NCBI GenBank assembly: GCA_964016885.1
Contig: OZ024745.1
Span: forward strand, 32,054,001-32,118,000
DNA: 64,000 nucleotides
DNA from: Eledone cirrhosa
Lineage: Eukaryota
Direction: 5' to 3'
Shown: one piece after another, positions 1 to 64,000 of the stretch
Layout of the letters: each line of letters starts with the position of its first letter
Numbering within the stretch: position 1 is the first letter of the stretch
Position numbers and translations under genes: made by a program
The notes under the pieces: generated by a model
The model's input: the letters and a program-made list of their open reading frames with translations, nothing else
The model's database searches: none
Told to the model about the DNA's origin: nothing

Positions 1-977
1 TGAAAATGAAACATTCCACTTCACAGTGATAATTGCAATTCCATCATGACCTCATGTCATTTAAACAAACTTGAGACTCTATTTAATTAACCAAGAATGC
101 ATAGAGTATCTTCATATAGAGAAAATGTAACAGGGAAAATTTTATCAGTTGGAGAATACGATATTATAAACAAAACAAAACGAAAATCTTGCTTTTTTTT
201 AAATCACAGTCGTAATAGCTAATTTTTGTCTGACGGAGTGTACAACTTCTAAAATCGCTGCACAAATGGATTTTTAGGAACAGTATCGAAGTTAATTGCT
301 TAAGAGGTAAACTGCTTATTCTTTAAACTTTTTTGTAATGTCTACACCAGAGATGGAGAAGCTTTTTATATTGGAAGGCTCCATTGAAATTAACCGACCG
401 CCAATGATGTCACACTTTGAAAAAGATTGTCCCATCAAACTTCAGTTATTTTACCAAATAGAATTACAAATTTAAATAAAATAATATAATTGCTGCTGTT
501 GTTTTTGTTTTCTACGAATCATAATTCGCTGAAAAGATAGGCGTTAAATGAAACCAGCAAAAATATATTCCAATATGAAGGTTTGCTTTCGAACGTTGTG
601 CTTCTTTCGGAAGGCCATATGCGACCTTAAGATCACAGGATCCCTGCCCCTAGCGAACAGATAAAGATCTTAATATCATTGCTGCTATGTCACGTAAAGA
701 GGGACTAGTCTTGATTAAATTTCATCCTTGTGTGCCTAATACACAGTTTGAAAAGGCTATTCGGCATTTCCAAGTACAGAAATACATTCAACAATGTATC
801 TATACACCACGGCATAGAAATTTCTATCGCAGATATCCACATCAGCTTTTGATACATTTTTCCTGTTTATAATATACACTGAAATCGGAATTTTCCCAAG
901 CAGACATTCCAACGAAAGTCGCAATTAATCCTGTTGCTGTATCAACACACAAAAATAATATTCTCAGAAAATCAACA

Positions 978-1058
978 TTAGGTACTATTGCCATGCTTGT
1001 CCATGAAAATAAACTGGAAGGTATTATAAACATAGGCGTTTTTTGCCTTGTTGCTTGA
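978..1058 (-). CDS. Putative terminal coding exon of orphan acidic-repeat gene (SSNKAKNAYVYNTFQFIFMDKHGNST*)
   Basis: Minus-strand acceptor tttcattag at 1059-1060. An 81-nt phase-0 frame ends in TAA at 978-980 and matches the phase-0 donor of the upstream exon. Confidence 0.35.
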   Translation of the reverse strand, partial: SSNKAKNAYVYNTFQFIFMDKHGNST

Positions 1059-1842
1059 CTAATGAAATTTGTAATTAACCAGGTAAATACACATTGTTAA
1101 CAGTACACATGACGTTATAATGCTATTTTTCTATTAAATAAATCTTCTTGTGCACCTCCTTCTTATCAGCACTTATTTCATGCAATCTGTTCATCTCCCA
1201 GAACCTTATAATCAATTCCTTTTGTGTTAAACTTCTTTTGAAATTGCTACTCTCACTTAGAATTTGTAAACTCTAATTTTTAAATCTTTAATCTCACTTT
1301 GGACTGATATGTCTTCACTTGGAATCACAGGTGATGTGCTATGAAGGCCAACAGCGGCAGTTGAGATACAAGAGGCACACAGGGGTTATGCTAAGTGAAA
1401 ATCGCTGGGTATTAAATGGTTTACATGCCAGACTTGTTTGTTATTTCAGCAGTTGTCTAGGACAACAGTCAGTAAACTGTATGAAATGAGGGAGGTTGAA
1501 ATGAGTTGAAGGCTGCGATCAAGCGATGTGAGACCTCACTGATAAGTTCGAGCACAAAACTGTCATATGCAGAGTTGCTGGCAAAGTAGTTGATGTTTGT
1601 AATTATCGTCAGTAAACAGAAACCTGTACGATTCCCGGCATCATATATACATTGTTGTTGCTGTTGTTGTTGTTAGCTGAAGCTCAGCCTGATTGAGTAG
1701 AAATGTAGTCATTCTTCCTGTTTTCTAGGCCAATGCATCTAGAACTACATTTTACAATGTGTCCTTCTTTTTCTAAGTCTTTAGGTTATTATTTGATATA
1801 AATTTCGCTGTTATTTCTACCAGATCGAAGAACCACATAGAG

Positions 1843-1905
1843 CAGTGGTTTTCAAACCGTGCGCCGTGTCGTGAGATGTAACTCGATACACCGCAAAAAA
1901 CTACG
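1843..1905. mobile_element. Probable terminal fragment of a hAT (Charlie/SPIN-type) DNA transposon or MITE
   Basis: Begins CAGTGGTTTTCAAAC, resembling a hAT TIR. No partner end seen. Confidence 0.3.
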
Positions 1906-1972
1906 ATTAAGTTTTAAGATGTGAAAAAACAATTATGGAGAAGTTAAGAAATTGGAGGAAAACCTTACTAAC

Positions 1973-2391
1973 CTGTTGCGGTGAAGCTTCTGGCTGGTCG
2001 ATGACTATATGAAGATCATTTTTCTTCGCGGCATTTACATTCTCTTCAAGATTCACATCCTTTTCGAGATTTACATCTTCAAGCTTCACATTTTCTTCAG
2101 GCTTCTCATTTTCTTCAAGGTTCACATTTTCTTCAAGGTTCACATTTTCTTCAGGCTTCTCATTTTCTTCAAGTTTCCCATTTTCTTCAAAGGTCACGTT
2201 CTCTTCAAGTGTCACATTTTCTTCAGGCTTCTCATTTTCTTCAAGTTTCCCATTTTTTTCAAAGGTCACGTTCTCTTCAAGTGTCACATTTTCTTCAGTT
2301 GTTATCTCTACTACAGCCGGATCTTCAGTTATAATTTCTGTCGATTGTGTTTCTTCTGTCTTAACATCAATTTCAATTTGAGCATCGTTGG
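1973..2391 (-). CDS. Internal coding exon of an acidic Glu/Asn-rich repeat protein (EENVTL/EENEKP 6-aa units)
   Basis: Open frame with 18-bp subunits and a 72-bp higher-order repeat. Acceptor ttctgacag at about 2392-2400, donor CAG|gttagt at 1972. Length 419 nt, phase 1 in, phase 0 out. Confidence 0.65.
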
Positions 2392-2407
2392 CTGTCAGAA
2401 CACATAG

Positions 2408-2463
<56 letters not shown>

Positions 2464-2479
2464 GATATGTATATATACA

Positions 2480-4190
2480 TACACATAACCTCAACCACGA
2501 TCTCTTCTCCTTCCTCATCTCCACCAATCTCCACAAGCTCAATTCACTCCTTACCACAACCACCACCAACATCTGAGACACCTCCACCCCCACCTAACCC
2601 CACACGCCGTTTCCCCCACAACCAACCACACCCTCCCTTCCCTTTACCCTCTTCCACACCACCTCCTCCTCTCCCCCACCCTCCACTTATTGTCACCATA
2701 CCCCCAACCTCCCCCTCTCCGAACCTGAACGCTCACTCCTTAGTAGACGGCTGCGCTTCATACCCCACCCCCGTACAGCGACGAGTCCCGCACTCGAGCG
2801 GACGTCGAGCAGTGCGTGCGAAGCACCAAGCTACAGGCGCACTTCCATAACACTCCACCGACCCCGGACACCCCAGACTGCTTCCTCGCCCTGGGCCGAC
2901 GACCATCTTTTTAGACCCGGACAATTCAGCACATTGGCCCCCTTTGTGATGTCTGCCGTAGCGCAATAAACCGCTTTGACTTCCGCCACCGCTCCAAACG
3001 GAGTAAAATCTCTTGGGCTGAACTCCTCGCTCTCCTCTCCCTCCGTAACCGTGATAACACCGTCATCAAACAGGCGGACAAGGGAGGCGCCGTGGTGGTG
3101 TGGTGCGCTGATCTCAACATGGTTGAAGCCCTTAGGCAGCTCCGCAACACCCTTTTCTACCGCTCCCTACACTCTAACTCTACGCGCCACTACCAGCAAC
3201 AAGTTTCCACCACCATCCAACACCTCGTCTCCTCCTCCCTCCTACCTCCCACCTCATCGTCCGCACCTCCGCATCCCCACCATCTATTTCCTTTCCAAAA
3301 TCCACAAACCTGACACCCCCGGCCACCCCATCGTCTCCACTGGAAACTGCCCTACCGAACTCACCGTCACCGCCCTCCCCTCCCACATTTCCGACACCAA
3401 CCACGCCCTCCGCCTTTTTGACTCCCTCACCATCCCACCCGGCCCTCCGCCCTCCTCTTCACCTTAGACATAAAATCCCTGTACACTGTCATCCCTCACG
3501 CCAATGGCTTACGCACCCTCCAGCACTATCTCGACCTTTGTCCCTCTCCTGTCCCCTCCACCTCCACGAGCTGGTCCTCACCCTTAACTGCTTCTCCCTC
3601 TCGGGTGAATTTTAACCAACAAGTCTCTGGGGTAGCCATGGGCACAAGAATGGGCCCCAACTATGCCAACCTTTTCGTTGGTCATGTTGAGGTCCAAATC
3701 TTTGCCCAATACACTGGTACCACCCCCGAACTATACGGTCATAATATTGACAACTATATCAGGGCCACAATTCTCACCCGAGAACAGCTCAACTCCTTTC
3801 TCTCTTTCCTCTGTTCCTTCTACCCCTCCCTCCATTTCCCCCACCTCGAATTCCACTACCCACGTCCCCTTCTTGGACATGTCCATAGCCATCGCCATCG
3901 ACCCGTCCTACCGCTCACTCATCACCTCCGTTTTCTTCAAATCCACAGAGTGCCACTCCTACCTCGACTTTACCTCCTCACACCCCATACACACCAAACA
4001 CTCCATTCCTTACTCCCAACTCTTCCAGATCCGCCGCCTTTGCAGCCAAGATACGGACTTCGAGACCCAGGCCCTTTCTTTGGTTCGTCATTTCGCCCGG
4101 AGCGGTTAACCCCCATCCCCTCGTCCATGCCACCCTTGCCAGTGACCGAGCTGTCCCTGCACCTTCCGCAAGAGAGAGATGGCCGCTGAC
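2480..4190 (+). mobile_element. Degenerate Penelope-like element, reverse transcriptase region (frameshifted)
   Basis: PLE RT motifs across frames: IYFLSKIHKPDTPGHPIVSTGNCPTE, GVAMGTRMGPNYANLF, PFLDM, HSYLDFTSSHPIHTKHSIPYSQ..IRRLCS. C-rich strand bias. 5' end abuts (TA)n. Confidence 0.85.
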
Positions 4191-4263
4191 CTACTTACAC
4201 AACTGCCACCATAGTAAAATAGGTCAACTGGACCGAAACAACCCTACTTACAGATATAGCTGA

Positions 4264-4747
4264 CAAGCTGAAAAACCACCCTTCGTGTGGTTTTCTGCTA
4301 GCATGTGTAGTGTGTATATTGATATTATACGCAAGTATATATGCATATAGATATGATACATCAAATAAAATCATAATTGACAATATACACAGAAATTGAA
4401 CGAAGACTGCGTTACATTGTTTTATGTAATCAGTAACGTAATCCATGATACATTAAAAAAAAGACGATATTATATATAAACTACATTAGGAGAAAATTAG
4501 TGACGGAAATATATGAATGTTTATTTAAGCGATCGCTAACCGGAAGTGTTGACATTTGAAAATTGTAAAGAAGTGAATATTTAAATAAACAATAAAATAT
4601 ATATAATCAACAGCTAGGAAATTTAGTAGATAAATTATGTAATATTCATTCATTATTTATTCAAAGTAATCCAACTTATTTTATTAAGGGGATAAAAAAT
4701 TATAAACCGTACGCAGTCCCACACTCCTTATTTTATTATAGTTTAGA
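4264..4747 (-). mobile_element. Non-autonomous Helitron, copy 1 (inverted relative to 11080-11570)
   Basis: Reverse complement of the 11080-11570 element. 5' TC at 4747-4746 follows an A. The 3' hairpin end is slightly decayed. Confidence 0.75.
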
Positions 4748-5994
4748 TTGTTAAAATCAACTATGGCGGGCTGACCTGCTTCAAGGACAACTGACCTGTC
4801 ATGATAATATCTGACCAATGAGAAGAAATTATACCCTTTGGATGCCAGAGTCCGTTCATTTTAGTTCATATGCCGCATTTTCTTTGGATAATAACACCAC
4901 TTTCCGGATCTGGGCGTATCAACAAATTAACAAGGTAAACTCTATTCCTCCATTATGTTTCCATGTTTTTTTCTGTTCTAGTTCTACCTGCCTGATGGGA
5001 TCATAACTGTTGAACTATGGTTATCACTGAAATATATATTACACAAAATATGAATAAACGAAGTTAATTTTAATCTGTTGACTTACATTTCTTGTTGTAA
5101 ATTACTCCGGAGGAAACAGACTCACCTGCACACCTCGTTCATTGCTCTAACCTGGATACTAAAGTGCTGGTAAGCAACCAACACAAACTCAATATATATA
5201 CATATACGTATATATATCCCGAGTTAAATTGGGTGGAGCCATAGTTAATAAGGTACTCAATACCTTAGTAGAGTATAAACACTCCTACAGAGATCAAAAG
5301 GTAGTAATCTCTCTGTCGCTTGTCAAACAAGTCAGTCAATCATGACGATATTTAAAGGGGAACAGAGCAATGTCAAATTTAGATACCATTGTAAGCTCAG
5401 TTGACCTGAAACATTTGATAGGCAGAAAAAAGTTGATTATATAATACGCCCTAGGAAAGAAGTTAGTAGATACAATTCCTTTACTTGTACTAGATATCTG
5501 AGAATAATACAAAGCATTACAAAACCAAAAATACGATTGTGAATCGTCTCTTGAACTGAGGCATTGAATTGACTAAATTTACCATAAAATCCACTTCTAT
5601 TTCATTACATAGCTTCACTGCTAGGTTAAAGAGCTGGTTACAGTTTGTAACTATATTACTCAAATTTATTCTTGAAATAGGATCATATGTTTTCAATGGA
5701 AGTAAGTAAATTTCATTACAATAAATCAATCATGCGTGCATCAGGAGAGATTATATTTTACATTTTCATGATGGAATGTTAGTAATTGTTGCTGTTCATT
5801 GAAGATTGACACCAAAGCCCCTGCTAGCAGTTTCACATACATTTGTTGTAGAGGCACAACTTGTTGGTTATAGAAGACTCCCCCAAACTATTGAAGAAAC
5901 ATCAGCTTGAGTTGTGGTCTGTGTGTTGCCACTGGTTGACTTTTGCTGCATACGTATCTCCTACAGCTGAAATTTATTATTGGCTCATAAGAGA

Positions 5995-6140
5995 GGTGTG
6001 CGGTAAGGGTGTTGGACTTACGATCATAATGTCGTGAGTTCGATTCCTGGACAGGGTTGTGTGTTGTGTTCTTGAGCAAAACACTTCATTTCACAATGCT
6101 CCGGTATGTTCAGCTGAAAACGAGTACCAGCAATTGCTAG
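5995..6140 (+). mobile_element. tRNA-derived SINE fragment
   Basis: B-box-like GAGTTCGATTCC followed by a central domain gtgttcttgagcaaaacactt. Confidence 0.55.
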
Positions 6141-6576
6141 TGGTTTACTTTTTGAATTTTATGGGGTCTGTTTGTGTTTTAATGTGTTTTGGTGTAATGA
6201 GAGCAGGACCAATTGAAGTGAAATAATTGTGCCATAATGTTGTTATGAGATGAGAGTTTGATTTTTGTTGTGGGCCAATAGCACAGCATATACATTTATA
6301 TATATATATCAGGGGCATATCTGTAGGGCATGAACTATGTATAGCAAACATGCAAGATAATGACTACCTCAAGAAGTTAACTAACAAGCAAAATTGAATT
6401 CCGAACCTTGAAGTCAGAGACATTATACAGATCATCTTCACCATATTTCGGAAGATTTAAACCAGATTGACAGAATACAACATTATATATACTTTGTCTT
6501 GGTCTTCTGTTATAATGTTATTCACATCCAAGATGCTTCATAAGAATATTATATCTACCTTAATACTTAACAGATA

Positions 6577-6771
6577 CGAGGGTGGAGAGAAAATCATAGG
6601 CTGACTATGAAAGAGTGACACTAGAGCTGTGAAATCTTGCATGCATTAATTTCAACATTTTTTTATTAATAACTGTCTTATTGTTTCTTTCTATGGATTA
6701 TGTTGAACAAATAAACCTCATTTGGTAATTCCATGAGAGTATCTTAGTATGAACTTTTCAGCCAACCCTCG
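6577..6771. mobile_element. Tc1/mariner-type MITE
   Basis: TA|CGAGGGTGG...AATCATA and TATGAACTTTTCAGCCAACCCTCG|TA imperfect TIRs with TA target duplication. A related partial copy lies at about 53058-53192. Confidence 0.7.
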
Positions 6772-7665
6772 TATTTTATTTGATTCACTCCAGAGAGGTG
6801 ACCGACAAAATTGACCGTGACAGGATTTGAACTGAGAACGTAAAGAGCTATAACTAAATGGCACAAACGTTTTGTCTGATGCGTGAACGATTTTGCCAAT
6901 CTACCATCTAATAAATATATCATAAATAAGAATGCACAACAGAATCATGAAAGTTCTCAGTTGTAGAACAGAAAATTGTGATGAAAACTTATTATATATG
7001 CCGTAAAAATTTTTGTTGAAGAATATATTTCACAGTGTTCTGAACTCATTAATACTCAGAAGCAATGAAACAATAGATGGATTATTTATATTGACTGTTA
7101 TTGGTGAGATAGAATTAATCCAGTGGAGTATGTCCTCTCAGTTACCACCTCTCCACAGTGTTTATTAGCTAATGTTAAACAGTGGTTTTCAGAGTTTTGA
7201 CTAAGATTACAAAGCAGTTCCAATAACAGGATTACAAAGTTTCCATTTTATTTCAATTTACTGAAGTTTAGCCCTAGACCCACCCTAATTAAACAGAACT
7301 GTAATCAAAAACATTCCAGCTGTAAACATTCTGTCATTTAAAGGATGTTCAGGACTTCATTATTCTATATCCTTCTCATTTTAAGATGATAGCGTTTGAC
7401 TTGATAGAAATTTGGCTGATATTTCTAGCAAATCAAGAAACCACATAGGGGCTCCTTCGTTGATGTGGGAATGTGTCCGTAGACGTTGTAGGGTTCTCTC
7501 AGACACTAGACTAATCATAGCTAGATAATGCTGAATGTTTAATATTTGATTGGGTTTCTTGCAGATTAATGGTAGGAGAGAAAATATAGAAAGATAAGAT
7601 CCAAAAGATCTGATCTGGAAATGAGAAAAGTGCTTAGTTCAGGTTTCAGACACGTAAAAAGCTGA

Positions 7666-10291
7666 TAATAGACTCAAGTCAAATGTGAAATATTAGTCCC
7701 ATTTCAACCGGTAATAGACTCAAGCCAAATGTGAAATATTAGTCCCATTTCAACCGGTAATAGACTCAAGTCAAATGTGAAATATTAGTCCCGTTTCAAC
7801 CGGTAATAGACTCAAGCCAAATGTGAAATATTAGTCCCATTTCAACCGGTAATAGACTCAAGCCAAATGTGAAATATTAGTCCAACCGGTAATAGACTCA
7901 AGCCAAATGTGAAATATTAGTCCCATTTCAACCGGTAATAGACTCAAGCCAAATGTGAAATATTAGTCCCATTTCAACCGGTAATAGACTCAAGCCAAAT
8001 GTGAAATATTAGTCCCATTTCAACCGGTAATAGACTCAAGCCAAATGTGAAATATTAGTCCCATTTCAACCGGTAATAGACTCAAGCCAAATGTGAAATA
8101 TTAGTCCCATTTCAACCGGTAATAGACTCAAGCCAAATGTGAAATATTAGTCCCATTTCAACCGGTAATAGACTCAAGCCAAATGTGAAATATTAGTCCC
8201 ATTTCAACCGGTAATAGACTCAAGCCAAATGTGAAATATTAGTCCCATTTCAACTGGTAATAGACTCAAGCCAAATGTGAAATATTAGTCCCATTTCAAC
8301 TGGTAATAGACTCAAGCCAAATGTGAAATATTAGTCCCATTTCAACCGGTAATAGACTCAAGCCAAATGTGAAATATTAGTCCCATTTCAACCGGTAATA
8401 GACTCAAGCCAAATGTGAAATATTAGTCCCATTTCAACCGGTAATAGACTCAAGCCAAATGTGAAATATTAGTCCCATTTCAACCGGTAATAGACTCAAG
8501 CCTAATGTGAAATATTACTCCCATTTCAACCGGTAATAGACTCAAGCCAAATGTGAAATATTAGTCCCATTTCAACCGGTAATAGACTCAAGCCAAATGT
8601 GAAATATTAGTCCCATTTCAACCGGTAATAGACTCAAGCCAAATGTGAAATATTAGTCCCATTTCAACCGGTAATAGACTCAAGCCAAATGTGAAATATT
8701 AGTCCCATTTCAACCGGTAATAGACTCAAGCCAGATGTGAAATATTAGTCCCATTTCAACCGGTAATAGACTCAAGCCAAATGTGAAATATTAGTCCCAT
8801 TTCAACCGGTAATAGACTCAAGCCAAATGTGAAATATTAGTCCCATTTCAACCGGTAATAGACTCAAGCCAAATGTGAAATATTAGTCCCATTTCAACCG
8901 GTAATAGACTCAAGCCAAATGTGAAATATTAGTCCCATTTCAACCGGTAATAGACTCAAGCCAGATGTGAAATATTAGTCCCATTTCAACTGGTAACAGA
9001 CTCAAGCCAAATGTGAAATATTAGTCCCATTTCAACTGGTAACAGACTCAAGCCAAATGTGAAATATTAGTCCCATTTCAACTGGTAACAGACTCAAGCC
9101 AAATGTGAAATATTAGTCCCATTTCAACCGGTAATAGACTCAAGCCAAATGTGAAATATTAGTCCCATTTCAACCGGTAATAGACTCAAGCCAAATGTGA
9201 AATATTAGTCCCATTTCAACCGGTAACAGACTCAAGCCAAATGTGAAATATTACTCCCATTTCAACTGGTAATAGACTCAAGCCAAATGTGAAATATTAG
9301 TCCCATTTCAATCGGTAATAGACTCAAGCAAAATGTGAAATATTAGTCCCATTTCAACCGGTAATAGACTCAAGCCAAATGTGAAATATTACTCCCATTT
9401 CAACTGGTAATAGACTCAAGCCAAATGTGAAATATTACTCCCATTTCAACTGGTAATAGACTCAAGCCAAATGTGAAATATTAGTCCCATTTCAATCGGT
9501 AATAGACTCAAGCCAAATGTGAAATATTAGTCCCATTTCAACCGGTAATAGACTCAAGCCAAATGTGAAATATTAGTCCCATTTCAATCGGTAATAGACT
9601 CAAGCCAAATGTGAAATATTAGTCCCATTTCAACCGGTAACAGACTCAAGCCAAATGTGAAATATTAGTCCCATTTCAACTGGTAACAGACTCAAGCCAA
9701 ATGTGAAATATTAGTCCCATTTCAACTGGTAACAGACTCAAGCCAAATGTGAAATATTAGTCCCATTTCAACCGGTAATAGACTCAAGCCAAATGTGAAA
9801 TATTAGTCCCATTTCAACCGGTAATAGACTCAAGCCAAATGTGAAATATTAGTCCCATTTCAACTGGTAACAGACTCAAGCCAAATGTGAAATATTAGTC
9901 CCATTTCAACTGGTAATAGGCTCAAGCCAAATGTGAAATATTAGTCCCATTTCAACCGGTAATAGACTCAAGCCAAATGTGAAATATTAGTCCCATTTCA
10001 ACTGGTAACAGACTCAAGCCAAATGTGAAATATTAGTCCCATTTCAACTGGTAACAGACTCAAGCCAAATGTGAAATATTACTCCCATTTCAACTGGTAA
10101 CAGACTCAAGCCAAATGTGAAATATTACTCCCATTTCAACTGGTAACAGACTCAAGCCAAATGTGAAATATTACTCCCATTTCAACTGGTAACAGACTCA
10201 AGCCAAATGTGAAATATTAGTCCCATTTCAACCGGTAATAGACTCAAGCCAAATGTGAAATATTACTCCCATTTCAACCGGTAATAGACTC
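7666..10291. repeat. 46-bp minisatellite, about 57 copies
   Basis: Head-to-tail unit GTAATAGACTCAAGCCAAATGTGAAATATTAGTCCCATTTCAACCG with point variants and no unique spacers. Confidence 0.97.
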
Positions 10292-11079
10292 CCACTGAGA
10301 CCCAAGAATATGTGAGCATAGCAAAAGCCTTGTTCCAGGCGTGTGAACAGTAATCGAGATGTATGATTAGTAGATGAGGTGTAGGAAGAGTAATTATAAC
10401 ATTGATCAGTGATCAAGGCTTTGAGCAGTTAGCAGAAGTAGAGAATATTTAAGCTTTGCATCATTATTTTCTGTCATCCTTACGGGGTCGATAAAATAAA
10501 GTACCAGTAATGTACTGGGTAATTGCTGGCCTTGTGCCAAAAAGTAGAAACAATTATTTTCTGTCATTGAGAATGAAGCCTATATTTTGTAGCACAGTTT
10601 TGATTATATAGAGAACACGTAAGGTTGTTGTGAAACACTATTAGAGATTGTAGGAAAGGAATGTGGTGAAATTTAGTTCCTAAAGTGGGATGATGCAGTT
10701 ATGTGGTTTAAATTCTAGAAATAATTTTAGTTTTGATTATTACCGGATGTTTTTTCATAGATAGATGTTGAGGTTGTGTTTAAAGGAAACATGTTCATGG
10801 AATGGAGAAAAAACTAGTTCAATCGTACAGTCATATAAAAAATAAGATTGTGGGAAATCGATAAACTGAGCTATGGAGTAGAAGAAACAAAACAAATTAG
10901 ATACTATGTTGCTAGATACACCTACAAAGACGTCATGTTCATAGCTAGTATAACTTTTGATCATAGATCTGCTCAGATTACAGTTCTGTTTAATTTCTTC
11001 TTTTCTTTCTTTTTATAACTGAAAAGATGTCAACTATATTTTACAACAGAAGTTATACAATGATGGAAATGTGAATATA

Positions 11080-11570
11080 TCTATATATATCAACTATAAT
11101 AAAGAATGGAGTGCGTGACTGCGTCCAGAATATATTTTTTAATCCCGTTTGTAAAATAAGTTGGATTACTTTGAATAAATAATAAATGAATATTACATAC
11201 TTTATCTAATAAATTTTGTGGCTGTTGATTAAATATATGTTATTGCTTATTTAAAGATTCACTTCTTTAAAATTTTCAAATGTCAACACTTCCGGTTAGC
11301 GATCGCTTAAATAAACATTCATATATTTCCGTCACTAATTTTCTCCTAATGCAGTTTATATATAATATCGTCTTTTTTTAATGTTTCATGGATTGCGTTA
11401 CTGATTACATAAGACAGTGTAACGCAGTCTTCGTTCAATTTCTGTGTATATTGTCAATTACGATTTTATTTGATGTATTATATCTACATGCATATATAGT
11501 TGCGTATAATATCAATATGCACACTACACATGCTAGCAGAAAACCACCCGAAGAGTGGCTTTTCTGCTAG
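11080..11570 (+). mobile_element. Non-autonomous Helitron, copy 2
   Basis: A|TC 5' end at 11080. 3' hairpin GCAGAAAACCAC-CCGAAGA-GTGGCTTTTCTGC ending CTAG|T at 11570. No TSD, consistent with Helitron A|T insertion. Confidence 0.8.
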
Positions 11571-11699
11571 TATATATAATGACCAGAGCAAGAGAAAAAG
11601 AAAAAAAAACAGAAGTAAAAACAAAAACTAAAATGACCATCAATACACCACTAAGTGCGACAATCGGCCGCACATCACAAGGGTCAATGGACTATTTTG

Positions 11700-11860
11700 A
11701 AGCAAGCCAACACTCTCGCAACATTGCCACGGGTGATGACGAGGCTAAGGCGCAGAAACAACTAGGGACCTCAGCAAGGCGAGCTGCCAGTAATGACAAG
11801 AACTTCGCTGTCAGTGGCCCAACTCCACTAAACGTCTTGAATGCCACAGGCTGAAAAGTT
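11700..11860 (-). mobile_element. C-terminal remnant of a restriction-like-endonuclease (CRE/R2-group) non-LTR retrotransposon
   Basis: Minus strand reads FQPVAFKTFSGVGP...LAARLA, then after a frameshift LRLSLVITRGNVA. This resembles the FxPxAxETxGxxG...RLSxxxxRGN terminus of RLE elements. Confidence 0.55.
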
Positions 11861-12135
11861 TAATTAGGGTGGATCTGAGGCTAAACAACAATCCAACTTC
11901 AGTAAACTTAAATAAAACGGAAACATTGTAATCCTGTTATTGGAACTACTTTGTAATCTTAGTCAAAATTCTCAACACCACTGTTTAACATTAACTAATA
12001 AAGGGCAGAACTGAGGTTAAACAATAACTTGGGATACTACAGTTCAGTTACGTCAGTGTCATGAAAGAATTAAATGAAACTATAATTAATTAAGAAAATA
12101 TTTTTACTTCAGAGGGTAAAAATAAATGCTCTTAC

Positions 12136-12163
12136 TTGTAGATATGTTTTCTTCTAAATCCAT
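12136..12163 (-). CDS. Putative first coding mini-exon of the acidic-repeat gene (MDLEENIST+)
   Basis: ATG at 12163 and a gtaaga donor at 12135. The 28-nt length gives phase 1, matching the exon at 2391. The LEEN motif matches the downstream repeat. Upstream acceptor tttag at 12181. Confidence 0.45.
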
Positions 12164-12704
12164 TATATCTCAGATGCTGACTAAATGTAATATATATATG
12201 TATGTTTTGTGAGATTCCTAGCAATGGTTAATTCTATTTGTTATATGTATTTATATTTGTGTTCATCAACGACATTATAGATGCATATGTTACATCTGTG
12301 TCTGTGTGAAATATGTATGTATAAATATATATAAGTATGTATGTGAGTGTTTGTAGGTCTGTCTGTGTTAAGAATATTTTTTGTCTCACTTAATATTTAA
12401 ATTACCTCCTGGAATCTGTGTTTTGTGGAAGAATACTGTCACAGATTCAATTATTAAACCAAAGGAATGTGTTAAAAGCTTCATTGGTCAAGTGATGTGT
12501 TATCTCAAGTGGTCATTTAGCAAATAACACTCCTCCTTCCTATCTTCCAATCCCCTTCATTAAATTAAACATTAAAGTTACATTAACTGTAATATTATCA
12601 GAAAATTCCCAATTCCAAAACATGTAGAGTTTCGTTATTGTTGTTGCTGTTGGTCGTCTGACTGTTGTATTTGTTGTTGTTGTTGTTGTGGGGATTTATA
12701 TATA

Positions 12705-13601
12705 TCATCATCATCATCATCAACGTTTAACGTCCGTGTTCCACGCTTGCATGGGTTTGGACGGGGGTTTTCCCACTTGAGGCAAGAGTGATTGTCTTGC
12801 TCACATAGGACTGTCTGGCGGGTTTTCTACAGCTGGATGCCCTTCCTAACACCAACCACATTTACAGTGTAGGGCTGGGAGGTTTTTACCGTGTTGCCTA
12901 CACGGCCACATTACAGCGTGGACTGTGTGTTTTTTGTCATGACACCTACACGATCTCATTTGTTTCGGCCTGGATGTTGTGGGTACCAACATAACTTTAC
13001 ATTGAAAGGGGTGGGGTGGGATGGGGGTGTATTTTGTTAGAGGTGCCTACTGACTGTAGTAGGTTTTACTTTGTATTTAGGTAAGGCGGGTCTTCTCTAT
13101 TACTGAGTACCGCCAAAGGTCTCGGTCCAGTGACATTGTTTTGGAGAGGTGTAAGTGTGTGAGGTCGGAATTTATCAGCTTGTCCCAGGTTTTTCTGGGT
13201 CTGCCTACTCCGTAGCTACCGTCTATCTTTATTGCCCTGCATTTTGTTATACAGCTGTCGTCTTTCATGCGCATCACGTGCCCATACCAACGTAGCCTTC
13301 TCTCGAGTAAACAACATCTGATCCCTCTTATTTCTAATTTTTTCCTTAGTTCGCTTATACTTTGCCGTTCACGTATGTTACTATTACACATCCAGCGGAG
13401 CATGCAAGCTTCGTTCCTCTCTAGTCTGCGTATATCCTCTGCACACAATGCCCATGTCTCACTGCCATGCAACATTGCTGTTCGTATGCAGGCATCATAC
13501 AACCTGCCTTTCATTTTTAGGGAGAACCCTTTAGTGGATAATAGTGGTATAAGCTCTCTGAACTTTTTCCATCCAGTTCTGACTTTAGCTACTGTACTTT
13601 C

Positions 13602-13604
<3 letters not shown>
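12705..13604 (-). mobile_element. RTE-clade LINE 3' fragment
   Basis: ORF 13077-13514 (MLHGSETW...[12 protein letters not shown]...GRPRKTW), 3'UTR and (GAT)n tail. Both ends lie in (TA)n. Confidence 0.92.
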
Positions 13605-13637
<33 letters not shown>

Positions 13638-13682
13638 TCTTTAATATATCTCATATAAAATAATACAGCCAATTATCCACAT

Positions 13683-13868
13683 AATTGTTTCTACTTTAGG
13701 CACAAGGCCAGCAATTATCCAGTTAATTACTGGTACTTTATTTTATCGACCCCGTAAGGATGAAAGGCAAAGTCAACCTCGGCGGGATTTGAACTCAGAT
13801 CGTAAAGGGATGTAACTATGCTGGAAAGCATGGCGTCCGGCCCTCTACCGATACTGCCAATCCACCGC
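13683..13868 (-). mobile_element. tRNA-derived SINE, near full length
   Basis: Minus strand has A-box TGGCAGTATCGG and B-box GAGTTCAAATCC. The body recurs at about 10473, 17418, 17632, 30989, 31321 and 51985. Confidence 0.8.
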
Positions 13869-14515
13869 ACATAATACAATATAGTTAGCACTCCAAACGT
13901 TTAATTGGGAATATACTCCGGTATTTCCTAATGTTTGTTGAGTGAGTTGGAAATTGGTCGGAGTATCGCTATTAGCTTTCTCCGTTTATGTAATTATATA
14001 TATAGTAATAAGAATATTTATATTTATATATGTTTGATACAACTAACTATAAATATGGAGGGTAGTACTAAGTACTAGCTGGTTACCGCTATGACAAAAG
14101 GCTCAATGCATTACACCTTACATAACAAATACCTACATTATCACCACATGCCTCTCTAACAAATTGCACACTATCTTAAACATTTATAACAATTATAACA
14201 TGCTTTAACACCCCACACAAAATATGTTTATTTCAACTGCATTATAACTCTTTCCTCATACATGCATTATTGACTGTATTGACTCCTGCATTGTACACCA
14301 ATTTTCCTTGCTTGTAAATTTTTTTTTTTCTCTGAATTTTTTTGGCTTGTGCTTTTTGCTTATGCATCTTACACTCTCAACCAGTGCTGCCTGTAATTGT
14401 GTTCTTTCAAGCAAAACATCTTTTTCACTCCTAACTCTCCAGATGATGCCTTTGACACTAAAAACAATTATGTACCCTAAATGTTCTAAATGACTAGGAT
14501 TTTAGTTACATGTTT

Positions 14516-14567
<52 letters not shown>

Positions 14568-14571
<4 letters not shown>

Positions 14572-14992
14572 GAGCGGAGCAAGCAATTGTCAAACAATCT
14601 TTTAAATAAATTAAAAAACGATTTAAATATTTACCTGTTCTATTGCTGTTACCGACGGTTTCACTAATCAAAAGATTGGAAATCCAGAGAATTTCCAATG
14701 GAAAGAATTAGATCTTCAGACAGCTATTTCCATACTATAAGGGTGCAAAACCTCATAGTAAGTCAATATTTCGCTTATTGCCCGACGCATGCGGTCAAGC
14801 CGTTGAAGTGACGCACACGCAAAATTAGGCCACAAGTAAAAACGGGTTATTATAAACTTGCTGATCATGCCGCTAAAAATAGCAGTGCGATACGTTTTGT
14901 TCTCTACATAAGGAGAAAAATTATAAAAGGGTATGGATATTCCAACATGCACTAGGTACCTACAGAAATATGCCTGTTGGAATATCCATACC

Positions 14993-15000
<8 letters not shown>
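14568..15000 (-). mobile_element. Short non-coding retroelement piece (PLE pseudo-LTR or retrozyme-like) between two (TA)n tracts
   Basis: Contains a hammerhead fold near its 3' end and a 26-bp inverted repeat at its other end. Flanked by (TA)n on both sides. Confidence 0.55.
14645..14724 (-). ncRNA. Type I hammerhead ribozyme
   Basis: Minus strand: GCTGT CTGAAGA T CTAAT..ATTGGAAAT(loop)ATTTCCAAT..ATTAG T GAA ACCGTCGGT A ACAGC. Stem I GCTGT/ACAGC, intact core, GUA cleavage triplet. Confidence 0.8.
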
Positions 15001-15037
<37 letters not shown>

Positions 15038-15872
15038 CCTACTTATTAGTGTATAATTGATGTCATTGACATTATTTTCGCCCAACTTAAGAAACCATCT
15101 TCCAAAGAGAATTTCCAGAAACCAATATTACACAAGAAAAGAAGAAAAAAATGCAAAAAGCGTCAGTTATCCTTTTATCATTGTCTACCAAATTAAGAAA
15201 ATTTTTGAATTAAAAATTGATTTCTCTATGATGTTGTGGCGTTCAGATCTTTTTCATAATCTTCACATTATCTGATAGTTTAGTAATTTAAATTTAATTT
15301 TTTTTAAATCGTTTTCTGGAATATGTGAGAGTGTGTATGTGTTCATATGTATATATATATACCACCACACTGTTGTTAGCTGTCAACTAACCGACTGGTC
15401 ACTAGATCATAAATCTCCTAACCTTTCACCCTCTCTCCCTGAAGCCACATCAACCCCATTAAGATAAGACAATCAGCAGGCTAAATATCTACCACACACA
15501 CATATGAAAACCTCCCTTCCCCATCCATCTTTAGCCCTTATGTCTCATCCTCGTATTTCTCACTTAATTTTTAATTTATTGTTTTTTCTTTTATCTGTCA
15601 TTTGTTACTACCTCCAATTCTCTACACGTATGTATCTAATATTGCTTTTCATGTTAGTACTACCTCCACCCCCACATCCTTATACAGATGCGTAGTCACC
15701 ACCACCACTATTATCAACTATCGTATTCTGTTCTTATATACTTCTTTTTTATTTCTTTTTTTTTTTACATCTGTAACTTCTTTACCTCTTTATCATTATA
15801 TTTTATTATTGATGTTATTGTTTTGATTCTACGCTGTATCTCTATATATACCATGCCATATGTGAGTTCTCT

Positions 15873-15985
15873 AGTATTCTGAGGATTTGATCAGAGGTAA
15901 ACACTGTATTTGAGGTCGAGTGATGCAACTTCGAGTGATTAGCGGCCTTTAGACTCACCTGATCAATGAAACAATTGTTAATACT
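15873..15985 (+). ncRNA. Type I hammerhead ribozyme with large stem II loop
   Basis: AGTATT CTGAGGA T TTGATCAG...CTGATCAA T GAA ACAATTGT T AATACT. Stem I 6 bp, stem II 8 bp, palindromic stem III, GUU triplet. Confidence 0.72.
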
Positions 15986-16034
15986 TGAAATAAAGCCCCT
16001 TGTTGTACAGCCGGCCAAGTTATTCTTCAATCTT

Positions 16035-17232
16035 TCATCATCATCATCATCGTTTAACGTCCATGTTCCACGCTTGCATGGGTTTGGACGGGGGTTTTCC
16101 CACTTGAGGCAAGAGTGGTTGTCTTGCTCACATAGGACTGTCTGGCGGGTTTTCTACAGCTGGATGCCCTTCCTAACACCAACCACATTTACAGTGTGGG
16201 GCTGGGAGGTTTTTACCGTGTTGCCTACACGGCCACATTACAGCGTGGACTGTCTGGCGTGTTTTCTACAGCTGGATGCCCTTCCTAACACCAACCACAT
16301 TTACAGTGTGGGACTGGGAGGTTTTTACCGTGTTGCCTACACGGCCACATTACAGCGTGGACTGTGTGTTTTTTGTCATGACACCTACACGGTCTCATTT
16401 GTTTCGGCCTGGATGTTGTGGGTACCAACATAACTTTGCATTGAAAGGGGCGGTGTGGATGGGGTGGGGGTGGTGTATTTTGTTAGAGATGCCTACTGAC
16501 TGTAGTAGGTTTTACTTTGTATTTAGTTAAGGCGGGTCTTCTCTGTTACTGAGTACCGCCAAAGGTCTCGGTCCAGTGACATTGTCTTGGAGAGGTGTAA
16601 GTGTGTGAGGTCGGAATTTATCAGCTCGTCCCATGTTTTTCTGGGTCTGCCTACTCCGTGGCTACCATCTATCTTTATTGCCCTGCACTTTGTTATACAA
16701 CTGTCGTCTTTCATGCGCATCACGTGACCATACCAACGTAGCCTTCTCTCGAATAAACAACATCTGATCCCTCTTATTTCTAATTTTTTCCTTAGTTCGT
16801 TTATGCTTTGCCGTTCACGTATATTACTATTACACATCCAGCGGAGCATGCAAGTTTCGTTCCTCTCTAGTCTGCGTATATCCTCTGCACACAATGCCCA
16901 GGTCTCACTGCCATGCAACATTGCTGTTCGTATGCAGGCATCATACAACCTGCCTTTCATTTTTAGGGAGAACCCTTTAGCGGCTAATAGTGGTATAAGC
17001 TCTCTGAACTTTTTCCATCCAGTTCTGACTCTAGCTACTGTACTTTCAGAGCACCCTCCCCCACTGCTGATTTTGTCACCCAGGTAACGGAAGCTGTCCA
17101 CTATTTCTATAGAACCCTCTGCGCAATTGAAAGAGCTAGTATTTTGTGGGCACTTGCTGCTACTTATTGCACCAGAGCACCGGCCACATGTAAAATCTGT
17201 GTTCTTGGTTAGCTTACCTGTGATCCCACTAC

Positions 17233-17233
<1 letters not shown>
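16035..17233 (-). mobile_element. RTE-clade LINE 3' fragment with open ORF end
   Basis: ORF 16523-17230 encodes a Cys-rich insert (FTCGRC), DSFRYLG and the RTE C-terminus. The 3'UTR has a 112-bp unit duplicated and a (GAT)n tail. 5' truncation at (TA)n. Confidence 0.92.
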
Positions 17234-17264
<31 letters not shown>

Positions 17265-17265
17265 C

Positions 17266-17398
17266 TAGGGCGGGTAAAATTCGCGAGATCCATGGACGAG
17301 TTCTCTCCAGCGGTCTCTGTCCCTCATTATCGCTGCCATGTCCTGTGTCTCCAATAGACCAGTGTCTGTCCTTAGGGCATCAACATACGTTAACCTTG
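17266..17398 (-). mobile_element. Tiny 3'-terminal fragment of a different RTE-like LINE
   Basis: Minus strand RLTYVDALRTDTGL...AAIMRDRDRWRELV...* is a typical LINE ORF end. Embedded in (TA)n on both sides. Confidence 0.6.
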
Positions 17399-17631
17399 AT
17401 ATATATATATATATATATAATTGTTTCTACTTTTGGCACAAGGCCAGCAATTACCCAGTGCATTACTGGTACTTTATTTTATCGACCCCATAAGGATGAA
17501 AGGCAAAGATATGTATCCAGTTCCACCACATGGAAGGAGAGTTTAGCACTGTACACATCTACGTTACAGTTAAGACACACACGTAGAATTGCTAAACATT
17601 TTGGTGCCAATATAAAGTCATACAAAGGGCA

Positions 17632-17838
17632 GTGAATTGATAGTATCGGTAGAGCATCGGACCCAAGGCTTTGCAATATAGAGTTACATCCTTTTACGTT
17701 CTGAGTTCAAATCCAGCCGAGGTTGCCTTCCATCCTTATTGGATCAATAAAATAAAGTCCCAGTAATGCAGTGGAGTCAATTTAAATGACTTCCCCTCCC
17801 CCAAAATTGTTGGACTTGTACCTAAATCAGAAACCATT
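17632..17838 (+). mobile_element. tRNA-derived SINE
   Basis: Same head (AGTATCGGTAGAGC...GAGTTCAAATCC) and body as the 13683 and 30989 copies. Confidence 0.7.
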
Positions 17839-18084
17839 ATAAAGTCATACAGACCAGATCGTTATAGAATAAGATCATCAGAATAATTCCTTTAAATTCT
17901 ATATGGAACAGATGGATGTTGAAAGAATTTTCACAAAAAGCCCAGAGATTGAAACAATAAATATAATTCTGGGCAACGTATGTACACCCTAACCCACCAC
18001 TACCACCACTGGGTGCAACCAGAAACATCATGAAAATGTTACTGTTGGCATGGTATGTACACCTAAAGTCCCCTTCAGCTTGTC

Positions 18085-19000
18085 CAAGAGGTAATCCCTA
18101 CATACAGAATGACAGTGTGACTATGAGCTCCCCTCTGACACTCATTCACGTTTACATGTCAAAAGGGAAAAACAGTTTTCCCTAACCACAACCACACCTA
18201 CACTAGGTATGTCAACAACATATCTGTTGTGACTGACACTGATGAACAGACAGATCTTGAGAATAATTACATCTTGACATTTACAATACATCATGGCACC
18301 AATGGAAACTAGGTCCCCAATACCACCCCTAGCTTAGAAATAAATGTAGGGATTAGGAATAACAAATACAGTGCTTCTGTATGGAACTTTGACTGTCTCT
18401 GTTAGAGATAAATGACAAAGTATCAGTGATGACTCACAAGAAAAGCTAGCTACCACCTTGTATTTTACTTCAACAACTACACTCAACATTCATTGAAGTT
18501 CAGTGTCCAAATTCCTCCATATTAACTTGGACCTATAGTACAGAAGTAATTACTGCATTCTTCGCCGTCACTTGTGTATCTGGCTTCTCCAGACATTATT
18601 CTGGTCAAAAAGGAGTGCACAAAATACATTGTATAGGCACTATATGTATATTGTTTATGTCTTGACACAAACATACAATTGTTCAATACAGTGTTATGTT
18701 AGACATTGTATATGTTAATCTATGTGAGATAGAGATTACCATCCTGAAATGCAGTTTCGTTCAGTCAGTTGACCATAAAAGCTAGCAGGTTTCAGAATTA
18801 AAATATTGAAAACACCATAATTAGAAATCCAGAGACCACCAGGATCTTGTGATCAGTGTCAAACCAGTATTATATAAAAAGGCCAAAGTCATACAACTTC
18901 TGCCTTGCAGAGAAACGCCACATCATCTGCCATCATACCTCAATGATTAAAAAAGAAAATAAGCTAACTTTGACTAGCCGACACATTCCAAATTTTTGTT
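18085..19000 (+). mobile_element. Highly decayed Penelope-like fragments (RT core and endonuclease tail)
   Basis: YIQNDSVTMSSPL and YTRYVNNI at about 18100-18225 resemble PLE RT motifs. NFCLAEKRHII at about 18895 resembles CNLCLNEKFTII of the 45100 element. Confidence 0.5.
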
Positions 19001-19454
19001 TGAGAATTTCAAAGAAGATACACTTATGCATGACACACTAAAATGATTTTAGTGTCATGTGTAGTCAACTAAAAAAAAACTGCATTTATTTATGGTTAAG
19101 AGATATACATTTATATATATATGTGTGCGTGTGTGTGTATGTAGCCCCCCCCCCCCTTCTTATTCTTATTCACATCTACCCAGTGATTGGTGTTCAGAAA
19201 AGCATTCAACCATAGAAACCAAACCAAAAATGGAGTGTATGAGCAAGTCTAACCTCCAAACATGACAAGTCATCTAACCCATGCAAGCATGGAAAAAAGA
19301 CATTAAACAATGACGAAGATGATGATGGTGATATATACATGCATAAATACAACAAATTCTTCTTCAAGGAAAAATGCAATAAATGCTATTGATTTTTCAG
19401 AAAAAAATATTAACACAGTTTTGTTTTGTTGTAACTTCTGTTTTAGTCACAAAT

Positions 19455-19868
19455 TTAATATGAAATACCAACACTATCTTCAAAATCAGTATATATTTCC
19501 GACTCTTCTACACCAAAATCAGTTTTATTTAACTCCTCAGAGGGATTTGAGACCAGTTTCTTGAAATTGGCATCTTTTAAAAGCAATTCATCAAAATAGT
19601 TTTTATCCTTATCTGAGCTAGTTCTTTCTCTATTGTGTACAGAAATATTTTCATCAAACATAGATGAATCCACAATTGTTGATGATGTTGTAGCTGTTGA
19701 AGTATTGCTTACAGCATTTCTTGTAGTTGAATTTTGCATTTGATTACTTTGCAGTCTATCTTCATCGAAGCGTTGTCTTTTCATTTCAAGAAGTTCTTTC
19801 TCAATGGACAGCCGCTGTTCTTCCACAGCAAGACGTCTCTCTTCTATTTGAAGTCGCTGTTTCTCAAT
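19455..19868 (-). CDS. Last coding exon of Myb/SANT-like DNA-binding protein (coiled coil IEKQRLQIEERRLAVEEQRLSIEKE)
   Basis: Acceptor tttgtag at 19869-19870, phase 0, 414 nt to TAA. Joins in frame to the donor at 26066. Confidence 0.85.
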   Translation of the reverse strand: MEKQRLQIEERRLAVEEQRLSIEKELLEMKRQRFDEDRLQSNQMQNSTTRNAVSNTSTATTSSTIVDSSMFDENISVHNRERTSSDKDKNYFDELLLKDANFKKLVSNPSEELNKTDFGVEESEIYTDFEDSVGISY

Positions 19869-20302
19869 CTACAAATGAATAATTGATTAAGATTAGAATT
19901 AACAATGATTTCTAATTTCTGGCACAAGGCCAGCAATTTTTTTGGTGGAAGTACTTGAAGGAGGAGAAGGAGAAGAAGAAATTGATAATATAAGCATCAA
20001 ACTTGAAAAATAAGTACTGAAGTTGATATGATTGACTAAATCCCTTCACGAGGGTGCCCCAGCATGGAAACTACTTATGGTTTGCTAAATCACATTAGCA
20101 AGAGAGAGCTGATTTATTTTGTTCATATCTACCATCTTGCCCAGTATCAATTTCAAAAACTCTAATCTGAGGACATTGGAGCAATGAACCGTCAAAGGAA
20201 AGACCTTAATGTGCAAAATATAGCACCAACTTTAACATTTAAAAAGTGAGTAATAGCCCTGAAATATCATGTTGAAATACACTGGGTAAAATATACATAT
20301 AT

Positions 20303-23300
20303 ATGCATACAAAGGATATGAAGACAAGCAAAACAGCCAGACCATCGGGAATAGTTGCCGAGATGCTGAAAGCATCTGGAATGGTTGGCCACACCATAAC
20401 CACCCATATTGTAAACCAAGTAATACAAAATGGTGCAATACTCAATGACTGGCATAACAGCAGCATCGTCAATTGCTACAAAGGCAATGTACTAAACAGA
20501 AGAAACTACCGAGGCATCAAATTGATAGACCAGGCCATGAAAGTTAGAGAAAGAGTTATTGTACAACTAATTAGAGGTCGAATTAATCTAGATGAGATGC
20601 AGTTCGGATCTGTACCATGTAAAAGTACCATGGATGCTCTCTACTTTGTGAGGCAACTGCAGGAGAAGTATCTGGCAAAAAGTAAACCCATTTACTTAAC
20701 ATTTGTTGACCTGGAGAAAGCTTTTGACATGGACCCCCATTCTGTAATCTGGTGGGCATTTAGGAAACTAGGGGTGGACAAGTGGCTTATGAAGGTAGTG
20801 CAGAGGTGCAGTCAGGAATTTTGAAATTAATAATGACTATAGTGAAGAGTTTAGTGAACCAAGGCTCCATCCTTAGCCCTCTCCTGTTTATTATCATCCT
20901 GTAGGCTATATCAGAGGAGTTTAAGACAGGCTGCCCATCAGAACTCCTGTATGCAGATGATCTAACACTTATAGCTGAATCTATGGCAGAATTAGAGAAC
21001 AAATTCTACATCTGGAAGCATAACCTAGAATCAAAGGTCAACCTGACAAAGACAAAGGTCCTAGTAAGTAGAAGAAAAAACAGAGCCCTGATCCCCCCGA
21101 GAAATGGCTCAGTGTGTAGGAAAGACATAGGTAGAAATTCCATCTTCTGTACCAAATGCAAACTATGGGTACACAAGAGATGTAGTGGGATCTCAGGCAG
21201 GTTAGCTAAGAATGTAGGTTTTATATGCGGCTATTGCACAAGAGCAGTAAATGGTCACAGGAAACAAACACTAACAAATTCTTGGAAGGGTCCATAGAAG
21301 CAGTAGACAGCTTCTGCTACCTGGGTAACCAAATCAACAGTGGAGGTGGGTGTTCTGAAAGTACAGTAGCTAGAGTGATGGGGAAATGTTCAGAGAGCTA
21401 CTACTGCTGCTAGCTACAAAAGGTTTTTTCCTTAAAATGAAGGACAGATTGTACGATGTGTGTATATGAACAGCAATGTTGTATGGTAATGAGGCCTGGG
21501 TGCTGTATGCAGAGGACCTACAAAGATTGGAAAGAAATGAAGCTTGCATGATTTGGTGGATGTGTAGTAGTAATATACATGAATGGCAAAGTGTAAATGA
21601 ACTGGGAAAGAAATTGGGCATAAGAGGAATCAGACAGCTGCATAAAGTTGATAGAAGCTATGAAGTAGGAAGACTCAGGAAGACTTGGAATGAGGTGATA
21701 AAAACTGACATCATACAATTACACCTTTAACAATATAGTAATACTTTTAGCAGTAAGTAATATCAACGAGAATATAATATTTGTTGTTTGTATGTTTCTA
21801 TTGTGTATAGTTGTATCAACAGAGGTCACCAATATAGCAGCAAGTAATAGTAACCAGTTTAGCTGTTAAATAATATTAACGACAGTATGTAGTTTGTTGT
21901 AACAGTAAAGGTATAATTTATTAACAAAAGTTAAGGTGAGAAGAGCTGGACTGAGCTGGCATGCCAAAACAAATGAAACAAACAAATTAAGGTTTCAGAA
22001 GGTACAGTCCACTGGCTGAGGTGTTAGCCAGGCCCGTGGTTACACTGTTGTGTTACATATTGGTTAATGGTTGTGGAACAAAAGCAAAATGGTTGTTTAC
22101 CTTACCATGGTCAAAGCCCAAAGAGAATTAGTTTATTAAAAGTCGCAGGAAAGTCTCGGTTGGGCGGAAGTTGAAAATACATATCTGTGCGCGGCTAACG
22201 ATTGGCCTAAATTAGCCAAATCACAGACAGTGTATCAATGCACCAAAGGAAAGTGGCTTGCTACAATACCCCCTGTTTAGACTGGAAGGGCGATAAATAA
22301 AAAAAGATTGAATTCGGATTGATCATCAACGAAAAAAAATGAACGAAAGAATGAATGCATGCAAGAAGAAAATTGTAAGCCGATGTGTCAAATGACTAGC
22401 TGTTTGCTATTTATAACTTGACCACCCGGGGTCTAATAAAAACGGATGAAGTCTGACATGGGCGAAAGATGTGTGAAGTGTTTTTAAAGTTGCTATTCTT
22501 GCATTAATTGTTAGTTTTTATGGTAATCGTTTTACCAGTAGTTGTTGTCAATGATGATGCTGTTCATAGTGTATAACCAGAGCTGTTAGCTGCTATGGTA
22601 ATTGTTTTACCAGAGCTGTGTATCTGTTGTGGTAGTCGTTGTATCAGAGCTGTGTATCTGTTGTGGTAGTCGTTGTACCAGAGCTGTGTATCTGTTGTGG
22701 TAGTCGTTGTACCAGTAGATGTGTAAAGAATTGAAAACTATTCGACAATGAGTCTGTGGGACCAGAGGGTGAGGTGAATCTGTCGCAGTATCACAGAGAA
22801 TGTGAGAGTCTGAAGTGGGTACAGGCAGGTATTTGAATTTGCCGGTTGCTAATTCCAGTGAAGAGAAATCCAACGACTCTAGGGTGGGCTGTTCTGCAGC
22901 CATAAAATGCAAGTCAATATTCGCAAGTGCTGGCAAGGAATTGATGGATCATTGGTGACGTAATTGTAGCTGTGATTCCGCTATTCGTAGGTGTGGTGGT
23001 TACAGCGGTATAACTCTAACGCTGCCACATCGTTGATGCTGTTGCGTCACTTGCTGCTGAAGGTGACGAAGTTGTCATTTTGAAACCATTTTTCCCGTGT
23101 GGTTTATGGTAGTGATTAACCAATGTTGTTGCTGCTGCTGCTGTTGATGTTGTTGATGTTAATAAAAGCCATTTTGAAAAAAAAAATTTTCGGGCTGTAA
23201 TTTTTTGAAATACAGCTAATTTTTTCTTTAAAGGAATGTTTTCTGCGGCGATTTATTGAAGGTAAACAACATGACGTCATGTTAGCATATAAAAAAAAAA

Positions 23301-24500
23301 CGTTTTTAAATTGTGTGTTGATACAATACAAGAAAGATTGCATGTTGTTTTTTGTTTTTTTAACATACTGCTACTTTTTCTTTTTAGAGAAATATTTCAT
23401 CCGGAAATTTTTGCATGGCGGGTCACCAGTGAAGTAGTTTATAAAATATTAATAATAGTTATATAGTTGTATGTTGTAGTTGTATATTGTGTATCAACAG
23501 AGGTCACCAATATAGCAGACATTTAATAGTAACCAGTTTAGCTGTTAAATAATATTATGCCATGTAATAATAATATCAACAATATGTAGTTTGTTGTAAC
23601 AGGAAAGGTATGGTTTGTTATATCAATACATGTAAGTTGAATTGAGGTTCGGCTGTAAGTCTCAGGTTCTGTTGCTGCAGTGATAACTCTGGGAAGAATT
23701 TTTCCATATCACATTTAAAGGTAATGGCTGTGGTAAATAGCATCACAAGACTTTAGCATGTTTTTACATAATTTATTAACAAAGGTTAAGGTGAGAAGAG
23801 CTGGCATGCCAAACAAATGAAACAAACTAATTATGAGTTTAATTAGGCACGGTCCACTGGCTGAGGTGTTAGCCAGGCCCATGGTTACATTGTTGTGTTA
23901 CATATTGGCTAGTGACTTCACGACGAAAGAAAAATGGTTGTTTACCTTACCACAGTTGAAGTACAAAGAGAATTAGTTTATTAAAAGTCGCGGTGAAAAT
24001 CTCGGTTTGGGCGTAAGTTGAAAATACATATCCGTGCGCGGCTAACGATTGGCCTAACTTAGCCAAATTACGCACGGACAGTGTATCAATGCACCAAAGG
24101 AAAGTAGCTTGCTACACACCTCTCAAAGGCAATGACACGGGATCAAGAATTTTGGCATCATGCAGTAATACAGAAGACTTGCCATTCTGTGGGCAAGGGT
24201 TGAAGTATATATCTAGTATGCACAACTTTCCCTACCTCCCCCACCCATGTCCTAACACTCCACTCAAGCCCTAACACCCCCACCCTTCACCAGATAAGTC
24301 CCCCAGGCCCCAGTCCACACTGTAAATGTGGTTGGCATTGGGAAGGGCATCCAGCTGTAGCAACCAAACCAAAATCAGCCCTGAATGAGCAAGACATGGT
24401 AATCTGATTTGGCTTGTCTCACAATGGGACAACTCGTCTAACCCATGCTAGCATGGAAAAATGGATGTTAAACAGTGATAATAATGATACTGATGATGAC
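20303..24500 (+). mobile_element. Decayed RTE LINE (RT region through 3' tail), split by the LTR insertion at 21727-24116
   Basis: NYRGIKL, QFG, FVDLEKAFD, LYADDL and GNEAW motifs with frameshifts. Translation stops at IIQLHL (21726) and resumes SKAMTRDQEFW after 24121. Tail at about 24440-24500. Confidence 0.88.
21727..24116 (-). mobile_element. Internally deleted non-autonomous Gypsy-type LTR element
   Basis: Diverged direct LTRs at about 21727-22265 and 23430-24116, starting TGTAG on the minus strand. PBS TGGTGACCC at 23428-23420, PPT adjacent to 22266, 5-bp TSD CACCT (21722-21726 and 24117-24121). The pol remnant 22715-22936 is similar to pol at about 38870-39075. Confidence 0.85.
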
Positions 24501-25426
24501 ACACATACATATCATCATCATCTCATCATCTTCGTTTAACGTCCATTTTCCACGCTAGCATGGGTTAGACAGTTATATATATATATATATATATATATCA
24601 CATTAAAGGGCCAGAAATGAAGATGGACACAGAAAACGACATTGATTTATATGCATGTAATTCTCAAATACTTAAGCAGATGTGTTGTGGGAACCAGTTT
24701 GGTACACTGAAAGGTCTTTGGATTCACAGCTCAAGATGGTATATGCAGAACTGTAATGTCAATCAGATGGTAAATATCAATAGTACCCAAGAGGTAAACC
24801 ACAGAGGTACAGTCAATGTACCTACAGAGAATAGCAAGGGCAAGTGAATGAAGGTTAGGTAGCCAAAAGTAAACAATCTGTCTACCTACAAGGAGTTTGA
24901 AAAATGCAACACTGAAGAAAATGAAAGGTAAAAGGAAGAAGGCACAGTTTCAGATACTAACTGATTCAGTCTCACATAGGAGAGGAATGTTTGACACACT
25001 AAGTAGAGACAGGAAGAAGAATGCACTAGGTGGCAACCAAAGGAGACAGTGTAGAAAGCTTGCCAAACAAGGTGTTAGGAGGACCCTCGAGTTTGTGTCA
25101 AAAGACACAGCTTCTTCTCTGCACTTTTCGGTTTGGCAGGAGTCATGAGTACAGGGTGGCATTTAGTTTAGGGTGTTTGCTGAGGGTTAGTAGACTGATT
25201 GGAGCAATAACGGTTTTATTTACATATATACACACACTCACACAAAGTAAGGGTGATTCCAATTACTTTTTTCAGAGCACAACATAATAGAATTAACAAT
25301 GTATGATACTAGGGAAAATGTAGATATATATTCTACAGGAAGCACTTGAATCCTAACTAGAAAAAGAAATCCAGAAAGAGACCATAGCAAAACCACAGCA
25401 GATCCTCTTCCAAGACTGCCTTGCAA

Positions 25427-25715
25427 GTGGTAAATTCCCCAGAAAGTTAAAGAAAGGCATGATATGCCCTTTCCATAAAGAGCAGATGCTAAAAATTACA
25501 AGCCTATCTCCCTGACCTTACATATCAGCAAATTATTGAATGCTTCATGAGAAGGAAACTGATAATGTTTCTATCAGAAAATGACTTGCTAACTGACACC
25601 TAGCATGGATTTCATTGGGAAAGAAGCTGCCTTGGTCGTCTTTTTCAGCACTATGACTAGGTGTTGAAATAGCTGTTAAATGGCTCAAATGTGGATATGA
25701 CATATCTCAAATTTA
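25427..25715 (+). mobile_element. CR1/L2/Jockey-type RT fragment
   Basis: KNYKPISLTLHISKLL, *HGF, RSCL and NGSNVDMTYL motifs with stops. Confidence 0.6.
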
Positions 25716-26066
25716 CATCCACTAAACAACCACTTTTGCCCTAGCAATGACTGGTTTCATCGCTTTGCTCACATCATGGACAGATATGGCTGGCAGCACG
25801 TGTACCTGTATACTTTCTTCTAAGAAGAAAAAAAGGGCTGTGGATTTGGCAGGGTTGTTAGAGTGTTGGAAAAATACATAACAATAATTGTTCCAGCACT
25901 TTATGTTCTGAATTCAAATCCCACTGAGGTCAACTTTGCTATTTGGGGTTAAGAAAAGAAAATATCAGTCAAATACTAGTGTTGATTTCATCGGCTTTTG
26001 CCTTTCCCTCAAAATTACTGACCTTGTAATAAGAAGAAAAAGAAAAAGAAAAAGTAGAAATCTTAC

Positions 26067-27386
26067 TCGGTAAAGTTTTTCAGAATAATGTTCTGACATC
26101 TGATGAAAAAGTTTCCTCTTTGTCTTTAATCTGTGTCCAGTGTCTGATCCAGTGGCATTGTCTAACGCAATTCGATATGAAGATTTGTCTCTTTGCTCAC
26201 TATCAGAACTATTGGTATAAGTGGAAACAGAATAGACTGAGGCAGAATTCAAATCTATCTGCTTGGGGTCAATCTGAATATCCTGAATGTCATCATCTTG
26301 GTCAGATATAATCTCTTCTGTATTGAAATTAGTTCTGTTCAATCCATTGTTACTTTGCTGGCTGTGTCGTCTCTTTCGAACAGAAACTACAGAACCATCA
26401 GGAAGTGTTATCTTAGAATCTCCAGCTTCGTCTAAATATAGTGAATTATTAGTATAAACACCTGAACTGATATTAGGTGTTATTTGGATGATACCAAGAT
26501 CAGAATTAGCACCAGTGACAGTTTCACGATTATTAATACTTGTAACAGAGTAAATTGTATTTGCAGTCACTTCTGGTGTCAGATGTGCTCCAGTGTTGTG
26601 TTGATTTGCATTAGATCGTCCTGTAACTTTTAAATTTGAAAGAAGATTTGTATTTACTTTGTTTATTATTGTTGGCGATTGAGTGTTTCTGGACGGTGAA
26701 TTATTCAGTTGGTCTTCTACATCCTCAAGGATATCAGACTGGGAATATACTGAGGAAACTTGCAGATAACTCGTGTTATTACTGGTTACCTCATTGACAC
26801 TGGTATTAGAGATCAATTGGTTGCTATTGCTACTTAATCCATGGTTAATCTGAGTAACTCCTGTGATAAAGCTACTGTCTCCAGTTGAGAGAGAAAGTTC
26901 ATTAGCCTCTTCTACTGAACTGTGCAAAGAGGGATTTCTGTCTACCAAATATAAACCGTTCCCAGTTTTTCCGTCAGATACAGCAATACCCACACTTTTG
27001 CTGATGTTCAATATAGCTTCAGCCAGCAGAGGGGTATATTCACCTGAGCCGATTTCTAAAGCCAATGCCCCACTTAATCCTAACGAAGAACCAGGTGCAC
27101 TATCAGCGCCTTGGAGTCGGCGCCGCCGTTGCATTTCAGCTTTTTTGGTTTCGCTCAACAAACATACCCATTTCCGTCTGACATCGTTCACAGTTCGATG
27201 TTCACCCATGACGGATTCAACAGAATTAACTTTATGAGCAATGCATTCCCAAGCATGTTGCTTCGCTTGATTAGATACAGGTGTGTTGCGTTTGGTGAAC
27301 AAAATATCTTTTCTGGCTTGTACATTAGCAACTAAGACTTCAAGTTCTTGCTTTGTAAAATTTGCTTTTCTTTTCCGGGATAACAT
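26067..27386 (-). CDS. First coding exon of Myb/SANT-like (MSANTD4/NAIF1-type) DNA-binding protein, 440 codons
   Basis: N-terminal RKRKANFTKQELEVLV...KQHAWECIAHKVNS...RTVNDVRRKW is a Myb/SANT-like (Harbinger-type) domain. Donor CGA|gtaaga at 26066. The acceptor at 27418-27419 implies an upstream 5'UTR exon. Confidence 0.9.
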
Positions 27387-30300
27387 TTTTATTAATTTTC
27401 ATAAATTTATGTACTTTCTGAAGTATAAAAGAAAAAAAATCATAAAATAATCATTATAAACAATTTTTAAAATGACGAGCATTCTTTAACTAAATATATT
27501 TCCTATTGAGGCACCAATCCACACAATTCGGAAAAAGAATTTCATTTCCCGAAGAAATTAGTGGCTTAAGTGCTTCAACTAGGAATCGAAAGACTATTTG
27601 TCTGAGTGTTAAAACTAAACCTATGATTTTGTTATGATCTGTTTAAGTATATAATAAAGTGATATCATGAAAGAGGGAGGGGAAGAGCAGTTTACTGACA
27701 TAATTTTAAAGTAATAAATAACATTAAAACAAAAATGGACTTTAAAATATTGAAATGGCAATCTAAATGGTTGTTATTGATATTAAAACCCCACTATTAT
27801 CGTATCTAAGTATTTTAGTAATATAATAACGTTATCATACTCTCAAAACGAGTAATCAATCGCAACTAAGAAAGTGTGCAGAATTGTGCAGCTATAAAAA
27901 TGATAAATCGTAATCACAACAGAATATGGTATTATCAAAGTCGAAAGTCTTTACAAACCACCTAGCTCTGTCTTATTGTTTGTGATACCAATAACTAAAC
28001 TGCCTTAACTAACTTATTCTCTCTCTCTCACAGACTATCTTAGTATTCATTTATCGATAGTATTACTGTGTTGTGAGCTTTTATTGTATTTCTGTCTCAC
28101 AGAAATGATAGTTATAAGAATTATAGTGAGAAAATTATTGTTTAAAACCACGAGTAAATTTAATCCATCAAAATTTTGTTGGAATCGAAATTTATATTGT
28201 CAGTTTGCATTAGAGATGTATAATATTTTTGACGATTGATTGGAAATGAAAAAGGGTTTGTTTTTATCATATATGTAAACAAGTTCACAAATATGTAAAC
28301 ATGTGGTCAGCTAAAATACAAAACGTAAAAAAATAAATATCTTTCTTTACTGTTTTATTGACTTTTTTTTCTTATTTTTGCCGTTTCTTATCGTCTTTAA
28401 AATCATTTGTAAATTATTTTAAAATCAAGATGTTTCTATTTAACGCTGTGTGTAGTTCTCTATCTCAGATTCCTCAGAGGGCAGCGTAGTAATCTTAATA
28501 CGGAGACATAAGTACTAACAAATAAAACTGTGTCAGTCTTAAATCGTTTTTCTACATTTAAAAAAATAAATCTCTTACAGAAAGAAAAATAGATATAAAG
28601 GAGAAATTTCTTTCTTTCTTTTTTTTTTGCTATTCTCAAATTAAACTATATATACAGATATTGGGGAAATATCTTCATGGGCGGAGCATTTACAAATCTT
28701 AAACATGCTTATTACGAACGATATAAAAATGCTAATTTCATAAGACTTTACGTATACAAACAAAATATATTTATATATAAACTAGCAGTGTAATAATTTT
28801 ACTCCCTTCAGCCAAAATGCCATCATTATAATTATTTTCCCTGGGAAAACTACTAGTAAAGACTTATATTGGTACTAGTAGTGATGTCACTGTAGTATCT
28901 GACTGGTCTGAAATGAGAGTTGCTGTAGATGACAAAACATGGATGACTCACTTCGCTGATTTCAATTCAGGACAGGTCATAAGTTTGCTTCTCTTTCTAA
29001 TGACTATTTCTTCTCCTTTTTTTCCCTGTACAATTCCCATCTTTTGAATAAGCGATTTTCTTTCTTACTTTTTTATGATTTTCAATTTTCATCGGCCATT
29101 TTCTTTTCCAATAAATTTCCGTCACACTACATGTGAGCTTTCTCTCTTCTGCCTCAGTTGTATACTTTCTCGTATCATATTTCTTTTTCTCCCATTTCGT
29201 TTTCTTTCTTGATCAAAATCATTCACGTATTCGTTCTTTTCTTCCATCTCTCTCTCTTATTTCCAATTCTGCTTTTCTTTTAATACCGTCCCTCTCAATC
29301 TGCTCTTATGATAATTCCTAATACTTAAATAAGTACCGCCATTATGTGAGACAGGGGAGGAAGAAGTAAACTACGACCTCGATAAACTACATTCTCTTTT
29401 TCTTTCACTTTATGCTATCTCTGTTATAATACACTCCCTATCATTTCTATCACTCTGTTTTTCTATCTCACTCTACTTGCTCTTCGTTCACTTTTTATCA
29501 TATCCTTCTCACTGTATTAGCGTTTTTCTATGTCTTATCTCTACTCCCACTCTCTTTATCACTCGTCTACGTTCCCCTTCCTTTTACCAATGACTGTAGC
29601 AACCAGCATAGTTACGTTGCTATTATGTCTACTGCTCTTTCCTCTGTCATAATGCAATTAATTGTAAAGTAGTAGTTGAACTGTTAGTAATCAGCTAGTC
29701 TGTCAGTACTGGTAGCGATCGTTGTTGCTCCGAACAAACAAGCAAGCAGGTCCTAAGCAGTGTGACCTGCTTATTATAGGAGTGAAAGGAGATAAGAGAA
29801 GTGTTAACCAAACAACGTTATAAAGGTGTCACAGAAAGCTTAATATTAAGTAGTCCTTTAATAGTGAGAGACAAATCAAACAAATAGGATTACACACAAA
29901 ATATAAATTGATGAATGAAATTGACTGCCTTTGAAATTCTTAGGTTTGTATGTATACATTGACAGTTACGACACGTTCTTCGCCTCCAAGCCTAGTCTCT
30001 TCGCCCACAAACCCAAACATACAATCTCCATTTCCTTAACTTTCCCTTTCTTTTTCATTCTTTTTTTTTTATTGCAAATATTATAGAAATGCTATGGACA
30101 AAGGTTTCCTTTTGCTGATAGTTTATCGAACCTTGTTTCAATCAAGAAAAAGTTTGGGTTAGAGATATTGAGAGCGTCCTGTTAATAATAGATAACTATC
30201 TTTCAGAAAATAAACAAATAATGATTTGTATACCAGACCATGCAGCAAACCTGTCAGCTCTCCCCGTCCGACGGGGAGATCTCCCACCCACTTTGGGTTT

Positions 30301-30988
30301 GGTGAGAGATGTCTTCTCTTGTGAAAATGGGTATAGCTTTCATTATCTTTGGGGCACTTTTTTCATGGTACTCCACGTTTTCAGAAGTTGGCAGATATTA
30401 AGCGAAATAAGGAAAGCTGATGAATTAGCAAAGGAGGAAGCACAGACGAAAATAATAGATATAGATTATATTCCGAATCTATCGCAAATTAAATCATTTA
30501 CCAAAAATATAGTCATGGGTGGGAAAATTTGGGGGAAGAATCTGGAGATAATCCTCAAATTTCAATCTTCTAGTATTTCGGCCAGAACTGTCAACATTTA
30601 AAACAACAGGCACTGAAAATTGTTAATAAAGACTATGCTGGAGTTGAATAGGACATAGACGGTTGAACTATATTTTATCACGAACAGGTCATAGAGAATC
30701 CCCTCTATATTCTTGTGGAGACTGGCCGTAAACTCTTTGGCACTATTGGTTCCAATGTTGAAACTATCAGTCTGAGAGAGAGAGAGGACATCTTGAAGTT
30801 GATCATTAAAAAACTACCAAGACTGGAGATACAATTTATTGTCTAAGATCTACCAGCTATAAACAATATGTTTTAGTATATAGAGATCACCTTTTTAAAA
30901 TGTTATTTATGTATAGCTGTAGTTAAGCTATATAAATAATAAAGTTGATAACAAGCTGTGATTTGTTAGATTATTATTTAATAAAGAA

Positions 30989-31590
30989 CGGTGGATTGAT
31001 AGTATCGGTAGAGCGTCGGACAACATGCTTCGCGACATAGTTACGGTTCTTTACGTTCTGAGTTCAAATCCCGTCGAGGTCGGCTTTACTTTTCATCCTT
31101 ACTGGGTCAATAAATAAAGTATTACACTGTGGTCGATTTAATCGACTTCCCCCTCCCCAAAAAACTGTTGGCCTTGTGCTTAAATCAGAAACCATTATCC
31201 TGCCGAGGTTAACTTTGCCTTTCATCTTTACGGGGTCGATAAAATAAAGTACCAGTAATGCACTGGGTAATTGCTGGCCTTGTGCCAAAAAGTAGAAACA
31301 ATTATTTAATGAAGAACAAATAATTGTTTCTACTTTCGGCACAAGGCCAGCAATTATCCAGTGCATTACTGGTACTTTATTTTATCGACCCCGTAAGGAT
31401 GAAAGGCAAAGTTAACCTCGGCGGGATTTGAACTCAGAATGGCAAGGGCCGTAACTCTATGCGTCAAAGCATGGCGTCCGACCCTCTACCGATACTGCCA
31501 GTCCACCAAATAATTGTTTCTACTTTTTGGCACAATGCCAGCAATTATCCAGTGTATTACTGGTACTTTATTTTAGCCAGTCCACCAAAT
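30989..31590. mobile_element. SINE cluster: plus copy with duplicated 3' half, minus copy (31321-31508) and a fragment
   Basis: Same SINE family as 13683-13868, arranged tail-to-tail. Confidence 0.8.
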
Positions 31591-31668
31591 AATGTGAGAA
31601 AATCTCCCGAGCGAAAATTATATTACAATGCATTATGGGCATAGAAATTCCGCAGTGAATGGACACAG

Positions 31669-32440
31669 TTAAGAGAATAAGCAACCACAGTTCGTCTATT
31701 AGAATTTCACAGGTAATGCTCTACATAGCTTCTGCACCTCAGAACTGTTGATTGTTATTGAAACTGTTAATGTGTTTTCACCACTCGTCCAGTGAATGTA
31801 GTTAATTGGTTCTTTGGCGGCTGTTCGTCGTCAGAGGTCGGGTTGACTTCAATCTATCGATGGAAACCGTGTCCTGTCTTCCAGTCAAGAGTTGAAATGA
31901 CTTATCCTCTGGAGGAATCACTTCATATGGTCCATCATAGGTGACTGGGAGGAATCTTTGAATAATGCTAGGAATCTTTGTCCAGTATGTTTATCGGCTA
32001 AAAGCCCTGGAGTTTTTCGGAGTCGATGGTAAAGAGCGCTTGAAGCTGCATAGTTTTTTTACACTGGGTAACTTTTGCTCCAAATTTCTTGTGATAGAAA
32101 CAAATGTCAATTTGTGCGTCCTCACTCTGACTTGGAGTTGACCTCATAGCGTTGATTACAAATGCTTGTGTGCTGGCTGCTTTTTCTAACTCACGTAGGT
32201 CTTTGAGCTCAGTTTGAGTTACGAGTGACTGGATTTGGTGGGGGGTTAACGAACGCAAGAATATTTCCTTGAACAGAAAAGCTGGTATAGTAAACTGAAG
32301 CTCGGCTTGTACCAACCATATTTTAGCTCTTTTTGACAAGAACTGGACAGCTTCAGCTCTACAGTGTTTTCACATATCATGATTACGTGCTTTTTTATTC
32401 TAGGGGTTAAAGTTAAGAGAATATGCGATCACAGTTCGTC
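31669..32440 (-). mobile_element. Collapsed Gypsy relic (gag and integrase-tail fragments)
   Basis: IWLVQAELQF and ICFYHKKFGAK gag motifs, then YDGPYEVI and QDTVSIDRL integrase tail. Short direct repeat GTTAAGAGAAT...CACAGTTCGTC at 31669 and 32412. Confidence 0.6.
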
Positions 32441-32814
32441 GGTTATAGGTTCGTAGCTAATGTTCTACATCTGCTTCTTTTTTATTGACCTTCCTTTTTT
32501 TATCTCTCTGTTTACATTGTTTCTGTTTCTTAACTGTAAGTGGTACTAGATACCTCCCACCTCGTTTGTCGTGGCTTACTAGCTCTTTAAGAGCGTTCAA
32601 ATTGATTAAAGAAAGAAAGAAAGAAAGAAATATACAATCCAATTGGAATTTATTGAATAAACTATAATTAAGGTACCTAAAACATTTCATTTTGATGGAT
32701 TTATGGTGTCATATAAGTGCTTTAGAGTAAGTGTCCTCTACTGATGCCTTAGGCTGACGGACTTGTGAGTGAATTTGGTAAACAGATACTGTCTTGTGTG
32801 TGTGTGTTCATCGT

Positions 32815-34400
32815 CATTTTCCAGACTTACATAGATTGGATGGGGCTTTTGCCTTTCACTCATAGAGAGATATATTTGTTGTCAACAAGAGTAGTAACTC
32901 CCTGAATACTTTCCATTTTGTTTTTATTCTAGCTACTATACTTTGAAAGCAACCTCTTCCACTGCTAGTTAGGTTGCCTGGAGTTGGAAAGTTTATTTCA
33001 CTGGTACTCTTTTTACTAACTACCTTTGTGTATCTGCCATTTACAAAGTTTACTTTTTCTCTTAACCTACCTGCTCTCCCACTATACCTTTTGTGGACAC
33101 ATATTTTATATTGTGTACATCGTATGAAGAAAAGACATATTCTACCCACTCCGTTTCTACATATCGAGCACAGCCATTTCCCTGGTGGTATCAGAGTCTA
33201 ATCTTTCTTAGTAAGACTTTGGTCTTTGGTAAGCTAACTCTGAGCGCTTTTAATTCTAAGTTCTGTTATCACAACAAGAATTTCTTCTTCAAGTCCTCAA
33301 CATATAGAACATTCAATAGGCAACTGGTCATAAATTCTTCTATTATGGCCTGGAGAACTATTATGAATCGATGTGGATCAATAACAGAACTCTGATAAAC
33401 ACTTACCTGCATATTGAATTCCTCGCTAAAACCATTACCTACTCTTACCATACTGACTCTGTACATGACTTGCATTGCTCCCACAAGCCACTAAGTTTCC
33501 TTAAGAACTACCAGAAAATAGATCGTAATACTCTGTTAAAAGTCTTTTCCAAATCAACGAAAACTAGATATAGTGGCTTACACTTAGTTAGGAACTGTTC
33601 TTGTAATTGTCTTACTAAGGGAGTATCTGTGGTGTTCAATTGACTTTTTTTCCAAATTAGTTGTACTAAACACTCTTTCAGTTGCTTTCATAATTTGATC
33701 CATCAGTTTTACACCTTTTACCTTGTAACAATTAATGATTATACTGCTATATCTGTCATTGAGTGTGGCACCATTATGTATTACCTAATTGACTGTGCAA
33801 GTGATTAGCTCAATTTTTACTTCACCAGATAATTTCACCATTGCACCGACTATATCTGATGGTCCAGAAACTTTTCTATTTTTCATCTCTCTGATTATTT
33901 CTTAAGCTGTCAACTTCGATAGCCGGTACTTCTATTAAGTCCACTGAGGGAAACCACTCATCCTTCTGTTCATTCTCCATATTCAGCAACCTTTCACATT
34001 AACATTTCCAAGCCTCTTTCTTCTGGGCATCAGTGAGGCTGTGTGCCAATGCCCTTTCGAACACACTTTTTCCCCAAAATATTCCTATTCACATTGAAAT
34101 ACTGCTTTGCAATAGAGAACACCTTATGCCTCAAATTATCACGTCTAGCTTTTCTTTTAGATACTTCGCATTGTTCTTTACTGCCTCCATTTTCCCAGTC
34201 GTTTTATGCAAGTCTCTTAGTTTTAATGGCTCTATTTACAGTACTATTCCACCACCAAGTCATCCTTCGTCTGGCTGTTACCTTTCATTGTAAGTACCAC
34301 TTAGAACCTTTTTGAACCTATATGTAACAGGGCGGTTCTTTGGCGTCCATAACCACCTTCTTCATATTTTCCTGTGCTTCTGATTTTGTCTAGTTTTCAT
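32815..34400 (-). mobile_element. Old decayed RTE LINE
   Basis: Fragments VRVGNGFSEEFNMQV, FVDLEKTF and VARIKTKWKVFRELL are homologous to the 20303 element. Confidence 0.75.
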
Positions 34401-35030
34401 TCTGATGGCACTAGTCTGCTGGGTGATACATTCTTCTTCGGAAATAAACTTAATATTTATCTGGTCTATCTCGTTTTCGATCGTGAAAGAAATCAATGTG
34501 GTTTGTGTGTAATGAATAACAGTTAAATGTCATTTCTGGTTAAAACTATACAAGGAATTTCAGTTTGGAGTAACGGATGTGTTGATGTTTAGCATCAGTG
34601 ATATATTTGTAATGGAAATGTTTTGTTTTTCATATTTTTTTATACCTTTATATTTTTAACGTTTCCTGCATATTTTATCAAAATGAAGAAAAAAAATTAT
34701 TTAAGGGTAACGAATAGATTTGATGAAAAAAATGTTTGTATCATCATCATCACTGTTTTCGTCCGTTTTCCATGTTAGTATGGGTTGGAATGATTGTCGT
34801 GGCCAAAATTTAGACGGGTCTGAAGACCACGTCTTGCTCATACGTTCCATTTTGGTATGGTTTTTATAGCTGAATATCCTTCCTAACACCAACCACTTCA
34901 CAGAGTTCATTTGGGGGATGGTATCAGGGCACCAGCACTTACCACTTTACAGAGTGTTTTGGGTGCATTTTATCAAGGCACAAAACGCTACCACTTTACA
35001 GAATGTACTCGGGGCATTTTATCGTGGCAC

Positions 35031-35432
35031 TGTAGCAGTGAATAAAATGTATTTTCCTTCTGCGGCGGAATGGTGTTACGGAGGTAAGTTGGCTGAAGTG
35101 TGAGCCAATCGAAACCTTCGGTGCACTAATTCGACTGTCCAGAACTACGTCACCAGGTGAGCGGAGGTGACCAAGAGAAACATTAGTCTACACGCACCTC
35201 TCTTATCGACAAGACCAGGCTACACTCATCGCTGCTAACAACATCTCCATCTTGCAATGAAGCGGACCAAACTACATCCTACACATGTAGATACGACCTG
35301 TACCTAATGTATCCGTTCAACATGTACGACTAATAAATAGAGTTACAACATCGATAATGGATTTAGTCAATGTTCTAAATGCCTTCTGATTTCTATTATG
35401 TATACCAAGAATTGACCCTAAAACCCGTTATA
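35031..35432 (+). repeat. 5' LTR
   Basis: TGTAGC...GTTATA, near-identical to 40412-40813. Contains AATAAA. Confidence 0.95.
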
Positions 35433-35434
35433 AA

Positions 35435-35452
35435 TGGTGACCCCGACGTGAT
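35435..35452 (+). other. Primer-binding site complementary to tRNA-Trp 3' end
   Basis: TGGTGACCCCGACGTGAT is the reverse complement of ATCACGTCGGGGTCACCA, the metazoan tRNA-Trp 3' end as I recall it. Confidence 0.85.
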
Positions 35453-36098
35453 ACGATACAACAAATCACGTTATAAATGGTGACCCGAACGTTTAAGGAC
35501 ATCAACACAGAAGAAACCACATCTTTCCGTTGCAACGAACACATCAACATTTCGCATCCCCCCCCCCCCCAAAAAAAAACAAAGCCACTCGCCTTTTCTC
35601 GGGGTATGTACGCGATTAGCGTGAGTCCTAATATGTATTTGATATATTGTCTTATTGTTACTAAATCTGCACATCACACCTTCACTTTCTAACATCACCG
35701 AACACATGCGTTAATACAAAAATCTAAATACTCTAAATTTCTGATTGGGCGACGCTATAAAAAAACTAAAAAAAAAAAAAAAAACTGTTGGCGCCGATGG
35801 CCGGTCAGAGCAAGATGGCCGACTTCCGTCTTCTTCAGCTGTTTTCCCGCCAAAATGACGGAGGCAACGCCATTTTGAAAAGTACACAAAAAAAAAAAAA
35901 AAATAATAGGACAAAGATAAATCATAATTTTTTTTTTAAAGCTTGACGTTTTTCCCTCCAACATTGTTTTTGATATATTTTTCTTTTTCTGTCCTTCACT
36001 CGGATTATATTTTTTCTTGGCCTGAATTTTCACTTTTGTCTCGGTGACAAGTGCAGAGTTGTCCTTTCTTTGCCCTTTTTTTTACATCAGTATACACA

Positions 36099-37058
36099 AT
36101 GGGTAGCACTTCATTGCCACCGTTTACCGGTGACGTCACTGTCTGGTTCGCCCAGATAGAAGCACATTTCACAGCGAATAACATCACCGGTGACCACAGA
36201 CAGTTAAATCTCCTGTTAAGCGCTTTTCCAGCGTCATTGACGTCGGTCGTCAAAGACTTAATTACAGATCCTCGCCCTGGGGCCTCCTATGAGAGCGTGA
36301 AGCTCGAAGTGTTGCGGCGGACCACATTGTCCGCAGAAAAAAAATTTCAGACGCTCGTCAATGACGAACATTTGGGTGATCGGACGCCCACACAACTACT
36401 GCGTCGGATGAGAGAGCTGGCGGAAGATGCCCCAGCTGACAGTGCCCTCCTTAGACAGCTTTTTGTCTCAAGGCTACCCCCCGGAGTTCAGGCGATCTTA
36501 GCGCCCATGATGGAGGCTGCTCCTGTCGACCAGCTAGCGGCTTCGGCCGACAGGGTTATGAGTGTCATCGGACACCCAGCCTCATTTGCCCCCTTCCAGG
36601 CACCTCAGCCACCGGCTGCGGTCAATCCGTTCTCTCCTGCCTCCTTCCAGGCACCTCAGCCACCGGCTGCGGTCAATCCGTTCTCTCCTGCCTCCTTCCA
36701 GGCACCTCAGCCACCGGCTGCGGTCAATCCGTTCACTCCTGTCTCCTTCAATGTATCCCAGCCGCCGACTGCGGTCGCTTCCTTCACTCCAGCGGCTGCC
36801 AGTTATACCGACCAGTCACTTGCAAATGCAGCAATGCTGCAAGCAATAGAGCAGCTAACCAAGGAAGTGAGAAAACTAAGCACTCACAGGGCTCATTCGC
36901 CCAGACGCCGTTTCCAGAGCCGTTCACCCTCGCCACGACGCCGTCACACAAGCAGTTCAGGTTTGTGTTACTACCACAGCCGTTTTGGCGCAGCAGCACG
37001 CTCCTGTAAACAGCCTTGTACATTTTCGGACCAGGGAAACAGATTTCAGGAGACCTGA
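36099..37058 (+). CDS. gag: Gypsy Gag
   Basis: ATG at 36099, [23 protein letters not shown] and a C-terminal CYYHSRFG..C...C knuckle. Carries a 17-aa (51-bp) Pro/Ala tandem repeat. Confidence 0.92.
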
Positions 37059-37075
37059 GCACGGCACAGTCTCCT
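37034..37075 (+). promoter_or_regulatory. -1 programmed ribosomal frameshift signal
   Basis: Slippery heptamer G GGA AAC (37034-37040) in the gag frame, with pol in the -1 frame. A GGAGAC...GTCTCC stem starts 8 nt downstream. Confidence 0.85.
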
Positions 37076-40000
37076 CTGACCCTCCCTAATAACCGTGTGT
37101 TTTTCATCACAGACACTGAGTCGCAAGCACGTTGTCTGATCGACATCGGCGCGGCTTGTAGCATTTGGCCGCTAAAACTTCTCAAAGAGAAGCCCCAACT
37201 CTCAACCGTCTCTCTGCAAGCAGTAAACCAGTCACCGATCCCCACGTACGGTCAGATTTCTCGTTCTTTGAACCTGGAATTGCGTAGAGATTTCACGTGG
37301 ATCTTCACTGTTGCTGATCTGCCTTACCCCATCCTAGGTTCAGATTTCCTGCACCACTATAACTTGATAGTGGATATGCGCAGACGCCGGTTGTTGGATG
37401 CCAACACAGAACTGTCTGTGCCGGGTACCAGATCGACTGTCTTGTCGGTCAGCCCGGTCTTCTTTATCGCTGCTACAGAAGATCCTTACCAATCACTTTT
37501 GCATTCCTTCCCGGAATTAACAAATTTGAATTTTGTGATGAGTGAGCCTACTCACTCCACCAAGCACCACATTGAAACATCCGGAGCTCCTGTGTTTTCG
37601 CGCCCTCGCCGTCTCTCTGCTGAGAAACTGAAGGCCGCAAAGGCTGAATTCAATCACATGCTGCAGCTCGGGATCATTCGCCCATCCTCAAGCCCGTGGG
37701 CCGCACCCTTGCATTTGGTACCAAAGCGTTCCGGTGATTGGCGTCCCACTGGGGACTTTCGCCGATTAAATGCAATGACGGTACCCGACCGCTACCCGAT
37801 ACCACACATACAGGATTTTGCATCTTCGCTGCATGGATGCAACATATTCTCCAAATTGGATTTGGTCAAAGCATACCACCAAATCCCGGTGAACCCGGCA
37901 GACATACCTAAAACTGCAGTAACAACTCCATTTGGAGCGTTTGAATTTTTGACCATGCCTTTCGGTTTGCGAAACGCAGCCAGCACGTTCCAACGATTTA
38001 TGGATGAAGTTGTGCGCGATTTAGACTTCGTGTACAACTACATCGACGACATTCTTGTGGCAAGTGCCTCACCTGAGGAACATGTCAATCACCTCCGTCT
38101 CCTGTTCGAGAGATTTCAAAAATACCAAGTGAGAATTAATCCGGCAAAATGTGTTTTCGGTGCTTCCTCACTTGTCTTCTTGGGCCATGTCATCAGCCCA
38201 GAAGGAATTTCGCCACTACCTGATAAAGTGAAAGCGGTACAAGACCTCCAACCACCCACTTCACTTCGTCAACTACGACATTTCCTTGGGCTACTGAACT
38301 ATTACAGGCGCTTTATCCCACACTGTGCGGATCTCCTGTCTCCTCTGTCTGACCTGTTACGTAACAGGAAAAAGAAGAACGATTCCATTTCATTGGACAC
38401 AAATCAGCTAAAAGCCTTCGACAAAGTGAAGCGGAAGCTTACGGAGATATCACTGCTTGCACATCCTGTGTCTGGTGCCCAGTTTTCACTGGTTGTTGAT
38501 GCATCAGGCACAGCTGTAGGTGCAGTACTGCAACAACATCACCAACAACAGTTACAACCTCTTGCCTACTTTTCTAAACAGCTGAAGCCTGCAGAAACAC
38601 GGTATAGCACATTCGGCCGTGAACTCTTGGCTATGTACCTTGCAGTGAAACACTTTCGGCATTCACTGGAGGGTCGCCAATTTGTTATATACACTGACCA
38701 CCGTCCGCTTACGTTCGCACTGCGTTCTAAGCCGGACAAATATTCACCTCGCGAAACTCGCCACTTGGACTTCGTTTCGCAATTTACCAGCGATATCCGA
38801 CACATCTCTGGTGAGCAGAATGCGGCGGCAGATGCACTGTCTCGCCTCCCAATTAATTCCCTGTCATCGCCAGCGGAAATCGACCTCCAACGAATGGCCA
38901 CGGAACAACCACCTCTGGATACTTTGGACCTCTCGTCTTCTGAATTTGCAACTGGCAAATTTGCATATCTGCCTGTGCCCACTTCGGACACACAGATTAT
39001 CTGCGACACCTCGACAGATGCACCTCGCCCTCTAGTGCCAGTGACTCATCGTCGAGCAGTTTTCGACACCTTGCACGGTCTGGCACACCCTGGAATATCG
39101 ACCACAGTGAAGCTCATTTCGGATAGATTCTTCTGGCCTAATATGAGGCGTGACATCACTGCCTGGACACGTTCATGCCTATCCTGCCAAAAGTCAAAGG
39201 TGCACAAACACATCCGCGCACCCCTTGGAACTTTCAGCACTCCAGACGCTCGGTTCAGCCATGTCCATATAGATCTTGTCGGACCATGGCCGGTCAGCCG
39301 AGGATTTACATACCTCCTGACCTGCATAGATCGCTTCACACGTTGGCCTGAAGCCATTCCTTTAAGTGACATTTCGGCGGAATCTGTGGCGCGAGCTCTA
39401 GTATCGGGTTGGATATCGCGTTACGGAGTTCCAGCCACTATCACCACTGACCGCGGTGGACAATTTGAGTCACACCTTTTCCGAGAGCTTTCAAGGATCC
39501 TGGGAATGCAACGCATTCGAACGACCAGCTACCATCCAGCTTCTAACGGAATGATTGAACGCTTCCACCGCCAATTGAAAGCCGCACTGCGCGCTTATCC
39601 GGATCAGCAGCGGTGGAGCGAATATGTACCAATTGTCCTCCTGGGCTGTCGTGCAGCCATCAAGGAAGATCTAGGCTACTCCCCCGCCGAGTTGGTTTAC
39701 GGAGTGCCTATATCTCTGCCTGGTCAGATGTTAGCTCCATTGGACCTACCAGCAACAGACCCAGCTCTGTATGTGAGCAGACTGCAATCATATTTCAGCA
39801 ATCTTCCGCCTATGCACCCTCGCCAACAGACAATCAAATCTTCGGTCCCGAAAGACATTGTTTCATGGACCCACGTCTTTTTACGAAAGGACGCCGTGAG
39901 AGCTCCTCTCATGCCACCTTATACCGGTCCCTATCGCGTGCTTGAGCGCACAGATAAGCTATTCACCCTAGACATTGGGGGTAAAAAAGAGACTGTGTCC

Positions 40001-40189
40001 ATTGACAGGGTAAAACGGGCCTATACAGACACTCTCACACAAGAGCCCCATTTTCCCCCCACATACACCTGGCATCAGCCAAGCCACAATACACATATAA
40101 CATCGCACACACCTACATATGTCACCACCACACGTAGCGGTCGGCGGGTACATTGGCCCAAGAAGCTTTGCAAGACTCTTTATATATGA
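37034..40189 (+). CDS. pol: Gypsy Pol (protease, RT, RNase H, integrase), expressed by frameshift
   Basis: Uninterrupted ORF with LIDIGA, YIDD, VDAS...DALSR, HHCC zinc finger, D-D-E core and GPY motif. Confidence 0.96.
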
Positions 40190-40411
40190 ACTATGTTATT
40201 TACAGCAATCTTCTTGGAGTTTGCTCCGCCCTTGTATTTGTATTAAATGTATGAACTAAGGTGAACATTACACTATTTCTGACTTTCCTGTAATATGAAC
40301 ATTTCTTTATCAGTGATATATTTTATTGTGTTTACTATTATATAGTACTTTTTCTTTCATTCAACTGCTACCCTTATTTCTCTGTCGGCTGTAAGCCTAA
40401 GCAGGGGGTGA

Positions 40412-40813
40412 TGTAGCAGTGAATAAAATGTATTTTCCTTCTGCGGCGGAATGGTGTTACGGAGGTAAGTTGGCTGAAGTGTGAGCCAATCGAAACCTTC
40501 GGTGCACTAATTCGACTGTCCAGAACTACGTCACCAGGTGAGCGGAGGTGACCAAGAGAGACATTAGTCTACACGCACCTCTCTTATCGACAAGACCAGG
40601 CTACACTCATCGCTGCTAACAACATCTCCATCTTGCAATGAAGCGGACCAAACTACATCCTACACATGTAGATACGACCTGTACCTAATGTATCCGTTCA
40701 ACATGTACGACTAATAAATAGAGTTACAACATCGATAATGGATTTAGTCAATGTTCTAAATGCCTTCTGATTTCTATTATGTATACCAAGAATTGACCCT
40801 AAAACGCGTTATA
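40412..40813 (+). repeat. 3' LTR
   Basis: Direct repeat of the 5' LTR, preceded by the purine tract AGCAGGGGGTGA. Confidence 0.95.
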
Positions 40814-41469
40814 GCACCAACATGACTACTTGCAAAGTGTACTGGGTGCATTTTGTCATGGCACCAGTACTACCACTTATAAAGTGTATTTAGTGCATTT
40901 TTATGACACCAACACTAGAGTGATTGCTGTATCCTCGATAGGACAGAGATAAAAGCAATAATTGGGTAGGACGACGAGAGTATGACGGTTGCGACACTGT
41001 AGGAGAGCAATTGTAGCTTCATGTTGGTTGTTACTGAGAAAAGAGAAAATAGACAAGAGGTTCATTCAAATGTCAATAGGTCATCAACAGACGCCAGAAA
41101 TTATAATAGATTGGATGCAATAGATGTTCCTTACGACTCGTCCGACCTCACACTTTTATCGATTTATTTCTGTAAAACAGACTAGGTAATTATTTATCAA
41201 CAACGTTATAATATTTGAAGAGAAGCATTGTATTTTGACAAAGAAGCAGTGGGACCATCTTTTATTTTTTATTTTATGTCTTTCTCTATGGCATTTGCTT
41301 CAGCCTTTTGAGAAAGGTTACTCTTCATCGTGACCGAAGTCACAAAACACATGAATACACACAAGTAGACACAGCTAAAGGTTGGAATACCAGCTATTGT
41401 TGCTAATGATTAAATAATCCAGCGAAGTAGTACACAGGATAATCATTTGCATATTTAATCAAGTAGTAC

Positions 41470-42190
41470 AAGAGGGTGCCACAAGGATTAAAAAAAAAAC
41501 AATTGCACAATTATTTAGAGACAGGAATAATGTTGATGTATTGCAGTTTGAATTTATGTCTGGGAGAAGCACTACCAATGTCATCTTCTTAGTGATACAG
41601 CAGCAGTAGAAGTATATGTTAACCTGTAAAACAGAATGCAACACTGTAATTTGGTTGTCATTTAGGTTAATAGGGAGAAATATACCGAGGCGTAACAAGC
41701 AAAGTGACCGTCGACAGCGAGTATAGCGACGAATTTAATGTGCAGGTGAGAGTCCACTGAGCCTCAATCCTTTGTCATCTCCTGTTTATTATAGGCCATA
41801 ACAAAGGAATTCAAGACTGGTGTCCCATATGATCTAGCCCTCATAGCCAAATTTGAAGAACTAGATAAAAAAAATTCCATACATGGGAGCATAATCTGGA
41901 ATCAAAGGGACTCAAACTAAACCTATCAAACAGTAAAGTTTGAGTAAATAGGGAAAAGGAGAAAACTGCTACCATCAGGGAAATGGTTATACTTAATATA
42001 TTGAAAAGGAATAGGAAGAAACTCCATAGAGCGTATCTAGTTTATACAATAGGTGCACAAATGACATAGTGGGATCGCAGATAACTTGAGAGAGAAGGTA
42101 GACTTTGCATGTAACAAATGCAGAGATGGTCAACAGTAAGTCTGTCTGTGAAACAAACTTTCTCAAATGTACAGAAGGCTCACTAAACAC
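41470..42190 (+). mobile_element. Decayed RTE LINE RT fragment
   Basis: Collinear similarity to 20560-21310 (aggaattcaagactgg, cataatctggaatcaaagg and others). Confidence 0.6.
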
Positions 42191-42764
42191 ATCTGACTTG
42201 GGATAAATCACCACCACCCTCCCTACTCTATAGGGTTGAGCGGGTTCTTCATTCGATTTAATGACCGACAACCTCCCTGGGGCTATTGTCACATTAAAAT
42301 GCATCCCGTACTGTCTGTAAATGATTTGGTGTTATACTTTGGCAGAGTCATGCTGCCAAAACATACGCCCCAGAGAGTGTAGCAGTACATAAAGACATAT
42401 ATACACACATATGTGAATACTACCTACAAGCTACAGAAAGACAAGATGGAGTAAATAAAATAAAATGAAAACGAATAAGAGATACAGAGTAGCAAGAATA
42501 GTCATTAAGAAGATCACAACAATTAAATATGAAAATAAGTATCTGGCTACTAAACTAGGGCTACTAGACTAGAGGTGGATTTGTTACCTAACTAATAAAA
42601 CCGTGAAACTCAACTGAGTGTGTGTTTTTATTAGCAGCATGACCCTCCCAAAGTAAACAATATCCGATTCAGCACATGATTTTATATCAAGATTCTTGAA
42701 AAACAAATACAAACACGAAGTATATATATATATATATATATATATTATACATATATATATATAC

Positions 42765-42842
<78 letters not shown>

Positions 42843-42844
<2 letters not shown>

Positions 42845-43541
42845 CATCATCATCATCATCATCATCATCAGGTTTAGCGGCCGTGTTCCACGCTTGCATG
42901 GGTTTGGACGGGGGTTTTCCCACTTGAGGCAAGAGTGGTTGTCTTGCTCGCATAGGACTGTCTGGCGGGTTTTCTACAGTTGGATGCCCTTCCTAACACC
43001 AACCACATTTACAGTGTGGGGCTGGGAGGTTTTTACCGTGTTGCCTACACGGCCACATTACAGCGTGGACTGTCTGGCGGGTTTTCTACAGCTGGATGCC
43101 CTTCCGAACACCAACCACATTTACAGTGTGGGGCTGGGAGGTTTTTACCGTGTTGCCTACACGGCCACATTTACAGCGTGGACTGTGTGTTTTTTTTTGT
43201 CGTGACACCTACACGATCTCATTTGTTTTGGCCTGGATGTTGTGGGACCAACATAACTTTACATTGAAAGGGGCGGTGTGGATGGGGTGGAGGTGGTGGG
43301 ACGAGGGTGTGTTTTGATAGAGATGCCTACTGACTGTAGTAGGTTTTTACTTTGTATTTAGGTAAGGCGGGTCTTCTCTATTACTGAGTACCGCCAAAGG
43401 TCTCGGTCCAGTGACATTGTCTTGGAGAGGTGTAAGCGTGTGAGGTCGGAATTTATCAGCTCGTCCCATGTTTTTCTGGGTCTGCCTACTCCGTGACTAC
43501 CGTCTATCTTTATTGCCCTGCACTTTGTTATACAGCTATCT
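42843..43541 (-). mobile_element. RTE LINE 3' fragment (same family as 12705 and 16035)
   Basis: DSCITKCRAIKIDGSHGVGRPRKTW ORF end, duplicated 3'UTR unit, (GAT)n tail joined to (TA)n. Confidence 0.92.
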
Positions 43542-43720
43542 TTGTCTGTTGCAATGTAAACACATTTCGTGTTTATCATATACTTTAAATGTATTTAACT
43601 GCTCGGAAGAGCCCCTTCCTGGAGCTTAATTATTGTAAACGACTGAGAGTTTATTCTCAAAATATAATATAATATATATATACATATATTTATATACATA
43701 TATATATATATATATACATA

Positions 43721-43757
<37 letters not shown>

Positions 43758-43809
43758 GTATATATATATATATACATATATATACATATATATATATAGC
43801 TATATATAT

Positions 43810-43922
<113 letters not shown>

Positions 43923-44053
43923 CATATGTAGGAGGTGAGTTTTATTGTAGTACAATAAAGCAATGCAGATATCGGATAAGAAGCACTCTACAGTTTGTGG
44001 GACTGGAGTATGCATAATATAAGATCAAAAGATGGTTAAAGGAGTTCCATATA

Positions 44054-44120
44054 TTTTATTATGCGCATTTCAAAAACAAACATCATCAAGCAATAATATT
44101 TGTGTTTTCATCAGATAAAA
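44054..44120 (-). ncRNA. Type I hammerhead ribozyme in PLE 3' region (pseudo-LTR)
   Basis: Minus strand: TTTTAT CTGATGA AAACACAAATATTAT(loop)ATGATGTTTGTTTTT GAA ATGCGCAT A ATAAAA. Stem I 6 bp, long stem II, palindromic stem III, AUA triplet. Same strand as the PLE ORF. Confidence 0.85.
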
Positions 44121-45099
44121 CAGGAGAACATGATATGAAGGCTAAAAAAACACTTATTGATAGTGCAGTTTTAAATTAACATATGAAAAGTGGTTTTAGA
44201 TTGATGTGTGATATTGGGAAAAATATTTTATTTAGAGAGGAGGGGGAAAGGATGAAAAGGGAAGGAGATGAGAGGGAGAGATGGGTGATAGAGAGAAAGA
44301 GATAGTTTTTATAACTGAGAGGAGATATATTTTTTACATAGAGGGGTTGAAAACCGTTGGAAGATACTGTATAAATTAAAATTTTGAAAATTAACGAAGG
44401 GAGGATATGTGCGAGGAAAAAATATTTTATTTAGGGAGGGGCGGGTGGAAAGGATGAAAAAAAGGGGGGAGGAGATGAGAGTGAAGGTGGAGAGGGAGAG
44501 ATGGGTGATAGAGAGAAAGAGATAGTTTTTATAACTGAGAAAAAGATATATTGTTTTAATATAGAGAGGTTGGGAACTGTTGGAAGATAATGTATAAATT
44601 AAAGGAATTTGAAAATTAACGAAGGGAAATTATGTATGAAGATAGAGAGAAAAAAATAATAATTGTGGGTGAATATTCTAACGTCAAAAGAAAAAATGTA
44701 TGTATTGTGGCAATTTCAAAATTAGCGAAGAGAAAAATTAAGGTTTGTGTGTAGAAGGATTTGAGAAAAATAATGTGAAGTTAAAGTTTGTATATTGAAT
44801 TGATATGTATTAATAATGAGTTCGTTGATGGGGAGAAAAAAAAAATAATAATAAATTAAGGATGAAATTGAGATTAAAAAGATTTATGATAGAGAGAAAA
44901 AATAATAATGATTGCGGATGAATATTCAAAATGTCAAAAACAAATGTTATTATTTTACGAGAAGATAGAATGAGGGTAATGAGTAAACGAGTATTATAGA
45001 GTGTATAATGCCCTTTAAAGTAAGGTAGATGGGTATATTTTAAAGAGGTGTATGTATATGTCTTTGAGAAAAGATTCTAAATTGATAAAGAATTGAATA

Positions 45100-46296
45100 T
45101 TAACTGTATACTTTGTGAAAAGTTCTATGGAATTTATGCAGGCAGATAGAAAACAAATCTGAGCGTCTATTTATTATAGATTCTAGGTTAGAGATAATGG
45201 TAAATTTTTCATTTAGGCAGAGATTACAGATTTTAGATAGAGAGCTGTTCAAGTATGAGGATGCAGAAGAAATCTTTTTCCAAAAGATGTTATATTTAAT
45301 GTTTTTGTCTTTTAAGGACCATATGAGTTCTGAGAGAGCAGTGTTAGTTCTTTTAAGTTTGTATTTGAAAGATGAATGATGATTATAGAGACGAGCTTTA
45401 AAAGAGGTGGAAGTGGAGCCAAAATAGGTGAAGGAATTGGTGCTAGTTATAATTTTACATTCATAAATTAAGTTTTTATCGAGGCAATGGTTGTTGAGAG
45501 GACATTTATTTTTAATGCGGCAGTTGCAATTAGAGAGATTATTAATGAGTGATCTAGTGTTATCTATAGAAGGAATTGGATTGGAGAAGTTGTTTGCGAT
45601 AGGAATAATAGGAATAATAGTTTCTTGATTTAGAGTTGGATTATGAACATTTAGCGAAGTTGTGTTTGACGTTGTATTTGGGTTTACAGAAGTTAGCCTA
45701 GGGTTTACAATGACGTCGGGAGTACTATTACTGTTATTATGAAATTCAATATTGGAAGGAAGAGATTTAGTATTTAATATTTTGTTGTTGTGTTTAGAGA
45801 TGATGTTGGAAATATTGGAGGATGTAGAATACGAAAATTTGATGGTGTGTTTGTTAAATATTTTACTATAGATATGTGAGGGAGGGAAGCATTTATTTAA
45901 GGCACTAAAAAATAATTTAGGAATATTGTTATTAATAGAGATGGAGAAAGGAGCATTATACCAGATTATGTTTTTGTATCTAGGTCTTTTATTAAAATTA
46001 TTGGAATGGTCATGATTAATTATTCTACTGTAAGTTTTCCTAGAATTTGTTTCTTTATTATATTTGATTTTATCTGGATAGCCGGCTTTAGAAAGTGCGT
46101 TATTATAGTAATTGGCGTTAGCATCAAAGATGTTTTTATTAGAAGATATGTTAGATATTCTATTTCCAATATTATTAACTATAGCATTCTTGATATTGGT
46201 AGGATGGTTAGATTTAAAGTTAACATAATTAAGATTCTCATTGTTTTTATGGTAAGGGTAATATAGGCCAGTGTCAAGATTAAGAGATACATCCAA
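45100..46296 (-). CDS. PLE ORF C-terminal part: RT thumb, CxCx5C linker, GIY-YIG endonuclease (5'-truncated, no true start)
   Basis: FLDV, YVNFKSNHP, CNCRIKNKCPL, LIYECKI...YFGSTSTSFKARLYNH, CNLCLNEK. Confidence 0.88.
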   Translation of the reverse strand: MDVSLNLDTGLYYPYHKNNENLNYVNFKSNHPTNIKNAIVNNIGNRISNISSNKNIFDANANYYNNALSKAGYPDKIKYNKETNSRKTYSRIINHDHSNNFNKRPRYKNIIWYNAPFSISINNNIPKLFFSALNKCFPPSHIYSKIFNKHTIKFSYSTSSNISNIISKHNNKILNTKSLPSNIEFHNNSNSTPDVIVNPRLTSVNPNTTSNTTSLNVHNPTLNQETIIPIIPIANNFSNPIPSIDNTRSLINNLSNCNCRIKNKCPLNNHCLDKNLIYECKIITSTNSFTYFGSTSTSFKARLYNHHSSFKYKLKRTNTALSELIWSLKDKNIKYNIFWKKISSASSYLNSSLSKICNLCLNEKFTIISNLESIINRRSDLFSICLHKFHRTFHKVYS

Positions 46297-46328
46297 GAAA
46301 TTAGCTAGTTTGATACTATTATCAAATT

Positions 46329-46360
<32 letters not shown>

Positions 46361-46364
<4 letters not shown>

Positions 46365-48221
46365 ATTTGATAATAGTATCAAACTAGCTAATTTCTTGGA
46401 TGTATCTCTTAATCTTGACACTGGCCTATATTACCCTTACCATAAAAACAATGAGAATCTTAATTATGTTAACTTTAAATCTAACCATCCTACCAATATC
46501 AAGAATGCTATAGTTAATAATATTGGAAATAGAATATCTAACGTATCTTCTAATAAAAACATCTTTGATGCTAACGCCAATTACTATAATAACGCACTTT
46601 CTAAAGCCGGCTATCCAGATAAAATCAAATATAATAAAGAAACAAATTCTAGGAAAACTTACAGTAGAATAATTAATCATGACCATTCTAATAATTTTAA
46701 TAAAAGACCTAGATACAAAAACATAATCTGGTATAATGCTCCTTTCTCCATCTCTATTAATAACAATATTCCTAAATTATTTTTTAGTGCCTTAAATAAA
46801 TGCTTCCCTCCCTCACATATCTATAGTAAAATATTTAACAAACACACCATCAAATTTTCGTATTCTACATCCTCCAATATTTCCAACATCATCTCTAAAC
46901 ACAACAACAAAATATTAAATACTAAATCTCTTCCTTCCAATATTGAATTTCATAATAACAGTAATAGTACTCCCGACGTCATTGTAAACCCTAGGCTAAC
47001 TTCTGTAAACCCAAATACAACGTCAAACACAACTTCGCTAAATGTTCATAATCCAACTCTAAATCAAGAAACTATTATTCCTATTATTCCTATCGCAAAC
47101 AACTTCTCCAATCCAATTCCTTCTATAGATAACACTAGATCACTCATTAATAATCTCTCTAATTGCAACTGCCGCATTAAAAATAAATGTCCTCTCAACA
47201 ACCATTGCCTCGATAAAAACTTAATTTATGAATGTAAAATTATAACTAGCACCAATTCCTTCACCTATTTTGGCTCCACTTCCACCTCTTTTAAAGCTCG
47301 TCTCTATAATCATCATTCATCTTTCAAATACAAACTTAAAAGAACTAACACTGCTCTCTCAGAACTCATATGGTCCTTAAAAGACAAAAACATTAAATAT
47401 AACATCTTTTGGAAAAAGATTTCTTCTGCATCCTCATACTTGAACAGCTCTCTATCTAAAATCTGTAATCTCTGCCTAAATGAAAAATTTACCATTATCT
47501 CTAACCTAGAATCTATAATAAATAGACGCTCAGATTTGTTTTCTATCTGCCTGCATAAATTCCATAGAACTTTTCACAAAGTATACAGTTAATATTCAAT
47601 TCTTTATCAATTTAGAATCTTTTCTCAAAGACATATACATACACCTCTTTAAAATATACCCATCTACCTTACTTTAAAGGGCATTATACACTCTATAATA
47701 CTCGTTTACTCATTACCCTCATTCTATCTTCTCGTAAAATAATAACATTTGTTTTTGACATTTTGAATATTCATCCGCAATCATTATTATTTTTTCTCTC
47801 TATCATAAATCTTTTTAATCTCAATTTCATCCTTAATTTATTATTTTTTTTTTTTCTCCCCATCAACGAACTCATTATTAATACATATCAATTCAATATA
47901 CAAACTTTAACTTCACATTATTTTTCTCAAATCCTTCTACACACAAACCTTAATTTTTCTCTTCGCTAATTTTGAAATTGCCACAATACATACATTTCTT
48001 CTTTTGACGTTAGAATATTCACCCACAATTATTATTTTTTTCTCTCTATCTTCATACATAATTTCCCTTCGTTAATTTTCAAATTCCTTTAATTTATACA
48101 TTATCTTCCAACGGTTCCCAACCTCTCTATATTAAAACAATATATCTTTTTCTCAGTTATAAAAACTATCTCTTTCTCTCTATCACCCATCTCTCCCTCT
48201 CCACCTTCACTCTCATCTCCT
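46361..48221 (+). mobile_element. Inverted copy of the same PLE (right arm), running into the gap
   Basis: Mirror of 44471-46331 with a few substitutions. Confidence 0.85.
46396..47592 (+). CDS. PLE ORF C-terminal part (mirror copy)
   Basis: 398-aa translation identical to 45100-46296 except one I/V change. Confidence 0.85.
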   Translation: MDVSLNLDTGLYYPYHKNNENLNYVNFKSNHPTNIKNAIVNNIGNRISNVSSNKNIFDANANYYNNALSKAGYPDKIKYNKETNSRKTYSRIINHDHSNNFNKRPRYKNIIWYNAPFSISINNNIPKLFFSALNKCFPPSHIYSKIFNKHTIKFSYSTSSNISNIISKHNNKILNTKSLPSNIEFHNNSNSTPDVIVNPRLTSVNPNTTSNTTSLNVHNPTLNQETIIPIIPIANNFSNPIPSIDNTRSLINNLSNCNCRIKNKCPLNNHCLDKNLIYECKIITSTNSFTYFGSTSTSFKARLYNHHSSFKYKLKRTNTALSELIWSLKDKNIKYNIFWKKISSASSYLNSSLSKICNLCLNEKFTIISNLESIINRRSDLFSICLHKFHRTFHKVYS

Positions 48222-48421
48222 NNNNNNNNNNNNNNNNNNNNNNNNNNNNNNNNNNNNNNNNNNNNNNNNNNNNNNNNNNNNNNNNNNNNNNNNNNNNNNN
48301 NNNNNNNNNNNNNNNNNNNNNNNNNNNNNNNNNNNNNNNNNNNNNNNNNNNNNNNNNNNNNNNNNNNNNNNNNNNNNNNNNNNNNNNNNNNNNNNNNNNN
48401 NNNNNNNNNNNNNNNNNNNNN
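48222..48421. other. Assembly gap (200 N)
   Basis: Run of N. Confidence 1.
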
Positions 48422-48446
48422 ACGTGTATATATATATATATATATG

Positions 48447-50140
<1,694 letters not shown>

Positions 50141-50141
<1 letters not shown>

Positions 50142-50186
50142 TATATATATATATATATATACATGCATATATATATATATATATAC

Positions 50187-50217
<31 letters not shown>

Positions 50218-50342
50218 CGTGTATATATATATATACATATACACGTGTATATATAGATATATATATACACGTGTATATATATATATATATATATATATAC
50301 ACGTGTATATATATATATATATATATACACGTGTATATATAT

Positions 50343-50373
<31 letters not shown>

Positions 50374-50416
50374 CGTGTATATATATATATATATATATAT
50401 ATACACGTGTATATAT

Positions 50417-50448
<32 letters not shown>

Positions 50449-50606
50449 ACGTGTATATATATATATATATTTATATATATACATATATACGTGCATATAT
50501 ATATACGTGTGTATATATATACATGTATATATATATATATATAAATATATACACGTGTATATATATACATGTATATATATATATATATATATACACGTGT
50601 ATATAT

Positions 50607-50638
<32 letters not shown>

Positions 50639-51530
50639 ACACGTGTATATATATACATATATATATAGATATATATACGTGTATATATATATACGTGTAT
50701 ATATATATATATATATACGTGTATATATATATATATATATACGTGTATATATATATATATATATATACGTGTATATATATATATATATTTATATATATAC
50801 ATATATACGTGTATATATATATACGTGTGTATATATATACGTGTGTATATATATATATATGTCAGGTCACCAGTATATATATATAGATGTCAGGTCACCA
50901 GTTGGTGCTACTGGTAACATGTATCCCAGTACAACCTGTCTCATGGTCGGGTCGTTGGCGACTAAACTGGCAACCCCACCAAGGTTTCTTGGTGAGGAGG
51001 GTGACTTTGGACATCCTGCAGGACTAAAAACAAAACCTGTCAAAGGGCAAAGGAGCTCTTAAGAGTCAATGGCCATCCAAAATCACCGGGAGAGATGACC
51101 CCTTAGCCTTTGTCAAGGCAGAATTCTAGGAGAAGGAAAACTCTGATATAACACCTGCAACCTTGATGGTATCCAATGATGTTGACTTGTTCTTCTTTTT
51201 GGTAAATATCATCTTGGTTAAGAGAGTGGGACTGGCTTTGTGCAGTGCCTTTGCTCACTATAAAAGCTTCACGGCACAGGCATTGCTTTATATCTGGAGA
51301 TCTCTCTGCACTTGTCCTCACATGGTACCATGGGCCCAGCACTATGTGTCAATAATTGTCACAAGTGTAGTGTTTGTACCAGAGTTTTCAAGTCGCTGGC
51401 TGGACTAAAAAGTCACACTCATGCAGCGCTTCGGTAGGGGTTCTCCTACATGGATATAAAGTAGTGGCCGTACTCGAAAACGAGTTGGCAGCCACCATAT
51501 ATATATATACGTGTATATATATATATACAC

Positions 51531-51608
<78 letters not shown>

Positions 51609-51613
51609 GTGTA

Positions 51614-51662
<49 letters not shown>

Positions 51663-51828
51663 GTGTATATATATATATACACGTGTATATATATATATAT
51701 ATACATGTGTATATATATATGTACACGTCTGTATATATATATATACACGTGTGTATATATATATATACACGTGTGTATATATATACACGTGTGTATATAT
51801 ATATACACGTGTGTATATATATATACAC

Positions 51829-51884
<56 letters not shown>

Positions 51885-51905
51885 ATATACACATGTAAAA
51901 AAAAA

Positions 51906-51921
<16 letters not shown>
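50141..51921. repeat. Two compound (TA)n microsatellite blocks (50141-50860 and 51498-51921) punctuated by ACGTGT/ACATGT
   Basis: Direct reading of the sequence. Retroelement fragments lie between the two blocks. Confidence 0.95.
51240..51498 (+). mobile_element. 3' end of an RTE-like LINE with terminal C2H2-like finger
   Basis: [21 protein letters not shown] followed by the tail GGCCGTACTCGA...GGCAGCCACCA(TA)n. A similar tail occurs at about 52130-52165. Confidence 0.55.
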
Positions 51922-51942
<21 letters not shown>

Positions 51943-54900
51943 TAAACAGAACAAAAAACAGAATAATGAAGAGGCAGTACAAATTTCATCCTTACGGGTT
52001 GATAAAATAAAGTACCAGTAATGCACTGGGTAATTGCTGGCCTTGTGCCTAAAGTAGAAACAATTATTATTAGATATATATATACATATATGTGTGTTTG
52101 TGTGTGTATTTTCTGTTTTTTTATCGTGCAATGGCCATACTCGATAATGTGGAGGCAGCCATTATATATATATATATAGGTAAAGACAATAAAACAAGAT
52201 AGGGGAGCAAACAGTTATGTAAGAGCTTAAAACAGTAAATAAAAGCTGGAAAAAAGGAAAAAGGAAGATATGTTGTTGACAAATATATGCACGAAAATAT
52301 GAACAATATGTGCACAATAGAAACATGCTGAAGAGAAAGAGAAGGGATCTGATTTCAGGTTAAACACAATATTAGTAGAGTTAGAAAAGAATAAGAAATA
52401 AGAAAATGTATTGGAATGATATCTAATTGAAGTGCAGATGTAGTTTGAATGGCTACATCCTGTAGAATGGGAAAGGTTTAACCATTAGGATAGGAAGTGG
52501 GCAAAAAAACAAGGTGATAGTTAGAGCAGATAGAAGGAGGGAGTTGGTGTGATGAAGTGAATGGTGGTATGAACTCATGAGGAGAATGAAAGGAATAAAG
52601 AAGAAATGGAGTGGAGGAAAGTGTAGAGAGGTAGGAGAGAATGTATGTGTGTAGATGTATACAAGAGGTTATTTACTAATAGGAGGGGTGGGAGTGATGA
52701 ACTAGATAGTAGTGCAAATTGGTAAGGAGAAAGAAAGGGAGCAAGGGAAGTGATCTGTGTTTACAAGGAAGTCTATTAAAAATAAAACGGTATTAAGGTG
52801 CTGTTAGGTAAACGTCACTACACTGTTCAAACCAAAAGGAACAGCACAATTATTTAACATAATAGATGCCATTTCTAGAAGTACAGAGTGTACTGAGTGC
52901 ATTTATCATGGAGATCACCAACATTAGAGGTTTTTATGCCCTAAACACAACTAAGAGTCCTCTCAACTCTCTTTTGATATGGTTTCTGCAGCTGGATGCC
53001 TTTCCTATCACCAAGAACCTTACAAAGTATACTGAGTGCATATTTCATGGTACCATCACTAGAGCTGTGAAATATTGCATGCATTAATTTCAACTCTTCT
53101 GATGAAAAACTGCATTGTTTTTTCCAGGGACTATGCTGAAAAATAAACCTATTATCTTGGTTAGCCTATGAACTTTTCAGCCGACCTTTGTATATTTATA
53201 TATCTATATCCCTATCATATATATAGGAGGTCAATTTGTCAACGTCATTAGAGTATTGCATAATTGTTCCAGGTCTCTGCATTCTGAGTTTAAATCCTGC
53301 TGTGATAGAGTTTGCCTTTCATCTATTCAGAGTCGATAAAGAATGTACAGCTGCATAAACTGGAGCAACATGAAATAAAGTGTCTTGCTCAAGGATATAA
53401 TGAATCACCTGGTTCGAGAATCGAACGCACAACCTCCCAATTGCAATCTCAATGTTCCAACCGCTAAGCCATGCACCTTCTAAGACGTATGTATGTATGT
53501 TTACCTATAATTTCTAAAATATTCAGATATTTGTTTACATACATCTATTTACTTATAGATTCTAAATCTAACAAACATTTCCCTACCTATAAATGTTTTA
53601 AACATGATTAGAATTCCTATCTATTTGTAAAAAAAATATAAATATATATGTATATAAGCTGAAGAAAATAGTTTCCAAGATATTATCTACAAAATCCTCA
53701 AACCCCCTCCCCTTATACACTCATCATAAAGTGAATAAAGATGACTCATAGAGAAAAATCAAATAGGTCAAATATAGCTAGATAGCTGTAAGTCCTTAAA
53801 TCTTGCACTTAGGATCAATAACAGAACTGCAGTAAGTGATTTGGAAAATCAAATGGTGCTAGTTGAAAAGGGAGTTCTCCTTCTTCACCTTCTTCTTCTT
53901 CTTCGCCTCTTTCTTCTTCTTCCTCCTCCTCATCGCCTCCTTCTTCTCAATATATCAGTGGAAAACGAAGTGAATAAATGAAATGAATAAATAAATTTGT
54001 TCTTTGAGAGAGGAAAATGTCAAATACTTTTGTAAGTATGCCAAAATATAAAGATGTAAGTGTGTACTTGTATAAATAATAACTCATAATGTAAAGACTT
54101 TTGTACTTGTTCACTCGGTATCTTTTGTATTTGAATCAGTCAATATAAGAATTGGTGGTGGGGAGGGGCATATTCTGATTATATCAGTTTTTTTGTTTTG
54201 TTTTTGTTTTTTGATATACTTTTAAATTTTAAATAAATGAAATTGAATTACTTGGTGATACTTCCAGATGAAATTGAGATGGTTGCTTCTGATAGGACCC
54301 TCTGGAAGGTGTATCTGAGGACTTTTCCCCCACCCCACGACTTTCTCAAGAATAAATAAGCAAAGAAAAGTGCTTAATAGGTTTAGTTCACAATCATATG
54401 GTTTCAGGTTTAATCCTGTTGTGTGCATGTTAGACAAATGTCTTTTACTATAGCCTCAGACTGACCAATGCCTTGTGAGGGAAATTTAGCATACAGAAAC
54501 TTTGTGAAACCCTGTCGTATGTGTATGTGTGTGTATTTGTCTTCACATATGTCTTCAGGTTGAAATTGCTTAAACAAAATGGTGCTATTTCTTTGTGTCT
54601 TGCTTAAACAATGTTTCTCAGCTTAAAGGTTCAATGGATGAAGATCAGAAGAATAAAAACAATACTTAAAAATAATTAAAGAAAGATATCCAGCTGTTGA
54701 ATATTGCTTTAAAAATTCTTGTCCAACCCATGGAGGAGCAACCATAGAAATAATGAAGGCAATGATGATTAAAAACTAAGATAATTATTTATTATAAAAC
54801 AAATCTGAAAAATTGGTATGGTCATTTGATGCACATGGATGATACTTGCTAGGTGAAGAAGTGCCAAATAAGCCCTATGGATGGAAGCTGCAGTTGAGGA

Positions 54901-55899
54901 AGACCAAGGAAAACCTGGATGGAAGCGGTGAGAGCTGATTTCGGATCGCTAAAGCTCACAGATGAGATGACAAAGGAAGGCAACAAGTGGAGAGATGCTG
55001 TACTGAAAAGGACCTATCCAACCCATGCAAATACAGAACAACGAATGTAAAATGATGTTGATGATGAAGTTTATGCTCCAAGCCCCTCTTTATAATAACA
55101 TAATTACTAAATTACTCCAAATTGTTGATTATTTTACAAATGATTTCTACATTATAGTGTGATCAATAAATAAATCAGTAAATATCATTTCTACATTGTA
55201 GAAATATCCAAAAAAGTGGAGAGGATTGTATGGTGTTATGACCTACAGGCCTGGGTGTGTGTGGACTGCGTTTTAGCAAATGCAGGCTTAGTATGCTCAG
55301 AGCAAGAAGTGTCAATAACTAAGTTTGTCAGCTTGTCAACCTGTAAGTTGAGATTATTTTATTTGGGAAAAGAGGGGTGTACATTGTAGAGATATCCTAC
55401 AGCACTAAATACTCATGCACCAGCTCTGCATACATACACACTGACAAATACATAGACAGATTGATAGACAGACAGATAAACAGATAGGCAGGCAGGCAGA
55501 TAGATACTGTTTATTTTAAACAACAGTGTTGTGTATTCATAAGAGTAGAAAATATGAAATAGAGATAAGGAAGGAACCTTAGTTAGTAGCAGAATTTGAA
55601 TGCATAAATTTCAAGAAAGCTCTTAGCAAGTTAGGTTTGTGATTTGGTTTCAATTTACAACGTTGAAGTAATTTCATTTGACATATGCTATTTCTTCCCC
55701 TCGAAGAAAAGTATGAACCTCACATCAGCACATATTTTTGTTTTTTTTTTTGTTTTTTTTTGTTTTGCATCCTCTGAAATTCTGGGTTTTTTTTTATTTT
55801 TACATCTGGTAGAAAGAAAATCAATAAAATGTCATTCCTTCATTAAAATAACACTGTGTTTCTTTCACCAACTATAGAAATACTCTCTACTTATACCAC

Positions 55900-56160
55900 T
55901 ACTGCTGTTGTTGCTGTTGCTGATGTTGTTATTGCTGTTTCTACTGCTGTTGCCGCTGTTTCTACTGCTGTTGTTATTGTTATTGTTGCTGTTGTGGTTG
56001 TTGTTGCTGCTGTTGTTGTTGTTGTTTCTACTGCTGCTGATGTTGTTGCTGCTGATGTTTCTACTGCTGCTGATGTTTCTACTGCTGCTGCTGTTGTTGT
56101 TGCTGCTACTGTTGTTGTTGTTGTTGTTTCTACTGCTGCTGCTACTGCTGTTGATGCTGC
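55900..56160. repeat. Imperfect (GCT/GTT)n trinucleotide tract
   Basis: Low-complexity triplet repeat that produces spurious ORFs in several frames. Confidence 0.9.
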
Positions 56161-58821
56161 TCAACCTTCTTTTCCGTCATTTCCATCGTAATGCCAATGC
56201 TAAATAAATTCTTGCTGAGTTTATTTTTTTTTTAAACTTTGGCAGCCATTTCTTAAATTTGATATTTTACAGCAGCCATTTAAAAAAAAATGTTACTTGC
56301 TGTTATTTGTTTTATTTGTTTCATTCCTTTACTCTTTTTCTCACCTTTTTAGCTTTTCAGTTCTATGCAAATGTCTTTCTTTTTTAAAAAACAAAAACAA
56401 AACCAAAAGACTCTTCCTTTCATCATCATCATCAACATTGTCTTCATAATAATCCTCACCACCTACAAAATCCACCACTTCTAACACCACCATCACAAAA
56501 GCCACCACTTCTACCACCCCCACCCCCAAAATTATCATCATCATCATTAGTGAATGAACAGAAATTTTCATAAATGAAAATTTAAAAGAAAAACCCCTCT
56601 TGTTATGAGTCAAGAACTTAACCTTCACATATCCCCCCCCCCCTCTCCTGCATCCTCCTTCTTTACTATATTCAGTAACATTCAACATGATGCTATTCCT
56701 AAAACTTATATTGTTAATACTCATTTCCTTTCTACTCTTACAGCTTTCTTAAAAATACAAAAAGAAAAAAAATGAAAATAATATTTTTTTAAATAATATT
56801 TAACCTATAAATAAATACATAAATAAATAAATAAGGATTTCTTTATTTAAAGGAAAAAACAAAAATTTTATTGAGAATCCAGAGTCATTTCTCAAGACAA
56901 CACAGGAAGTTAAATGCTAGAATTTTAAAGCTAAAAAGGAGGGAAGGCAGTACATGAAAAAAAATACTAAAGGAGCAAAGAAGAGGATATGTTTGGAAGA
57001 AAATAATTTTCTTCTGTTTTTATATTTGTTTCTGTAAGATACTTGATGTGAAATTGTGTGTTGAAACAGATATTGTTATACATCTAGAGGGTCATGCTAC
57101 CAATAAACACACATGCTTCAATTGTGTTTCACTTCCGTTTTATTATTAGTCAGGTAAGGCAATGTATTAGCATCGGTAGACGTTTAATTATTAGTCATGC
57201 AAGGTATTAGTAGCAGCGGTAGAGCATCAAACACATTCATAGAAATATTTCTTCTATCTGATTGTGAATTCTGATGTTTTTGTGGTTGATAAAATAAAGT
57301 ACCAGTAAAATACTGGGGTTGATTTAATTGACTTTCCTCCTGCTCTAAATTACTGTCCTGGTGCCGAAATGAGAAATTGTCATTAATCAGGTAACTAATT
57401 CATTCCTTGGTTAATTTAGTAAATGAGTAGTTATTTAATTGTCAAACCTCATTACTCCGCCTTGTAGGAAAGACAAGTAGTGATAAAGAAAACAAAATCA
57501 AAATGAAGAGAAGATACAGAAAGGCAAGAATAATCATTGAGAAGGTCACAGAGTATGTGACAAAAGAGCATTGACAATTAAATAACCATCTGGTTATTAA
57601 ACTAACTAATGAATGGATTAGTTGCTTAACTAATTATTAAACCAAAGTGAAATTCAACTGGTTTGTGTGTTTCTATTAACAGCATGCTCCTTTCTGTCAT
57701 TTCTTGAAATTGTATAGAAACAAGATGGTGAAGAAATGACAGCTAATGAGACAAGGAGAAACCAATTACATAATTATATTCCTTAGACATGTTTCACTAT
57801 GCATGTCATGCATGAAAAAAACACAAAAGAAAGGGAATATGTGTGGGAGAGATGTATGTCTAAATTCAAATCCAAGGCATTTTCACACCTGGTTGACCTC
57901 CACAGCTGTCTATCTCTGGTCATAATGGGCCATGTGGGGCAAAGGTATTGGGTCAGATCGTTGAGCCATCTTGCCTTTGGTCACACTTTAGTTCTTCTCC
58001 ACTGCCTTGGTGTCCGCTTTCTTTTGCTTTCAAAAGTTGACTTGGGACTTCTAATGATGCTCTAAATTTTTCCAAAGGCTACCCAGCCAAACACAATGCT
58101 TTTTTTAACCTTCAGAAGTAGGGCATATCTCTTGCAATCTTCTTTCCAAAGTACCCATAGATGTATGTAGTATTAAAAAAAAATGTTGTAAACACTGAAA
58201 TGATATGCTGACTATTTATTACATTCCACATGGATTCACCCTAATCTGGAAAGGAGACTATTTGAAGATTCAGCCAAAATTGGCTTCAAATGATATAGTT
58301 AAAGTTTGTATAAAAGATAATACAGTCCTAGATACACTATAAGATGGGCACAGCTGAAGGTAACTTCATTGATTAAAAGACTGCAGAATCGCGGATGACC
58401 TGGGGGGGGGGGTGTTAAAATAGAGCAACACTAGTCATATCCTTCAGGAAACCAGCCTTCTCTCCCACCCTAACCTCATTTTCATCATCAGCTTCTAACC
58501 TGAAGGATGGTAGTGATAGTTGGAGAGACAAACTTCACCCCTATTGCAAGTAACATACAGAGAAAATCTGTTAATTATGCAAATTTATTCATTTTATTTT
58601 TATGTATTTATGAACAGTAGTGTTATTGATTGTATATTTCTAGTGGGCCAATCACTGGTTTAAAAACTTTTAGACAGCACAAGTGACAAGAGAATGCCTA
58701 TAACTTGGCAGAACAAATACCACACACAATATTTTATTTGAAAACACTTTTTTCTTGGCTCGCATGATGATGTCTACATTATATATTGGCAAAAGTTACA
58801 CACACACACACACACACATAT

Positions 58822-58927
<106 letters not shown>

Positions 58928-60781
58928 TATGTGTGTGTGTGTAGTATGTGCAATTATTCTCAGTCTTGAAACCTGACCTAAATACTTGCAACAAAACTAA
59001 AAACACCAAAGGACAGGTAATGGTGTTTAATTAAATGATGGATTAAATCTACAAGCCCAAGTGCATATGCACATTCAATGGGTTCTGTCTACTAAATTCA
59101 ACTCAACCAAGGCTATAGGAGACAATACTTGTCCAAAATGCTACATAGTGCGATTAAATTTGTAACTACATGATTTCAAAGCAAACTTCTTAACCACCTA
59201 GCCAAGCCTGTACTTCAAATGTTTTCCAGATCTGCCACTCATACTTTACAGCTGAATAAACAGGACTGGGTACATAGAATAAAGTGTCATGTCCAAATAC
59301 ATAACAAAACTCTTGAAGAGAAATTTAATCATAACTGGTAAATGTCACAGATAACCAAGGTCCATGGGTACTAGAGAACAACCTAATGAAGGAGCTGCAA
59401 TGTGATGACACTGTACCTGCTAGAAATAGCAACTAAATATCCCTCAAACCACATCCTATTATTTTAGAATAGAAAAGATACATCAAACAATATAGTCCCT
59501 GATACAGATAGGGAGTGATAGTAACTGGTACTTTGTTTATTGGTTCTACTCCAGAAGGATGAAAGACAAAGTTAACCCTTATAGGATTTGAATTCAGAAC
59601 ACAAAGACCTGAAACAATTGCTACAAGGATTTGAACTCAGAACACAAAGAGCTGAAACAATTGCTACAAGTTATTTGTCTGTTGTTCAACTAACCACTAA
59701 TTAAGTATTAACTCTTATAGAGGCATGTTTCATTTGAATATCTTTAGTTAAGATACTATGTAAACATCCCTTTGTTACATTGCTATGAGCTGCTACCCAA
59801 TGCATTACTTGTCATTTCTCATCATTGTTTTGATAAGGATGTCTTTGATGAAATATTCTATAAATTAATTAGTTAATTAGTAGCTTGTTCTTTAAAAATT
59901 GAACTAATTATGATTTCTTTGATAACATCTTTTTTACGTTTTTTTCACATGTTATATTATTTGACCTGTTTTTGTCCTAAATGATCTTTTTGTTTTACAT
60001 GTGATAATGCCAAATCCTCTAACCACACGACAGCCCTAGTTCCTTTTGAAAACCAATCTTCAGTAGCAATGCATAAATGGGTGTATTAAAGCAGTAGATG
60101 TGCATTAGTAGCTAATTAACCATAGCCTAATGCTCAGTTCTAAGCCTTCTGAGAATACAATAGCACTAATAGCAGTCACTGCAATTAATAAGGAAAGCCT
60201 CAATGTTGTCACTCAACCAGCTAAAAATAGCAGCCACATTCTAATCAAACCACGTCTTACCATCTTAAACAAAATAAAGACACATTAGATAATGTAATAA
60301 TGAATGAATTACTTGAAACTAAATGGATCGTGAGGACTCTGGAAGATCTAGAGAAGAAATTCCAACTGTGGAATCAAAAGGACTCATTTTTTATAATGAT
60401 AAATATGGTATGACACTATGTCTTTGTGGCAACTCGATGATATTTTTCTCTCTTGGTGACTTAAGGACCTTTCTTTCTTCTCATAACATTTATTATCACC
60501 TATTTGTCTTATTTATGTGTATTTTGTCCAAACAATAGGGAAGCTGACCACAATATCGATACCTGACTTTATATATATTTTTTCTTTCATCTGACTTTGT
60601 TGCACCCTCTGGTATTTTAAAAAAAAATTGTTTTCAGTTATTTTTCTGTCTATTTTGTCTGTACTGTTTGTGATATTCTTAAACACTTTTTGTTCTATAT
60701 TTTGTGTCACAATTTCTGTACAGTAACAGGCTTATTTGGGGCCTATCTTTGTGGTGGTATTGTACTTTGACCACTAAACAA

Positions 60782-60851
<70 letters not shown>

Positions 60852-61966
60852 ATGGGAGAATGGATATGCAGAGTGTAGGCATGGTTTTATGATTAAGAAG
60901 TTCACTTAGGAACCAATTGGTTGTGGGTTGAGTCCCACTGCTTGTCTTCTATAACCTTGAGCTAATGAATATCTTGTGAATAAATTTGGTAGACAGAAAC
61001 TGTAACGAAGTTCATTGTATTTGTATATGTGTGTATACACCAGTTGCTGCAACTTTCATATAGACACTGTATATAAATGTCAATGGTAATATGGCTTATG
61101 TACCCCATAAACAGTACGTCTACAGTATAGGGGTTCATTGAATATTGATGGTATATATCATACTTAAAGACTAAGATATGGGTTAGTGTCAGGAAGGACA
61201 TCTGGCTGTAGAAACCAAACCTTAAAAGTATCATCCCAATCCATGCAAGCATAGAAAAAGAAAGCATAAAAATAATAATGAAGATGATCTATGTTTGTAT
61301 GTGTGTGAGTGTACTACAAAAAGCTAGCCAGAGAGAGAGAGAGAGAGAACTAGTATGAAAAGAAAGGAATAGAATATAAAGTAGAACAGAATGGAAGGAT
61401 GAATGGTCAGAAGGATGGTTGGTCAGAAGGATGGTTGGTCAGAAGGATGGTTGGACAGCCGGCTGGGTGGAAACTGCTGGCTTTCATGGCTCTGTACTTT
61501 TTCTTTTTTCTTCTATTTATGATATTGTTTTTCCATCGTTTTTCAATTTTATAAAAACCATAATTTTAATTACTTTTGAATGTGATTAATATAATAAATA
61601 ACTCATAAATATATTGAAAAAAAGAAGAATATGATGCATTGTGAACATAACTGCCTAGTAAACCTATAAATCAAATATATTTGTGTATGTGTGTGTATAT
61701 GTATGTGCGTGTGTGCGTGCACACGCACATGTATGCAATGCGGAGAAGTGTTCTTTATATTCAAGTCAGCCCTGTTTAAGAATACCCTTTTTTCATTTTT
61801 TGGCATTAAGATTGTAGGGTGTTATTTTTGAGGGGGATTTGGCTGCTACTTCTATCAAGCTGAAGAGCAATGTAGAGGCTTTTGTATTGACTCGTTCTTA
61901 CAAGTCTTGTTGTTTGGTCTGATGTCAGTCTTGATAGAGCAAATTTAAATAGAGGTCCTGTCACTC

Positions 61967-62003
<37 letters not shown>

Positions 62004-62645
62004 TTAATTTCTGAATGAATATAAGCACAGGCAATACTATGTGATGAAGAAATTCACTTTGTAACACATAATTCCTAGTTCAAACCGACTATGAGGTACT
62101 TTGGCCAAGTATTTATGTTATAAGCTTCTAGTTAACAAATACTTGGTCGAGGAAACCTGCTGAAGCTTATCACCTCTGTCTGCCTCTGACTGGTCAACCA
62201 AAGGCTTATGGTACAAACACTTGACCAAAGTATCTCATAGTGAGTTTGAACTTAGAATCATGTGTGTGGAGTGAATTTTATGTATGTATGTATGTTCTCT
62301 CTTTCTCTTAATTTTATTTTTGACTGGCCACCTTCCCAGTGGCAAGATTGTGAAGAAAAGGAAATTGTTGTCATCACTTGTGCCATACAAGTTAAGAGAT
62401 ACTTTGGTCCAGGTGGGTTGGTATATAACCTATAGCTCCAATAATAATGGGTTTGAAGCTGAACGTGTATCTTAAAGTCTTTAGTGTACGTGTGTATGTG
62501 TGTGTGTGGGGAGGGGGGATGCTTGCATGTGTGTGTTTATGTTGCATAGACTGGTTAGGTTGTGTCAGAGTAAATTATGTTTCTGAACATATGAATGTCT
62601 GTCTGTAAGAAAGATAGAATGAAAAATAGTGTGTTAAAGATAGAA

Positions 62646-62930
<285 letters not shown>

Positions 62931-63416
62931 GCTTATGTATGTGTGTGTTTATTCATGCATGCTCAAACTTCACTTTACAAAAGGTACCAAAAGATAATTC
63001 CATATTCATCCTCAAACAGAATTTCCTCCATTAGAATAAACAGGAAGAGATGGAGAATGGCTATTTTCAGAACTTCCTAGCTTCCTAACTACTAATGGTC
63101 AGATGAACTATATAAATGATATGATAAACCATTTATGTCTGTTTGTAGTATGAGGCGGGCGTTAATTCAGTTAGGCTAATAGCTAATAGAGAAATCAATA
63201 CTTAGCGCTGTTTAGAAGATTCTGTAGATGTGGACTGAAATCACCTGGAGTTTTTCAATATGTTAAAGGTAGTTGTATGTATATGTGAGATTGTAAACTA
63301 CAAAAACATTGCACTGAATAATCTATTGTATGAATGATAACTGTAGAAGTGTCTTCTAGTTCATTTTCAAATTTTGTTTGTTTGTTTTGTTTTTTTTCTT
63401 GAGGGGCGATGTGAAA

Positions 63417-63478
<62 letters not shown>

Positions 63479-64000
63479 AAATGATTTCTTTATAAGCCAT
63501 GCAAAACTTACATGAAGAAAAATAATTAAGGGTGGTACAGACTGAACAGTGTGGGTTTTAGCATGTAAAAAGTTCATATAATGAGATTTAGAAAACAAAA
63601 TAAATTCCGAGGGTCACACATGGAGAAAGCCCACAAAAAGCCCTGGTCATCCTGACCACCAGGGTAAGTGCCCTCTTCCTCCACCTCTAATCTACAGGTA
63701 CACACTCAGAGCAGGCCCATTCACTTGGATCATGCTCACCTCTCTCACCCATCTTTAAAAAAACTGCTTGGAAGTTGGCACTTCCCCCTCCCCCTGATTT
63801 TCCTCTTAGGGATCAATATATAATAATAATAATAATAATTTCTTTGTCAGCCACAAGGGCCGACACACAGAGGACACACAGGGGACATACAGGGACAGTG
63901 CGGTTTTACATATAAAACGTAAAAAATAGAAATAACAATAACAAAATAACAATAAAAATACGACAATGAAAATTCCCCAATAGGGGGAATAATCACCAAG

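What the first reader, a model, noticed from the sequence alone, without database searches (positions are those of the whole stretch)
44054..44120. Canonical-core hammerhead at the 3' end of the Naiad-like PLE
Seen: CUGAUGA/GAAA core, stem I UUUUAU/AUAAAA, stem II of about 15 bp with G-U pairs, a perfectly palindromic stem III AUGCGCAU and an AUA site at 44062-44060. It lies about 1 kb downstream of the GIY-YIG stop on the same strand and about 125 nt from the (TA)n junction. This ties a ribozyme directly to a young PLE and supports a PLE origin for the other two hammerheads. Three distinct hammerheads in 64 kb implies a large ribozyme load in this genome (inference).
Basis: partly seen in the sequence, partly recalled or inferred. 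Interest (0 to 1): 0.72.

Follow-up and report, generated by a model that had tools for sequence, protein, structure and literature searches.

The report
Hammerhead of Hydra-clade Penelope retrotransposon
This is a hammerhead-type RNA motif, predicted to cut itself only when two copies pair, at the end of a young jumping gene of a known family (Hydra-clade Penelope) whose relatives have left over 20,000 such motifs in this genome; the copies show no pile-up at the cut site, so they were likely copied from uncut RNA.

Summary
The hammerhead is real: type I, minus strand, predicted cut between 44060 and 44059. It has compensatory changes in 13 of 20 pairs across 21 relatives, and two copies fold into a double hammerhead. 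The element is not a Naiad. Full-length copies encode RT followed by a C-terminal GIY-YIG with DKT, CxCX5C and no CCHH, which is the Hydra clade. Canonical hammerheads are published for that clade, including an Octopus family. The pattern has 22,798 genomic matches. Of 99 sampled arms, 27 begin at -122 to -126, often after an untemplated G, likely a capped start, and none begins at the cut. Junction density is flat across the cut. The hammerhead therefore likely sits in the 5' leader, and uncut RNA is likely the template. Cleavage is untested. This scan has reported Hydra hammerheads, uneven ends and twin hairpins on other DNA of this genome before. Verdict: new member of a known kind.

The parts
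44052..44122 (-). Type I hammerhead: 8-bp stem I, CUGAUGA/GAAA core, 36-nt stem II arm with a Y.Y mismatch at position 4, palindromic stem III AUGCGCAU; predicted cut between 44060 and 44059
43926..44015 (-). 'Tail' between the two family-wide ends (short end +45 at 44015, long end +134 at 43926). In full-length copies this sequence runs on into the 5' UTR and ORF
43983..44013 (-). Predicted bulged hairpin starting just past the short end; a weaker one lies just past the long end in full-length copies (not in this window copy)
   Evidence: lead from earlier scan notes
44179..44186 (-). TCATATGT site at about -124 from the cut. It is the family's main fixed 5' end and a likely capped transcription start; this particular copy runs through it
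44187..45099 (-). 3' UTR, about 0.9 kb, with a ~165-bp internal duplication (44241-44402 / 44463-44627)
45100..46331 (-). 5'-truncated ORF: end of RT, thumb, N/S/T/P-rich insert, CxCX5C linker, GIY-YIG endonuclease (45133-45528)
46330..46360 (.). A31 run at the fold-back junction; both arms start within about 6 nt of the same element position (~1384 of 3667)
46361..48221 (+). Mirror arm, 99.7% identical to 44470-46331 (5 differences); cut off by the assembly gap
48222..48421 (.). 200-N gap; predicted to hide the rest of the mirror arm with a second hammerhead and the short (+45) end
   Evidence: inference from the 105-of-111 rule
43662..43927 (.). (TA)n target microsatellite at the outer end of the insertion

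Best explanation
The motif is the type I hammerhead in the terminal repeat of a young Hydra-clade Penelope-like retrotransposon, predicted to cut as a double hammerhead, and the element is likely copied from RNA in which the hammerhead being read is still uncut. Shown: the fold is conserved with compensatory changes; the element is a 3.67-kb unit with an 800-aa RT/GIY-YIG ORF; insertions lie in (TA)n and are mostly head-to-head pairs with one end at +45 and one at +134; many arms start at -124; junctions do not pile up at the cut. Inferred: transcription starts with a cap at -124, so the full RNA carries one hammerhead in its 5' leader and one near its 3' end. The endonuclease opens (TA)n on both strands, and each DNA end primes reverse transcription, one at +45 and one at +134. 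cDNAs that run off at the cap and anneal give ~430-bp two-hammerhead hairpins. Longer arms come from priming at the 3' repeat or from a jump to it. Cleavage, licensed when two copies pair through the 8-nt palindrome, likely trims the RNA or removes the capped leader, rather than producing the template's 5' end. The window copy is one 5'-truncated two-armed insertion and cannot encode a full RT.
For: Fold: 13 of 20 pairs have compensatory changes among 21 sequences, slid controls pair at 31-57% against 89%, and stem II position 4 is unpaired in 21 of 21. The unconstrained cofold of two copies is the swapped double hammerhead with 8-bp intermolecular stem III, -43.9 against 2 x -15.9 kcal/mol; closing stem III in the monomer costs 3-4 kcal/mol. 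Clade: RLRWT at 35, DKT at 123, YRDD at 357, CxCX5C at 659, no CX2-5CxxC, CxxC at 759, CxH at 787, matching PMC8557442 section 11. Ends: 105 of 111 two-armed insertions are short plus tail. 5' ends: 27 of 99 arms start at -122 to -126, 48 run beyond -290, none starts between -15 and +13. Under stricter de-duplication there are 24 such arms, 7 with a partner ending elsewhere, so palindrome annealing alone does not explain the site. The base before -124 is G in 14 of 22 arms where the template has C (p = 0.003 against 1/3); untemplated 5' G was attributed to cap copying for L1/SVA (PMC3287187). Across the cut: 1,254 hits x 24/30 true junctions for -5 to +13, with 1 of 24 at +1, against 1,382 x 23/30 for -24 to -6. 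In vitro, a Poseidon PLE starts RT at two internal sites and uses mainly uncut RNA (PMC11167929).
Against: No cleavage assay, and no RNA data. Pair 10.1-11.1 is A-U in the young family instead of the usual G-C, and PLE hammerheads tested so far cut weakly or need protein. The -124 site lies in the palindrome CATATG, which favours junctions by itself: 17 of 24 arms there have a symmetric partner, and the bases before them are not independent, which weakens the G statistic. Arms that start exactly at +1 exist (102 pattern hits; by my reading about 18 of 30 inspected are true junctions), so some cut RNA may be copied. The two density windows used different subfamily filters, so the comparison is rough. 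A test of whether tailed ends derive from the 5' repeat was null (7/6/5 sites). Six of 111 two-armed insertions break the rule. Arms of more than two units (L061/L062) need a circle, a jump or read-through, and I could not tell which.
Confidence: 0.72

Rival explanations
1. Cut-and-circle: the two hammerheads cut out a unit-length RNA, a host ligase closes it, and the RT copies the circle, reading through the re-formed hammerhead. This would explain tandems and the lack of ends at +1.
For: Proposed for PLEs in PMC4209133 and shown for retrozyme RNAs in PMC7229834 (passages). Arms of more than two units exist, and repeated segments within one insertion are often identical (6 of 14 loci).
Against: A circle has no 5' end at -124, yet 27 of 99 arms stop there. 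In L035 and L036 the copies within one insertion differ at shared or polymorphic sites, as from a template with two different repeats; L033 points the other way.
Confidence: 0.15
2. The main job of the hammerhead is translational: cutting the 5' leader removes the cap and six of nine upstream AUGs and lets the ORF be translated, or marks the RNA for decay, so cut RNA is message and uncut RNA is template.
For: The hammerhead lies between the inferred start (-124) and the ORF AUG (+213), with nine upstream AUGs, six of them before the cut. Self-cleavage promotes cap-independent translation in viral 5' UTRs (PMC13725137, abstract). This is compatible with the best explanation.
Against: No expression data. 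A leader intron, as in Drosophila Penelope, could remove the upstream AUGs instead.
Confidence: 0.15
3. The fold is kept as a protein-binding or packaging structure, or is a passenger, and hardly cuts in vivo.
For: Hammerhead mutants did not affect insertion by a Poseidon PLE in vitro, and no RNA ends were found at its cut site. Naiads thrive without canonical hammerheads. There is no junction peak at +1 here.
Against: All catalytic core positions except N7 are invariant across the 21 aligned relatives while the stems turn over, although core motifs were part of my search pattern, so this is partly built in. The palindrome is kept through compensatory change.
Confidence: 0.1
4. The element is a Naiad that carries a canonical hammerhead.
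For: (TA)n targeting, fold-back structure and a one-sided tail are shared with Naiads.
Against: The endonuclease is C-terminal, the motif is DKT rather than DKA, and there is no CX2-5CxxC and no CCHH.
Confidence: 0.01

Closest known systems
Hydra clade of C-terminal EN+ Penelope-like elements, including Hydra-1_Obim of Octopus bimaculoides (Craig et al. 2021, PMC8557442; passages, section 11, supplement part 2 of 59)
   Same: Domain order, RW(K/T), DKT, CxCX5C, CxxC and CxH motifs, no CCHH, (TA)n targets, canonical type I hammerhead near the 3' end, inverted 5'-truncated partner, one-sided tail.
   Different: Unit of 3.67 kb and 800 aa against under 3 kb for most listed families; ~70-aa N/S/T/P-rich insert; 0.9-kb 3' UTR; tail of about 89 nt against 30-40. 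The stem II arm is 36 nt with a fixed Y.Y mismatch, against 3-7 bp in the 26 Hydra rows of File S2. The 15.2-16.2 pair is U-A with an AUA triplet, against C-G with GUH in 26 of 26. The hammerhead sequence differs from that listed for Hydra-1_Obim, so this is another family.
PLE hammerheads acting as dimers (Cervera and de la Pena 2014, PMC4209133; parts 1-2 of 4)
   Same: Type I motif in the pLTR, palindromic helix III, enlarged helix II, thousands of solo copies, pairs on opposite strands 100-700 bp apart (Schistosoma).
   Different: Here helix III is an 8-nt palindrome with no loop, helix I is 8 bp, and G10.1-C11.1 is replaced by A-U in the youngest subfamily.
Poseidon element PAc of Anolis (Frangieh et al. 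2024, PMC11167929; parts 1-2 of 4)
   Same: Both DNA strands are cut and extended, two internal RT starts define the tail, and uncut RNA is the main substrate.
   Different: Different clade; its hammerhead overlaps the ORF start and has no comparable long leader. That evidence is biochemical, mine is genomic.
Adineta vaga Penelope elements (Arkhipova et al. 2013, PMC3846280; passages)
   Same: Head-to-head inverted pLTRs with palindromic junctions, one-sided tail, TATA/Inr-like motifs in the pLTR, Asn-rich inserts between RT and EN.
   Different: The authors explain the palindromes by self-priming on an antisense template. The fixed short-plus-tail polarity here fits two primings on the sense RNA better (inference).

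Membership tests
Type I hammerhead ribozyme | Core C3 U4 G5 A6 N7 G8 A9 / G12 A13 A14 / A15.1-U16.1 / H17 | tested here: met
Type I hammerhead ribozyme | Three helices, helix I open, supported by covariation | tested here: met
   13 of 20 pairs compensatory; helix III stable only between two copies
Type I hammerhead ribozyme | Match to an Rfam hammerhead model | tested here: not met
   no hammerhead family at E <= 10 in 43950-44250; the long stem II and loopless stem III are a likely reason (inference)
Type I hammerhead ribozyme | Loop 1-loop 2 tertiary contact | tested here: inconclusive
   The distal stem I bulge and the invariant mismatch at stem II position 4 are candidates; contact not tested
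Type I hammerhead ribozyme | Site-specific self-cleavage | not testable with these tools
   needs an assay or RNA-end data
Hydra clade PLE | Single ORF, RT then C-terminal GIY-YIG | tested here: met
   the endonuclease is read from motifs, Pfam gave no hit on the truncated window ORF
Hydra clade PLE | RWK motif and DKT in place of DKG | tested here: met
   RLRWT (RWK in 5 of 6 aligned relatives) and DKT
Hydra clade PLE | CxCX5C linker, no CCHH, CxxC and CxH around the E and N residues | tested here: met
Hydra clade PLE | (TA)n targets and canonical hammerhead | tested here: met
Hydra clade PLE | Grouping with named Hydra elements in an RT tree | not tested
Naiad | N-terminal GIY-YIG endonuclease | tested here: not met
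Naiad | DKA motif, CX2-5CxxC and CCHH zinc fingers | tested here: not met
Naiad | No canonical hammerhead | tested here: not met
   canonical type I motif present
Non-LTR retrozyme | Non-coding tandem repeat of 150-450-bp hammerhead units | tested here: not met
   the unit is 3.67 kb and coding; the mini copies are inverted pairs, not tandems

The most novel reading that the evidence does not exclude
This family records a retrovirus-like step in a Penelope element. Both cut DNA strands prime inside the 5' repeat of a capped RNA, copy the intact hammerhead, and run off at the cap as 'strong-stop' cDNAs. These either anneal to each other, giving thousands of ~430-bp two-hammerhead hairpins (about a third of the young family's hammerheads), or jump to the 3' repeat and build the pseudo-LTRs and tandems. 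The dimer-gated hammerhead then acts as a switch that sorts RNA into template (uncut) and message or decay (cut). I did not find this in the papers read or in searches.
Probability: 0.25. Interest if true: 0.65.

Novelty: new member of a known kind. Interest (0 to 1): 0.33.

Why it matters
A hammerhead at the end of a Hydra-clade PLE is published, so the finding as written is ordinary. Its use is as a test system. What PLE hammerheads do is stated to be unclear (PMC8557442), and how pseudo-LTRs, inverted arms and tails form is not settled. This family is young, has intact ORFs and more than 10,000 near-identical copies. Its copies give a fixed RNA start, two fixed priming sites and no junction peak at the cut, which are exact coordinates for cleavage, CAGE and in vitro priming tests. 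The long stem II with an invariant mismatch also escapes Rfam, so standard scans undercount such ribozymes.

Tried and rejected
Rfam found no hammerhead in the window or the local 301 bp, only microsatellite-driven miRNA and weak snoRNA hits. My first descriptors missed the other two hammerheads because they required a pair at the base of stem II; a relaxed scan found them. I looked for a scrambled topology in the window and found none convincing. A pile-up of arm 5' ends at the cut site was rejected. Tracing tailed ends to the 5' repeat was inconclusive (14 loci). ADAR hyper-editing of the window fold-back was rejected: the arms differ at only 5 of 1,862 positions. Two of the three stem II U-G pairs are C-G in an older subfamily, so they are not A-to-G scars. 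An assembly artefact for the fold-back is unlikely because the same form recurs in over 100 loci, but this copy was not checked against reads. Sequencing runs: no RNA holder listed; contigs of four runs hold the family but cannot show ends or expression. The scan's earlier notes gave nothing for this place or sequence. The search 'hammerhead' plus 'octopus' returned nothing relevant beyond Craig et al.. No structure or complex prediction was run, as it would not change the verdict. bioRxiv supplements are closed, and I read only part 1 of 5 of 10.64898/2026.07.22.740005. I saw only part 2 of 59 and search hits of the Craig supplement, and did not compare its consensus sequences.

Full report
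Observation. It has CUGAUGA at 44114-44108, a 36-nt stem II arm, GAAA, the palindrome AUGCGCAU and H17 = A44060, so the predicted cut is between 44060 and 44059. Stem I is 8 bp. Stem II pairs at 15 of 16 positions, with three U-G pairs and one C.U mismatch. A strict descriptor found it once in the window and in 0 of 100 shuffled windows. Rfam does not detect it, and the monomer's folding z-score is only -1.6, so the case rests on relatives.

Structure across relatives. Loci fetched from the genome contained three subfamilies of this element and many more distant families with the same design. I aligned 21 of them, chosen by hand to span families. Of 420 cells, 89% pair, and 13 of 20 pairs change on both sides; no shuffle of 500 reaches this, and slid partners fall to 31-57%. 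Relatedness inflates the shuffle test, and the core was part of my search pattern. Position 4 of stem II is unpaired in 21 of 21. Pair 10.1-11.1 is A-U, G-U or G-C. Stem III stays self-complementary through G-C/A-U swaps. Closing stem III within one copy costs 3-4 kcal/mol. Two copies folded without constraints give the swapped double hammerhead, -43.9 against -31.8 kcal/mol. Dimer-gated cleavage is therefore predicted, as for other PLE hammerheads (PMC4209133, parts 1-2 of 4). It is not tested.

The element. The window holds a fold-back. The left arm is 43926-46331 (-), followed by an A31 run, and the right arm is 46361-48221 (+), 99.7% identical over 1,862 bp and ending in a 200-N gap. Full-length copies elsewhere have a 3,667-nt unit and an 800-aa ORF. 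The order is RT, thumb, a ~70-aa N/S/T/P-rich insert absent from six aligned homologues, linker, then endonuclease. Motifs are RLRWT, DKT, YRDD, CxCX5C, a GIY-YIG core without the two CCHH cysteines, then CxxC and CxH. These are the features given for the Hydra clade in PMC8557442 section 11. Naiads have an N-terminal endonuclease and lack canonical hammerheads (passages). The paper's supplement lists canonical hammerheads for Hydra elements, including Hydra-1_Obim from Octopus bimaculoides. Its 26 Hydra rows have stems II of 3-7 bp and GUH triplets, so this family differs in detail. No tree with named references was built. That the host is an octopus-like cephalopod comes from my recall of its SINEs and from earlier scan notes; no call names it.

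Abundance and age. The genome is 3.0 Gb. An exact 29-mer of the hammerhead has 11,783 hits, and a looser core-to-triplet pattern has 22,798; reversed controls gave 0. The 150 best-scoring endonuclease matches were all 100% identical, many of them in 821-codon open frames.

Ends. Counting from the cut, outer ends cluster near +45 and +134. In full-length copies the stretch between them continues into the 5' UTR, with the AUG at +213. Of 111 two-armed insertions in all fetched loci (not a random sample, de-duplicated by flanks), 105 have one end of each kind, 5 have two short ends and 1 has two tails. This is the published one-sided tail, about 89 nt long here. It fits two RT start sites used by the two cut strands, as shown for PAc (PMC11167929, parts 1-2 of 4). 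The window's left arm is tailed, so the gap should hide a second hammerhead and a short end (inference). Predicted hairpins lie just past both ends, as earlier scan notes report.

Inner (5') ends. I took 92 of the first 100 position-ordered hits of a post-cut 29-mer, which gave 99 arms with their partners. Of these, 27 start at -122 to -126, 48 run past -290, and none starts between -15 and +13. In the first 100 hits, 34 lie in back-to-back pairs within 300 bp. The 17 such pairs inspected come from several subfamilies and have varied junctions, most of them at this site, so they arose independently. The site TCATATGT is kept in all three subfamilies. It contains a palindrome that would favour annealing, but 7 of 24 strictly de-duplicated arms have a partner ending elsewhere. 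The base before -124 is G in 14 of 22 arms where the template has C (p = 0.003 against one third; arms within a pair are not independent). Untemplated 5' G was attributed to cap copying for L1 and SVA (PMC3287187, two passages). I read -124 as a capped transcription start; this is inferred.

Is cut RNA copied? Arms beginning exactly at +1 exist (102 pattern hits; about 18 of 30 inspected are junctions by my reading). They are not enriched. For starts at -5 to +13 there were 1,254 hits; 24 of 30 inspected were junctions, spread evenly, with one at +1. For starts at -24 to -6 there were 1,382 hits, with 23 of 30 junctions. The filters differ, so this is rough, but there is no peak and no step at the cut. 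Every arm longer than about 60 nt was copied through an intact hammerhead. This does not exclude cutting of the other copy on the same RNA, nor a re-ligated circle for the long arms. A test using variants shared between repeats within one insertion was null.

Mechanism. Most likely a capped RNA with a hammerhead in its leader and another near its 3' end is bound by the ORF protein. (TA)n is cut on both strands, and both ends prime, at +45 and +134. The cDNAs meet and anneal wherever they stop, most often at the cap. In the window copy both stopped within about 6 nt of each other and are joined by an A run, partly untemplated (inference). Cleavage likely trims or decaps the RNA. Six of nine upstream AUGs lie before the cut, and self-cleavage can promote cap-independent translation (PMC13725137, abstract), so a translational role is a live rival. 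The circle model (PMC7229834 passages) cannot produce the -124 ends but may account for multi-unit arms.

The other two hammerheads. They are at 14719-14650 (-) and 15879-15979 (+) and share no sequence with this element. The second belongs to another Hydra-type PLE: 11 of 20 loci have PLE protein hits, most with a CxCX5C endonuclease upstream on the same strand. The first lies in a ~465-bp repeat that forms tandems and mirror pairs with no consistently placed ORF, like a retrozyme (10.64898/2026.07.22.740005, part 1 of 5).

Verdict. It is a new member of a known kind, and this scan has already noted the same kind several times in this genome. The added value is the inferred capped start and the negative test at the cut site. 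Searches showed no paper reporting these for a PLE, within a library that lacks most subscription journals.

Noticed in passing
window 14650-14719 (-): Second type I hammerhead (GUA site, stem III ACCGUCGGU, 50-nt stem II arm) in a ~465-bp non-coding repeat with 1,782 first-look candidates; tandem and two-armed copies.
   Followed up: partly
window 15879-15979 (+): Third type I hammerhead with an 82-nt stem II arm and palindrome ACAAUUGU; relatives carry a Hydra-type endonuclease upstream.
   Followed up: partly
L121-L136 (G000:C1): About a third of the young family's hammerheads sit in ~430-bp two-hammerhead hairpins folded at the -124 site, each made independently.
   Followed up: yes
L373/L374, L390 and further pairs listed: Some very short two-armed copies fold exactly at the stem III palindrome, so the hammerhead palindrome itself can serve as the annealing point of the two cDNAs.
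   Followed up: no
flanks of L002-L320: 36 clusters of type I hammerhead-like motifs, many unrelated to this family, turned up in the fetched loci; several have stem II arms of 40-50 nt.
   Followed up: partly
L053, L061, L066/L067: Arms of more than two full units, with a longer 3' UTR variant (unit ~3.9 kb).
   Followed up: no
window 35031-40813: Gypsy-type LTR retrotransposon with 402-bp LTRs 99.5% identical and an unbroken 1,059-codon pol frame (RT, RNase H, integrase).
   Followed up: no
window 7666-10291: 46-bp satellite, 57 copies, 97% matches.
   Followed up: no
window 25965-27398 (-): 477-codon frame with a Myb/SANT-like DNA-binding domain; possibly a Harbinger-type transposon gene (recalled association, untested).
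   Followed up: no
window 31197-31427: 231-bp near-perfect palindrome built from a dispersed repeat also present at 10471, 13678, 17417 and 51984; no hammerhead core seen.
   Followed up: partly
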